Part shown: positions 1 to 64,000 of the stretch, one piece after another
How positions within the stretch are numbered: the first letter of the stretch is position 1
Layout of the letters: every line of letters begins with the position of its first letter
DNA from: Octopus sinensis
Taxonomy: Eukaryota
Reading direction: 5' to 3'
Assembly (NCBI RefSeq): GCF_006345805.1
Contig: NC_043010.1
Span: 26,536,001-26,600,000 of the forward strand
Length of the DNA: 64,000 bases
Notes under the pieces: generated by a model
Told to the model about the DNA's origin: nothing
The model's input: the letters and a program-made list of their open reading frames with translations, nothing else
The model's database searches: none
Made by a program: the position numbers and the translations under genes

Positions 1-2022
1 TGCTGAAGAAAGATCTAAACAAGGGGAATGTAATAGATAACTTTAGGCCCATCACTGCTTAATGCAGACTTGAAAATTTTGGCCAAGGTGTTAGCCAAGA
101 GGTTGGCGCTTGTCATCGAGAAACTGGTCGCCAAGGCGCAAACATGCATCGTGCTGGGCCGGAGCATCCATGACAACCTCCACGTGATGCGCTTTATCAT
201 AGACAGGGTAATTAAGAAACCTGGCATGGGTGGGGCGCTGATCAATTTGGATCAATCGAAAGCTTTCGATAGGGTAGACCATCAATACTTGGAGGCTGTC
301 CTCAGAGCGGCTGGTTTCGGTCCTGTCTTCCGCAGCTGGATAGCCGCCTTGTACAGAGGCATCCGTTCGGTAATTCGGGTAAATGGACATCTATCGAGAC
401 CTTTCGACATCGCACGTTCGGTCCATCAGGGATACCCTCTCTCGTCGCTTCTATACATATTGACTCTCGAGCCATTATTGCAGAAGCTGGCAACTCTGAG
501 GGGCATCCCACGAGAACTGGGATGCGGGACGAGCGTGTCTGCATACGCGGACGACGTCACCATCATAGTGTCTAGCCACGAGCACATCAAGCAGGTCAGC
601 GAGACACTAAAAAACTACGAAGCGGTGACAGGTCCCAACCCTACCATCACCAAACTAGAACGCATTCTCTTTCGCTTCTTGTGGAAAGGATGCGTCCCGA
701 TGGTCAGGCGATCCATTTGCTGTCAACACCCGTTAAAAGGAGGACTGGGCATGCCGTGGTTGATGATGCGCAGACACGCACTGAGACTGCGACACCTCAG
801 GCTCTACGTAGACGACGGTGAACAGGTGTGGTCGCCGTTTGTGAGGCACGCTTTCCCGCAACTCATCTCCATGACCAAACTGCAGTCGTGGATCAAAAAG
901 AGGCCAAGGAAGGGTGAATGGCACCACGAGTGTCGCGTTGCTCTCAAGCAACTCTGCCATCCCGGGTCGACCTTGAGTGACTCCAACACAACCCAAGCAT
1001 TCTATAGGGGATTAGTGGAGGGGAGGTACGACGATGAGCTCAGGGCGAACCTGGACGTTGACGAGGAATACCTGACCAGCCTGTTTGGGATGACTTTCGG
1101 GCTAGGGCCCATGGACAACTTCCAGAGATCCCTGGTCTGGTAGTGTTACCGAGAAGCGGTACCCATTCGGGGTAAGCTCTACAGACACGGCTCGAGAAAC
1201 ATGGGGCCGACCTGCCCGAGATGCGGTCAGAGCGACGAAACCATTCTGCACACACTCGTGCAGTGTCCAACAATTTCCAACCTCTGGGCTTATGTCAAAC
1301 AACTGCTATCACGTGTGGGACGAGTCGGTTTATCAGCTGAGTCTATCATCAATATTGTCACGCCTCCTTCCTTCAAACGGGAAGGAAGAGCTTGTGGCTA
1401 TGGCGAAAGAATGTATCTGGTGGATGCGTCTGAAAGGATTGGAGACGAACACTTTCCTCTCTGGTCAATCTCTCATCAACTTCTTCAAGTATCACTTGAA
1501 AAGGAAAGTGAGAGTAGAGAGGCAAGTTTCGTCTAGCAAATGTTTTAAAAAAAGATGGGTGAATGTAGCAAGGATGGCACGTATGAATGACGAAGCCACC
1601 TTGAGCATAATCCTATGAACCCAGAAATTGAAAACAGAGAGTTACCCACTTGCAAACAAATGTGGTAACATGTAACAATATTGACTGAGGTTACCATGGT
1701 CTTTTCCGTAGGCTTTTCTTCCCACGGATAAACCTTATCTGCTTCCCCCTTTACACCATACATCATGACACTGTGATACACGATCCCTATTGATTGGGTT
1801 TTTTTCCCCCTTTTTCCTTTCTTTTTTTCTCCTTTTTTTCTTTTTTCTTTTCATTTTGTTTCTTTTCCCTTCTTTTCTTTTTTTCTTCTTTCCCTCTTAC
1901 AATACTTTTTGATCGAAAACCTACCCCACTTTTTTTTCTTATTTTTTCTCCAAAAAAAGAAAAGCTCTACTTTGTAATCTGTGCCGTCTGTGTGCAGCCC
2001 TGTGTGGCTAATAAAGAAACAT
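1..2022 (+). mobile_element. Tx1/L1-clade non-LTR retrotransposon, 3' part (RT, zf-RVT-like CCHC motif, 3' UTR), decayed
   Basis: ORF 70-1143 has RT motifs (NLDQSKAFDRV, QGYPLSSLLY, AYADDV). The C-terminal CPRCGQSDETILHTLVQC follows at ~1213. There is a stop at 1141, a frameshift near 1390 and an apparent in-frame deletion near 630. The 3' UTR ends AATAAAGAAACATA, then (TCTA)n. Confidence 0.9.
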
Positions 2023-2067
2023 ATCTGTCTATCTATCTATCTATCTATCTGTCTATCTGTCTATCTG

Positions 2068-2100
<33 letters not shown>

Positions 2101-2672
2101 GCCGAGTCTATCGTCAATATTATCATGTCTCCTTCCTTCAAACGGGAAGGAAGAACTATTTTCATCATACTTGTGGCTATGGCAAAAGAATGTATCTGGT
2201 GGACGCGTCTAAAGGATTGGAGATGAACACTTTCCTCTCTGGTCAATCTCTCATCAACTTCTTCAAGTACCACTTGAAAAGGAAAGTGAGAGTAGAGAGG
2301 CAAGTTTTGTCTAGCGAATGTTTTAAAAAAAGATGGGTGAATGTAGCAAGGATGGCACAACAAATGTGGTAACATGTAACAATATTGACTGAGGTTACCG
2401 TGGTCTTTTCCGTAGGCTTTTCTTCCCACGGATAAACCTTATCTGTTTCCCCCTTTACACCGTACATCATGACACTGTGATACACGATCCGTATTGATTG
2501 TTTTTCTTTTGTTTCTTTTCCTTTTTTGTTTCTTCTTCTTCTCCTTTCCTTTTTACAATCCCTTTTGATTGAAAACCTACCCCACCTTTTTTTCTTTCCC
2601 CAAAAAAGAAAAGCTCTACTTTGTAATCTGTCCTGTCTGTGTGCAGCCTTGTGTGGCTAATAAAGAAACATA
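2101..2672 (+). mobile_element. Second, 5'-truncated copy of the same Tx1-like element, in tandem
   Basis: Matches 1337-2022 with different indels. It has the same 3' end (GGCTAATAAAGAAACATA) and is flanked by (TCTA)n on both sides. Confidence 0.9.
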
Positions 2673-2738
2673 TCTATCTATCTATTTATCTATCTATCTT
2701 CTTGTCTGTCTGTCTGTCTATCTATCTAATCTATTCAC

Positions 2739-2792
<54 letters not shown>

Positions 2793-2964
2793 GCGTAGGT
2801 GTGGCTGTGTGGTAAAAAGCTTGCTTCCCAACCATGTGGTTCCAAGTTCAGTCCCACTGAGTGGCAGTATGGGTAAGAAGCCTTTCATATATATATATGT
2901 TTATCAACTCATGTGTTACTTTTCTACCTTGCCATCACTAGTGATCACTCCAAACACCATGATG

Positions 2965-3640
2965 TTAACTGGATATTTGATTTTTATCACGCTCAGTACG
3001 TTTCATAGACACATCATTCCAACAGTTGTTTTGTGTGTTCACCATCTGATCCTCGGAGAAGTTTTTCTCATCTGAGAAAAACCAAAGCATGTTCAGTTGG
3101 TGAGGATACTTGACTTTGTTCAAAAGCTCCACAGCATGGTCTTTCCTCTTGTTCTTGATGGCTAGGGATAAAAATTGGCCCGTTCTCATCTTGTATGAGA
3201 AATGCCATATGTCTTCATACACTGCCTGCCTGATAAGAAACTCAGACACACCCATGTTTCTAGCAGTAAGCCTGATTGACTTGGAGGGAATGTTGTCAAT
3301 CATGGCCTGGATCTCACCAACAAATTCAGGAGTTCTTATCAGAATGATCAGAGGGAATTTCCTGAGCTGCTGTACCTTCATAATCATCATTAGAAACATC
3401 CAACGCTTTCTGAATCCTCTGCACTGTCCTCAGATTGACACCTAAGCGCTCTGATTTGCTGAGCAGGACAGCATTTCATTTCCAAATTTCTGGCAGAGTG
3501 CATTGTGTCATGGTGCTGTTTTTCTCACAGATGGTGTCCAACTGACCCTACTATACTGTGTAGTCAAAAAAATCAAAAACAAACAATGCACTTGCATGAA
3601 ATTAAAACTGTAAAATGGCGACAATTTACCCACTGCACCA
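2965..3640 (-). mobile_element. Tc1/mariner-superfamily transposase remnant (DD37D/maT-like)
   Basis: ORF 2965-3399 has an HTH-like segment (PSKSIRLTARNMGVSEFLIR) and the first catalytic Asp motif WFFSDEKNF. Upstream boundary approximate. Confidence 0.7.
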
Positions 3641-3952
3641 TACACACACACACACGTACACATGTATGTATATATTTATGTATGTGTTTGTGTGTCTGTG
3701 TTTGTCCCTGCCATCATCACTTGACAACCGATGTTGGTCCTTGTAACTTGGCAGTTAAGCAAAAGAGACTGATAAGATAAGTACTGGGCTTACAAAGAAT
3801 AAGTCTGGAGTCAATTTCTTTGACTAGAAAACCCTTTAAGGTGGTACTCCAGTATGGCCAGTCAAATGACTAGAACAAGTAAAAGAATGTATATGTATGT
3901 GTGTGTATATATATATATATTATACATATATATATATGAATATGTATATATA

Positions 3953-3994
<42 letters not shown>

Positions 3995-4119
3995 ATATAT
4001 ATATATATATGTGTGTGTGTGCATATATATATGTATGTATATATAGATATATATATGTATGTATATATATATGTATATAGATAGATAGATATATATATAT
4101 TATACATATATATATATGA

Positions 4120-4157
<38 letters not shown>

Positions 4158-4171
4158 ATATATATATATAT

Positions 4172-4208
<37 letters not shown>

Positions 4209-4337
4209 CACACACACACACAACACACACACACACATACAATTTTAAAATAGGATAGAATCTTTATAAGAATTTATCAAGTAGTTAGCGTGAAAAAACC
4301 TCATAAGAGAAAAATCCATCAATTTCTCCCTTAAATA

Positions 4338-4470
4338 TATATATTTATATTATATAGAGGGTATTACTATACATAAATGCCACACACTAAGAGGGACTCT
4401 TACTTTAAGAGTCCCTCCTAGTGTGTGACATTTATGTATAATAATGCCCTCTATGTAATATAAATATATA
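4338..4470. repeat. Fold-back palindrome ending an AT-rich dispersed repeat (non-inverted relative at ~29176-29340)
   Basis: Arms 4338-4402 and 4406-4470 around the loop CTT. The preceding sequence and left arm match 29176-29315. Confidence 0.85.
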
Positions 4471-7052
4471 GCTGGGAATTCCTACGGGACAGCTTGCTGA
4501 GTGCCACAGACCAAGTCTGTGGATGGTGCAAAGTCCCTTCCAGACCTAGAGTTACGTGGTGGTGGAATAGTACAGTAGACAAAGCCATTAGTGCAAAGAA
4601 ACAGGCCTGGAAAGCCTAGAGGGATGGGGGTAGCAGGGAACTGTACCAGGTAGCCAAAAGGAAGGCTGGGCGGCAGGTATACATAGCCAAAGATGTAGCA
4701 GAAAAGAAGAAGTTTGCCAATGTCCAGCGACGTGAGGACCAAAGAACTGAGATATTTCGGATTGCCAGACAGTGTGTGAGAGAAAATAGTGATGTTACAG
4801 GAGAGAAATGTGTCCACATGGATGATGAGGCACTTGCTTTTAATGTTGGTGAAAAGAAAGAGGCTTGGAGAAGCCATTATGAAAGACTGCTGAATGTGGA
4901 GAATGAATGGGAGGTGGAGAGCCTGCCAAATGTTGACCCAGTAGAGGGACCAGCTATCCGAATAGACTGCTCCCTTGTAGTTAAGGCAATTAAGGGTATG
5001 AAACCAGGTAAAGCCCCCGGCCCATCAGGAATCACTGCTGAGATGCTTAAAACAGCTGGTTATGTGGGCTATGGCCTAGTCACCCGCATTGTAAACCAGG
5101 TAGTTCATAATGGAGTCATACCCAATGACTGGCGTAGCAGCACCATAGTCAACTGCTACAAGGGTAAAGGTGATGCTCTAGATAGAAATAACTACAGGAG
5201 TATTAAACTGTTGAATCAGGTGATGAAGGTCACAGAGAGGGTCATAACCCATGTCATTAGGGAGAGAATTTGCTTAGATGAGATGCAGTTCGGTTTTGTG
5301 CCGGGTAGAAGCACCACTGATGCTATATTCCTGGTCCGACAACTGCAGGAGAAATACCATAGCTTTTGTGGACTTGGAGAAAGCCTTTGACAGGGACCCC
5401 CGATCCCTTATCTGGTGGTCGATGCGGAAACTGGAGATTGATGAATGGCTAATAAGGGCTGTACAGGCCCTATACAGAGAGGCTGTCAGCAAGGTTAGGA
5501 TTGGCAACGAATATAGTGAAGAATTCCGGGTAGAAGTAGGTGTACACCAAGGCTCAGCCCTGAGTCCCCTTTTATTCATCATATCCCTCCAGGCAATAAC
5601 AGAGGAATTCAAAACAGGTTGCCCTTGGGAGCTCCTCTATGCTGATGACCTGGCTCTCATAGCAGAATCACTACCGGAACTAGAAAAGAAATTTCGGGTG
5701 TGGAAGCAAGTGTTAGAATCAAAGGGCCTTAGAGTAAATGTAGCAAAGACCAAAGTTATAGTAAGCAGAAAGGTGAACTTAGCACACACCCCCTCGGGCA
5801 GGTGGCCCTGCTCGATCTGTAGGGAAGGTGTAGGTAGAAACTCCATAAGATGCACCCAGTGTAAGCTATGTACGCATAAGAGGTGCAGCAACATCAAAGG
5901 GAAATTAACTGATAAGATAGCTTTCATGTGCGGCAGATGCACAGGGACAATAGACACCACAGATACTCAGAAAACAGATTCCATCACACTCCAGGGGGAG
6001 AAACTAGAAGTAGTTGATAGTTTCCGCTACCTGGGTAGCCAAGTTAGTAGTGGTGGTGGATGCTCAGAGAGTGTCACCAACTAGAATACGAATAGCCTGA
6101 GCAAAGTTCAGAAAGCTCCTACCCCTACTGGCGACAAAGGGTCTCTCGCTCAAAGTGAAAGGTAGATTGTATGACGCATGTGTGCGAACTGCCATGCTTC
6201 ACAGTAGTGAAACATGGGCTGTGACTGCAGAGGACATGCGTAGACTTGAAAGAAATGAAGCTAGCATGATCCGCTGGATGTGTAATGTCAGTGTGCACAC
6301 ATGACAGAGGGTAAGCACCCTGAGAGAAATGGTGGACATAAGAAGCATCAGATGTGGTGTGCAAGAGCGACGCTTGCAATGGTATGGTCATGTACTGCGG
6401 ATGGATGAGGAGAGATGTGTGAAGAAGTGCCACTCCCAAACAGTTGAAGGTATCAGGGGGAGAGGTAGACCCAGGAAGACATGGAATGAGGTAGTCAAGC
6501 ATGACCTCAGAGCGTTGGGCCTCACTGAGGCAATGGCGAAGGACCGAGATCTCTGGAGTTATGCTGTCACTGCAAAGACCCGGGCTGCTTCCTGCACCAG
6601 TTCCACATAGCCCCTGCCCATTCAAAGTACCTTGGATTCCAGAACATCCCTCTGTGATTGAGGAGACCTGTTGAGTCAAGTGCATGTACATGAACATCGA
6701 AACAAATATCAATGGAAATAGTAGTTGTGATACCTGTACCGGTGGCACATAAAAAGCACCATCCGAACGTGGCCATTGCCAGTGCCGCCTTGGCTGGCTT
6801 CCGTGCCAGTGGCACGTTAAAAGCACCAACCAATCGTGGCCGATGCCAGACTCCCCGGCACCTGTGCAGGTGGCACGTAAAAAGTACCCACAACACTCGT
6901 GGAGTGGTTGGCATTAGGAAGGGCATCCAGCTGTAGAAACACTGCCAGATCAGACTGGAGCCTGGTGCAGCCCCTGGCTTCCCAGACCCCGGTCGAACTG
7001 TCCAACCCGTGCTAGTGCGGAAAACGGACGTTAAACGATGATGATGATGATG
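4471..7052 (+). mobile_element. RTE-clade LINE (RT with an inserted Cys-rich PHD-like finger), 5'-truncated and frameshifted
   Basis: ORFs 4776-5390, 5278-6084 and 6329-6610 contain KAPGPSG, QFGFVPGRSTTDAIF, FVDLEKAFD, HQGSALSPLLF, LYADDL and RGRGRPRKTW. The 3' UTR carries hairpin repeats and a (GAT)n tail. Confidence 0.92.
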
Positions 7053-7417
7053 ATATATATATAAATATATATATTTGGCTGGCTTGCAAACAATTTCCCT
7101 CAACAAATTCACAATTAAGGCCCTGGGCCTGGAGCTATAATAGGAGATTTTTTCCCAAGGTGCCATCCAGTGGGACTGAAACCAAAACCAAGTGGTTGGG
7201 AAACAATCTCCTCAACCACATACAAGCATGTGTGTGTGTGTGTGTGTGTGTGTATATAAATAAATGGAGTTTAATGCAGGTATAATTCCACGTAAACCCG
7301 AAGATTCTACTTTTAAAAACAAGGAGTTACAACCTCTTTACTTGTGTGATTTTTTGCTACCCTGGTAACTATCTATTTTTCCGTGTTAATTGTTAACAAG
7401 GTAAAAATACACTCATC

Positions 7418-7448
<31 letters not shown>

Positions 7449-7670
7449 TTATAGTAATATAGGTCTAATTTCCATACTTTTCTATAGAGGGAACATCTCT
7501 GACACCTCTTTATTTATATCTTCAAATAACTGTTGAAGCCATTAGTTATAGTTCAATATCCAACATGACTCCATCTCTTTCTCACACGGATACCAGCATG
7601 ACTCTCCTAGATCAAATTTTTTCCACTCTATTCTTTTTTAAGTTCCTTGCATTATGGTTTCTTTCCTTCC

Positions 7671-7759
7671 TGCACTGAAGAGTACTCGGTGATATTTATT
7701 TTATTTAATTCAATCATGAATTTATATTGTTATATCTTTGTACGAAACGATCGTCTGCA
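7671..7759 (+). ncRNA. Minimal type-I hammerhead ribozyme
   Basis: TGCA-CTGAAGA-GTAC-(long AT-rich loop)-GTAC-GAAA-CGATCG-TC-TGCA. The core is intact, stem III is palindromic and the cleavage triplet is GUC. Confidence 0.75.
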
Positions 7760-7888
7760 AGAATTAAAGTTCTTATAAATTTTAACAACTTACTTCCTCC
7801 ATTTCTAAAGAATTTGATGGGATTTATGGAACTTCATTCCATAAATTCATCGTACATTATATACAAGTATATAAATATCTATCTATCA

Positions 7889-7930
<42 letters not shown>

Positions 7931-8103
7931 ATATATATATTATCAATAATAATAAGGGGTAAAATTAATTAATTAATTAGTAATTAAAATTTTACCAAGC
8001 AGTGTTCAGTATGTTAAAAGGACCATTTACGGTAAACTTAAAAATTACTTTATATTGCTGAACCCTAATTATATAAAGTAATGTTTAAGTTTACCATAAA
8101 TGG

Positions 8104-8154
<51 letters not shown>

Positions 8155-8340
8155 ATAGTGAGAATTTACAAAAAAAAAAACAAAAGATGAAGACGGGTGT
8201 GTAATCAGCAAACAGATGTATTAGTTTAATGCTCAGGAAGTGAGAAAGTCTTTTACATTTTGAGCCTATGCTCTTTGACAGAAGGGAACACAGAAATAAG
8301 CAGGGAGAGAAAACAGAAAAAGGTTTAGTGGCTAGCGATC
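8155..8340 (-). mobile_element. Solo pseudo-LTR fragment of the Penelope-like element, with decayed HHR (8249-8286)
   Basis: The reverse complement resembles 56110-56310 and contains CTGTCAAAGAGCATAGGCTCAAAATGTAAAAGA. Confidence 0.7.
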
Positions 8341-9004
8341 TATCATACACACACACACACACCCTCATCATCACCATCACCATTGTCATCATTTAACATA
8401 CTCCTTCCGTGATGGTAAGGGTTGGGCAGTTTGACTGGAGCTGGCAAGTCAGGAGACTATACCAAGCTCTAGCGTCTGTCCTGTTATGATTTCTATGGCA
8501 TGATGTCCTTCTGAATGCCATGCATTTTACAGAGTGTACTGGGTGCATTTTACATGGCACCAGCAGCAGTGAGAGAGGGAGAGAGAGAGGAGAGAGATAG
8601 TGGTGAGCGAGAGAGAAGAGAAAGAAAAAGTGGTGAAGATGTGACAGTGAGGTATACTCAAGTTACAGAGAAGACGGCCAGGGATTGGCCTGGGTGAGTG
8701 GGCAGGTACGTTCAGGGAAGTGGGGGATGAAGGGTGGGGGAATGTAGTGAACAGGCACAAATAGAAGGAGGAGGGCCACAGTGGTGGGGGTATATATTGT
8801 GAGGTGAAGAGATTCAACAGGGACATGCCATGTGCAGTAAGGTTTGCAAGGGTGCGAAGAGAGAGAAATGTAGTGAGTGGTGGTCCTGGGTTGAGGGAGG
8901 GGAGAGATGAGGAGTTAGGAAGGTGGAGTGGGGGAGCAGTTTAACAGGAACGGATTGCAAGCTGGAGCATGGCCATAACAATATACTTTTACAGCCTCAA
9001 TATG

Positions 9005-9592
9005 TATTATGTGAGTGTGTGTGTATGTGTGTGTGCATGTGTGTGTGTTATTGTATGTATGTGTTTGTGCATGTGTGAGTATGTGTGTGTGTGCATATGA
9101 ATGTGTGTGTGCGTATGTGTGCATGTGTTTGTGTGTGCATGTGAATGTGTGTGTGTATGTCTGCATGTGTGTGTGTGGGCATGTGTGTGTGAGCATGTTT
9201 GTGCATGTATGCGTGTGAGTGTGTGTGTGTGCAGGTGAATGTGTTTGTGTGTGAGTGTGTATGCACACGTGTGTGAGTGTGCAAGTGTGTTTGTGCATAT
9301 GTGTGAGTGTGCATGTGCATGAGAATGTGTGTGTGTGCATGTGTGTATGTGTGCATGTGTGAATGTGTATGTATGTGCATGTGTGTGTGTGAGTGTGTGT
9401 GTATTTGCATGTGTGTGAATGTGTGCGTATGCATGTGTGCTCATGTGTATATGTGTGTATGTGTGTGTATGAGTCTGTATGTGTGTGCATGTGTGTATGT
9501 GCATTTCTGTGTGTGCATGTGTGTGTGAGTGTGTATGTGTGAGTGTGTGTGTGTGTATTTAAGTGTGTGTGTAAGTGTATGTGTGTGTATGT
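9005..9592. repeat. Degenerate (TG)n/(TGCA) microsatellite
   Basis: Visible directly; it produces spurious His/Thr and Cys/Val ORFs. Confidence 0.95.
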
Positions 9593-10184
9593 GATTAGAT
9601 AGATTACTGAATTCATACTTTGTATTGATAGTGATCAAATCAATAGATTGATTGATCTTTCCCCAATATGAACAGTGGTACTTCATAGTCTTTGTTAGGT
9701 GGAATATGTGTGTGTGTGTGTGTGTGTGTAAGGATTGATACCTCTTACTGATTCTGACCATTCTAGTAATCAATGTTGGTAATAAATGATTCTAGTTAAT
9801 AAACCAGGTTGTCTCAGGCATGCTGATTGATGCTGATTAATGATTAATGAATGTTTTCTTGGCAGTGATTCATTAGGTCACATTTACATTTCCAACGGTG
9901 GGAAAAGCTGACTATGATAGACTAGCTTCCTATCCAGAGGTAGATCTATCTCACATTCTCTTATTTTTCACCTTTTATCCACTAATTATTTCAGTCGTTA
10001 GACTGCAGTCAAGCTGGGGCACCACCTTGAAGGGTTTTAGAGTCCATTTTTGTTTTAAGCCTGGTTCTTATTCTGTTTGTCTCTTTTCCCGATTAAATCA
10101 CAGGAACATAAACAAACCAATACCAGTCATCAAGTGGTAGTGCAGGACAAACACAGACACAAGACACACACAAACATGGATATC

Positions 10185-10822
10185 ATCATCATCGTTTAAC
10201 ATATGTTTTCCGTGCTGGCATGAGTTGGACGGTTCAACTGGGGTCTGGGAAACCAGGAGGCTACACCAGGCTCCAATCTGATCTGGCAGTGTTTCTGCAG
10301 CTGGATTCCTTTCCTAACACCAACCACTATGAGAGTGTAGTGGGTGCTTTTTATGTGCCAATGGCACAGGGGCCAGAGCAGGCTGGAATCGACTACATTT
10401 GGATGGTGCTTTTACATGACACCGGCATGGAAGCCAGTCAAGGCGGCACTGGCATCAGCCACGTTTGCATGGTGCTTTTTACATGCCACCAGCACAGGAG
10501 CCAGTCGGGGCGAGGAGGCTGGCATCAGCCACAACTACAATTTCCATTTGATTTTGATGTTGATGATGTTGCCGGTGTACTTGACTCAATCAGTCTCCTC
10601 AAGCACGGCATGTCGCCCTATGATCCAAAGGTACTTTTTTGTGAGTGAGCTGGTTATGCAACACTGGCATAGGCTACAGCTGTCATCTCACTTTATTTGC
10701 CTGGTCTTCTCAGTCACAGCACACACACACACATCCAGAGGTCTCAGTCTTTCGTCATTGCCTCTGTGAGGCCCAACGTTCAAAGGTTATGCTTCACCAC
10801 CTCATCCCATGTCTTCCTGGGT
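10185..10822 (-). mobile_element. RTE LINE 3' fragment
   Basis: Reverse complement of 6465-7050 (PRKTW..VVKH-encoding end, 3' UTR repeats, (GAT)n tail). Confidence 0.85.
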
Positions 10823-11273
10823 CATTTTCCGCTATCGGCCCAGTGACAGATTACAAGCATGTTCAAATATGAATGAAGAAGCATGACTTCTTCTCTTTTA
10901 CTATTTTAAGATATTGTATACCTTGAATTATGAATTGATGTGGATAAATGAAGGTAAATATATCTTAAAGTTATGCATATTTTTTCATAAAATATGGAGT
11001 ATACAACTGAAGATCATAGTATGTACTTATTTTAATTAAATTAAATTTTTTAAATTGATTTATTTAGTTTGTACATTGAACATGAAACCATGCTGACCTT
11101 AAGATAGACTTCATTTATCTCACTCACTTTACATCATTTTCATACAAAGGAGAAATGCCCTTGTGTTATTTAAAAACAACAGCCATTCAACACACATGGA
11201 GTTTGGTTCTTTTTAACTGCTCTTTTCTCCCTCTCTATATCTTTATGTATATATATATATATAATATATATAT

Positions 11274-11682
11274 ATAATAACAATTTAACAAATAAAACAT
11301 ATGCATACATACATAGATATATGAACATACCTACATCTATATGTATATATACATGCATAATTCGAAGGTTACCTTCGAAACACGCATTGAGTCGAACCAG
11401 GGGCAGCTGATGAAGGGGAATATTCCTTGTATTGTTTGTCTTGTACTCTGTTTTTTTGTTGTTAAAAAAAGTCTGTTTCCTTGTTTGTTTTTATGTTTTC
11501 GTTTCTTGTTGTGTTCTACGTTTATTTGTGGTGTCCTGTACTCATATATATAGATGCATGTATATATACATATAGATGTAGGTATGTAGATATATGTAAG
11601 TATGTATGCATATGTTTTATTTGTTAAATTGTTATTATATGACTGAGCGCCTCGCGTCGTTTCTAATCCTCCAAGTAAGTTT

Positions 11683-11685
<3 letters not shown>
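11274..11685 (+). repeat. Dispersed non-coding element with a 5' inverted segment; second copy at ~12236-12760 (-)
   Basis: 11274-11358 is the reverse complement of 11554-11638. The core CCTTCGAAACACGC..GCTGATGAAGGGG is shared with 12430-12483 (-). Confidence 0.75.
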
Positions 11686-11721
<36 letters not shown>

Positions 11722-12189
11722 ACAACAGGCTTTTTTCTGTTTCTATCAACCAAATTCACTTACAAGGCTTTGACTGGCCTGGGGCAATAGTAGAAAGGAA
11801 GTTACCCAAGGAGCTACACAGTGGGACTGAACCTGGAACCATGTTTTTGGGAAGTAAGCTTCTTACCATACAGGCACGTCTGTGCCTCTTATTCACTTTT
11901 TGTGTCTATATTAAGTGTTTGTATTTTTTTCCAAATAATCAAGAATTATGCAAGGTTTAGTGTGAAATATTTAATTTAAGAAAAGAAAAACTTTCCTTAC
12001 TATTTTGTTCTTTTATTCACTAATAAAAGGCAGATGCAGCAGAGTTGTATGAAACTTGCTTCCCAACCACATGGTTCCAAGTTCAGTGCCACTTTTTGAC
12101 AGCTTGGAGAAGTGTCTCTTACTATAGCTCCAGGCTGACCAAAGTCTTGTGAGTGGATTTGGTAGACAGAAACTGAAAGAAGCCTGTTG

Positions 12190-12236
<47 letters not shown>

Positions 12237-12999
12237 TAATAAATAAAATATATGCATACATACAAACATATATGTACGTACCTACATCTACATGTATATA
12301 TACATGCATATATAAATATATATACGTGAGTACAGGACACCACAACTAGACATAGAACTCAACGAGAAACGAAAATGGAAAAACCATTTTTTTACAACAG
12401 AAAAACAGAGTACAGGACATACTACACAAGGAAAAATCCCCTTCATCAGCTATCACTAGTTCGACTCTAGCGTGTTTCGAAGGCAAGGCAGAACACGACT
12501 CGCCAAACTAATCCTTCCTGCGAGAGAATTAAAATAAAATTACCTTGCAGAGGGGTAAAAACAAGCAAGAAAAAAATGTAGCACAAACAGGACGTAAAAA
12601 CGATGCAAATAAAACTACAAAATAAAATACAAGATAAAAATACATGTACAAGAAAATACAATACGAGAAATAAAAATAAACAAGAAAACAAACAAGAAAA
12701 CAAACGAAAAGTTCCAGATTATCTTTGCAGTTTCGGCTGGTTATACTCTTTGATCTCATATATATATATATATTGTGTGGGTGTATCTGTGTCCCCCCCC
12801 CACCCATCACTTGACAACTGATGTTGGTGTGTTTATGACCCCCGTAACTCAGCGGTTCAGCAAAAGAGACCGATAGAATAAGTACCAGTCTTACACAGAA
12901 TAAATCCTGTAGATCGATTTGTTCGACTAAAGCTGGTGCTCCAGCATGGCCACAGTCAAATGACCGAAACAAGTAAAAGAATAAAAGAATGAACATAAA

Positions 13000-13390
13000 A
13001 GGCATGCATGGCTGTATTGTAAGAAGCTTGCCTCCCAACCACATGGTTCTGGGTTCAGTCCCACTGCATGTCACCTTAGCTAAGTGTCTTCTACTACAGC
13101 CTTGAGTTGAAAATGCCTTGAGAGTGGATCTCATTGACAGAAACTGAAAGATGCCTGTCATATATATATATGAATAGATATATATCTACGTGTGTGACTT
13201 TGTGTCTGTGTTTGTCACCACTTGACAACTGGTGTTTGTATGTTTATGCTTGGCAAAAGAGACCGATAGAATAAGTACCAAGCTTTGAAAAAGAAAAATA
13301 GTAGTGAAGGGGTTCATTCATTCAACTAAACAAATTTAAAGGTAGTGCTTCAGCATGGCCACTGTCTAATGACTGAAACAAGTAAAAGAT
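13000..13390 (+). mobile_element. tRNA-derived SINE, family A (very abundant)
   Basis: tRNA-like head (TGGCTG..GGTTCAGTCCC) plus a conserved body ending CAAGTAAAAGA. Further copies or fragments lie near 2792, 3680, 11718, 12030, 12780, 16430, 17780, 18265, 22600, 23575, 24160, 28866, 34755, 40170, 44470, 47690, 48445, 49455, 51520, 59900, 60980 and 62040. Confidence 0.8.
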
Positions 13391-13702
13391 TAAAGATAAT
13401 ATTCTGGAGAGTTTGTTATAAATGTAACAACTAGGTAGACATCATTGACAAGGTCCATGAAGGCTGGAACATGTCTAATATTTTCATGGATCACTGCTAA
13501 GTTAGATCCTGCTTTCTGTGTTCGCTTCACAGAAATCTGACTGGGTTGAGAGCACGTATTGGTTGACCACATAACTCATGGTCATGGAAGATGAGGAGGT
13601 ATCTCTTGGAGATGAGGATTGATGGGGGACTCTGCTCAATGAGTCACCTGGAAGGTGAATGAAGCAATGCACTGCAACAGCACATGCCCCCACCACACCT
13701 GA

Positions 13703-13762
<60 letters not shown>

Positions 13763-13842
13763 GCATATACATGTGTGCATGTGTCTGTGTGTATACATAT
13801 ATATATTAACACATATATACATGTATATATGTGTGTATGCAT

Positions 13843-14375
13843 ATACATACATACATACAACATACATACATACCTACATACATACATACATACATACAAC
13901 TACATACATACATACATACATACATACATACATACATACATACATACATACATACCTACATACATACATACTACATACATCATACATACATACATACATA
14001 CATACACATACATACATACATACATACATACATACATACATACATACATACATACATACATACATACATACATACATACATACATACATACATACTACAT
14101 ACATACATAACATACATACATACATACATCATACATACATACATACATACATACAACATACATACATACATACATACATACATACATACATACATACATA
14201 CATACATACATACATACATACATACATACAATACATACATACATACATACATACATACATACATACATACATACATACATACATACATACATACATACAT
14301 ACTACATACATACATACATACATACATACATACATACATACATAACATACATACATACATACATACATACATACA

Positions 14376-14406
<31 letters not shown>

Positions 14407-14851
14407 CATACTACATACATACATACATACATACATACATACATACATACATACATACATACACATACATACATACATACATAATACATACATACATACA
14501 TACATACATACATACATACATACATACATACTACATACATACATACATCAATACATACATACATACATACATACATACCTACATACATACATACTACATA
14601 CATACATAACTACATACATACATACATACAACATACATACATACATACATACATACTACATACATACATACAACATACATACATACATACATACATACAT
14701 ACATACATACATACATAACATACATACATACATACATACATACAATACATACATACATACATCATACATACATACATACATACATACATACATACATACA
14801 TACATACATACATACATACATACATACATACATACATACATACATACATAC
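13843..14851. repeat. ~1 kb (TACA)n microsatellite
   Basis: Visible directly, with scattered 1-nt deletions. Confidence 0.98.
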
Positions 14852-14891
14852 AGTAATAATAATGATAATCCAGGGATGGAATTTGTAAATA

Positions 14892-16271
14892 TCAGGTCAT
14901 CTTATAAGTTCTGTCTGAATTTTGAATAAAGAAAACAAGTGAGCAAATGTTATATTTAATTGAAATTTAATCATCAATGTACTTTCCCTGATTATCTATG
15001 ACTTCCTACCATCTATTTACAAGCTTTTTAATCCCATCAAAGTAAAACTCTTTTGGTTTCAAAGCAAAGAACTCTGAAATGTCAATTTTGACCTCCTGGC
15101 TTGTAAAAGGTTCTTGGGGAAAAGGTTCTTCTCTCTATTTGGTGGGATTTCAAAGGAGTAATTCACTTTGAATTGTTACCACTTAATGCAACAATCAATG
15201 CTCAAGTTTACTGTCAGCAATTAGAGCATTTGAACCAAATGATTCTGTAAACTATGAAACAAATGGTAGTCTGAAGAAGCAAGGTCGGGAGAATAAGGTG
15301 GATGAGGAATTTTTTCCCAACCAAGCTCTGCGATCTTTTGTGATGTGATCTTTGCAGTGTGGGGTCGCACATTGTCCTGATGAAACATCACTCCTTTTCA
15401 GTTCACTAAAGCGGGTCTTTTTTACTTCAAAGCTTGGTTCAAATGCTTTAATTGCTGACAGTAGACTTGAGCATTGATTGTTGCATTTGATGGTAACAAT
15501 TCAAAGTGAATTACTCCTTTGCAATCTCACCAAATAGAGAAGAAATTTTTTTCCATGAAGTTTCATTCTTGGTTGTGGTTGAGCTTTTTCCCTTTACCAA
15601 GCCACAGTTTATGACATTTAACATTTCAGTAGAAGATCCATTTTTCATCACCAGTCACAAATCTATCCAAAAAGAGTAAAATGAGTTCGTGAGAATGGAG
15701 AGAAGAGCAGATGTCAACTCGGAATTTGCGCTTGCTTTTGGACAATTCATGAGGCACTCATTTTCCAAGTTTAGGAACCATTCCAAGTTGTTGAAGATGA
15801 CGATGAACAGTTGTATGGTTTGAACTAAGCCTTATTGCCAATTCTTCAACTGATAATGCAGGATTTTCTTCAAGTAATGCCTCAAGGAGCTTATCATCAA
15901 ACTCAACTGAACATCCTGTTTGATCTTCATCTTCAAGGCTGAAATCTCCACTTCTGAATTTTGCAAGTTCTTTCATTCAAGCATTCTTTCCCATAAACTG
16001 AGTGTATGTTTTGAGTCACTTCGGCTGCAGAGTTTCCTTTTTTGTACTCATAAAGCATTATTCGCCTCAAATGCTCTTTGGATACTTCCATGTTGGAAAG
16101 GGTTTTAATCAAAGAAATTTTAATGTTATTATTCTGTAAAATAATATTTAATTAGTTTAAATGTACATGCATAAAAATAATTTTTAATTCCATTAGACAT
16201 TCTAAAATACTATTAAATTTCATTCAATTTTAAAAGAGGTAAAATCGGACAGAACCTATGGGATGACATGG
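14892..16271 (-). mobile_element. Mariner (DD34D) transposon, decayed, near full length
   Basis: Imperfect TIRs (CAGGTCATCTTATAAGTTCTGTC / GACAGAACCTATGGGATGACATG) flanked by TA. The transposase reads KFRSGDFSLED..HRHLQQLG..GK*VPHEL, a decayed WVPHEL motif. Confidence 0.88.
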
Positions 16272-17779
16272 TATTTTAATGCATTGCTATGCGTGTTTCT
16301 ACAATTCACGAGTTTCTTATGATCTAGTCCGTATTCCTGGGATGATAACAGTACAGTCTGTAGTACCCATGGACTTTGGGTAGATCATGTTCATGCATTC
16401 ATTTCTTCAGGATATAGATACACATATATACACAAAGGGCTTCAGCACAGTTTCTGTCTACAAAATTGATCCACATGAGATTGGTCAACCTCGTGGTGTA
16501 GTAGCAGACACTTGCTCTAAGTGACACACAGTGGGACTGAACCTGGAACTACATTTGTTGCAAAGCAAACCTTGTAATTACACAGCCAGGTCTGTGCTGT
16601 TTGGCATTTCTGTGATTCAGTGCATGTTTTTAAGGGGAATTTTTTGAAAAAAAAAACATCAATGTTTTGGGATAAAATAATTACATCCTTAGATTTGTAT
16701 TTTCTCCTCCTCCTCCTCCTCCCCATCGGACTCTCATAAATAAAAAAAGAAAGAAAATCGATAAAAAACAAACAAACAAAAGCAATGATGATTATAGGTA
16801 ACACAGACAGAAAAAGAGAAAGAGAGAGAGAGTGAGAGAGATGTATGTCAGGGAAAGTTGGCATCAAAATGATGATGATGATGACGAAAATGATATATTT
16901 ATGCATGCTTGTGTGTGTGTGTAATATATAATATAATATATATATGTATATATACGCATACATACATGCACACACACACATATATATACACATGTACGTA
17001 TATATGTATGTATATATATATATATATATATACATACACACACACACACACATATATACATATGTATATTTACACATTTATATATGCATATGTATATATG
17101 ATATATATATATTTATATGTGTGTGTGTATGTATATGTATACATTATACACACACACACACAACACACACACACACATATGCACACATATGCATACATAT
17201 ATGTACATATATATATATATATGTCTAGGCAATCAGACAAACAGACAGACAGATAGATTGATAAATAGATTGATAGATAGACAGACAGATGGATATGAAC
17301 GGAGCCAAAGAAAGAAAGAGAGAAAGGCTAGAACTATTAATAGTATAGATGTCAATTCCTATTTGGTTACCAAATCATGGTGGAACTATGGTAAGATAAA
17401 CACCTATTTAGGAAATCTATCGGAATTTCAGCAAAGAATCTGTTTTGGATTGGACAGCCAGTGATGTCTTCCTTTGAATGCTTGTGCAAGGGTAATATAT
17501 CATCCCACACACACAGCCGTAGGTGGTATATTAATAATCTACGCAGAACCAAAGTAATAATGAATGCTAACGGGAGCTCTCATAACAAAGTATCGTATGT
17601 TAAACGGTTTGCATTCTGTAATTGTATATTAACCCTTTTGATGCAGATGCTGCTTTTGATGCAGATGCTGCTTCCATCCATTCTGAGACTGCCCTTGGTT
17701 TTATGATACAAACTTCCTGTTGTTGTAAAGGGATCTGAATAAAAACCTTTGATGGAAATTGCATCCTTTATCTTTTGTC

Positions 17780-18024
17780 TTTAATCTTCTACTCGTTTCA
17801 GCCGTTAGACTGTGGCCATGCTGGGGCTTCACTTTGAAGAACTTTTAGTCAAATGTATTGACCCCAGTATATGGTCCCTTTTTTTTGTTAAAACCTGGTG
17901 CTTATTCTATCAGACACGTTTTGCCAAACTGCTAAGTTACTGGTTGTAAACACACCAACACTGCTTGTCAAGTGGTAATGGGTGACAAACAGATAATTAC
18001 ACACACATACAGAAACATACACAC

Positions 18025-18079
<55 letters not shown>

Positions 18080-18640
18080 TGCTCGTACACACATATGGTG
18101 GGCTTCTTTCAGTTTTCATCTACCAAATTCACTCACAAAGCAGTGGTATGTCCAAGGCTATAGTAGGAAATACTTGCCCAAGGTTCCAAACAATGGGACC
18201 AAACCCAGAACCATGTGGTTGGGAAGCAAGCTTCTTACCACACAGCCTCATCTATGCCTGCATTCTTTCTTTTATTCTTGTATTAGCTTTAGTCATTTGA
18301 CTGCAGCCAAGCTTGAGCACGACCTTTAGTCGAACAAGTCGACCCCAGGACTTATTCTTTGTAAGCCTAGTACTTATTTTATCAGTTTATGGGACATAAA
18401 CTCACCAACATCAGTTGTCAAACGATGGTGGTGGGGGGACAAACACAGACACACAAACACACACACACACACACATTCATATATAACAGTCTTCTTTCAG
18501 TTTCTGTTTACCAAATCCATTCACAAGGCTTTGGTCAGCCCAAGGTTATAGGAGAAGACACCTGCCCAAGGTGCCACACAGTGGGACTGAACCCAGAATC
18601 ATGTGGTTGGTAAGCAAGCTACTTTCCACCCAGTCATGCC
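17780..18640 (-). mobile_element. Two tandem SINE family A copies
   Basis: Reverse complements of the 13000-13390 / 47690-48082 consensus, each with an internal (CA)n. Confidence 0.8.
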
Positions 18641-18896
18641 TTTTGCAAACATCAGCTTAACTCTTTTGTTGTCATATTTCTGTCGGAATAAATGGATTTT
18701 GTTTCAGTTAATTTTGAAAATTTTGAAGAATTTAGTAAAATAACTTTGTTATTATTAAGCTGATGTTTGGAACATAAATAAACATGAGTTTTTGATGGAA
18801 GATATTTTTGAATTTAGATCACTTTAAAATGGAATATTTTTATCATAGAACCAGGAGCAGTCTCAGGTAGTTTGGTATCAAAAGGGTTGATATCAT

Positions 18897-19349
18897 TGAA
18901 GTTAGAAAATTACTATTTTTAAATCTCACAACGTGAGATATTCAGCAAAAGTACTTTCTAGTAAAGATTGTTTGCCAACATAACATGGCAGTCCTGGTTT
19001 AGGACGAATGTTGCTGTAATTTAGCCCCAGGAGACATCGTCTCCCGCTGGCTATGCAACACGATCTGTGTCCTTATATTTTTGAACAAGGGAATCTAGTA
19101 CCCCCACTCAGCCCAAAACAATATCTGTGTATCGCGATTTCTGGGTTATTTCCTTTCATCAGCACAGAAATCGCGGTACACAGATATTGTTTTGGGCTGA
19201 GTGGGGGTGCTAGATTCCCTTGTTTGAAAATATAAGGACACAGATCGTGTTGTATAGCCAGCGGGAGACGATGTCTCCTGGGGCTAAATTACAGCAACAT
19301 TCGTCCTAAACCAGGACTGCCATGTTATGTTGGCAAACAATCTTTACTA
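18897..19349 (-). mobile_element. Retrozyme-like non-coding element forming a 391-bp near-perfect palindrome
   Basis: Arms 18959-19143 and 19165-19349 with a 21-nt loop and an HHR at the apex. Homologous to the 61.2-61.7 kb unit. Confidence 0.75.
19124..19168 (-). ncRNA. Minimal type-I hammerhead ribozyme
   Basis: Minus strand: TCTGTG-CTGATGA-AAGGAAATAACCCA-GAAA-TCGCGA-TA-CACAGA. Stem I is 6 bp, stem III is palindromic, stem II is weak (GG/CC). Confidence 0.7.
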
Positions 19350-20299
19350 CAACGATGGAGTTATTTTACTAAATTCTTCATTATTTAAAAAATTACTTGA
19401 AACACAGGTAGAGTATTTTAACAGAAATATGATAACAAAAGGGTTAATAACGATGAAGTTATTTGCTAAACTTTTTCATTATTTATAAAATTAAATGAAA
19501 CAAAAGTGGTTTTTTCCCAACAGGAATATGGCAGGAAAAATACTATTCTACTAAATTCTTTCTTATAAATTGAAACAAAGGCAGTGTATTTCAACAGAAA
19601 TACAGTAACAAACGGGTTAACTCATTCGCAAGCAAACAAGATATATTAACTCGCTTACGGCCATTGAAATAGCATCATGGGAGAGCATAGCATTGAACCG
19701 TTTATCCTAGAAACCTGCTGTGAAGTGGGTAGAGATGGAAAAAAGATATGGAAGATAACTGGAATTAGCCTTAAGCACTCCAAACAAGACAAAGGTAGAA
19801 TGTATCGATTCCATACAATGACTCAGTTTTTTTCATTGGTACTGATTACAATAATATGGATTACTTCTCTCAAATAGACCGACGCCATTATTGCATCATG
19901 TGCCAGCATAAGGAGGTGGGAGGGTGAAGACAAATAGAGTAAAGAAGAAATTTCCTCCGACTTCTGAGGTACTTAGTGACCAACACTGCTGATAAATCCA
20001 TGTAGATAGTAACATTAACTCTCGTACGAGCTAACAAGGATTGTCTGTTAATATATCCTTAAGAATTTAAACATGTTTTCTTTTGTTTCAATTTAAAAAT
20101 CTTAATTGCTTTGTCAGAGGAAAGAAAACATGGCATCCATAGCTTCCTGCAGAACCTCCAAGACTGGGTGGGGGAGGTTGGGAGTGGCAGGGAAGAGATG
20201 AGGAAGTTATGACTCATGGGATATGGAATACACCTGATCTGACTGCTTGCAATTGAGAAGACTACTAAAGGTACCTTAAGGCTAGGAGGCAAGGTGGGT

Positions 20300-20610
20300 G
20301 TGTGATGATAGTGGTGGTGGTGGTGGTGGTTGTGGTGGTGGTGATTGTAGTGTTGGTGATGGAGCCTGTGATAAAGATGGCAGCAGTAGCAGTGGCGGTG
20401 GTGGCAGTGGTGATGATGTTTGTGGTAGTGGTAGTAGTAGTAGTGGTGGTAGTGGTAGTGGTGGCTGTGCTAGTGATGTTGGCATTGAGGTTGGCAGTGG
20501 TGATGGTTTTTTTTAGATGGTGGGGGCAGTAATGGCAGTAGTGCTGACGATAGTGATGGTAGTTGTGGCAGTGGTGGTGGTGGTGGTGGTGGTGACTGTA
20601 GCAGTGGTGG
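20300..20610. repeat. (GGT/GAT/AGT)n degenerate trinucleotide repeat
   Basis: Visible directly. Confidence 0.9.
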
Positions 20611-21319
20611 TTTTGTTTACAAGGGAGTTAAAATCTGCTGCACTACAACTGACACAGTTTGTCTGATGGGCTTCTATACAGTTTCTGTCTCCCCTAATTT
20701 CATCCACAAGGCTTGAGTGTCCCCAAGGTTCAGGTGGAAGATACTTGCCCGAATATTTTGCGCATTCCAGATCAAATCTGGACTCCTGAACCTGCAACAT
20801 AAACATCATAAAAACATGGCCATGTTTATTCCTGAAATTGTATACACGGGATGGTATATGTACAATATATGTGATAGTGTGTATGTGTATGTATGTCCCT
20901 TTTTTTGTATCACCTAAATGTTTGGATGTTTTGCGTTCTTGTCCCATTTTGTATGTATATATATATATAGCAGTGTACGTACACTTTGGTTTCTTGTATG
21001 TAAGTATATATTTATGTAAATCTTGTATGACTCTATTCTTTCTTTCTATCAGCCCTTTCACGCTTATTCGTTCATTTCGCTATTTGTTCTTTCATTCCCC
21101 CTCTCACATTTCCCTGCCTTCTCTTCATGCTCACTTACCCTCCTCTTTTCACTTCACTTTTTCTTGCCCCTCCTTATTTCTTCTGTCCCTCTGCCTCTAC
21201 CTCTCTCTCTTCTCTCCCCATGTGACCGGTGTTCGGCCAATCCTGATCTTTCTTTCTTGGTTCAGCCGTTGACCATGCAACATCTATATTCCTCCCAGTG
21301 GCTGTGAAATTTTGTATCC

Positions 21320-22077
21320 CTGCCATAAGGCTTTATTTCCTCCAAACATATAACAACACCTTATGTAGGTGAAGACTTTCTTTAGCCTAGGGTGCCAGTA
21401 TTTCTCCTTTCCCTATCCACTGTCTTCGGCACTTGACATTTTTATAGAGAACTAGTCACTATTCCATCCAAAAAAGGTTCATTCATGAGATGTGACTGCA
21501 AAGAAGAACACTTTCACTCTCTGTGTTTGATTAGACTTGAGAAGTTTGTGAGGAACCCATTGACCCAATTTACTGACTTTTCCAATGGCACACAAGTGCC
21601 AATGAATAGTTGAATGACCAAATCCAAGCTTCTCTGCTAGTTCCTCAACAGTTGTGTTGGGATTTCGTTCCAGCAGGGTTTGCAGAATGTCCTCGTTGAG
21701 CTCTATAGATCTTCCAGGATGAGACTTGTTTTCTAGGCTGTAGGTTCTGGCTCAGAATTTCTGGAACCACCGTTGACACTGGTTTATGCTTATTGTTCGA
21801 TCCCCATATACACAAATTCATATTTCTCACACTTTCCATTGCATTGTTGCCTTTATTGAACTCATAAAGCAAAATATGCCGAATATGCTCCTTTGTCACT
21901 TCCATTATAGCTTTGAAAAAATAACTGCTAAAATCGAACTGCACTCTTCAAAACTTGCACTAAGAATAAGTAGAAGGTAAAATTACAACCTGCTTTTATA
22001 GCCAGTTGATGCAGGTAGGTTATCCTGTCTCTCTCTGACATTTGAAAAAACTGCATTATTTATAGGATGACCCAATA
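21320..22077 (-). mobile_element. Mariner transposase 5' remnant
   Basis: Reads MEVTKEHIRHILLYEFNKG..QRWFQKF..TVEELAEKLG across frameshifts, with a TIR-like end at ~22050-22077. Confidence 0.82.
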
Positions 22078-22407
22078 CAAAAGCACATGACCTAGTGGTT
22101 CAGCATTTTGCACTCTCAATTGTGAGATCATGGTTTTGATTCCCAGACCAATTGCACATTGTGTTCTTGAGCAAGACACTTCATTTCACATTGCTCCTGT
22201 CTACTCAGCTGTAAATGAGTAACCCTCGGAAAAAATAGCCTTCTGACCAGGAAGAGGTAGGGGATGTAGGCCTGCTCACCCAGCCAGCAGGGTGGCATTG
22301 TGCAAAAGCTAAAATGACACAAAGTGCATTGTGACCAGTGATGTATAACATGGTTAATCTACTCAATCATATAACATTTGTATACACGCACACACACATA
22401 CACACAC

Positions 22408-22461
<54 letters not shown>

Positions 22462-22795
22462 AGAGTTTATGAAAAAAGAAAAGATGAAGACAGGTGGTGT
22501 ACAAAACAAACAGATGTATTAGTATAACGCTCAGGAATAGAAAAAGTTTTTTACGTTTTGAGCCTACACTCTTCTACAGAAATATATATATATATATATA
22601 TTCTTTTATTCTATTACTTATTTCAGTCATTTGACTGCACCTTTAGTAGAACAGATCGACCCCAAGACATATTCTTTGTAAGCCTAGTACTTATTCTATC
22701 GGCCTCTTTTGCCAACCTATTAAGTTAGTGGGACATAAACACACCACCATCAGTTGTCAAGCAATGATGGGGACACACACAAATACACACACACA

Positions 22796-22854
<59 letters not shown>

Positions 22855-22959
22855 CACAAATGACGGGCTTCTTTCAGTTTCTTTCAAGGCTATAGTAGAA
22901 GACACTTGCCCAAGATGCCACACAGAGGGACTGAACCCAGAACCATGTGGTTGAGAAGC

Positions 22960-22992
<33 letters not shown>

Positions 22993-25549
22993 ATGACATA
23001 TATCTAATTATATATATGTGGTGGTATGTATACAATGGTAAATATACAACAATATATATATACATATTTACATATGCATATGTGATGGCATATATATGTG
23101 ACAGTGTACATGTTTCTTATTTTCAGCCAAAGCTGATTTATAACCTGCACATATACCAACCAACACATGATTCAGAGTACTATAAACTGCAGCATACAAA
23201 CCGACCTGGCATGTCTCAAGATTTTTAGCTCCAAATTCTTAGTCAGGCACATTCAACAAGTCATCACTGATAAACATACAACAGGCTACTGGTAGGCCAA
23301 AATGTAGACCTAAATAAGCCTAGATTTTGGGGATTTTAAATGAAAGACTATAAGGTCACACCACTTATTTTGACATTCTGTGTTAATATGCTAATAAGAT
23401 AAATATGTTCACCAAACACAAGTGTTGGTTGGAAATATTTGTGGCCACTACAGCAAATAATGTTCAGTGATTATTAAGATCTGCTTAATTACTTGATGTT
23501 AAAGGTTTGCATTTTATCCTCCTAGATTTGCAATGATATTTTGCAGGCTTAAAAAGTTGGCTTGTAACACTTTGGTCTTTCACTCGTTTCAGTCGCTTGA
23601 CTGTGGCCATGCTGCAACATTGACTTGCTTTGAAGAGTTTAGGGGAACAGATTGACTCCAGTTCTTATTTCAAAATCTAGTATTTATTCTATGGGCCTGT
23701 CTTTTTGACAGAACTGCTAAGTTTATGGGGATGTAAACAAATCAACATTGGTTGTTGAGTGGTGGTGTGGACAAACACAAATAACAGATACACACAACAG
23801 CATACATGCATGAATACATACACACATACATACATACATACATACATACATACATACATACATACATACATACATACATACATACATACATACATACATA
23901 CATACATACATACATACACATACATTCATACATGTATGTATACAAACCTATATATGTGAGAGTCATTTTACTCCCATTATAAGCCCCTGGGCCAATCAGT
24001 GCAGTGTACCCTATAGTATTTCATATTGGCAGCATGCCCCAACATAGGTCAGAATTGGACCCCTAGACTCTTGAGGTCCCTGAGAAACTGCCCAGTGTGC
24101 CTTACATACATACAGAGATAGATAAGATAGATAGGTAGATAGATAGATGGATAGATATAATGGCCTTCTACACAGTTTCTGTCTACAAAATTCCCTCACA
24201 AGGCATTAGTCAGCCCAGGGTTATAGAGTAGAAAACACTTGCTCCAGGGACAGTATAGTGTGGTTGAACCTGAAAGCCCATGATTGCAAAGCAAACTTCT
24301 TAACCACACAGCCATTGTCTGCACCTCTATCAGTATAAACAGGATTGAATTCATATTGTTCTTCATCAATTTTGTTTAGCGTTTTCATTAAATTTCTTTA
24401 AATATTTCTTATTAAAAAGCATTAATGATAGAAAATAGTGAAAGAATTATTGTTTTTAAATCAAGAAACTTTTTTATTAATTATATGTTTTTAAATGTTA
24501 TTTTAGAAATTTAAATGATGGGAGTTGATGAATTATCAATGATTCCAAGAAGAAGTCAATGATATATGAAGTTTACTGATTCCTTGTCTAGAACTTAACA
24601 TTGCTGAATACAAACTTCTGTCTTTAAGACATCAGTGATTTATTATTTGATGGAGTTTTGTCTGTTATTTGTTGCAGGGGTTCTCAACCAGGGGCCATGT
24701 GACTTTTAAGGGCTCATATAAGATTCTGTCTTTAAAATCTTTGTGCAATAAATTTGTTATACTTGTACAGTACACAGAATATGTTAACAACTTTGGTCAT
24801 ACAATTCCTAATGATACTTAATTATAAAATTGTAATAAGAGGATTTTAAAAATATCAAATGGTGATGAGAGTCCCTCTGTGAATCAAAGGGGTTCACAGG
24901 TAAAAACTGGTTGAGAGCTGCTGTAATAGAAGTTCTCTGTTTTTAGCTTGGAATATATTGAAACTGAATCAATCAAACCTGAATCAATCAATCAAAAGAA
25001 AAAGAAAAATACTAATAAAAAATGGTTTGGTCTTACACTGAATGAAAAAGGAAAAAAAACGAAAAAAAAAGACTATTTGATATCTTCCCTGTTATTATTG
25101 CTATTTGCTATTCTCAGGAAATACTGTTGGAAGCTGGAACCTTCCCCTTCCCCCACCCACAATCCTCACCTACCACCTCTGCTGCTGCCACTGCTGCTGC
25201 TGCTACTGCCGCCCACTTTTGGTGCTTGGAAACCTTCACGAGAGCATTATTAAATTAATGTGGATTTATATAAGTCTCAGACAGGCAGGACTGAGAAATT
25301 AATAATAGAAATAGATATAGTCTTGATGGCATGACAAATAATGGTGTGAATCATACACACATTCGTACATGCACATACCTGCACACACACACATGCACAC
25401 ACATGTGCATGCATATGGAAGCTGGATGAATGCACGTACATGCAAACACATGCACAGGTATGCATACGTGCATACACACACATACCCACTACAAGCAAGA
25501 AGGAACGCTGAAGAGAACGGAAATAACAACCGAAAAATAGATAAATACT

Positions 25550-25912
25550 GATAGTGATAATGATGATGATGATGAGGAGGGGAAGGAGATGATGATGATG
25601 ATGACGACGGCAATGATGAGAAAGAGGGGAGGGGAGGGGACAACGACAATGAAAACAGTGACGATAACTATGGCAACAACGATGAGGAGTAGGAGGAGGT
25701 GGTGGTGGAGGTTGGTAATGATGATGATGCAGATGATGATGATGATGAGAATGAGGACAGGACAAGAATGGTAATGATGATGAGGAGGAGGTGAAGCAGA
25801 AGGAGGAGGTGGAGGTTGGTGATGATGATGCAGATAATGATGATGAGAATGAGGACAGCGACAAGGATGGTGATGATGACGATGAAGATGATGATGATGA
25901 TGATGATGATGC
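25550..25912. repeat. (GAT/GAG)n low-complexity repeat
   Basis: Visible directly. Confidence 0.9.
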
Positions 25913-26815
25913 TTCTTAATTTGCATCCAATCCTGCAAACCTATGCTCAGATGGTATTCATTTTATCAACCATGAAAGAAGGGACGGCAAAACAGACTTT
26001 GACAATATTTGAACTTTGAACATAAATCACCAGAAGAAAAGACACTGAGCGTTTTGCCTGATACTCTAATAATGATCTTGTCAATACAAATAATAGCAAT
26101 ATTAATGATAATGATTAAGAACCTTTCTACAATTGGCCTCAGTATGTAACTGACCCTGAAAGGATTACAGGCAAAGTTGACCCAGGGGAATTTGAACTCA
26201 GAGCGCAAACCATAAAAGGCAGATGAAACACTGCTAAGCATTTTGCTTGGAATGCTAACGGTCCTGTCAGCTTGCCGTCTTAAACAGTAGCAATAATAAC
26301 AGCAACAAGAGCAACAAAAGCTGCAACATCGGCTCATTGTTTCAAAAGCAATAAGCAACAGGAGTTAATTATAACAATGGAAGCAATTAACAAATAAATG
26401 GAGATAAGCGAAAAACCAAAGTATAAATGGTGGCAGCGCAAGTGGTGGTGGTGGTGGTTGGGGGTGGGGGTGAGGGAAATCACTAGAACACACACACACA
26501 AATACACATAAATATTCATCAAATTCATCATCATCATTTTAACATCTACTTTTGCAGACTTGCATGGGTGGAGACAGGACAATATTGGCGCCAAATTTTC
26601 AACATCCAAATTATATATACATACATACATATGTATGTCTATCTATCTATACATACATAAATACATATATACATACATATATACATACATATGTATATCT
26701 ATTTATCTATCTGTCTAAACATACATACATACATAGGTATGTATGTATATCTCTCTATCTATCTATTTGTGTGTCTGTCTATTGCAGGCATATAAGTAAC
26801 TTATTTATTATTAAA

Positions 26816-27890
26816 TAACACAGCCTCCAAAACACAGCCTCTATCTCTGATTCCCAACACGGCTTCGTGCCGAAGAGATCATGCTTGACCAACTTACTGG
26901 TAATGGAAGAATTGGTGATGCATACCCTGGATGATGGTGATGCTGTTGACATTGTTTTATAGGACTTTTCCAAAGCTTTTGACTCAGTTAACTACTGCCT
27001 ATTACTTGTCAAGCTTCAAGCATATAGTTTCCATCCGGATATTTTGTACGATGGGTTGGTGCCTTCCTCTCAGATCGCTCCTTCCAAGTCTAAGTTAATG
27101 GTTCACTGTCCGACGTCTCCAGTTCGAGCAGTGGCATGCTTCAAGGTTCAGTGCTTGGGCCCTTATTGTTTTTAGTCTTCATAAATGACTTGCCTGACGA
27201 CCTCACGCAACACACCCTTCTATTTGCCGATGATGTCAAACTGGTCGCTCCTCGCACTGATATAGATGATCTTCATCGATGCCTCCACCAAGTTTGGAGA
27301 TGGCCTAACGAATGAGACCTGTGTCTGAACGTGTCAAAGTACTGTCATCTGCCTGTTGGCTCCTCTCCTGCAACTCAACTTGATTTCGAGCCGGGTCGTC
27401 TGCTGCTGGAGAGGACCGACCAGGTAAAGGACCTGGGTATTTTGGTGGATTCTTTCTTTTCGCTTTCAGCCCAGTGCGTCCATGCTGCCAACAAAGCACG
27501 CGGAGTTCTGTTTTTGATTCGACGGTCATTCAGAATGCTCACAGCAGCCATATTCCTATTGCTCTATGTCACGCTGGTGAGACCCATATTGGAGTATGGG
27601 ATTCAGGCCTCTTCTCCTTATCTCCTCAAAGACATACATCATCTTGAAAGAGTCCAGAAGCTGGCTACCCGCATGGTTCTTGGTCTCAAGCATTTGTCTT
27701 ATGAAGAAAGGCTGAAGACGCTCGACCTTTATTCTCTTAAGAAACACCGCTGCCGTGGTGATCTCATTCTCGCTCACAACATCATAAGCGCAAAGTGTAA
27801 CCTCTCGAAAGAGCTGTTCTTCACTCCTGCTCCAGACCATTGGCTGTGGGGTCACTCTGAAAAGCTCTATCTGCGACGATTTCATCTCAA
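26816..27890 (+). mobile_element. CR1-clade LINE RT fragment
   Basis: Motifs QHGFVPKRSCLTNLL, DFSKAFDSV, QGSVLGPLLF, LFADDVK, KDLGILVD, YVTLVRPILEY and LERVQKLATRM, with stops and frameshifts. Confidence 0.9.
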
Positions 27891-27929
27891 TATATATATA
27901 TATGTGTTAAAAATAGTTTACGTAGTAAG

Positions 27930-27988
27930 CCGAGCTGATGAGCTTTAAGTGTCAGTTTGGCACAGAAAGTGAAATCAATTGATACTGG
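27930..27988 (+). ncRNA. Type-I hammerhead ribozyme in a partial copy (27900-28157) of the 408-nt element
   Basis: CCGAG-CTGATGA-GCTTT-(hairpin GTGTCA/TGGCAC)-AAAGT-GAAA-TCAATTGA-TA-CTGG. Confidence 0.7.
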
Positions 27989-28160
27989 GATATCCTCTCT
28001 CCTCTTTGCAGTTTTATAAATGGGGACGAATATTTTTATTTTCAGTATATTTGCTACATTCTCTGTGCATGTTAGTGAGAGATGCATGGCTTTGGAGAGT
28101 TTTAACTCTTCTTTTTAGCAAACAAGTACATATAATACCCTGACTCTTAATATATATATA

Positions 28161-28214
<54 letters not shown>

Positions 28215-29396
28215 CACACACATATACGTCATATGCACAGGTACACAAATGTAGAAATCATTCTTACAAACGAAAACATTTTAAAATATTTATGCATCCA
28301 CCAATGGAAATACATTTACACACATCTTCAAACACATGCACACATTAACACTTCAACACACAGGTACACATACAAGCATTTACATATTCATTAACAATGC
28401 ACACACACACACACAGACCACTTCTACCACACATACATACATACATACATATATACATACATACATACATACATACATACATACATACCTACATACACAG
28501 TAACAAACATTTGACTAATTTTTCTTTGGTCGTCATTAGGAATCAGTATCTTCTTTGGTTCAGTCTATCAATCTTCCTCTCCTCTCCCCCTCTCTCAATG
28601 GCTTCACAATCAGAAATAAAGAGAAAAAAAAATCACATTTACAGACAAACAGTCTCTATTTTTTTAAAGGTATTCCCCCCACTAGAAATATTAATGATTA
28701 CATAATTAATTAATAATGATAACAGAAACAATAGCAACAACGACGACAACAACAATAATAATGATAATAACTTTAATCATTTGAATTATTGTAGCTATCC
28801 GTAAAAAGAAATTGTCCTGGTTTATTCATAACTGCTTTCTCCTTGGTTATATATCTATTTTGACATAGGCACAGGAGTGTCTGTGTTGTAAGTAGCTTGC
28901 TTACCAACCACATGGTTCCGGGTTCGGTCCCATTGCATGGCACCTTGGGCAAGTAGTGTCTTGTGAGTGGATTTGGTAGACGGGAACTGAAAGAAGAGAC
29001 ACGAAACAATTGTAGTGGCGAATTTAATTTTATTTAATTTATATAAAATTTTTTATGTATTGGATTAAGTCTTTCTTTGTTTGATTTGCATAATAGTGGT
29101 TTTGTCTCTAATTAATAATTATATATATATATATATATATTTAACAATTAAGGATAACTTCTTAATAAGGAATCTTAACAAGAAATTATCAGGTAGTTAG
29201 CGTGAAAAACCTCATAAGAGAAAAAAATTCGAAAATAATTTCTTTCTTTTGAAAATATTAATTTATATTGTATAGAGGGCATTATTACACATAAATGCCT
29301 CACACTAAGAGGGACATAAGTCATTACTACCAAAATTTCACTAATCGTACCTAATGCAGTTTTACAAAGCAAGACATTTATATATTTATATACTTA

Positions 29397-30973
29397 CTAG
29401 CATTATGACCCGTCGTTGCCGGGTCATAGTGCTAGTGCATGTATATATGTTTACATATTATATGTACATTTATATATATACATCTACACATAAAATACAA
29501 AATAGAAAGTTATATCTTGATATTGCTAGTGATAACAATACTCAAAATATATAACAGACTGGAATTGTAGGCCCGTCTCTTGCAATTTCGATCAATTGTA
29601 TCTTGTCCTCCCTCTTGTATAGAAGTGTGGCTACAATCCAGCCTACCTCTACTTCTGGGGGGACATTTTAAATTTTTATCTGGGACGTAGGACGTCCCAG
29701 ATATGAAGGTAAAGATAAAATATTTCCACTTTGCAAGGTTCGAGTCGAGTACTCCCTTGCACGCTCCATTGACTCAAACCTTGCTTCTATTGTGGCGAAT
29801 TTACCGCCTCTTTCATAGTCGCACCAAGACACTTTTTGATGGTGCTTTCCTCCAGGTGTTCAAATCTTTTTTTTCTCTACATTGCATACTTTATTGACAA
29901 TAGTCTTTTCTTTAATTTAATTTTTTATTTCATTTGGTGGTGTTATCCTAGATTCACCGTCTTTGTCGGTGATCAATCCGAAATAGGTTTGTATTTCTTC
30001 CATTTTAATTTTAATGACTTCGCGACGGCTGCAGCGAAATTCATTTTTGGACTTTCTTCTATAGAAGGCATTCTAACAAAAATGCTTCTGTATAAATGGT
30101 GAAAATATTGTCAATTTCCCCAAACAGAGACACAATTCAATTTTTAAACAATAACCGAAGGTCCTTCTCCCAAAGGGGGAGGGTTACAGTTTACAATTAT
30201 TTAACAAATGCAACACAACAACGTTTCCCTTACGAAGAACCAACAAATGTGATAACAATAGTTAAACAGTAATAATAATAACAGCAAACCTTACGGTGAA
30301 TCAAAAAGTAGTACACAGTTGAAGCTATAGTCATTTATGTATAAGAAATAAACCAACAGCAGTACTCAGTAGAAGCGGCTGTTCAAGAAAACAGACATTA
30401 CATACAGCCAAAAATCATATAGATACTTAATGCTAGCTAATTAGCCGATAATCTAATGTAAAAGCCATGGTAAACGGTATGTGCACAGCTCCATCTGGAC
30501 TATTCCATTTCTGCACACTAATTTTATTTTTAATTTATTCCCATTCATGTGAAACCACTTAATCAAGTTCAAGTCATTGATGCAATTTTATACCAATTGC
30601 TACTTTTACTTTTAATTGTTATGTTACGATTTAATTATTATATTATACTTTAGTTTGATTTTAATTATTACATATTACATATAATTCAATTGTTATTATT
30701 ATTTTTATTGTTAAAGTGAAAATATCTGACATAAAATAGAGAAACGTTTTTGTTTCACTTTTAACATGTAATACTGAAATAGTGGAGAAGATATGATATT
30801 GCTATGGGCTCGCCCTAGGCAAGAAGTTGAACATTTTGTTTTTGCCCATGAAACTACATGGACCCTAAGTAAGGCATGTGTAAAATTTGAATGAAATTGG
30901 TTGTGTAGTTCTCAAGTTTTAGGGAAATGCACAGACAGACAGACACACATTCTCAGTTTTATATATATAGAGA
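29397..30973 (-). mobile_element. Non-autonomous Helitron
   Basis: The minus strand begins A|TCTCTATATATATAAAA and ends with the hairpin GACCCG..CGGGTC plus CTAG|T, matching Helitron termini and the A/T target. Confidence 0.75.
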
Positions 30974-31259
30974 TATGCAGTGGGGACTGGGTCTAAAAAT
31001 ATTGGTTGCCAGGAGACTAAGGGGGCCCACCCACAACTACAATGCTATCATTTATTTATTTATCTATTTTTGTTAAAAGTATTCTTTTCAACTGTCTACA
31101 AACACAGTCTGGCTGAAATAATTAATGCATTCTTCCAGGAGTGAATAAAAAATTCTCAAACTTGAGGGGATAGGCCCCCATATATGGACTCTAATGGTGC
31201 AGGGTCCCACTTGCCATTGGGCAAGCTGGAAACCTGGCCGGTCCACCACTGTATATATG

Positions 31260-31308
<49 letters not shown>

Positions 31309-31382
31309 ATGTGTATAATATATAAACAAATATATATATATACACACACACACATATATGAATACTTGTATACTTGTATATA

Positions 31383-32499
31383 TCATCATCATCATCGTTT
31401 AACGTCCGTTTTCCGCGCTAGCACGGGTTGGACGGTTTGACCGGGGTCTGGGGAGCCAGGGGCTGCCCCAGGATCCTGTCTGATCTGGCAGTGTTTCTAC
31501 AGCTGGATGCCCTTCCTAACGCCAACCACTCTGCGAGTGTTGTGGGTGCTTTTTACGTGCCACCTGCACAGGTGCCAGAGGGGTCTGGCATCGGCCACGA
31601 TCGGTTGGTGCTTTTTTTATGTGCCACCGGCACAGAAGCCAGTCAAGGCGGTGCTGGCATCGGCCACGTTCGGATGGTGCTTTTTATGTGCCACCGGCAC
31701 AGAAGCCATTCGAGGCAGGGTTGGCATCGGTCACATTCGGATGGTGCTTTTTATGTGTCACCGGCACAGGTATCACAACTACTGTTTCCATTGATATTTG
31801 GTTCGATGTTTATGTACATGCTCTTGACTCAACAGGTCTCCTCAAGCACAGCGAGATGTTCCGGGATCCCACGATCAGATGGTGCTTTTTGTGTGCCACC
31901 GGCACAGAAGCCAGTCGGGGCGGTGCTGGCATCGGCCACGTTCGGATGGTGCTTTTTATGTGCCACCGGCACAGAAGCCATTCGAGGCGGGGTTGGCATC
32001 GGTCACGTTTGGATGGTGCTTTTTATGTGCCACCGGCACAGAAGCCAGTGGAGGCTGCACTGGCAACGGCCACGTTCGGATGGTGCTTTTTATGTGTCAC
32101 CGGCACAGGTATCACAACTACTGTTTCCATTGATATTTGGTTCGATGTTCATGTACATGCACTTGACTCAACAGGTCTCCTCAAGCACAGCGAGATGTTC
32201 CGGGATCCCACGATCGGTTGGTGCTTCTTATGTGCCACCGAGGCGGTGCTGGCGTCGGCCATGCTCAGATGGTGCTTTTTATGTGCCACCGGTACAGAAG
32301 CCAGTCGGGGCGGTGCTGGCATCAGCCACGTTCGGATGGTGCTTTTTATGTGCCACCGGCACAGAAGCCATTCGAGGCGGGGTTGGCATCGGTCACGTTC
32401 GGATGGTGCTTTTTATGTGCCACCGGCACAGAAGCCAGTGGAGGCTGCACTGGCAACGGCCACGTTCGGATGGTGCTTTTTATGTGTCACCGGCACAGG
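31383..32499 (-). repeat. RTE 3' end with an expanded 67-bp hairpin-repeat array (higher-order repeat)
   Basis: The motif GGTGCTTTTTATGTGCCACC recurs 13 times (31545-32472), mostly 67 bp apart. The region matches the reverse complement of 6635-7050. Confidence 0.9.
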
Positions 32500-33223
32500 T
32501 ATGTATATATATATATGTATGCATGTATATATGTATGTATGTATGTATGTATAGTAATATTTATTTTATAAATTGTTTTTACTTTCACAATCTATTAATT
32601 TATTTTTCAATTCATTTGTTTATTATTTCCTGTTCTATTTTATCTTTGTTTTCCTTTTTTGTAACAAACATAATTTTCCCATTTTTTTGAAATAACAATA
32701 ACAAAAATTTATTTATTTTTGCCTCGCTTTTATTTATAAATTTAGTTAATTATTACAGTTATTATGCAAATAAAATAAAAGATTTTTTAAAAAACATTTT
32801 CTCTTAAATTTAATTGGCAAATGTTTTAGAAATGCTTGCACACCTCACAAACACTCTCTTTTTGGAATGAATTTCATTTCATTGTGAACACATCTTATTA
32901 GAACATGATATTCATGCATGTTATTACAATTATGCAGCTCCTCTTCACCCCATTATTTACTGCCAGTCATCACCTACTTTCCCTACTTTATCTCCAGCTC
33001 ATATTATTGATCACCCACCCACTCTTGCCCACCATTCACTATTTCCCCCTCACAAACCTACCCAATCTCTACAGCCATCACCTCCTCTCCCCTACCTTCC
33101 ATTGAGCCCATATACATATATATCATTGATCATCTCTCCACTATTGTCCACCATCCTCTACATCCACTCCTACCTCTGACCCTACCCAATCTTTAGTCAT
33201 CACCTACTCTCTCTACCATCAAA

Positions 33224-33272
<49 letters not shown>

Positions 33273-35039
33273 CTGATCACCCCTACACTGTTGTCCACCA
33301 TTCTCTATATCTGACCGGCTGACCTTACTTGTGCTGTTATCACCTACTCTTCCCCCACCTTACCTCCATATTTATCATCTTGCCATTTATCATATTATCA
33401 GTTAACTCCTATTTATCATCGACCACCCCTCCACCTTTATTCCTCATTCATTATCCTTCCCAGCTCCATCTCTAACCATCTCTCACTCTCCCCATACACT
33501 CTTGCAACTTCTACCCACCCACCTTTCCTGTTCCCATCCACTTCTCTTCAATCTCTTGTCACTTGGGCATCCACCCTTACAACCCTAACAGCGTGTCACC
33601 ACTATTTTATCTCTTGAATCAGCTCCTCCTTGGTTACACCCCACCCTTTCTTCTATAAGGTCTACAGCAGAAAACCTGTTCTGCTCTGACCCCTCCTTTC
33701 ATACTTTAACCCTTATCTTTTACTATAAAGCACCTCCCTCTCCACCGTAGCCTCACTAAACTGAAAGGGATCCTAATCTTGCAAATTGCATGGTGGATCT
33801 CGCTAGTGCTTGTGCCATGAAAAAAAAGCACCATGTAGCTTGGGTACACACGAGTGAATGGCACTTGGAAGGATGTTCAGTCGGCCTTAGGAACCATGCC
33901 AAAGTAGACATTGGAGCATGAAGTAATCCTTAAATCTGTCGGATTTAGTCAAAGAAACCAACTCATGCCAACATGGAAGATGGACGACATCAAATGATGC
34001 TGATGATGATAATGCAGAGTGTGAGCATTCTCATCGTTGGTTATAGACATCCAATGGACCAATTCAACGATGAACTTTTAGTGTATAAAACTTATAGGAA
34101 GATCTTTCAAACACGAAAATCTTTATTTATTATTTATTATCTATGTGTTTTTCTTTAGCTCCCCAGCTTATTCAAGCCTACTTTTGTCCAATGTGTCTAG
34201 TTTCTAAGTCTACAGGGTTGCAATCTGAGAAAGACCGAGCGACCACGTAGATGCTTCATTGTTGTTCAGCTCATGTTAAGCCTTACCAATCAAACGCCTA
34301 CAATCGATCAAGTATTTTGAGTTGTGATCATCCTGTCTGTTACAGGGATACCTAAGACATCATCAAATACAAGGTTTCTCATAATGGTGGTGGAACCGTG
34401 GTGGGTTAGAAAAGGCGGCAAGTGTATGTTTAATCAATTTAGGATAATATGAAATCCTTTTCTTAATTTATCGACAACACCACGAAAAAAGTAAACTATT
34501 ATGAATGCTAAATCTACTTTGTTCTTCTCATTGGTGAAAAGATGGGATGGTTTAAAATTATCCTCAATACACGATCTGTGAATGGTATTTACCAATTTAA
34601 GGAACACTAGTCTAATATATGTCCCTTTTCGTTGAAGATGGCAATGAAGATGGCAATGAGTATTGGAAAGAGGGCTGCTATTTCTAGCATGTTGAACAAG
34701 TACGTAAATACTCTTCTTCCGTTGATTCGCATAGTATTTAATGCTAGAGTTATTATACTCTTTTACTCGTTTCAGTCATGTGACTGTGGCCATGCTGGAG
34801 CACCACCTTTTAGTCGAGCAAATCGATCCCAGGACTTATTCTTTGTAAGCCTAGTACTTATTCTTTCAGTCTCTTTTGCCGAACCGCTAAGTTACTGGGA
34901 CATAAACACACCAGCATTGGTTGTCGAGCAATGTTGGGGGGACAAACACACACATACATATATATACATATATACGACGGGCTTCTTTCAGTTTCCGTCT
35001 ACCAAATCCACTCACAAGGCTTTGGTCGACCCCAGGCTA

Positions 35040-35833
35040 GGATCTTTTCCTTTTGAACGGCACTTTTCAACACAATTTCTAGTTAACTAAACACTTTTAA
35101 ACTTCGTATACTGGTAGAATGTGTTTATAAAACATCATTTTTTCTTGGCTTTATTGAGAAAATTCTATAGGTTGTAAGATATTTAGTCTGAAATTTCGAG
35201 CATTTCGGCAATTTTAACCAATTGCTGGAGTCCTTTTAGGTAAACAACATTCCGTGCTGTGTGAAAATGTCCCTCGTTTAAGAAACAGATTGGGTTTATT
35301 TACATTTGTGAAGAAAAAAGATACCTTTCCCCCACCCTTAACCCTAACCCTAACTCTCACCCTAAATCTAAAATAGATTGAAATGCAATAGATCGATACT
35401 AGGGCCATAATTATGGGTTACAATTTCATACGACACCGCTACGGAAAATGGGATTATTTTCTAGCGGTGTCAAATGAAAATGTCACCCATAATTATGGCC
35501 CTAGTATCGATCTATTGCATTTCAATCTATTTTAGATTTAGGGTTAGGGGTTGGGGAAGGGTATCTTTTTTTCTTCACAAATGTAAATAAACCCAATCTG
35601 TTTCTTAAACGAGGGACATATTCATTATGCACAGAATGTTATTTACCTAAATGGACGTAAGCGATTGGTTAAAATTGCCGAAATTTCAGACGATCTTACA
35701 ACCTATAGAATTTTCTCAATAAAGCCAAGAGAAAATGATGTTTTATAAACACATTCTACCAGTATACGAAGTTTAAAAGTGTTTAGTTAACTAGAAATTA
35801 TGTTACAAAGTGCCGTTCAAAAGGAAAAGATCC
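35040..35833. mobile_element. Palindromic MITE, Merlin-like (8-bp TSD, GG termini), inserted in a SINE
   Basis: TIR GGATCTTTTCCTTTTGAACGGCAC; TSD CCAGGCTA at 35032-35039 and 35834-35841; arms ~390 bp. Confidence 0.88.
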
Positions 35834-36030
35834 CCAGGCTATAGTAGAAGATACTTGTCCAAGCTGCCACGCAGTGCGACTGAATCCGGAACCATGTGGT
35901 TCGTAAGCAAGTTACTTACCACACAGCCACTCCCATGCCTGTTGTTTAACTTGTAGTTGGTCCTGATAGAACATGAGGAGACATTCCAGCCAATGTAACC
36001 AGTTCCGTCCACACGCACGCACACACACAC

Positions 36031-36083
<53 letters not shown>

Positions 36084-36286
36084 TCTTAAAACTTTATATT
36101 ATATAACACACACAAACATATACCTATATTGTGTCTTTCGTTGTTTAAGTCGATAGTGTACATAATTGTTGAAGTTGATCGCCTGAGTACTGCATACAAT
36201 AAGCCCATTATTATTATTTAATGAAAATTTGACTGCTATTTCTAACAAACCTAGCGAACGTACACAGGTTTCGCGGGTCGTTATCT

Positions 36287-36334
36287 GTTTCCATAGCAAC
36301 CCACGTGCAGCTTGAGCTCCGTTGCCCTGGTGAC
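36287..36334. promoter_or_regulatory. Two RFX X-box motifs flanking an E-box
   Basis: GTTTCCATAGCAAC (36287-36300), CACGTG (36302-36307) and GTTGCCCTGGTGAC (36321-36334) in CpG-retaining non-repeat DNA. A possible splice donor AAG|GTAAAT lies at 36437/36438. Confidence 0.6.
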
Positions 36335-37430
36335 GGAGCGGATTAAGTCAGTAAAAGCCTGAGAGAAATAAGCCAGAAACTCGACGGTTGTTTATATTAG
36401 GAAATTACTTAAGTATCGGAAAATTGAGTGAAAGAAGGTAAATCTTAAACAAATCTATCTTCACAGTATTTTTATTTTATTAAGAAAAAATTCAGTGCTG
36501 ATTTGTTTAAAACATCGACACTCCCTACTTAGATGTCCATTAAAAAGGAGGAGAGAGAGAGATTAGCCTATTAGATGAAGCATGTAAGAAGTATATTAAT
36601 GCTGTTGTTGTTAGGCCCCCAGTCTTTATCTTAATTAAGAAGAACTATGATTTATGCATTCCAGCCGTGACGCCCATCCCGTTTTATTTTTCCTTCTCTG
36701 ACAGTATACATAGCACTCATAATGGTATAGCTCCTTCTTTTTTTGAGAGAGAGATTTAGCTGCTGTTTCTTATATGATAATCGGCCCCAAATCAAGCTTA
36801 CTTAAATAGACCTATGAGCATATTACATCCCAGCCGTAACGCTCATCCTGTTTTCTTTTTTCTTTTATTTATCTGGCATAGTAAATCTTGGATTACATTA
36901 ACCAATGCGCTGTTCCCAGTGAGGGTTTGATGTAAGAAATATTTGGCTGCTATTTCGTTCAGGACAAGCCACCACACAGATATTTCCTTGTTAGTTCGAG
37001 GAGGGCCTAATATTACATGCAGTTGTTGTTGCTTCGCTTTCCGGTCCAGGTTGGCCCTGATCTTAAAGAAAACCCTGATTAAACAAAAGAAAAACAAAAA
37101 TCCTCCCATGACCGTCTTGTCTCATTAACGGGATATGATGTATCTGGGACGTTACATATAATTGTTGCTTCGCTTCCTGGTCCGGGTCAGCTGTGATCAA
37201 GAAGAAAACCCCGATGAAAAAAAAAATCCTGCGATGACTATCCTGTCTTATTAACAAGTAGTAGGGCCAATGAAATCAACGTCTCTTCCACAAATATTGC
37301 TGGTCTTGTGTCAAAATTGGAAAGAATTATTTGATGTATGAAGAGAATATTCATTATGTGTCTACAAGAGATCAACAGTTCTCTTATCATCCATGTTTTC
37401 AATTTTGTGCTTTTAACAAAATATATGGAG

Positions 37431-37468
<38 letters not shown>

Positions 37469-39299
37469 CCCCTTTCACTCAGTTATATTAATGAAAAACT
37501 TGAAAACTTTTATTATTGTATTTGCAATTTAACCTTGTGAAAATTAAAGAAAAAAATGTTTTAGGGGCGCTGAAACCCAGTTTTGTTGGGAACATCAATC
37601 ATCCTCTCGCAACCGTAGCGGCACAGTTTTCTGTGCTTATGTACCCGTTGTTTTAAGGCCATATCAGTTCTGACCGAGTTGTCCTATGATAAAAAAACAT
37701 TCCTTCCGTGATCATCTCGTCTTTTTTTTTTTCACACAATATATCTGAGACTATCCGATAAGCATCCACTTATTTTTCAAGATAGTCAGAGTATGGAAAT
37801 TTGATTGTAGAATTCTTACATGTTTCAGTCCGTGACAGTCGAAGACGTTCGGCGGAATTTGTGTCGCCGACTTCGAATATTTGTCGTCGTTGGCTCCCTG
37901 TCCCAACCAAGAATCAAATGTTCGCTATGTTTGACATCCAGCTGCTCAGCCTCAACACCAACTGCGGTTATGTCACATTTTCGTTTTTGATTGGGATATC
38001 CTAATTCCTTGCGGAAGTGCATATTTGTGGGGTCGGGTATACCTTTTATTTTTCTCTTTATTCAAATGCCTTATTTATTTTTTTTTTAATTCACTTTTGC
38101 TAATCGGTCATATGCTTTTGTAAATTATATTCTCTACAGTTATACGATTAATGGATAAAACATCTTGATTAAATCTCTATTTAAGCAAGTCGAACCCATT
38201 ATTCATGCGCCTCGTTTACTCACTGTTAAGAAGACGATTGAGTTGGGGAATGTAGGAAAAAAAAATGAATGAAAGAAAAAGATTTGGGCTGCTGCGTCAG
38301 ATCTAATGTCTTTAGAAAATTTATTCAGTTTCATCTTTCCAAATTCTCAAATCCCGCCTATTACTATTAATGTTACTGTTACACCCATCTCGTGGGACGC
38401 GTACATTAGTAACAGTTGACGGTAAGGGCACTGAATTTAAGATCAAAATTGTAAAAAGTTAAATATTTTGGACACAAAATTTCTTCACAGAAGGAAACAA
38501 TCATCCGATTCTTTGTCCTTTTTTCTTTTCCATGAGGTAGTGATAGAGTTTCCTAAAGTCCGCCGATCGGAAATTACATCCATCTCGTAAGACGGATGTT
38601 AATAGGAAACAATTTTCTAAGATTGCTCTATTTATAGTGGCCGGGTAGGATTTTTTCCGCAGCAAATTTGTGCTTATATGAGAAATCATTTAGATTTACT
38701 GTGGTTGGATAGGGTGGGATTTCAAATCCCGACATGATACTAGATACAAGTCGGTTCCCCTGAAAATTTGGGCCGACTTACGATTTCTTTTTTTTTTTAA
38801 AGTTTTACTATGAACTTGTGGGGGCGGGTCGTGGTTTCTAGTCTCACCACAATATCAAAAACGAGTCGCTCCCACTCTAAATTTGTCCCTTCATATATTG
38901 TCGACCGGAAAGGTGGCGAAACTGGACTGGCAAAATGTTTAACGGCATTTCGTCCGTCTTTTCGTTCTGAGTTCAAATTCCGCTGAGTTCGACTTTGTCT
39001 TTCATCCTTTCGGGTAACAGTTGAAGACTGGGGCCGATGTAATTAACTTACTCGCTCCCCAAAAATTGCTGTAAAATTTGAAACTAATATACAATGCCCG
39101 GGACTGTTGTTGCTGCTGTTGTTTGTTAGCGTGGTGCTTAGAGTTGCTTAACTTCAGCTTCAACAGACCTTTAATCAAAGGCATTTTAACTGTAAATATC
39201 TTATATATCTTCCTGCACACAGAGTGATTAAAAAATTATTCTCATTTATGAAGACAGTAGATTATGATTTAAGAGCAGTTTCACAACTTTTTCTAACAG

Positions 39300-40120
39300 T
39301 TCGAGTGACCGGTAATCTTTCAGTTTAGGGTGTTTAAATAAAAATGAAGCCGAAATGACGGCATCGACACTCACGAAGTGATTGAGCAGCAGGAGAACTT
39401 TGTGGATCCCAGAAATGAGGAGATCCACTCGAAAACGTGGAGAATATGTGGATGCGGGTGAAAAGAAAATTACGGCGACAATTTGGAACATCGGACAATT
39501 TATTTGTCATATTTACTGGAATTCATCTGGAAGAATTCTGTTCCAAAATAATAAAAGAAAAAGACTTTCGTTCACTTTTCGGTGGCGATAGCCCAGGTGG
39601 CGATATTTCGTTTTGTCGCGAATTTTGTCAACAAAATACTCGACTGTCAGTTGACGTATCGAAGTGGAAAGAGAAAACTATTGGGTTGTACGTGCGTGTT
39701 CATGCGTGTGTGTGTGTGTGTGTGTTCATGCGTGTGTGTGTGTGCGTGCTTGTTCCTGTGTGTGTGTGCGTGTGCTTGTTCTGTTTTCGTATATTTACGT
39801 GTTGTGGAACGTAGATATAACGAAATTACGCCAACACACAAACAAGAACAAGCGCGCGCGCACACACACACACACACACAGTGGAACAAGCATACATGCA
39901 CGTACACCCCATCAGCTTTCTCTTTCCACTTTGATACTTTAACTGACAGTTGACGAGACAACACGTGCTCACAGAAATTACCAAGTAGTTTGTTGACAGA
40001 ATTCCAGTCAAAATGAAAGATCGCCACCCAGGTCTACTTATTTCTACCCGCTTGTTATTCCCCCCTTTTTTATTTACTTTTTTAAACACCCTAAACTGAC
40101 AGATTACCCGACTCACCCTC
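39300..40120 (+). mobile_element. Merlin (IS1595/ISXO2-like) transposon remnant
   Basis: Reads NFVDPRNEEIH..NVENMWMRVKRKLRRQFGTS..LEFIW..VAIAQVY across frameshifts. Inverted subterminal sequences lie at ~39305-39342 and ~40080-40115. Confidence 0.75.
39599..40025. mobile_element. Merlin-like MITE nested in the Merlin remnant
   Basis: TIRs GGCGAT(A/C)TTTC.TTTTG; flanks GCCCAGGT / ACCCAGGT form an 8-bp TSD with 1 mismatch; arms contain (TG)n/(CA)n. Confidence 0.75.
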
Positions 40121-42367
40121 ATAGTGACCCTCATCTGTCATTGGTTCATTGCTAACGGAGTTTATATCTTTTTTTTTTACTTGTTTCAATCATTAGTTTG
40201 TGGCCATGCTGGGGCACAGCCATGTAGAATTTTTAGTTGAATGAATCAATCCCAGTATGTTTTTCCTTTTTAAACCAAGGGCTTATTCTTTCACTTTCGT
40301 TTTTGCTGAACCGTTTAGTCATGGGGACATAAACACACCAACATCAGTTGTTAAGCAGTGATGGGGAACACACACACACAAACACGCGTACACGTATATA
40401 TACGGCAGGCTTCATTCAGTTTCTATCTACCGAGTCCTCTCACAAGGTTTTGGTCGGCCCAAAGCTACAGTAGAAGACACCTGCCCAAAGGTATCATAGA
40501 CTGCTCACAGTCGTATAGGGGCCGATGGCGTTCATGTTGATGTGGCCGTTTTTATTGTTGTTCTTCATCATCCTTCTCCTGTGTCTCCCCTGACTGCTTC
40601 ACCCCTCCTCTGCCACCACCTCCTTCTTTTCCTGTTCTTCCTCCACCTCCTCCTCCTTCACCATCTTCGCCTTCTTCACTGAAGCCAGCTACTTTGAGTA
40701 AACTGTTATCTCTCTGTCATAATCTACTGCAGTGGTTCCCAAACTTTTTCAGGCTGCTGCCCCCTTCAAGGGTCACATTCCTAGTACCCTCCCCCCATTC
40801 TCCATCACAGGCACAGACCATTTTCTGCAGCATATTCAAAACAACAGTATTTCACTGTTATTATTATTATTATTATTCAGGTCACTGCCTGGAATCGAAC
40901 TTGGAATCTTGGGGTTAGTAGCCTGTGCTCTTAACCACTACGCCATAAGCCCATGGGCATATGGCGTAGTATTTTACAAATAAAACTTAATCTAATTGAC
41001 CTGTTATTTTTTATTTTACATCCATTGCCCTGTTTTGGTCACCCCATTATCGCCCCATTTTTCATCAATCTGCACCCGGATCTTTCCACCACCCACTTTG
41101 AGAATCACTGATCTTTTGTGGATATTTTTTGATTTTTAAATATATTCTTATTTTTGGGTTTGATATATTGTGTTTCCTTCTCCATTTATGCAGACTGTCA
41201 AATTTAGCCTGGACATCCCATATGTATGGGTTTGGTGATGCAAACAGGGGCCGTGGTAGGATTTGAACTCAAACCATAAAGATCCAGAACAAACACTGCA
41301 AAGAATCCAAACCAAAGTTCTTGCAATTCAACCCTAAACTATTATAGAATTTTATCAATGCTTCCTCCACCACTTTGTCAGAAATATTATGAGAGGCTAA
41401 GTTGCCCCTGATGAGATTTGAACTCTGAGGGCAAAGGAAACTGTAACAAAATACTGGGAGTTATTTTGGCTTTGTCCTACACTCTGACAACTCTGCCACA
41501 TCAGTCCCTTCTTTGTCTGCATTGTCATCTTCTTCATCATCATCTTCACTGTCAACAGCCTTATCCTCATCATTGTCATCATCACCAGCACCAATGTCGT
41601 CACCATTTTAATCAATGTCATTGTTGTTTTCAGTGTCATCAACATACGTGTGGTATGGTTGGTGTGTGTGTGTAAACATATATCATAGAAAACATTAATG
41701 TTAAAACATTTTTAATTTAGAAAATCATTCTCATATCCAGTTGGACGTTCTTGCCTTCTTGTTATTTTATCACAACAATCATTCTTTAAATATTTTCACA
41801 TTTTTGGTTTTTGTTCGCACTATGACCGGTCTGTCACAGTAAAACATTTATGTCTCATTTACGTCATGTTCTTTTTTTTTTTGCAATGAATAAACAAAAA
41901 AAAAAAAGCTAAATTAATAACAGTTTATTTGACAATAATATCTTCTTATTCTCTTTTAAAAGCACATGACCAAACAATTATCTTCTCCTCTTGCAATCAT
42001 TATTATAATAAATAGAGAAAAAATAAATGTTATTATGTCTTTTGCTTATAGGAATTAAAAAGCATACAAAATGAATTACTTGACGACTACATAAATTTAA
42101 TTATTAAATAAATATTGGTTTCAAATTTCAGTACAGGGCTAGAAAATTCAAGGGAGGACATAAGTTAATTTCATTGACCTCAGTGTTCAACTAGTACTTA
42201 TTTTTTTTGTCCCTGAAAGGATGAAAAACAAATTTGGCCTTGACAGAATTTGAACTCAGAATGTAAAGATGGATAAAATGTGGTCAAGTGTTTTGCCCAG
42301 CATGCTAACGATTCTTCCAGTTTGCCTCCTTAATTACTGTATAAATATTGTTCAATGTGTTTAAGTC

Positions 42368-42550
42368 AGTGAGCTGGCAGAAATGTTGGCACACCGGGCG
42401 AAATGCTTAGCAGTATTTTGTCTGTTTTTACGTTCTGAGTTCAAATTCCGCCGAGGTCAACTTTGCCTTTTCAGGGTTGATAACTTAGGTACCAGTTGCA
42501 TATTGGGGTCGATCTAATTTTGGGCCTTGTGCCTAGAGTAGAAAAGATTA
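42368..42550 (+). mobile_element. tRNA-derived SINE, family B
   Basis: GAGCTGGCAGAA..GTTCAAATTCCGCCGAGGTC.ACTTTGCCTTT. Other copies lie near 26120(-), 38910(+), 42115(-), 44160(+) and 55725(-). Confidence 0.75.
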
Positions 42551-43590
42551 TTCAATGTGTTTATGAATTTAATCGTATTGGTATGACTGTGTAGTCGAGA
42601 AATTTTTCTTCCACTCATGTGCTTTCTGTTTTTCAACCTCACGGAATGGTACCTTGGGAAAGTATAGCCATGGCAAGTTGGAAACTGAAAGAAGCCTGTC
42701 TTATATACATATATGATGGCAGTCTCTTTGTGTCTGAAGATCATGAGGAAGAGCAGCATGTCCTTAGTTGGCTATGCAAACTGATCCCTGACACTGCAGG
42801 GCTTTTTCTTCCTGCCTGTGGTTAATGGTTTTCAAGTGAGAGTCAGTCCACACAAGCTGATCCCACTCTTTAGACTTGGAGGTCTGACCACAGTGGTCCA
42901 GTTGGCTAAAATAGCTGCAGTGACCAGCAAGCTGTAGGCCATTACATTGTAATGGCCTTGTCCAAAGTGGATTACTTTACAGGGCTGGAGAGCTCCAACT
43001 ACCCTGGAGTTGCCAAGAAAGGTATCAAAAAGGGGCACCAGACCACCTGAGGGACTCAACTCCTTGATCTGCTGTTGAGGTTGACTCCCGAAACCTTTTT
43101 CTTTCACAAGGCAGTGAGAGATTGTGTTGGGAGCTTCTTCCCTACCATGCTAATTAATCCATAGTTGGGACCTTGACAGAATAGACATGGCAACAGTAGT
43201 GGCTAAGAGGGGGTTCCACATTGTTCAAAACCTTGGAACTCCCAAACTAGGGACTCACTATCAGGAGCAGTTTAAAGACAAGCCTAGTGTGTGTGTGTGA
43301 GTTTGTATTTCCATTGCATCTGCTGGTTTCATTTGCTTGTTGTCTGCCACAAAAGCATGTCCAGACTTCTTGACCTGTTGCACAGTCTTTATAAGCAAAA
43401 GACTCATTTCGTGTTGCTTGTTTCCAGTTCTTCACTTAAAATATGTCTTGGCTGTTACTATTTTTGACAGACCGGAAGATGATTATCTTGTTTGGAAACA
43501 AGTGACAGTTGGCGACTGGAAGGGTATCGGGACATAGAAACAAGGTACCCCAGTGTCAGACCCAGGTCAGAATAAAGAGATTAGCAAAAC

Positions 43591-44135
43591 ATGATGATGG
43601 TGCTGGTGGTGGTGGTGGTGGTGGTGGTGGTGATGATGATGATGATGTGGGTGGTGGTAGTGATGATGATAAGGTTGGTGGTGACGATGATGATCATGAT
43701 GATGAGGGTAGTGGTGGTGATGATGATGATGGTGCTGGTGGTGATAATGATGTGGGTGGTGGTTGTGATGATGATAAGGGTGGCGGTGACGATGATGATC
43801 ATTATGATGAGGGTAGTGGTGGTGATGATGATGGTGGTGGTAGTGATGATGATGTGGGTGGTGGTGGTGATGATGATGATGATGATGTAGGTGGTGGTGA
43901 TGATGATGATAAGGGTGGTGGTGACGATGATGATCATGATGATGAGGGTAGTGGTGGTGATGATGATGATGATGATGTGGGTGGTGGTGATGATGATCAT
44001 GGTGATGAGGGTGGTGATGGTGATGATATGGGTGGTGGTGGTGATGATGATAAGGGTGGTGGTGACGATGATGATCATGATGATGAGGGTAGTGGTGGTG
44101 ATGATGATGATGGTGCTGGTGGTGATGATGATAAA
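43591..44135. repeat. (GGT)/(GAT) compound minisatellite
   Basis: The block GATAAGGGTGGTGGTGACGATGATGATCATGATGATGAGGGTAGTGGT recurs 4 times. Confidence 0.9.
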
Positions 44136-44654
44136 AGATAGATAAATGTTTAACGTCTGTGTTGGCAGAATTGTTAGCACGCCAGACAAAATGCTTAGTT
44201 CTGAGTTCAAATTCCACTGAAGTCAACTTTGCCTTTCATTCTTTTGGGATCGATGAAATAAGTACCAGTCATGCACTGGGGAGGTGGGGTGGGGGGCTCG
44301 ATCTAATCAACAAGTACCTTCCCCTTCGCCCAAAATTGCAGGCCTTGTGCCAGTAGTAAAAAGGATTATTTTAATGTTTCTATTTGATTACTGTATAATT
44401 AATATTTAATCTTTAACTAAATTTAATTAGTGTATAAAGATTTAAAAGGAGTAACTTCTTCATTTTTTTATGACTGTGGCCATGCTGGAGCACCGCCTTT
44501 AGTCGAGCAAATCGACCCCCAGGACTTATTCTTTGTGAGCCTAGTATTTATTCTGACTCTTTTGCTAAATCACTAAGTAATGGGGACATAAACACACCAG
44601 CATTGATTGTCAAGCGATGTTGGAAGAAGAACAAACACAGACACACAAGCATAT

Positions 44655-44727
<73 letters not shown>

Positions 44728-44789
44728 AAAAAAGGAGATGTCGAACACGAGTGGTGATATATAAAAAAGGAAATGAAGAAAATGCTGAC

Positions 44790-46825
44790 AAATAATTGAA
44801 GTAATTTAAGTAATTTAATTAGGTGAAAGTTCTTTTTACCGGTTGCGCATTTGTTATGCTTATCAAAATATAAAAGAGAGATTAGAGTCTGTCTCTTATA
44901 TGTGAAAAAAAGAGGCTCCAGAGTTGTTTTGGATTTGCTTGGTTTCGCGCCTAAAATTTTGATTGGTCATTATGAAGGGGTCACGTGAATGTTTGAATGG
45001 AGTGGTGTTGGGGTAAGAAAAAAGGCTCCAGAGAAGTTAAAATTTGGCTAGTGTCCCGCCTAAATTTCTTATTGGCCATAATAAAGAGGTCACGTGAATG
45101 TTTAGAATTTTCGAAAATAGTGTTGTTGAAAATTCTATGGTTCAGGCTGGTCAGTAGACGTCATGTGGATATTTTAAATAGCTTTTTAGCGCGTAGTTAG
45201 GGAGTGTATTTTCCGCTTGACTGGATAAGTAAGTAAGTTCGTTAGAACAGGGAGAGCTGTATGTATGTATGTGTGTGCGCGCGTGTGGTGTTTATATGTA
45301 TGTTGGGGCGCGCGCGCGTGTATATATGTGTATGTGTGTGGGTACAATTTTCAATATTTATAGTTCTGCTGGCCTTGTGCCTGTATCGGGAAGCAACGTA
45401 TTTGTGTGAAGTCAATATTTACAGCCATTCCAAAAAATAGTGTTGGATGTTTTGCACCCGTATTCAATTATGTGTATGTGTGGAACCATATATTTGTGTG
45501 GGTCATGGTGTTAATATCTGGGTAAAGGTGTGGGTGTAGGGTGTGTGCAGGTGTAAGTGTGTTTGTTGTGGGTTCGTGTTAGAGGCATCTGTTTAGAAGT
45601 GGTCTGTATTTATTAATAAGGTGGGATTCCATGGTTATTCGCTGGGTATGAGTGGAATTGTCTTTAAATTTGTAGAGGGGAAAGATTCTAAAATTGGGAT
45701 GGAGTTGTGCGGCACAGGTATCAATATGTGCACTAAATGCTATTTTTCTATATTCCTGTATTTTTATTTGGGATCTGTGGACAGTCATGCGTTGGCGGAG
45801 GCTATTTTTTGTTTGGCCTATGTAGTGTTCATTACAGCCCGAGCAAGTTAAGACATTATACTAGGTTTTTGATGCGCATGTGAAGTTGTGTTTTACTGTG
45901 AAACGTTGTCCTTGTTTAAAAAGGAATTCCGGACCTTCTATTAGGTTGATGCATATACCACAGTTGGGTCTATTGCATTTGTTTACTGTGGGTTTAGTTG
46001 TTGTGGTTGGCAGTACTTTGGCATTTGTTAGGGTGGTTTTCAATGATTGGGTTGCCTTTTGCTCTTTATGATTTCGTGTGTTAGGAGGATTTGGTTCATT
46101 CTATGGTCCTTTTGTAATACAGGAATGTTCTGGAGGATGGTGTCAAAAGCTTCATTTGGAGGGGGTTGTGTGTAGAGATGTATGGTAGAGTATGGGGTTC
46201 GATGTTTGTAACAGGTTTAGGGCGTCTAAGTTCCTGCGTGCTGAGTTTTAGGGCGCGTTGGATCCCATTGTCAATTAGTGAGTGGGGTAATCCCTGCTTG
46301 TTATGTGCCCTTGAGTTCTTGTAGACGTAAGAGACGGGTGTTTTTTTGGAGACTATAGTGCAAATTCTCTTGGCTAAGTTGTAGGGAATGTTAATTTTAA
46401 CGTGTCTAGGGTGGCATGAATTGAAAGGGAGGTATTGCTTGGAGTCTGTGGGCTTGTAGTATATGTCTGTTTCTATTTTTTTGTTGTGAATTTTAATGAG
46501 GATGTCGAGGAAGGGAATTTGTTGAGGGCTGTATTCCATTGTGAAAATAATGTTTGTGTTGAGCCCATTTATAAGAGTGTGAAATTCGTTAAGCTTCTCG
46601 ACGGTTTCGGGCCAAAGGATGAAGCAGTCATCAAGATATCTCTTCCAGTTCTTCTCTATGTGTGTGTGGAGAGTGGTGCCAAATTGGTTAAGAACGTTAT
46701 TATAGAGGGTGATTTCCAGGTATCCCATGACTAAGTTGGCGTTAGTGGGAGCTGTTTTCGTTCCCATTGCCGTCCCTGATTTCTGTCTGTAGAATTTGTT
46801 GTTGAAGGTGAAGAAATTATTCTCT
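44790..46825 (-). mobile_element. Penelope-like element (RT + GIY-YIG), 5'-truncated, decayed
   Basis: Motifs GTAMGTKTAPTNANLVMG, WKRYLDDCF, IPFLDI, YYKPTD, Cys motif CNRPNCGIC, FTCAS and YIGQT. A degenerate HHR lies at 44833-44868. Confidence 0.9.
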
Positions 46826-47135
46826 AAGATTGAGCTTATGATCGTGAGGTTGTGGGTTCAATTCCTGGACAGGGCTGCGTGTTGTGTTCTTGAGCAAGAC
46901 ACTTTATTTCACATTGCTCCAGTTCACTCAGCTGTAGAAATGAATTGCAATGTCACTGGTACCAAGCTGTATCGACCTTTGCCTTTCCCTTGGATAACGT
47001 CGGTGGTGTGGAGAGGGGAGGCTGATATGCATGGGTGACTGCTGGCCTTCCATAAACAACCTTGCCCAGACTTGTGCCTCGGATGGTAACTTTCTAGGTG
47101 CAATCCCATGGTCATACATGACCAAAGGGGGTCTC
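46826..47135 (+). mobile_element. SINE family C (related copy at ~22085-22350)
   Basis: B-box-like GGTTCAATTCC followed by TGTGTTCTTGAGCAAGACACTT..CACATTGCTCC, shared by both copies. Confidence 0.65.
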
Positions 47136-47204
47136 CACACACATATATGTGTATGTGTGTGTGTATGTATATATATCTATATCTATATATATATATATAT
47201 ATAT

Positions 47205-47402
47205 AACGGGAAGGTTTACGAAAATAAACAAAAGACGAAGCCTGGTGGAGCACAAACAAACAAAGTATTAGTATGGCGCTCAGGAATAGAAATAAAACAA
47301 GTCTTTTACATTTTGAGCCTACGCTCTTCGACAGAAAGATACACAGAAAAGAAACAAGGAGAGAAAAAAATTGCGTGTAGGGGCTAACGATCCAACATGG
47401 CG
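47205..47402 (-). mobile_element. Solo pseudo-LTR of the Penelope-like element, with HHR remnant (47302-47339)
   Basis: Close reverse complement of 56105-56312. A second, + strand copy lies at ~47500-47685 (HHR core 47570-47600). Confidence 0.8.
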
Positions 47403-48399
47403 TTCATATATATATATATATATATATATAATGGTTCAACAAGATTATGTATGTGTATATATATATACACACATACATAATCCTGTTGAACCAATAATCC
47501 ATGCACATTTTTTTCCTCTCTCTGTGCTTTTTATACATTCTCTCTTCATTTTTACCCTTTCGATCAGCTCTGTCGAAGAGCATATGCTCGAAATGTCAAA
47601 GACTTTTCCATTCTTCCTGAGCATGAAACTAATACACCTGCTTGTTCTTCCATCACCTGTCTTCCTCTTTTGTTTTCTGTAAAAATATATAGGAGAGGCT
47701 GTGCGGTACGTAGCTTGCTTACCAACCACATAGTTTCAGGTTCAGTCCTACTACATGGCACCTTGGGCAAATGTCTTCTACTATAGCCTCGGGCTGACCT
47801 AAGCCTTGTGAGTAGATCAGGTTGATGGAAACTGGAAGAAACCCGTCGTATATGTGTGTGCGTGTGTGTATGTGTTTGTGTGTCTGTGTTCATCCCCCCT
47901 CCATTGCTTGACAATCAATGCTGGTGTGTTTACATCCTCGTTACTTAGCGGTTCAGCAAAAGAGACCAGTAGAATATGTACTAGGCTTACAAAGAATAAG
48001 TCCTGGGTTCGATTTCTTTGACTACAGGCAGTGCTCCAGCATGGCGCAGTCAAATGACTGAAACAAGTAAAAGAATAAAAGAATATATATATATACAAGT
48101 ACCTCATGGTCATCTACCTATTACCTCAATCCACTTGAGTAATATAGGTAGAATGAGGTACTTTTGTCTATTGGCTGAAACTCCTGTAAGTTATTTTACC
48201 AATTTATATTCATGTTTATTATAATAATTACTGGCATCCTTATATATTACTATATTTTATATCTTATATCTTATATGTAAAGAATAATATGCTATATGTA
48301 TGTTATTATAATTAACAGTTTAATAACTAAATAAGTTAACAAAATTTAATGTCCAAAAGTTGATGAACCACCTATTGTTCTCCTCCATTTTCTTATTTG

Positions 48400-48441
<42 letters not shown>

Positions 48442-48915
48442 TTCATCTTTTACTTGTTTCAGTCATTAAGCTGTGGTCATGCTGGGGCATCCCTTTGAAG
48501 AATTTTTAGTTGAACAAATCAGCCCCAGGGCTTACTTCTTTTTAAGCCTGGTACTTATTCTATCAATCATTGTTGCTGAACCACTAAGTTATGCCACATA
48601 AACACAGCAACACCAGTTGTCAAGCAGTGTTCAGGAGCAAATACAGACATAAAGATACACATAGATAGACATATTCATATCATCATCATCATCATTGTTT
48701 AACATTTGTCTTGCATGTTGGCATGGGTGGGATGGTACCACAAGAACCAGCCAGGCAGACGCCCACACCAGACTTCTGTTTTGGCAGGATTTTTACAGCT
48801 GGATGCCCTTCCAAAGGCCAATCACTTTACAGTGTGGACTGGATGCTTTTTACGTGGCACCTGCACTGACAAGGTCACCAAGTACTTGCAAGACATTTAA
48901 AAAAAATATATATCT

Positions 48916-49452
48916 ATAAGGTAGTATCAAAGTGTTTTTGGACTAGTTCTGTAGCACACCAACAGATGGTAGCACATGGTTGTGAGAGCTAGCAGTAACC
49001 TTCATGAGGCAGTGTGCCAAGTGACAATACTGTGTTTACTTCAGAAGTTATGAAATTTGTGTGATCACATATACGTTGTAGTCTGCAGTTTTTGTCATGG
49101 ACAGGAATTTGGAACAAAGAGATAACTTGAAATTTTGCGTAAAACTTAGGAAGTCCACTACAGTGAGATTGAGCATTCTCCAGAAAGCTTACAGCAATTT
49201 AGCACCTGTGAACTTCCATCTCTTACCCAAGCTCAAAATGTAGCTCAAAGGTCGCCATTTTAACACTTTTGTTGAGATCCAGAGCAGATTGCAGAAGGTC
49301 TTTGACGCTCTTATGGAAAACGACTTCCAGACCGGATTCCAAAAGTGGCAGAAATGCCAGGATTGGTGTATTGCTTGGCAAGGTGATTATTTCGGAGGAT
49401 TTGATGTTAAAATTTAGTTAAGTTATTTTTCATTAAGCATATCTAGTCCAGG
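48916..49452 (+). mobile_element. Internally deleted mariner
   Basis: MDRNLEQRDNLKFCVKLRKS..LQKAY is joined directly to LAPVNFHLLPKLK..LKGRHF. Confidence 0.75.
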
Positions 49453-50065
49453 AGAGACAGGCTTCTTTCAGTCTCCATCTACCATATCTACTCAGAAAGC
49501 TTTGGTCAGCCCATGGCATAAGTTGAAAACACTTGCACAATATGCTGCATGGTGGGACTGAACCCACAACCATGCGGTTGGGAGCAACCTTCTTATCGCA
49601 CACCCACATGTTCACCTATTACATACATATATACAATGTCTACATGAACTGAAATAGTTTTACATGTTGAGAAATTTCTTTAGGAAATTTTGAATTGTTT
49701 CTGCCAAAGCAGTTGACATTTGTGATATTTTTCATAACAACAGCAATAACAACAACAACAATGATGATGATGACGACGACGACAGTAATATTAATAACAA
49801 TAACAACAACAACAACAGTGTACTACAAGTCCAAGATGTATTATTACCTCCTTTCCAACCCTCAGCTCTTCAACCTTTAATCATCCTGCGTTAACTCATT
49901 ATAACTATAATTAGTATGGTTTACGACTGCTGGTAAAACTTGACTTGACTCGACTCGACTTCGACAAGTCCCCACACATAAGTTTGCATACTTATGAGGG
50001 AAGGACACAACAACAAAAACAAAAACACACACACACATTAAAAATTTTCTCTCTCTCTCTCTCTA

Positions 50066-50105
<40 letters not shown>

Positions 50106-50229
50106 TATATATATATATATAATAAATTCAGGGTGAGTACTTGATAATTGTAAGCACCTGTATATACCGTTTGGTGGTGTAGGTGGTGGAGTAAATTAAT
50201 CAAAATAAAAACATGATGCCAAGGATTCA

Positions 50230-50307
50230 GCGGTACATATGTTTCAGGCCATTATTAGACGGATTTATAACAATGCATAATGTGTGTCTATGGCCTTCTT
50301 CAGCCGC
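50230..50307 (-). ncRNA. Type-I hammerhead ribozyme (minus-strand copy)
   Basis: Reverse complement of 50610-50687. Confidence 0.82.
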
Positions 50308-50609
50308 GCACAATCACTACTTCAAGGACATGTATTACATCAAAAATTCTACGTTGGGGATGCAAATCCTCTCAGTCGTGTACGACACAATGCGGCACCA
50401 GCACAAAAATGAAGCGTCCATCCCGTCTTTCTCTCAATGTATCACCTCACTGGCCCTCGTGCTGGTGGCACATTCTACATTGAGAGAAAGACGGGATGGA
50501 CGCTTCATTTTTGTGCTGGTGTTGCATTGTGTCGTATGCGACTGAGAGGATTTGCATCCCCAACGTAGAATTTTTGATGTAATACATGTCCTTGAAGTAG
50601 TAATTGTGC

Positions 50610-50687
50610 GCGGCTGAAGAAGGCCATAGACACACATTATGCATTGTTATAAATCCGTCTAATAATGGCCTGAAACATATGTACCGC
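50610..50687 (+). ncRNA. Type-I hammerhead ribozyme, intact
   Basis: GCGG-CTGAAGA-AGGCCAT-(AGAC..GTCT)-ATGGCCT-GAAA-CATATG-TA-CCGC; cleavage triplet GUA. Confidence 0.85.
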
Positions 50688-50744
50688 TGAATCCTTGGCA
50701 TCATGTTTTTATTTTGATATATATATATATAAAGTATGTATATA

Positions 50745-50834
<90 letters not shown>

Positions 50835-50835
<1 letters not shown>

Positions 50836-51295
50836 CATCATCATCATCATCATTTAACGTCCGCATTCCATACTAGCATGGGTTGGACAGTTTGACTGAG
50901 GACTGGCGAACCAGATGGCTGCACCAGGCTTCAATCTTGATCTAGCATTCTACAGCTGGATGCCCTTCCTGATGCCAACCACTCCGGAAGTGTAGTGGGT
51001 GCTTTCATGTGCCACCGGCACGAGGGCCAGTCAGGTGATACTGGTAACGGCCACGCTCAAATGGTGTTTTTTACATGCCACCTGCACAGGAGCCAGTCCA
51101 GTAGCACTGGCAACGACCTCGCTCAAATGTTTTTTTTTTCACGTGCCACTGGCACAAGTGCCAGTAAGGTGATGCTGGTGACGATCATGCTTGAATGGTG
51201 CTTATTATGTGCCACTGGCACGAAGCCAGTTTGCTGCACTGGCAACGATCACACTCGGATGGTGCTCTTAGCGCTCCACTAGCATGGATGCCAAC
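50835..51295 (-). mobile_element. RTE-related 3' end (different subfamily) with hairpin repeats
   Basis: (CAT)n tail, CAGCTGGATGCCCTTCCT motif and repeated GTGCCAC..GCAC units. Confidence 0.75.
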
Positions 51296-52039
51296 ATATG
51301 TATATATATATATATATACTCAATCCATACATGAACAAGCAAGAAAAACCAACAACGCAAGGACGTGGAATAAGTACAGTGTTATTGGATGCTCAGGAAA
51401 GGAAAGAAAAGAAAGAGGATTTCACGTTTTGAGCGGAGCTCTTCGTCAGAAATATAGAAAAAGTTCAAAGAAGGGAAGACGGAGAAAGAAAATCGCCAAC
51501 GATACACACACGGTCACATGGCACAGGTGTGGCTGTGTGGTAAGAAATTTGCTTCTAGGTTCAGTCCCACTGTGTGGAACCTTGGGCTGGTGTCTTCTAC
51601 TATAGCCTTGGGTTGATCAAAACCTTGTGAGTGGACTTGGCAGACAGAAACAAAGAAACCCATCATGTGTGTGTAAGCATATATCATAGAAAACAAATGG
51701 AGTACTTTTTTTGTTGAAATTTCTGTCACAGAACAGGACATTATTATCATATATATATGTTTGTGTATGTTGTGTGCCTTTGTGCCAGTGTTTGTCCCCA
51801 ACCACTGCTTAACAATTGGTATTGGTGTGTTTATGTCCCTGTCATTTAGTGGTTCAGCAAAAGAGACCAGGCTTAATGAAAAAATATAAATACCAGGGTT
51901 GATTCATTCAACAAAAAGATTATTGAAGGTGGTGCCCCAGCATGACCACAGTCTAATGGCTGAAGCAAGCAAAAGATAAATGATGTTTGTGTGTGTGTGA
52001 GTGTATATATTTATATATATATATATATACACGCATATA

Positions 52040-52647
52040 TTCAAAATTCAAATAAGTTATCATTATCTTTAAAAAAAATAATGACAAAGTGGCCAGCAAA
52101 CATAAACGAAATAAGCAAAAAATATATATTAAAAGTCAGGGTACAATATGTACCTGTTTGCTAGAAAGAAGAGTTAAAACTCTCCAAAACCATGCATCTC
52201 TTTCTATATGTAAACAGACATGGAGAATGTAACAAATACATTAAAAAACACGGTTGTCCCCATTTATAAGGGGAGAGAGGATATCCCAGTATCAATTGAT
52301 TTCACTTTCTGTGCCAAACTGACACTTAAAGCTCACCAGCTTGGCTTACTATGTAAACTGTTTTTAACATACATTTACCATTCCGTGCATGTCTGTTCAA
52401 CTGAAGGCCCCACGACTTCCAAACAAACATTAGCAAGCATGTAAAAGTTCAAAATTCAAATAAGTTATCATTATCTTTAAATAAAATAATGATAAAGTGG
52501 CCAGCAAACATAACGAAATAGGCAAAAAATATATATTAGAAATCAGGGTACACTATGAACGTGTCTGAGAGATGCGTGACTTTGGAGAGTTTTAACTCTT
52601 CTTTCTAACAAAAAGGTGCATAGTATACCCTGACTTTTAATATATAT
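52040..52647 (-). mobile_element. Retrozyme-like element: 408-bp monomer, ~1.3 tandem copies plus a 5' inverted segment
   Basis: Direct repeats start at 52040 and 52448. 52569-52647 inverts 52122-52200. The HHR at 52285-52344 (-) has the core CTGGTGA. Confidence 0.75.
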
Positions 52648-52713
52648 ACATACTCATGCTAGCACGTAAGGCGGACATTAATTTATGATGATGATATATA
52701 TATATATATATAT

Positions 52714-55700
52714 CCATCTTACCCATACTCCGCACCACATCTTACCGCCTTATGTGTGCCACCATTCGCTCCAATCTCTCTAAACTACATACCATCGACT
52801 GCCTCCTCCCTCCTGCTTTTTCCACATTTTTCTCCTCTCTGCCGCCTTTCCATGCTCCAAACACGCTATGCTTCATTATCCATTTGAATTACCTCTTCCA
52901 TCAATTTCTTTCCAATACCAAACTTCGTAAACTCCAATCACTCCTCTATTCCACCACACCCGACGCCACTACCCTTCTCCCCTCCTAACCCCACTGTCCC
53001 TCCCAACAACCCCCACAAACCTCCCCAATCCCTCCCCCTCAGACCTCCACCAGCCCTACCACCCCTCCTACTCCTACTCCCATTCCATCCACCCCTCGTA
53101 CTTCTATTCCACCCACCCCTTCTCCACTTCCGTCTGTTGTTACCATTCCCCCTGATCTTCCCCTCTCTGCGGCGGAACACTCTGTCCTTGGTAGGGGTCT
53201 GCGTTTCATCCCCCTCACTCCATCCTGTAAGGAATTCCAGACGCGAGCTGATGTCCACAGCTTTGTGCACTGCGTCCGGTCGGGTGCATTTTTCCACGAC
53301 TCACCACCCGCATCCAACGATGAGGACTGCTTCACTGACCTGGGCCGCCGACCATCCCCGTGGACGCCTGCCCCCGGCCAGTTCCTAGCGGTTGATCTTT
53401 TCGCGGGCGCCTGTCAGCGTGCATTGGAGCAGTTCAACTTCTCCAGGCGCCTCAACATCTCCCCGGCCGAGCCCTTGGCTCTTCGTTCCCTCCAACGGCG
53501 CGCTGACATTATCATCAAACTGGCTGACAAGAGTGGAGCTGTGGTGGTGTGGCGCGTGGACCTCTACAGGGCCGAGGCTCTCCGCCAACTCAATGACACC
53601 TCCTTCTACTCCCCTCTGTCCTCTAACCCCACACGTAGCTACCAACAGACGGTATCCTCTACTGTCCACGACCTCATCTCGTCCTCCCATCTCCCCCACA
53701 CCGCATCCAACCTAATTGTGCAAACCCCACGCACCCCCACCATTTACTTCCTCCCCCAAATCCACAAACCCAACAACCCTGGCCGCCCCATTGTCTCCGC
53801 CTGCAACTGCCCACGGAGCTCATCTCAAAATATCTCAACCGTGTCCTTGCCCCCCTAGTGGCGTCTCTACCCTCCAACATCCACGACACCAACCATGCTC
53901 TCCGGCTGTTCAACTCTTTCTCCTTTCCTCCCGGCTCCTCCAAAATACTTTTTACAATGAACATCCAGAGTCTCTATACCATCATCCCTCACCACGAAGG
54001 ACTGCGGGCACTTCAACACTTTCTCGACCTCCGCTTCAACCCCGAACCCGACACCTCCACACTCATTCGTCTGGCTGAACTTGTCCTTTCTCTTAACTGC
54101 TTCTCGTTCGCGGGCGAGTTCTACCAACAGGTCTCGGGAGTGGCCATGGGAATGCGAATGGGCCCCAACTATGCGAACCTGTTCGTTGGCTATGTTGAGG
54201 CCCAAATATTCTCTAATTTCACTGGTCCCACTCCTGAACTATATGGTCGTTACACTGACGACATTATCGGTGCCACCTCACTCTGCCGTGAACATCTAGA
54301 TTCCTTCCTCTCTTTCGTTCAATCTTTCCATCCAGCCCTCCACTTCACCTCCACTATCTCCAACACCTCTGTCTCCTTCCTCGATATTTCGGTCAGCATT
54401 CATCACTCCACTCTTACCACCTCCATTCACTACAAACACACAGACTCACACTCATACCTAAACTTCTCTTCCTCCCACCCAAAACACACCAAGCTTTCCA
54501 TCCCCTATTCCCAATTCCTCCGTCTACATAGGCTCTGTAGTGACGACCATGACTTTGAGACTCAGCCTCTACGCATGGCTCGCCACTTCATCCTACGTGG
54601 ATACCCCCTCACCATTATCCACACCGCCCTTGCTAGAGCACGTTACGTAGACCGTGCATCTGCTCTCTCCCCCCGAACCTGCCCTGTAGTCTCCCGCCTC
54701 TCTTTTCCCCTCACTTACCACCCCACGACCCTACCTCTCCAACGCACCATTCTTTGAGCTTTCCGTCATCTCCAGTCCGACCCGTCCACTTCACACCTCT
54801 TCCCTAACCGACCCCCTCCCCTCCTTCAAACGAGCCCATAACCTACGAGACCTTTTGGTCCACAGCTCCTTCCCTGACCCTACCTTCCAACCTGGCTCGT
54901 TCCTCTGCTCCCACCCACGTTGCCACACTTGCCCTTACCTCTCCAACACCACCCTCCTCACTGGCACCCATCATCGACCCTATCGCATCATCAACTCCTT
55001 CACCTGCACCTCCAGTAATATCATCTACTGCATCTCTTGCTCTCTCTGCCATTCCCTGTACATCGGACAAACGGGACGCCGCTTGGCTGACCGGTTCGCG
55101 GAACACCTCCAAGACATCCGCCTTGCCAACGACACACCGGTCTCACGCCATTTCCACTCCATCGGTCACTCCTTGCAAGATCTGTCTGTGTTCGGTTTGT
55201 CCTTGCGCAGAGGCCATCCGGATTCCCGTTTGCGCCTTCCCTTCTTCCCTCCTCTTTCTTCTTCCTCTTCTCTCTTTCTCTGTGCTCCCTCACTCCCCTT
55301 CTCTCTATCCCCCTATCCTCCCCTCCTCCTCTCCCCTCCTTTCCATCCCCCTCCTTTTCTCCTCTCCTTCCTTCTCCCCTTCCTTCCTCCTCCTCCCTCC
55401 TCCCCCTCTTCTCTTTTCTTCTCCCCCCTCTCACCCTCCCTCTCATCTCATCTCACCCTCAACCCCTCCTTCTTTCCTCCCCCTCACTCTCACCTTTCCT
55501 CTTCTCCCTCCTCCCTCCTCTCTCCTTCTTCCCCCTCTTCCCCTCTCATCCCCTCCCACCCTCCCCTCCCCTCATCTCCCCTCCCCTCCCTCATCACCCC
55601 CTCCTCTCCTTCCTCCGCCTCCCCCTCTCATCCCTCCTCCTCCACTCTCTCTCTCACTCTCCCCCTCATCTCCCCTCTCTACACTACACCATACGACATT

Positions 55701-56312
55701 ACACATCACATCATACATACATACATATATTTCTTTATTGCCCACAAGGGGCTAAACATAGAGGGGACAAACAAGGACAGACAAAGGGATAAAGTCGATT
55801 ATATCGACCCCTGTTCGTAACTGGTGCTTAATTTATCGACCCCGAAAGGATGAAAGGCAAAGCCGACCTCAGCGGAATTTGAACTCACAGCGTAACGGCA
55901 GACAAAATACGGCTACACATTTCGCCCGGCGTGCTAATGATTCTGCCAGCTCGCCGCCATACACACGTCCAGACCTTTCATACGCACCACATACTCTCTC
56001 ATACACACACACACCCTTATGTTGGGGCGAAGTCATTTGACCCTGTTATCTCCCCTATTTTCGCTCTTGCGTCTCACGTTTGATCTCTGACTTCTGGCCA
56101 GAATCGCCATGTTGAATCGCTAGCTTCTGCACGCATTTTTTTCTCTCCTTGTTTCTCTCCATGTTTCTTTTCTGTGTATCTTTCTGTTGAAGAGCGTAGG
56201 CTCGAAACGTAAAAGACTTGTTTTATTTATATTCCTGAGTGCCATACTAATACAATTGTTTGTTTGTATTCCACCTGCCTTCGTCTTTTGTTTATTTTCA
56301 TAAAGCTTCCCG
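52714..56312 (+). mobile_element. Penelope-like element (Neptune-like: RT, CxxxxCxxC, GIY-YIG), frameshifted, with 3' pseudo-LTR
   Basis: Motifs IIIKLADKSGAVVV, PQIHKPNNPGRPIVS, GVAMG..MGPNYANLF, RYTDD, CSHPRCHTC and NIIYCISCSLCHSLYIGQT. Interrupted by a pyrimidine tract (55235-55680) and a SINE (55725-55958). Confidence 0.93.
56179..56216 (+). ncRNA. Minimal HHR of the Penelope pseudo-LTR (variant core)
   Basis: TCTTT-CTGTTGA-A-GAGC-GTAG-GCTC-GAAA-CG-TA-AAAGA, with a loop-less ACGT palindromic stem III. Confidence 0.65.
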
Positions 56313-56486
56313 ATATATATATATATATATATATATGCACATTCAAAAATAGAAAGATATATAATTCTTTTCTTGAAGGAGATACAGCTATGAATAATAA
56401 TGTATAAGTATTAGGCTAAAAAGAACTCTATGGATCATAAAAGCCTGACGGTGCAGGATTCATGTTTGAGGTGACTCAGGTATATG

Positions 56487-56527
56487 ATGCTGATGAGCTG
56501 AAATAACAGTGAAATATTGATATCCAC
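56487..56527 (+). ncRNA. Probable hammerhead motif within a 343-bp-period direct repeat
   Basis: TG-CTGATGA-GCTG-AAATAA-CAGT-GAAA-TATTGATA-TC-CA; stem I is only 2 bp. Confidence 0.45.
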
Positions 56528-57383
56528 TGTTCTAATTCACCTGTAGGGCAATTCATTTAATCTAATATGAGGTATTCAGTGTTTTTTTTTTTTTTACACT
56601 CAATGCTTTTTTACATTCAATGAATTCCACAGCCAATAAGTGTATAAACCAACCACATTCACAAAATATGTGATATTGGTAATGTTTACCAACTGCTTCT
56701 AATTCAAAATTTAATTTTATTTCACTTGTGCAGCATTTTTTCACATCAGTAGATAGATTTTTGTGCTGTCTGCATATATAAAATTCAAATCAGCGATTTG
56801 AATTTGTTTTGAGGTAACTCAGATGTATGGTGTTTACAAGCTGAAATGTCAGCAGAATATTGAGAAATACATACATTTGTACAGGAGATGATATACTGGC
56901 TTGTCCCAGAATTGAACTCATGACATTATTTTCGTGAGCTGGACTCCTTAACCAATTAGCCATGTACCATTTCTACATAAACTCTCATTTCACTCTCCTC
57001 ATTTCTCTCTTTCTCCCCCCTCCCTCCTTCTCTTTCTCTCTCTCAATATGTATATAAAAGAAGAGCCCAATCCTGGGTCAGATCTATGGTTTATTGGATT
57101 TGGTACTTATACGTAAATGGATAAATATATGTGTGTGCATGCACACACACACACACACACACATAAATGTAAGATTCAAGGATCGAGGTGTAAGAAGAAA
57201 GTCAGCTTCAAGCAATCCATTATAAATATAAAAAACAAAACTTTCAGGAATATTGTGGTTTATTGACATGGAAGGTTGTGGATTTTTTTGTATCAAATTA
57301 CAATAAGCTGAAAAGAATTCCTTTTATATTTCACGGTAGGCAACCAGGGTTGCTGAGTACAAGAATAAGAATACAAGAATTAA

Positions 57384-57641
57384 GGAATGGAGAAAATGAG
57401 ATCTGGGCTGCATGATTTGTAGTGAATGGAGCCTCAGAAATGTTAAATATCCAAGCAAGGTGTATACTGCAGTCTACTCATCAGGCCAAGGGTATCTTGA
57501 TTAAATGTAAACTTTTATTTAATCAAGATACCCATAGCCTGACAAGTAACCTGTGGTATACACCTTACTTAGATATTTACCACTTCTGAGGTTCTGTTTA
57601 CTACAAAACATGTAGCCCATATCTCTTATCTATTCCATTCC
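57384..57641. mobile_element. Old palindromic MITE flanked by TTAA (Kolobok-like)
   Basis: TTAA|GGAATGGA...TCCATTCC|TTAA; imperfect arms meet at GATTAAAT-GTAAACTTTT-ATTTAATC. Confidence 0.6.
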
Positions 57642-57649
57642 TTAAGTTT

Positions 57650-57691
<42 letters not shown>

Positions 57692-57694
<3 letters not shown>

Positions 57695-59496
57695 GGTCAT
57701 AGCCCAACTAATTAGAGAGAGAGTTAGTTTAGATGAGATGCAGTTTGGGTTCGTGCCAGGGAAAAGTACCACTGATGCTATATTCCTGGTAAGATAGCTG
57801 CAGGAGAAATGCCTAGCCAAAAATAAGCCCCTGTACCTGGCTTTTGTTGACATGGAGAAAGCCTTCGACAGGGTCCCCCGATCACTTATATGGTGGTCAA
57901 TGAGGAAACTAGAGGTAGATGAATGGTTAGTGAGAGCTGTGCGAGCCATGTACAGGGACGCTGCTAGTAAGGTGAGAGTTGGCAACGAGTACGGTGAAGA
58001 ATTCCGGGTAGAGGTAGGGGTCCACCAAGGTTCAGTCCTCAGCCCCCTCTTATTTATCATAGTCCTCCAGGCAATAACGGAGGAATTCAAGACAGGATAC
58101 CCCTGGGAGCTCCTCTATGCTGATGACCTTGCTCTAATTGCTGAGTCACTATCAGAACTGGAGAAGTTTCAGGTGTAGAAGCAAGGATTAGAATCGAAGG
58201 GCCTTTAGAGTCAACCTAGCTAAAACCAAAGTCCCAATAAGTAGGAAGGTAGACAAATCACAAACGCCTTCAGGTAGATGGCCCTGCTCAATCTGTAGAA
58301 AAGGCATAGGTAGAAACTCTATAAGATGCAACAAGTGTCAGCTATGGACACATAAGAGGTGCAGCAATGTCAAAGGAAGGCTAACTAGGAAAATAGTTTT
58401 TGTATGTGGCAGATGCTCAGGAGCAATAAACACTGAAAATGCGCAGAGACCAACTTCCGCCACATTCCAGGGAGAAAAACTAGAAATAGTTGATAGCTTC
58501 CATTACCTAGGTGACCAAGTCAGTAGCGGGGGTGGGTGTGCTGAAAGTGTAACTGCTAGAGTAAGAATAGCTTGGGCAAAGTTCAGAGAGCTCTCACCTC
58601 TGCTGGTGACAAAGGACCTCTCTCTCAGAGTAAAAGGCAGACTGTAGGACGCACGTGTACAAACAGCCATGCTACATGGTAGTGAAACATGGGCCATGAC
58701 TGCTGAAGATATGCGTAAGCTCACAAAAAATGAAGCCATGATGCTCCGATGGATGTGTAATGTCAGTGTTCATACTCGACAGTGTAAGTACCTTGAGAGA
58801 AAAGTTGGACCTAAGAAGAATCAGTTGTGGTGTGCAAGAGAAACGTTTGCGCTGGTGAGAATGGATGAAGATAGTTGTGTGAAAAAGTGCCACACCCTAG
58901 CGGTTGAGGGAACCTGTGGAAGAGGTAGACCCAGGAAAACTGGGACGAGGTGGTGAAGCACGACCTTCGAACCTTAGGTCTCACCGAGGAAATGACTAGA
59001 GACCGAGACCTATCGAAGTATGCTGTGCGTGAGAAGACCTGGCAAGACAAGTGAGACCATAACCCGTGGCCTCTACCTGGGATGTAACCAGTCCACTTAT
59101 GCATACCTTTCCTTCTTGAGACTCAAAACTCTACATGTGAAGACATGTTAACGCAAGTGAGAATCAGAATCAAAATCAAAATCAAAATCGATCAACATCA
59201 ATGGAAATTGTAACTGTGATACCAGTGCCGGTTGCATGTAAGCAAACCATCCGAATGTAGCCGTTGCCAGACTCACCTGGCCCCCGTGCCGGTGGCATGT
59301 AAAAAGCACCCTCCGATCGTGGCCATTGCCAGACTCGCCTGGCCCCCGTGCTGGTGGCATGTAAAAAGCACCATCCGATCGTGGCCGTTTGCCAGCCTCG
59401 TCTGGCACCTGTGCTGGTGGCACAGACCCCAGTCGAACTGTCCAACCCATGCTAGCATGGAAAGCGGACGTTAAACGATGATGATAATGATGATGA

Positions 59497-59500
<4 letters not shown>
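57692..59500 (+). mobile_element. RTE-clade LINE, 5'-truncated, decayed
   Basis: Homologous to 5235-7050, including the PHD-like insert, LYADDL and the (GAT)n tail. Confidence 0.92.
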
Positions 59501-59541
<41 letters not shown>

Positions 59542-59600
59542 ATACACACACACACACATGTATATATATAAATATATATAGGTTACAATTACCTATATAA

Positions 59601-59686
59601 TTGGCTGAAGAGCACTCAACATCTTAAATCTGCTGTAATACTTACAACTTTTAATAAAATGTTGTAGTGCGAAACAATTGTACCAA
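59601..59686 (+). ncRNA. Type-I hammerhead ribozyme, intact
   Basis: TTGG-CTGAAGA-GCACT-CAACAT..ATGTTG-T-AGTGC-GAAA-CAATTG-TA-CCAA, lying between (TA)n tracts. Confidence 0.82.
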
Positions 59687-59729
59687 AGTACGGAGTCATT
59701 CTTGTTGCTTATTTTTGATTATAAATATA

Positions 59730-59761
<32 letters not shown>

Positions 59762-59762
59762 A

Positions 59763-59793
<31 letters not shown>

Positions 59794-59849
59794 AATATAT
59801 ACATATATATATATATGTGAATGTATGTATGTATATATGTATGTTTGTA

Positions 59850-59903
<54 letters not shown>

Positions 59904-60061
59904 CACGGGAGTGGCTGTGTGGTAAGTAGCTTGCTTCCCAACCACACGATTCCAGGTTCAGTCACACTGTGTGATACCTTCTACTATAGCCTCGGGCCAA
60001 CCAAAACCTTGTGAGTGGATTTGGTAGATGGAAATTGAAAGAAGCCCATTATATGTATATA

Positions 60062-60955
60062 TCATCATCATCATCATAATCATTTAACATCCGTTTTCCA
60101 TACTAGCATGGGTTGGACAGTTCGACCGGGGTCTGGGAAGCCAGGAGACTGCAGCAGGCTCCAGTCTGATCTGCCAGTGTTTCTACAGCCAGATGCCCTT
60201 CCTAACGCCAACCACTCCGTGAGTGTAGTGGGTGCTTTTTATGTGCCAGTGGCACAGGTACCGGGCGAGGCTGGTGACAGCCACGATCGGTTGGTGCTTT
60301 TTATGTGCCACTGACATGGAGGCCAGTTGATGCGGCATTGGCAACGGCCACGTTCAGATGGATCTTTTTACGTGCCACCAGCACTGGCATCACAACTACA
60401 ATTTCCATTGATTCTTTGATCGATTTCGATTTCGCTTGCCTCAACAGGTCTTCGCAAGCAGAGTTTTGTGTCCCAAGGAGGAAAGGTATGCATAAGTGGA
60501 CTGGCTACATCCCAGGTAAAGGCCACGGGTTATGGTCTCACTTGTCCTGCTGGGTCTTCTCACACACAGCATATTTTCAAAGGTCTCGGTCACTAGTCAT
60601 TGCCTCGGTGAGACCTAATGTTAGAAGGTCGTGCTTCACCACCTCGTCCCAGGTCTTCCTGGGTCTACCTCTTCCGCAGGTTCCCTCAACCGCTTGGGTG
60701 TGGCACTTTTTCACACACTTATCATCATCCATTCTCGCCACATGACCATACCAGCGCAAACGTCTCTCTTGCTCACCACAACTGATGCTTCTTAGGTCCA
60801 ACTTTTCTCTCAGGGTACTTACACTCTGTCGAGTATGAACACTGACATTATACATCCATCGGAGCATCATGGCTTCATTTCTTGCGAGCTTACGCATATC
60901 CTCAGCAGTCACAGACCATGTTTCACTACCATGTAGCATGGCAGTTTGTACATGC
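60062..60955 (-). mobile_element. RTE LINE 3' fragment
   Basis: ORF 60577-60939 (MLHGSETW..RLRWYGHV..RGRPRKTW) plus 3' UTR and tail. Confidence 0.9.
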
Positions 60956-61130
60956 TACATGGTTGTATATGTATGTATGTGTGTCTGTGTTTGTCCCTCA
61001 CAACATCCCTTGACAATTGATGCTGGTGTGTTTACATCCCCATAACTTAGCGTTTCGGCAAAAGAAACTGATAGAATAAGTAGTAGGCTTACATAGAATA
61101 AATAAAAATATATATATATATACATATATA

Positions 61131-61731
61131 TAGAATTGTTGTATACTGTCAATTTAACGTGACAGTAGGGGATTACACCACCGCTGTTTAGCCCTAGGAA
61201 GCATCGACGCTTCCTGTCGGAAATGTGTCGAAGCCGACAGGAAGCGTCGATGCTTCCTAGGCTAAACAGCGGTGGTGTAATCCCCTACTGTCACGTTAAA
61301 TTGACAGTATACAATCATTCTATCGCCCCACCACCGTACATATCTCTATGAGATATTTAGAAATTTAATATTTCTGATTTTGGTGATCAGTGAATAAACT
61401 TCACTGAAAATTAGATATATATATTTACGAAGTCGAGACAGATATCTGCACCTAGCAGGCTTCTGCTACTCTAGACCAATGATGGGCAAAGATCCTGAAA
61501 CATGCGTGTCTGTAGATGCAGGCCTAGCTGTTGGGGATATTTGTCTCCCCTTCGTAAATATATAAGGACACAGGAAATGTGTCGAAGCCGACAGGAAGTG
61601 TCGATGCTTCCTAGGGCTAAACAGCGGTGGTGTAATCCCCTACTGTCACGTTAAATTGACAGTATACAACTATTCTATTGCCCCACCACCGTACATATCT
61701 CTATGAGATATTTAGAAATTTAATATCTCTG

Positions 61732-61734
<3 letters not shown>
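61131..61734 (+). mobile_element. Retrozyme-like element: 354-bp highly structured monomer, ~1.45 tandem copies plus a 5' inverted segment
   Basis: Direct repeats start at 61219 and 61573. 61131-61220 inverts 61234-61322. A degenerate HHR lies at 61470-61516, and the element is flanked by (TA)n. Confidence 0.78.
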
Positions 61735-61783
<49 letters not shown>

Positions 61784-61827
61784 TACAGTGATGTACTTGA
61801 CCTGACCTAGATCATGTACTGAAATAA

Positions 61828-62019
61828 AAACAATTGCAGCGTAGAAGGTGTTTATAAGCCATTTAAGAACACACAAAAAACTGTTAGATTCACTTAAACA
61901 TTTAAATTTAATTTGTCAAATTATTTTCATCGCTTTTTAAATTTAAAGGTTGAAGTGAATCTAACGGTTTTTGTGTGCTTTTAAATGGCTTATAAACACT
62001 TTCCATGATGTAATTGTTT
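61828..62019. repeat. Fold-back inverted repeat between (TA)n tracts
   Basis: Arms ~61828-61910 and ~61938-62019. Confidence 0.8.
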
Positions 62020-62393
62020 ATATATATATTTATGTATATTCTTTTATTCTTTTACTTGTTTCAGCCATTTCACTGTGGCCATGCTGGAGCATCGCCTTTA
62101 GTTGAGCAAATCGATCCCAGGACTTATTCTTTGCAAGCCTATCACTTATTCTATCGGTCACTTTTGCTGACCCACTAGATTACGAATACTTTGACACGCC
62201 ACCATCAGTTGTCAAGCGATGGTGGGAGGATAAACACAGACACCCAAACACACACACTCACATATATATACAATGGGGTTTGATCAGCCTGAGGGTATAG
62301 TAGAAAACACTTGCCCATGGTGCCATGCAGTAGGACTGAACCCAGAACCATGTTGTTGGTAAGCAAGCTACTTACCACACAGCCACTCCTGTG

Positions 62394-62435
<42 letters not shown>

Positions 62436-62765
62436 TATATACATGTGTGTGTGTGTGCATTAACTTTTAAATGTATATTTGCATGCACATACTTACACGC
62501 ACACATATATACAGACAGAAAGAGTTAAGTACACACACATTGACTTATCGTAATGTCACTAAATATAACCTTTAAAATGTGTTGCATATTGTTGTCTTTG
62601 ATCATCAAACAGGTTCTGTCTCTGTAGTTGACATTTTATCTGAAGGGACTAAGTGCCTTTGGTGGCACAGTGACTGCCATGGAGTTTAACCCTTTCCACT
62701 GAAGCACATAGATAACTGCATTGTTCTGGTAACATCTGCACATGTATCTAAATTCCATGTTGAGT

Positions 62766-62853
62766 TTACTACTGCTGCTGCTGCTACTACTTCTGCTACT
62801 ACTACTGCTGCTACTGCTGCTACTACTACTACTACTAATACTACTACTACTAC
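62766..62853. repeat. (CTA/CTG)n microsatellite
   Basis: Visible directly. Confidence 0.95.
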
Positions 62854-64000
62854 TTCATTATTTCTTCATATCTGTCTACCTATTTATCTCTCCCTTATAC
62901 TGCAAATGTACTGAGAATAGTGGTGTTTTTATCCTAAGGAAGTACTCCTGGTACAAACCTTCTGGTACTTTCTCCTCTTCCTGTAAAAATGATAATAATT
63001 TAATCGAGATTTCTATTTCCAAACTACTTTGTACTGAAGAGATCCAACTAGATTGAAATGGTAGATATGTATGAATATTAAGGAGTCTTTGATTAAAAGA
63101 AAAATTAAAAGAGAGAAAATTTAATCAAATGTGTATATAAAAAAAACCATGTTTTTTTTCTTTTTGCTAATAACACAAAAAGAAAGAAAAAAATTGTAGT
63201 AATATGGATTCTAGCAAGACAATTCTGTCTATTGTCAAAGAGGCAAACAACCAAATAGACTTAAAGATTACATGGATAATCTAATTTATTCATTAGAAAT
63301 ATTATTTTGGAATATATTAATGACTTCCTTCACTGACGCCTTGATCTTCAACTTTGAGCATTCACTATTACCTTGTTAACCTTTAGTAACTGCATTTTTT
63401 CTAGAATTGTTTCCCTTGCAACTGCCTGTTGCTACAGAGGAGAAAACTCATATGGTGACATGATGCATCTACTGTGTGCTAAAAATTAGTTATATAAACT
63501 CTGTCTGCCATTTCTACCATTTGACTTCACTGCTAACTCTCTCTTCTTTTTATTGTTATTGAAACTTGTAATAAGGATAATGTGATGAAAACAGTATTTT
63601 AAATTTCCTTTTTCTTGCTAATTTTATTATGGTAGAAATGGAAACTGGAACATTGAACAAAACACTTGAGGAGGAATTTACTTTTAAGAAGTCGTTAGGA
63701 GATAATTCATTTGTTATTACATCCAATGTTTTCCATGCTACCATGAAATATATATATATGTATATATATATATATGTATATATAATTGATAAACAGGATG
63801 TCAAACATTAAGGCAAGGGAAACATCTCAAGTCATATACAATATTATTATAGGAAGAAATTCAAAATCTTACAACTGTTTCTGGAATATCCTCGAGTATG
63901 AGATATTCCCATACTCCCGTCATCAGAAGACAAATTGGGGAGAAAAAATATGGAAAATGAGAATGGAATATATCAATAAGATGACAGCATAGAGAAAAGG

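Follow-up and report, generated by a model that had tools for sequence, protein, structure and literature searches.

Two elements in a 64,000-nt stretch of the Octopus sinensis genome (the window), at 19 kb and 61 kb, are copies of non-LTR retrozymes, a described class, and share a multi-hairpin RNA domain, P1-P7, that lies downstream of the hammerhead ribozyme and covaries across four deep lineages. Since this fold surrounds both of the fixed sites at which inserted copies end, it is likely to serve a reverse transcriptase (RT) as handle and copying start. Given that the signature left by the two sites matches the tail of Penelope-like elements (PLEs) point by point, we read the domain as a binding and priming platform for a PLE reverse transcriptase-endonuclease, a reading to which we assign a probability of about two in three.

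Identity of the elements and their families

Head-to-tail units carrying one type I hammerhead each identify the two elements as non-LTR retrozymes by the published definition, as given in the available parts of its sources (PMC7229834; bioRxiv 10.64898/2026.07.22.740005). The superfamily consists of non-coding tandem units of 350-364 nt (~355), each with a single type I hammerhead; 64 of 120 sense runs exceed 1.05 units, the longest reaching 3.5. The 19-kb copy represents family A and the 61-kb copy family B, which are ~53% identical across the unit, and five additional families in the same genome bring the number to seven: C was the neighbour of one match, D and E came from the hammerhead pattern, and F and G from the covariance model described below. 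A first-look screen of the genome returned 2,777 candidates for family A, 3,072 for family B and, with these two included, more than 2,000 for each of five families, all of these counts being lower bounds. The common P1-P2 motif has 5,713 exact genome matches as against one for the reversed control, and further sub-families are visible in a sample of 30 of these matches. Family F is young, its copies being 97-98% identical. Members of the superfamily are dispersed at high copy number, lack LTRs and, where a target duplication is present, show one of more than 4 bp. Family A was found in sequencing runs of five organisms; pattern searches of metagenomes gave 0 and then 17 matches and a viral collection 3, and 0/20 scored with the covariance model.

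Other classes were considered and rejected. A tRNA-derived SINE or Pol III unit does not fit, as A and B boxes are not shared in a simple pattern scan of five units and the ends have no simple-repeat or LINE-derived tail; nor does a MITE, as fixed terminal inverted repeats and a target duplication of fixed length are both absent. Rfam gave no match at gathering in the window and only sub-threshold miRNA-hairpin matches in four loci, so that the fold that a preliminary description of this DNA could not recognise does lack an Rfam match at that threshold; its carrier belongs to a described class. SECIS elements are known from Naiad PLEs; a SECIS role was set aside, the retrozymes being without an ORF.

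Derivatives and neighbours of the superfamily were also observed. A 158-nt deleted derivative of family A keeps P1-P5, has lost the ribozyme and ends at S2; seven tandem copies of it lie upstream of one full unit, and a similar short unit occurs at two loci of family C. The hammerhead pattern has 862 matches in the genome, as against 50 in the control, and these include at least two other hammerhead families that lack the P1-P7 domain.

The two window copies and their ribozymes

The features of both copies are collected in Table 1. On re-reading the sequence, the motifs of the preliminary description were found where it had placed them, and its start at 18897 lies within 5 nt of the fixed end of the 19-kb insertion at ~18902. 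The shared hairpin domain that it proposed is real, with five corrections overall. The pair GACAC/GTGTT versus GACAC/GTGTC is not compensatory, being a one-sided C>T in some A copies. The AGCC stem reads GGAAGT in the main 61-kb copy, GGAAGC holding for the upstream partial repeat of that copy. The string GCTG..TGGGG..CCCTT is present, but it is actually the 3' arm of the long stem beneath the ribozyme. The list of hairpins had overlooked the outer stem P3 as well as hairpins P4 and P7; P4 is deleted in family B and also lost in family C.

Table 1. Positions of the retrozyme features in the two window copies
Feature	Position	Strand	Detail
19-kb copy, whole family-A insertion	18902..19352	-	451 nt: inverted 5' arm plus 0.76 unit in sense
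19-kb copy, inverted arm	19165..19352	+	188 nt, 97% complementary to 18956-19143; outer end 19352 at site S2
19-kb copy, type I hammerhead	19124..19168	-	core 19162-19156; predicted cut between 19130 and 19129; palindromic stem III
19-kb copy, P0	19074..19121	-	3' arm of long basal stem; 5' arm missing from this copy
19-kb copy, hairpin P1	19057..19071	-	sequence nearly invariant across all seven families
19-kb copy, hairpin P2	19023..19052	-	two-part; double-sided changes in 5/10 pairs
19-kb copy, outer stem P3	18943..19017	-	19017-19010 with 18950-18943; closes multi-way junction enclosing P4 (19004-18992), P5 (18990-18973) and S2 linker; double-sided changes in 6/8 pairs
19-kb copy, S2 linker	18955..18972	-	A/C-rich, single-stranded; fixed end site S2
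19-kb copy, hairpins P6 and P7	18902..18939	-	P6 18939-18923; P7 18919-18906; fixed end site S1 (~18902)
61-kb copy, whole family-B insertion	61130..61732	+	~600 nt: 91-nt inverted arm plus 1.43 units, inside (TA)n tract
61-kb copy, inverted arm	61130..61220	-	91 nt; outer end 61130 at site S2
61-kb copy, partial upstream unit	61219..61378	+	direct repeat of 61573-61733, period 354-355
61-kb copy, P8 and P0	61387..61564	+	hairpin P8 61387-61407; long stem P0 61418-61564, bearing hammerhead
61-kb copy, hammerhead	61469-61517	+	predicted cut after 61510
61-kb copy, conserved domain	61567..61732	+	P1 61567-61583; P2 61586-61618; P3 61624-61692; P5 61644-61661; S2 linker 61665-61678; P6 61695-61711; P7 and S1 61714-61732

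The element at 19 kb forms an inverted repeat of 188 bp whose loop contains the hammerhead core; stem II of the hammerhead is weakened and the motif is buried by the long repeat, both of which probably affect its activity. The 61-kb hammerhead carries a core substitution absent from the other listed B copies. Both copies look damaged at the ribozyme and are therefore probably fossils. The 19-kb element is hosted by an AT-rich repeat (window 18657-18904 and 19351-19620) with ~98-nt subunits and inverted ends.

The hammerhead core and stems I-III could be read throughout families A-G. All seven retain the core, family G in a form with U3-A8 swapped and families B and C with U4C; a mismatch is present at the base of stem II in A, B and D. 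Stem I covaries and stem III stays palindromic; in the two window copies stem III had already been noted to change in sequence while remaining palindromic or nearly so. These variant cores gave no Rfam match at gathering, and conservation of the core is the sole argument for the predicted self-cleavage. The distance from the cut to S1 is constant at 217-233 nt.

An RNA fold under selection

The unit folds as P0, the stem with the ribozyme, then P1 and P2, then a junction that P3 closes around P4 and P5, and lastly P6, P7 and P8. Both window copies fold better than shuffled sequence (z of -4.5 and -3.5), and folding is strong throughout the unit, also in P0 and P8, which lie at a distance from the ends (circular-fold z between -5.0 and -9.2 for the 9 monomers tested out of 31). 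With P1 excluded, 37 pairs could be aligned between the two window copies: 18 are identical, eight have changed on both sides and are still paired, two have changed on one side and are still paired, six are unpaired in at least one copy and three fall on gaps. Two copies by themselves cannot demonstrate covariation, and a structure-blind MAFFT alignment was made of 18 of the more than 100 domain copies, picked to balance the families.

On this alignment RNAalifold predicted 24 pairs, 13 of them with double changes; with P4, P5 and P7 added by hand, double-sided changes occur in 17 of 37 pairs, and double-sided cells number 74 as against 26.6 in shuffles (0/500). Under a null that preserves lineages, 20 double changes were observed where 5.2-5.6 were expected (0/5000), a result that rests on four deep lineages and in which three of the seven counted helices were taken from the same alignment. 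The covariation first proposed from two copies is thus borne out in a larger alignment, at the level of those lineages; within families B-E it does not rise above shuffles, 3 of 47 pairs changing on both sides. P3 is the strongest covarying helix, P7 is paired only 66% across families, and P1 cannot be scored for covariation because its 3' arm was misaligned by MAFFT and the hairpin hardly varies. Over the four lineages 57 columns are invariant.

A covariance model trained on families B-E only recovered 12/12 family-A loci at 60.7-84.6 bits, as against 33.1-45.6 bits without structure, a gain of 25-43 bits between two score types that are not strictly comparable, and the same model found families F and G unprompted. 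At the lineage level 9 G-U pairs stand against 2 A-C pairs, an excess that points to RNA of the ribozyme strand. In reads from a related organism one P4 pair is variable at both of its positions, T>C and A>G being carried at similar frequency, unphased, by between roughly a quarter and a third of the reads. These results support selection on the RNA fold across four deep lineages, as the preliminary description had suggested.

Fixed ends of the inserted copies

In the sense direction inserted copies end at two sites, S1, in or just after P7 (window ~18902 and 61730), and S2, in the A/C-rich linker after P5. The sites lie about 45-60 nt apart, both are bracketed by the fold, and the interval from S2 to S1 constitutes the tail. 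After removal of 8 duplicate loci, 121 non-redundant insertions of families A, B, C, F and G were scored: 86 have their end at S1 and 29 have it at S2 (115/121 at a site), which leaves 6 with an end elsewhere. The division between the sites is biased by the DNA queries, since those for A, B and F favoured copies reaching S1 and those for C and G favoured S2. A position-picked sample of 30 gave 13 ends at S1, 11 at S2 and 6 at other places or running on, two of the S1 calls being doubtful and five pairs of rows coming from shared insertions. The outer ends of inverted 5' arms also lie at S1 or S2 and, where both ends of a head-to-head double are at a site, 48 of 50 combine S1 with S2 (Fisher p 1.4e-9), as both window elements do.

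Target duplications are indicated by flanks that share 8-14 nt in 20 of 31 non-microsatellite S1/S2 doubles, where 1.5 were expected, and a (TA)n flank accompanies 52 of the 121 insertions. Truncation at the 5' end, partial tandems, an inverted 5' copy, AT-rich or microsatellite targets and the lack of a poly(A) tail were all found, and 5' ends and target duplications vary between insertions. Relative to the hammerhead cut, 28 of 78 inverted arms pass through, 4 stop there and 46 end short. Read-through of the cut, coupled with runs longer than one unit, argues for a circle or uncut multimer, rather than a cut monomer, as the template. For B, C, F and G the own arm of an insertion is a nearer match than the median of the other copies in 39 of 42 cases, but for A in only 6 of 13, which is suggestive of both arms having come from the same template.

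A probable link to PLEs and a proposed mechanism

The genome contains young, intact PLE ORFs of 781 aa (copies 98.8-99.6% identical) and 775 aa, with RVT_1 and GIY-YIG matches, which we take from their cysteine linker to belong to the Neptune clade. The 781-aa family itself has two 3' ends ~35-40 nt apart (13 short and 7 tailed, n=20). A likeness between its tail and family F was considered and dropped, being not above shuffles (77/1000). The 3' UTR of this PLE carries words resembling CCAAT and CRE motifs, both repeated, and one resembling a TATA motif upstream of a U3-A8 hammerhead; there is a small palindromic hairpin within the tail and an ATG ~24 nt beyond it.

No autonomous PLE with the fold was found among 68 sources, in which the covariance model matched retrozyme copies alone, and a partner search over GIY-YIG loci, a second endonuclease type and other hammerhead families gave no PLE 3' end with the fold. 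Shared pLTR sequence or structure was not found in a comparison that covered some of the genome's PLE families, local alignment to three hammerhead-bearing 3' ends beating shuffles in 1 of 21 cases, an AT-rich match. Among 30 position-picked motif matches, any connection to a PLE ORF ran across a microsatellite. Some retrozymes of families F, C and G have an autonomous PLE copy only a few kb away, and in two cases nothing but a microsatellite intervenes; this proximity probably reflects common targets and not linkage. Broken PLE fragments (RT, cysteine linker, GIY-YIG) are present in the window at 45588-46848 (-), the protein of which is 55-59% identical to the intact 781-aa family, and at 53175-55172 (+); the window also contains tandem arrays of a 62-67-nt unit, a common dispersed repeat, at 31545-32498, 51003-51230 and 59225-59422.

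In the mechanism that we propose, a tandem copy would be transcribed, and its RNA would remain an uncut multimer or, after cleavage by paired hammerheads, be circularised. A PLE protein would then bind the P1-P7 fold and nick AT-rich or (TA)n DNA with a stagger of ~8-14 bp, consistent with the target duplications observed. Priming would take place internally, at S1 or S2, and copying would proceed 5'-wards through the ribozyme into the next unit, a course suggested by the observed ends, the read-through and the runs of more than one unit. Priming of both DNA ends, one at S1 and the other at S2, would yield a head-to-head hairpin like those at 19 kb and 61 kb, in agreement with the observed pairing, and a protein dimer may act on both DNA ends. 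A more specific version, which we put forward tentatively, is that P1-P7 might be a dedicated scaffold for a dimeric, telomerase-related PLE RT, the two sites ~50 nt apart allowing one complex to prime both strands of the staggered nick. If so, no RNA recognition element of a PLE protein would have been defined structurally before this one, the genome would give direct evidence of animal retrozymes moving by PLE machinery, and the fold would be a portable tag with which to insert circular RNA cargo.

Circles or linear transcripts

Raw RNA reads from the related organism were aligned to family A alone. Loose ends pile up at the S1/S2 places (150-189 and 209-249 reads per run), the reads fall on both strands with a skew to the 3' part, 66-76% run on into unrelated sequence, and read ends do not pile up at the hammerhead cut, all of which is expected of dispersed genomic copies. 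The 21-26 unit-junction reads per run are compatible with tandem DNA or with circles, library selection and strandedness being unspecified; no sign of abundant circles was seen in these RNA-seq data, where poly(A) selection, if used, would hide them. In about a third of the reads the core and the cut site of the hammerhead show changes that look linked, which may mark a sub-family that has lost its ribozyme.

It is possible, if doubtful, that the fold has the same role in linear mini-PLEs copied from uncut tandem transcripts, with no circles and the hammerhead secondary. Such a reading would accommodate the absence of reads ending at the cut and the low unit-junction depth in the related organism, the finding that hammerhead cleavage is dispensable for a PLE in vitro (PMC11167929), the 8 of 9 Xenopus retrozyme dimers left uncleaved according to the available text of bioRxiv 10.64898/2026.07.22.740005, and the U4C cores and stem II mismatches noted above. 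It sits less well with a core kept in seven families, in one of which the U3-A8 swap is a variant described in the available part of PMC4209133, with a stem I that covaries and a stem III that remains palindromic, and with a unit length held at 350-364 nt; moreover, the libraries, of unspecified strandedness and possibly poly(A)-selected, would hide circles.

What the fold is selected for

We consider it unlikely that the fold has been selected for survival of the RNA, whether as a compact circle or through nuclease resistance, binding of a host ligase or protein, or control of the ribozyme, with the RT priming the two most accessible AU-rich single strands. The entire unit is indeed strongly folded, P0 and P8 included, published retrozymes are self-paired circles as far as the available part of PMC7229834 extends, the fold is missing from the PLE 3' ends examined, and single-stranded AU-rich linkers could be primed just through their accessibility. 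General stability, however, would not fix the order of the helices, the invariant loop letters (57 columns) or the 217-233-nt distance from cut to S1, and accessibility alone does not explain the strict pairing of S1 with S2.

Of the three roles offered by the preliminary description, recognition by an RT is favoured by the two fixed ends within the fold, and the other two fare poorly. Ligation is disfavoured because the domain begins ~60 nt from the cut and because animal retrozymes are closed by RtcB in vitro, as reported in the portion of PMC7229834 available. That the conserved block is a DNA promoter driving the next unit, through a TATA box with downstream elements or through Pol III boxes, is highly improbable: TATAAG precedes P1 in families A-E and a B-box-like word occurs in B and C, but TATAAG is replaced in F and G, the letters TATA form the base of stem P0, neither an A nor a B box is common to the units, sense-strand runs of at least four T occur in each of five units checked, and the paired double changes and G-U bias point to RNA. 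Least probable of all, and already largely refuted, is that the hairpins express a DNA-level symmetry (MITE-like palindromes or gene conversion between arms), since, long as the inverted repeats formed by genomic copies are, fixed terminal inverted repeats are lacking, 5' ends and target duplications vary, G-U exceeds A-C by 9 to 2, and the arms are not homogenised, the own arm being the best match in only 18 of 55.

Comparison with known systems

The copying route of animal retrozymes is an open question, a PLE helper having been proposed from co-occurrence and pLTR kinship, and the choice by PLEs of their RNA and of two internal start sites is a second question touched by this superfamily. 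It offers the PLE tail signature on a retrozyme together with a 175-nt covarying fold on which the start sites are mapped and, since the same genome holds young families along with intact candidate enzymes, both questions can be put to the test in vitro. The retrozyme class is already known, and the tail mechanism is already known for PLEs; in the literature searched, some of it available in part, we found no cephalopod retrozymes, covarying non-ribozyme domain or retrozyme tail signature, and the supplement of PMC7229834 may list more species.

Metazoan non-LTR retrozymes are described, in the available part of the report, as non-coding tandem units of 150-450 bp in thousands of copies, with mussel units of 350-390 nt (Cervera and de la Pena 2020, PMC7229834). 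The octopus elements resemble them in having one type I hammerhead per unit, no LTR, PBS or PPT, target duplications of >4 bp and a self-paired structure. In contrast, a cephalopod family, a covarying non-ribozyme domain and fixed insertion ends are not described in that part of the report, and circles were demonstrated there, whereas the octopus elements are known here from DNA and from reads of a related organism. Animal retrozymes have been proposed to be non-autonomous PLE derivatives (Li, Clavereau and Pollet 2026, bioRxiv 10.64898/2026.07.22.740005), and our account has the class and the proposed mobiliser in common with that study. Its evidence, so far as its available text goes, is co-occurrence and pLTR kinship, mainly in vertebrates, whereas ours is the insertion signature, with no pLTR kinship found. 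Like the PLE-type hammerheads in the accessible portion of an earlier report (Cervera and de la Pena 2014, PMC4209133), those of the octopus have a short palindromic helix III suited to dimers and U3-A8 covariation, but they differ in a long basal stem, a stem II of 3-4 bp and U4C in families B and C.

The closest likeness in the tail is to PAc Poseidon, a PLE whose protein was shown in vitro to nick AT-rich DNA on either strand and to begin copying from two internal sites (Frangieh et al. 2024, PMC11167929). These sites lie at an AC-rich stem-loop downstream of the hammerhead, the interval between them is the genomic tail, and hammerhead cleavage is not needed (PMC11167929); in tandem or inverted PLE insertions the tail is often at one end only, according to the part available of a second report (Craig et al. 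2021, PMC8557442). As far as these two sources could be compared, the octopus retrozymes share with PAc Poseidon two adjacent ends downstream of the hammerhead, an AC-rich start region, AT-rich targets, inverted 5' copies, a one-ended tail and no RNA ends at the hammerhead cut. PAc Poseidon is autonomous, with a tail of 30-40 bp and a binding motif that, in what was available of the same reports, is only bracketed by truncation, whereas the octopus retrozymes are non-coding, have a tail of ~45-60 nt, and carry their two sites on a conserved multi-helix fold.

What the first reader, a model, noticed from the sequence alone, without database searches (positions are those of the whole stretch)
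61131..61734. 354-nt monomer that folds like a branched circular RNA (candidate retrozyme)
The unit 61219-61572 repeats in tandem and is extensively self-complementary. Stems include AGCC..GGAAGC/GCTTCC..GGCT, CGGTGGTG/CACCACCG enclosing TACTGTCA/TGACAGTA, ATATCTC/GAGATAT, AGAAAT/ATTTCT and TCAGTGAA/TTCACTGA. A long arm (ATATTTACGAAG..GAGACAGATATC / GATATTTGTCTC..CTTCGTAAATAT) has an HHR-like motif at its apex (TCTAGA-CCAATGA..GAAA-CATGCGTG-TC-TGTAGA). The GACAC/GTGTC hairpin spans the monomer junction, as expected for a circular or multimeric template. The core in this copy deviates from CUGAUGA at two positions, so this copy may be inactive.
Basis: partly seen in the sequence, partly recalled or inferred. 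Interest (0 to 1): 0.85.

Follow-up and report, generated by a model that had tools for sequence, protein, structure and literature searches.

The report
Hammerhead retrozyme spread by Penelope machinery
This is a likely dead copy of a small repeat, scattered through an animal genome, that carries a hammerhead self-cutting RNA motif; its insertion scars suggest it is copied by Penelope-type retrotransposon enzymes, and many sister copies are hit at one fixed spot by a second, LINE-type retrotransposon.

Summary
The locus is not a tandem array. It is one insertion (61130-61733): an inverted 91-nt arm, then 1.45 units of a 354-nt repeat, with a 12-bp target duplication in (TA)n. It has only one hammerhead. 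The family is dispersed (177 exact core matches) and has sister families. Helices I-III of a type I hammerhead covary across subfamilies. U4C is a family trait (70 of 84 units); G5A and a broken helix I pair are decay in this copy. Across 182 insertions, 3' ends fall at two fixed sites about 50 nt apart. In 56 of 57 inverted insertions with both ends at these sites, one arm ends at each, usually with a ~12-bp duplication (26 of 30). This is the Penelope-like element (PLE) footprint, so it is a non-LTR retrozyme likely mobilised by a PLE primed from both nicked strands. Circular RNA, cleavage and the partner PLE are not shown. A Tx1-like LINE and its ORF1-only derivative insert at one site just upstream of the ribozyme.

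The parts
61120..61131 (+). Left target-site duplication, 12 bp, in a (TA)n tract; overlaps the element end by 2 nt (AT)
   Evidence: Identical to 61732-61743, including the one C that breaks the TA run
61130..61220 (-). Inverted 5'-truncated arm (unit positions 16-105); its outer end is the 'short' (S) 3' end site
   Evidence: BLAST 97-98% to the unit and its repeat; S ends at 93-108 in 88 of 193 family-A 3' ends
61219..61572 (+). First 354-nt unit; its start is a 5' truncation joined to the inverted arm by a 2-nt GG overlap
   Evidence: genome-wide family
61418..61564 (+). Long self-complementary arm carrying the ribozyme at its tip
   Evidence: predicted fold; same arm in sister family B
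61444..61460 (+). Site used by the Tx1-like LINE in other copies (empty in this copy)
61470..61516 (+). Type I hammerhead: helix I 61470-75/61511-16, core 61476-82, helix II 61483-96, GAAA 61497-500, helix III with near-palindromic loop 61500-09, predicted cut after 61510. G5 changed to A at 61478; helix I pair broken at 61512
   Evidence: covariation on 23 subfamily representatives; column tallies
61567..61583 (+). GACAC/GTGTC hairpin, shared by families A and B and by a relative at about 19 kb
   Evidence: 1368 exact matches to the shared arm-end-plus-hairpin motif, control 0
61573..61733 (+). Partial second unit (positions 1-160); its end is the 'long' (L) 3' end site. 61679-61733 is the PLE-type tail
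   Evidence: L ends at 148-167 in 81 of 193 family-A 3' ends
61732..61743 (+). Right target-site duplication, 12 bp

Best explanation
This is a decayed copy of a non-coding, hammerhead-bearing retroelement (non-LTR retrozyme) that is likely copied into AT-rich DNA by the enzyme of a Penelope-like element. Shown: a dispersed family of ~354-nt units; a covarying type I hammerhead; two fixed 3' ends (S and L) about 50 nt apart; head-to-head insertions with one S and one L end; ~12-bp duplications; both arms from the same subfamily. Inferred cycle: (1) a source locus with two or more ribozymes is transcribed and cut to a unit-length RNA, probably as a ribozyme dimer, and ligated to a circle (about 55% likely; otherwise the template is an uncut multimer). 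(2) A PLE RT/GIY-YIG protein binds the hairpin cluster at unit positions 1-160 and nicks both target strands about 12 nt apart. (3) Each nick primes cDNA internally, one at S and one at L; both run upstream, often through the cut site, stop at random, and join by microhomology (about 70% likely). This copy has one ribozyme with G5A and a broken helix I, so it is predicted to be a dead end.
For: Family: 40 scored places of 2723 candidates; 177 exact core-pattern matches, control 0. Ribozyme: 92% of cells paired; 11 of 13 pairs change on both sides; 0 of 500 shuffles reach the covariation score; slid controls are far lower. U3-A8 core variants occur in relatives. Ends: 221 of 255 3' ends at S or L in two families. 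Inverted insertions with both ends at these sites: 56 S+L, 1 L+L, 0 S+S. Duplication of 10 bp or more in 26 of 30 inverted versus 3 of 44 single-arm insertions outside microsatellites, and in 4 of 400 shuffled flank pairs. Opposite arms differ at 10.5% of subfamily sites versus 13.3% within an arm and 43.6% for random pairs. In 33 of 56, neither arm contains the other, which excludes fold-back copying for those. Flanks of 3' ends are 87% AT versus 63% background. Literature match: inverted pLTR, one-sided tail and 8-10-bp TSD (PMC3846280, PMC8557442); two internal RT starts and nicking plus extension of both strands (PMC11167929). The genome holds PLEs with RT and GIY-YIG.
Against: No autonomous PLE with a homologous terminal repeat among the 30 GIY-YIG loci examined, of 150 listed. 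No cleavage or circle is shown. 5' ends do not clearly pile up at the cut site. The dominant core is U4C, which is reported to lower activity in vitro (PMC3088659), and the first pair of helix II is unpaired in 13 of 23 representatives, so cleavage may be weak. In the PLE tested in vitro, the ribozyme was not needed for insertion (PMC11167929). The tail here (~50 nt) is longer than the 30-40 nt reported. The covariation set was hand-picked and related by descent. Most loci were selected by similarity or motif, so counts are not a random sample.
Confidence: 0.78

Rival explanations
1. Same PLE mobilisation, but the template is an uncut linear multimer or read-through RNA; the ribozyme is weak or needs protein, and circles play no part.
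For: 17 of 23 arms that reach the cut site run through it, in loci picked without ribozyme motifs. U4C core and weak helix II base. Ribozyme dispensable for PAc insertion in vitro (PMC11167929); 8 of 9 Xenopus dimers did not cleave (10.64898/2026.07.22.740005).
Against: The ribozyme fold is kept by compensatory change across subfamilies. Long arrays that could supply multimers are rare in the sample: the longest arm is 3.2 units among 186, and 10 of 222 arms cross two cut sites.
Confidence: 0.35
2. The inverted arm arises by self-priming or fold-back copying of a single cDNA, not by priming from both target strands.
For: Proposed for rotifer PLEs (PMC3846280). Both arms share subfamily marks. 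In this copy the short arm lies within the long arm.
Against: In 33 of 56 inverted insertions each arm has sequence the other lacks. Junctions are variable overlaps or gaps, not a fixed hairpin. The duplication goes with inversion.
Confidence: 0.1
3. A SINE-like element moved by a LINE (for example the Tx1-like family found inside it), with L1-type twin-priming inversions.
For: Variable-length duplications, 5' truncation, and physical association with a LINE.
Against: No poly(A) or LINE-like 3' tail at S/L ends. Both arms repeat the same 3' segment, unlike twin priming (recalled). The LINE sits inside the unit with its own 14-17-bp duplication, so the retrozyme is its target.
Confidence: 0.05
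4. A DNA fold-back element or MITE whose self-complementarity mimics an RNA structure.
For: Terminal inverted repeats of ~90 nt; a neighbouring palindrome folds equally well.
Against: Inverted arms vary in length and are absent from most copies; 5' truncation is the rule; duplications are ~12 bp and tied to inversion; a conserved catalytic core with covarying helices is present.
Confidence: 0.02

Closest known systems
Metazoan non-LTR retrozymes (coral, mussel 350-390 nt, axolotl Rtz353; PMC7229834)
   Same: Non-coding unit of about 350 nt, GC under 50%, highly self-paired, one type I hammerhead per unit with a 6-bp helix I, short helix III and palindromic loop, TSD longer than 4 bp. Axolotl HHR_Amex2 also has a U-U at the base of helix II.
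   Different: Mostly dispersed 0.4-1.5-mers with inverted arms rather than arrays; family-wide U4C core in the younger A subfamilies; circles not shown here.
Endonuclease-bearing Penelope-like elements and their pLTRs (PMC3846280, PMC8557442, PMC11167929); retrozymes as non-autonomous PLE derivatives (10.64898/2026.07.22.740005)
   Same: Partial tandem, inverted 5'-truncated copy, tail on one end only, two internal 3' end sites, AT/(TA)n targets, TSD near 10 bp.
   Different: No ORF; canonical-size rather than minimal hammerhead; ~50-nt tail; no homologous autonomous pLTR found among 30 loci.
Target-specific Tx1-clade LINEs (Tx1L in Tx1D, Tx1-Mar in Mariner, Keno in U2; PMC4494074)
   Same: APE-RT LINE with an ORF1 zinc knuckle, inserting at a fixed site of a multicopy repeat in far more than the 20% threshold used in that paper.
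   Different: The target is a ribozyme retroelement, which is not among the targets in the passages I saw; clade not confirmed by a tree.

Membership tests
Type I hammerhead ribozyme | Core boxes C3-A9, G12-A15.1 and U16.1-H17 in type I order | tested here: met
   Family: position 4 is C in 70 and T in 13 of 84 units; other core positions near-invariant. This copy fails at G5 (A, shared by 4 of 84).
Type I hammerhead ribozyme | Three helices supported by covariation | tested here: met
   11 of 13 pairs with two-sided change, 0 of 500 shuffles; the 10.1-11.1 pair is unpaired in 13 of 23.
Type I hammerhead ribozyme | Self-cleavage | not testable with these tools
   Needs in vitro transcription. 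5' ends near the cut site were inconclusive.
Non-LTR retrozyme | Non-coding unit of 150-450 nt with one type I HHR; no LTR, PBS or PPT | tested here: met
   354 nt (A) and 352 nt (B); no ORF of 150 aa or more over the element. PBS and PPT were not searched for explicitly.
Non-LTR retrozyme | Tandem units with at least two intact HHRs at some loci | tested here: met
   10 of 222 arms cross two cut sites, e.g. L016, L138; not met by the window copy.
Non-LTR retrozyme | Stable self-paired circular fold | tested here: met
   Circular z -8.9; -15.6, -6.1 and -7.6 for other real units.
Non-LTR retrozyme | Expressed as unit-length circular RNA | tested here: inconclusive
   Only assembled contigs were available; they cannot tell a circle from a genomic partial tandem.
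PLE-mobilised non-autonomous element | Partial tandem plus inverted 5'-truncated copy, with a tail on one end | tested here: met
   56 S+L of 57.
PLE-mobilised non-autonomous element | AT-rich or (TA)n target with short TSD | tested here: met
   87% AT flanks; 87 of 186 beside (TA)5; TSD mode 12 bp.
PLE-mobilised non-autonomous element | Terminal sequence shared with an autonomous PLE | tested here: inconclusive
   None in 30 of 150 listed GIY-YIG loci or 14 longer stretches; most PLE families were not examined.
DNA MITE | Fixed short TIRs, fixed TSD, uniform length | tested here: not met
   Variable arms, frequent single-arm copies, no fixed ends on the 5' side.
Target-specific Tx1-clade LINE (the inserted element) | APE + RT + zf-RVT ORF2, ORF1 zinc knuckle | tested here: met
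   Pfam; nearest Atlas clusters L1 ORF2 and Tx1 149 kDa at 0.96-0.97.
Target-specific Tx1-clade LINE (the inserted element) | More than 20% of copies flanked by one repeat, with own TSD | tested here: met
   19 of 30 and 18 of 30; 14-17-bp TSDs on 5'-truncated copies. The queries came from retrozyme-embedded copies.
Target-specific Tx1-clade LINE (the inserted element) | RT phylogeny within Tx1 | not tested
   No reference set was on hand.

The most novel reading that the evidence does not exclude
A three-tier parasite system: a PLE dimer reads one small RNA circle from two fixed start sites at once, one per nicked strand, and a Tx1-like LINE lineage has specialised on the retrozyme as its landing site just upstream of the ribozyme, sometimes riding along in PLE-made copies (L222). 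The family would be a minimal natural substrate that explains how PLE inverted repeats and one-sided tails form.
Probability: 0.4. Interest if true: 0.8.

Novelty: new member of a known kind. Interest (0 to 1): 0.55.

Why it matters
Which enzyme moves animal retrozymes, and how PLEs make their inverted, one-tailed insertions, are both open questions in the papers read. This family gives a quantified genomic footprint: one end at each of two sites, a ~12-bp stagger, one template lineage, and no fold-back. That can be tested directly with a 354-nt RNA and a purified PLE protein. A LINE that targets a ribozyme retroelement would be a new target class for site-specific retrotransposons. The locus itself is a dead copy with no sign of host function.

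Tried and rejected
Two different RNAs as templates for the two arms: suggested by a few loci with unlike helix II variants, rejected by the diagnostic-site test. Pile-up of 5' ends at the ribozyme cut: 5-6 ends near it, several explained by microhomology, inconclusive. Search for the partner PLE: no homology in 30 GIY-YIG loci; PLE ORFs near some copies (L098, L187) are not shown to be part of the same insertion. L163 as a PLE-truncated LINE composite: dropped, because its LINE 3' end is not followed by family A. Sequencing runs: no RNA holder listed on record. Contigs of four runs guessed to be RNA cover the unit and show wrap-around joints, but these are expected from genomic partial tandems and depth cannot be ranked. 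Rfam: only hairpin-driven miRNA hits below threshold over the element. Earlier scan notes: none. Longer flanks for 40 LINE loci were not obtained, so the share of LINE copies with an intact 5' junction is open.

Full report
Setting. The window lies in a 2.7-Gb animal genome rich in (TA)n. It looks like a cephalopod genome to me; that is a recalled impression and was not tested.

Observation. The unit 61219-61572 repeats for 161 nt at 61573-61733 (96%), and 61130-61220 is an inverted copy of unit positions 16-105. The unit folds at -133.4 kcal/mol against -81.9 +/- 5.0 for shuffles; circular z is -8.9. A nearby palindrome scores z -11.8, so the fold alone proves little. The insertion is flanked by a 12-bp duplication, 61120-61131 and 61732-61743, and the arms meet at a 2-nt overlap. 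The locus holds one ribozyme and so could not release a unit-length RNA.

Family. A genome search scored 40 of 2723 candidate places, the best at 86-97% identity. A 30-nt core pattern has 177 exact matches, control 0. A sister family B (352 nt, 97-99% among copies, 1879 candidates) has the same series of hairpins and the same ribozyme position. A motif shared by both has 1368 exact matches. These counts are lower bounds.

Ribozyme. In 23 hand-picked subfamily representatives, helices I, II and III pair in 92% of cells, and 11 of 13 pairs change on both sides. No shuffle of 500 reaches the covariation score, and slid registers fall to 16-51% paired. Relatedness inflates such scores, but both controls agree. 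Helix I has 6 bp, loop 2 has 5-7 nt, and helix III is short with a near-palindromic loop, which fits dimeric cleavage as described in PMC4209133 (parts 1-2 of 4 read). The first pair of helix II is unpaired in 13 of 23; axolotl HHR_Amex2 has a U-U there and still cleaves, better as a dimer (PMC7229834, parts 2-4 of 6 read). In close family-A units, position 4 is C in 70 and T in 13 of 84. G5 is kept in 80 of 84 and helix I position 1.2 is C in 81 of 84; the window copy has lost both. U4C lowers activity in vitro yet supports viroid infectivity (PMC3088659, passages). That G5 is needed is recalled knowledge; a paper search for it returned nothing.

Insertion footprint. After removing duplicates, 182 insertions remained (141 A, 41 B), from loci chosen by similarity or motif. 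Of 255 3' ends, 221 lie at two sites: S (about 105 in A, 111 in B) and L (about 160 and 154). Of 73 inverted insertions, 57 have both ends at these sites: 56 S+L, 1 L+L, 0 S+S; the other 16 have at least one end elsewhere. Outside microsatellites, a duplication of 10 bp or more flanks 26 of 30 inverted and 3 of 44 single-arm insertions; the shuffled-flank rate is 4 of 400. Opposite arms match at subfamily sites as well as units of one arm do (10.5% versus 13.3% different; random pairs 43.6%), so both come from one template lineage. In 33 of 56, neither arm contains the other, which excludes fold-back copying for those. Of 222 arms, 146 run through the cut site and 10 through two; among loci picked without ribozyme motifs, 17 of 23 arms that reach it pass it.

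Mechanism. Inverted 5'-truncated copies, a one-sided tail and 8-10-bp TSDs are described for PLEs (PMC3846280 and PMC8557442, passages). The anole PLE nicks and extends both strands of AT-rich DNA, starts at two internal sites that define the tail, and is predicted to be a dimer (PMC11167929, parts 1-2 of 4 read). The simplest reading is double target-primed reverse transcription: two nicks about 12 nt apart, one priming at S and one at L, with the cDNAs joined by microhomology. This is inferred. Because the ribozyme is conserved and arms cross its cut site, a ligated circle is the likelier template, but an uncut multimer remains open. A 2026 preprint argues from co-occurrence and pLTR homology that animal retrozymes are non-autonomous PLE derivatives (10.64898/2026.07.22.740005, parts 1-3 of 5 read, supplements not seen). 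The genome has many RT plus GIY-YIG elements with their own hammerheads, but none of the 30 loci examined shares sequence with this family.

A LINE that targets the family. Nine sister copies carry an insert at unit positions 226-242: a 5.4-kb LINE (APE, RT, zf-RVT) in one and a 1.6-kb ORF1-only element in eight, both with an AATAAAG-type 3' end and a 14-17-bp duplication that matches the host subfamily. Searching from the LINE side, 19 of the first 30 of 89 ORF1-only 3' ends, and 18 of the best 30 of 43 LINE 3' ends, run into a retrozyme of family A or B. The queries came from embedded copies, which favours this result, and 7 of these 60 loci were already known from the retrozyme side. 5'-truncated LINE copies with their own duplications (L238, L268, L269) show true insertion into the target; one locus (L222) has LINE 3' sequence in both inverted arms, suggesting a composite moved by the PLE route. 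Nearest Atlas clusters are L1 ORF2 and Tx1; no tree was built. Known Tx1 targets include DNA transposons, LTR elements, satellites, snRNA genes and microsatellites (PMC4494074, passages). The site is empty in the window copy.

Prior description. Searches for octopus or cephalopod with hammerhead or retrozyme, and for Tx1 with Penelope or pLTR, listed no paper on this family or on a retrozyme-targeting LINE; I saw only the listings. Repeat libraries and paper supplements were not seen and may list it.

Verdict. A real, decayed member of a new non-LTR retrozyme family with a clear PLE footprint. It works like a non-autonomous PLE; membership of the retrozymes is met on sequence and structure and untested on cleavage and circles. 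New member of a known kind, interest 0.55.

Noticed in passing
window 18956-19352: A head-to-head inverted copy (93% self-complementary) of a third relative of the same superfamily, with a CUGAUGA-core hammerhead on the minus strand near 19120-19170 and the GACAC hairpin.
   Followed up: partly
window 61824-62023: A 200-nt palindromic element (80% self-complementary), MITE-like, just right of the finding; folds at z -11.8.
   Followed up: partly
window 56477-56541: Weak Rfam Hammerhead_HH9 hit (20.5 bits, E 0.25, below the gathering score), with CUGAUGA and GAAA boxes; possibly another degenerate ribozyme.
   Followed up: no
window 52900-55800 (+) and 46096-46857 (-): Broken PLE-like ORFs: RT and GIY-YIG-like motifs in the first, RT in the second (identified by eye). 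No homology to the retrozyme.
   Followed up: no
window 37-1618 (+): LINE RT fragments resembling the retrozyme-targeting LINE's ORF2 by eye.
   Followed up: no
L200:1783-7237; L204:2067-3680: Full-length Tx1-like LINE and ORF1-only derivative inserted at one site of the retrozyme; some loci appear to hold tandem LINE insertions at that site (L224, L229, L233, L267).
   Followed up: yes
L098 and L038, downstream of the GIY-YIG ORF: An autonomous PLE family whose 3' hammerhead has a CCGAAGA or CUGAAGA core and a U-U at the base of helix II, ending about 150 nt after the cut site; a partner candidate by style only, with no sequence homology.
   Followed up: partly
L039, L041, L042, L051 and others: The commonest GIY-YIG PLE family here ends in a U3-A8 (UUGAUAA) hammerhead about 55 nt before its 3' end.
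   Followed up: no
L169:1322-1808: Short internal tandem running from about the cut site to the S site twice, as if RT re-primed at S after reaching a cleaved 5' end; a single case with microhomology.
   Followed up: partly
L053, L064, L272: Further small hammerhead-bearing repeat families unrelated in sequence to A and B.
   Followed up: no
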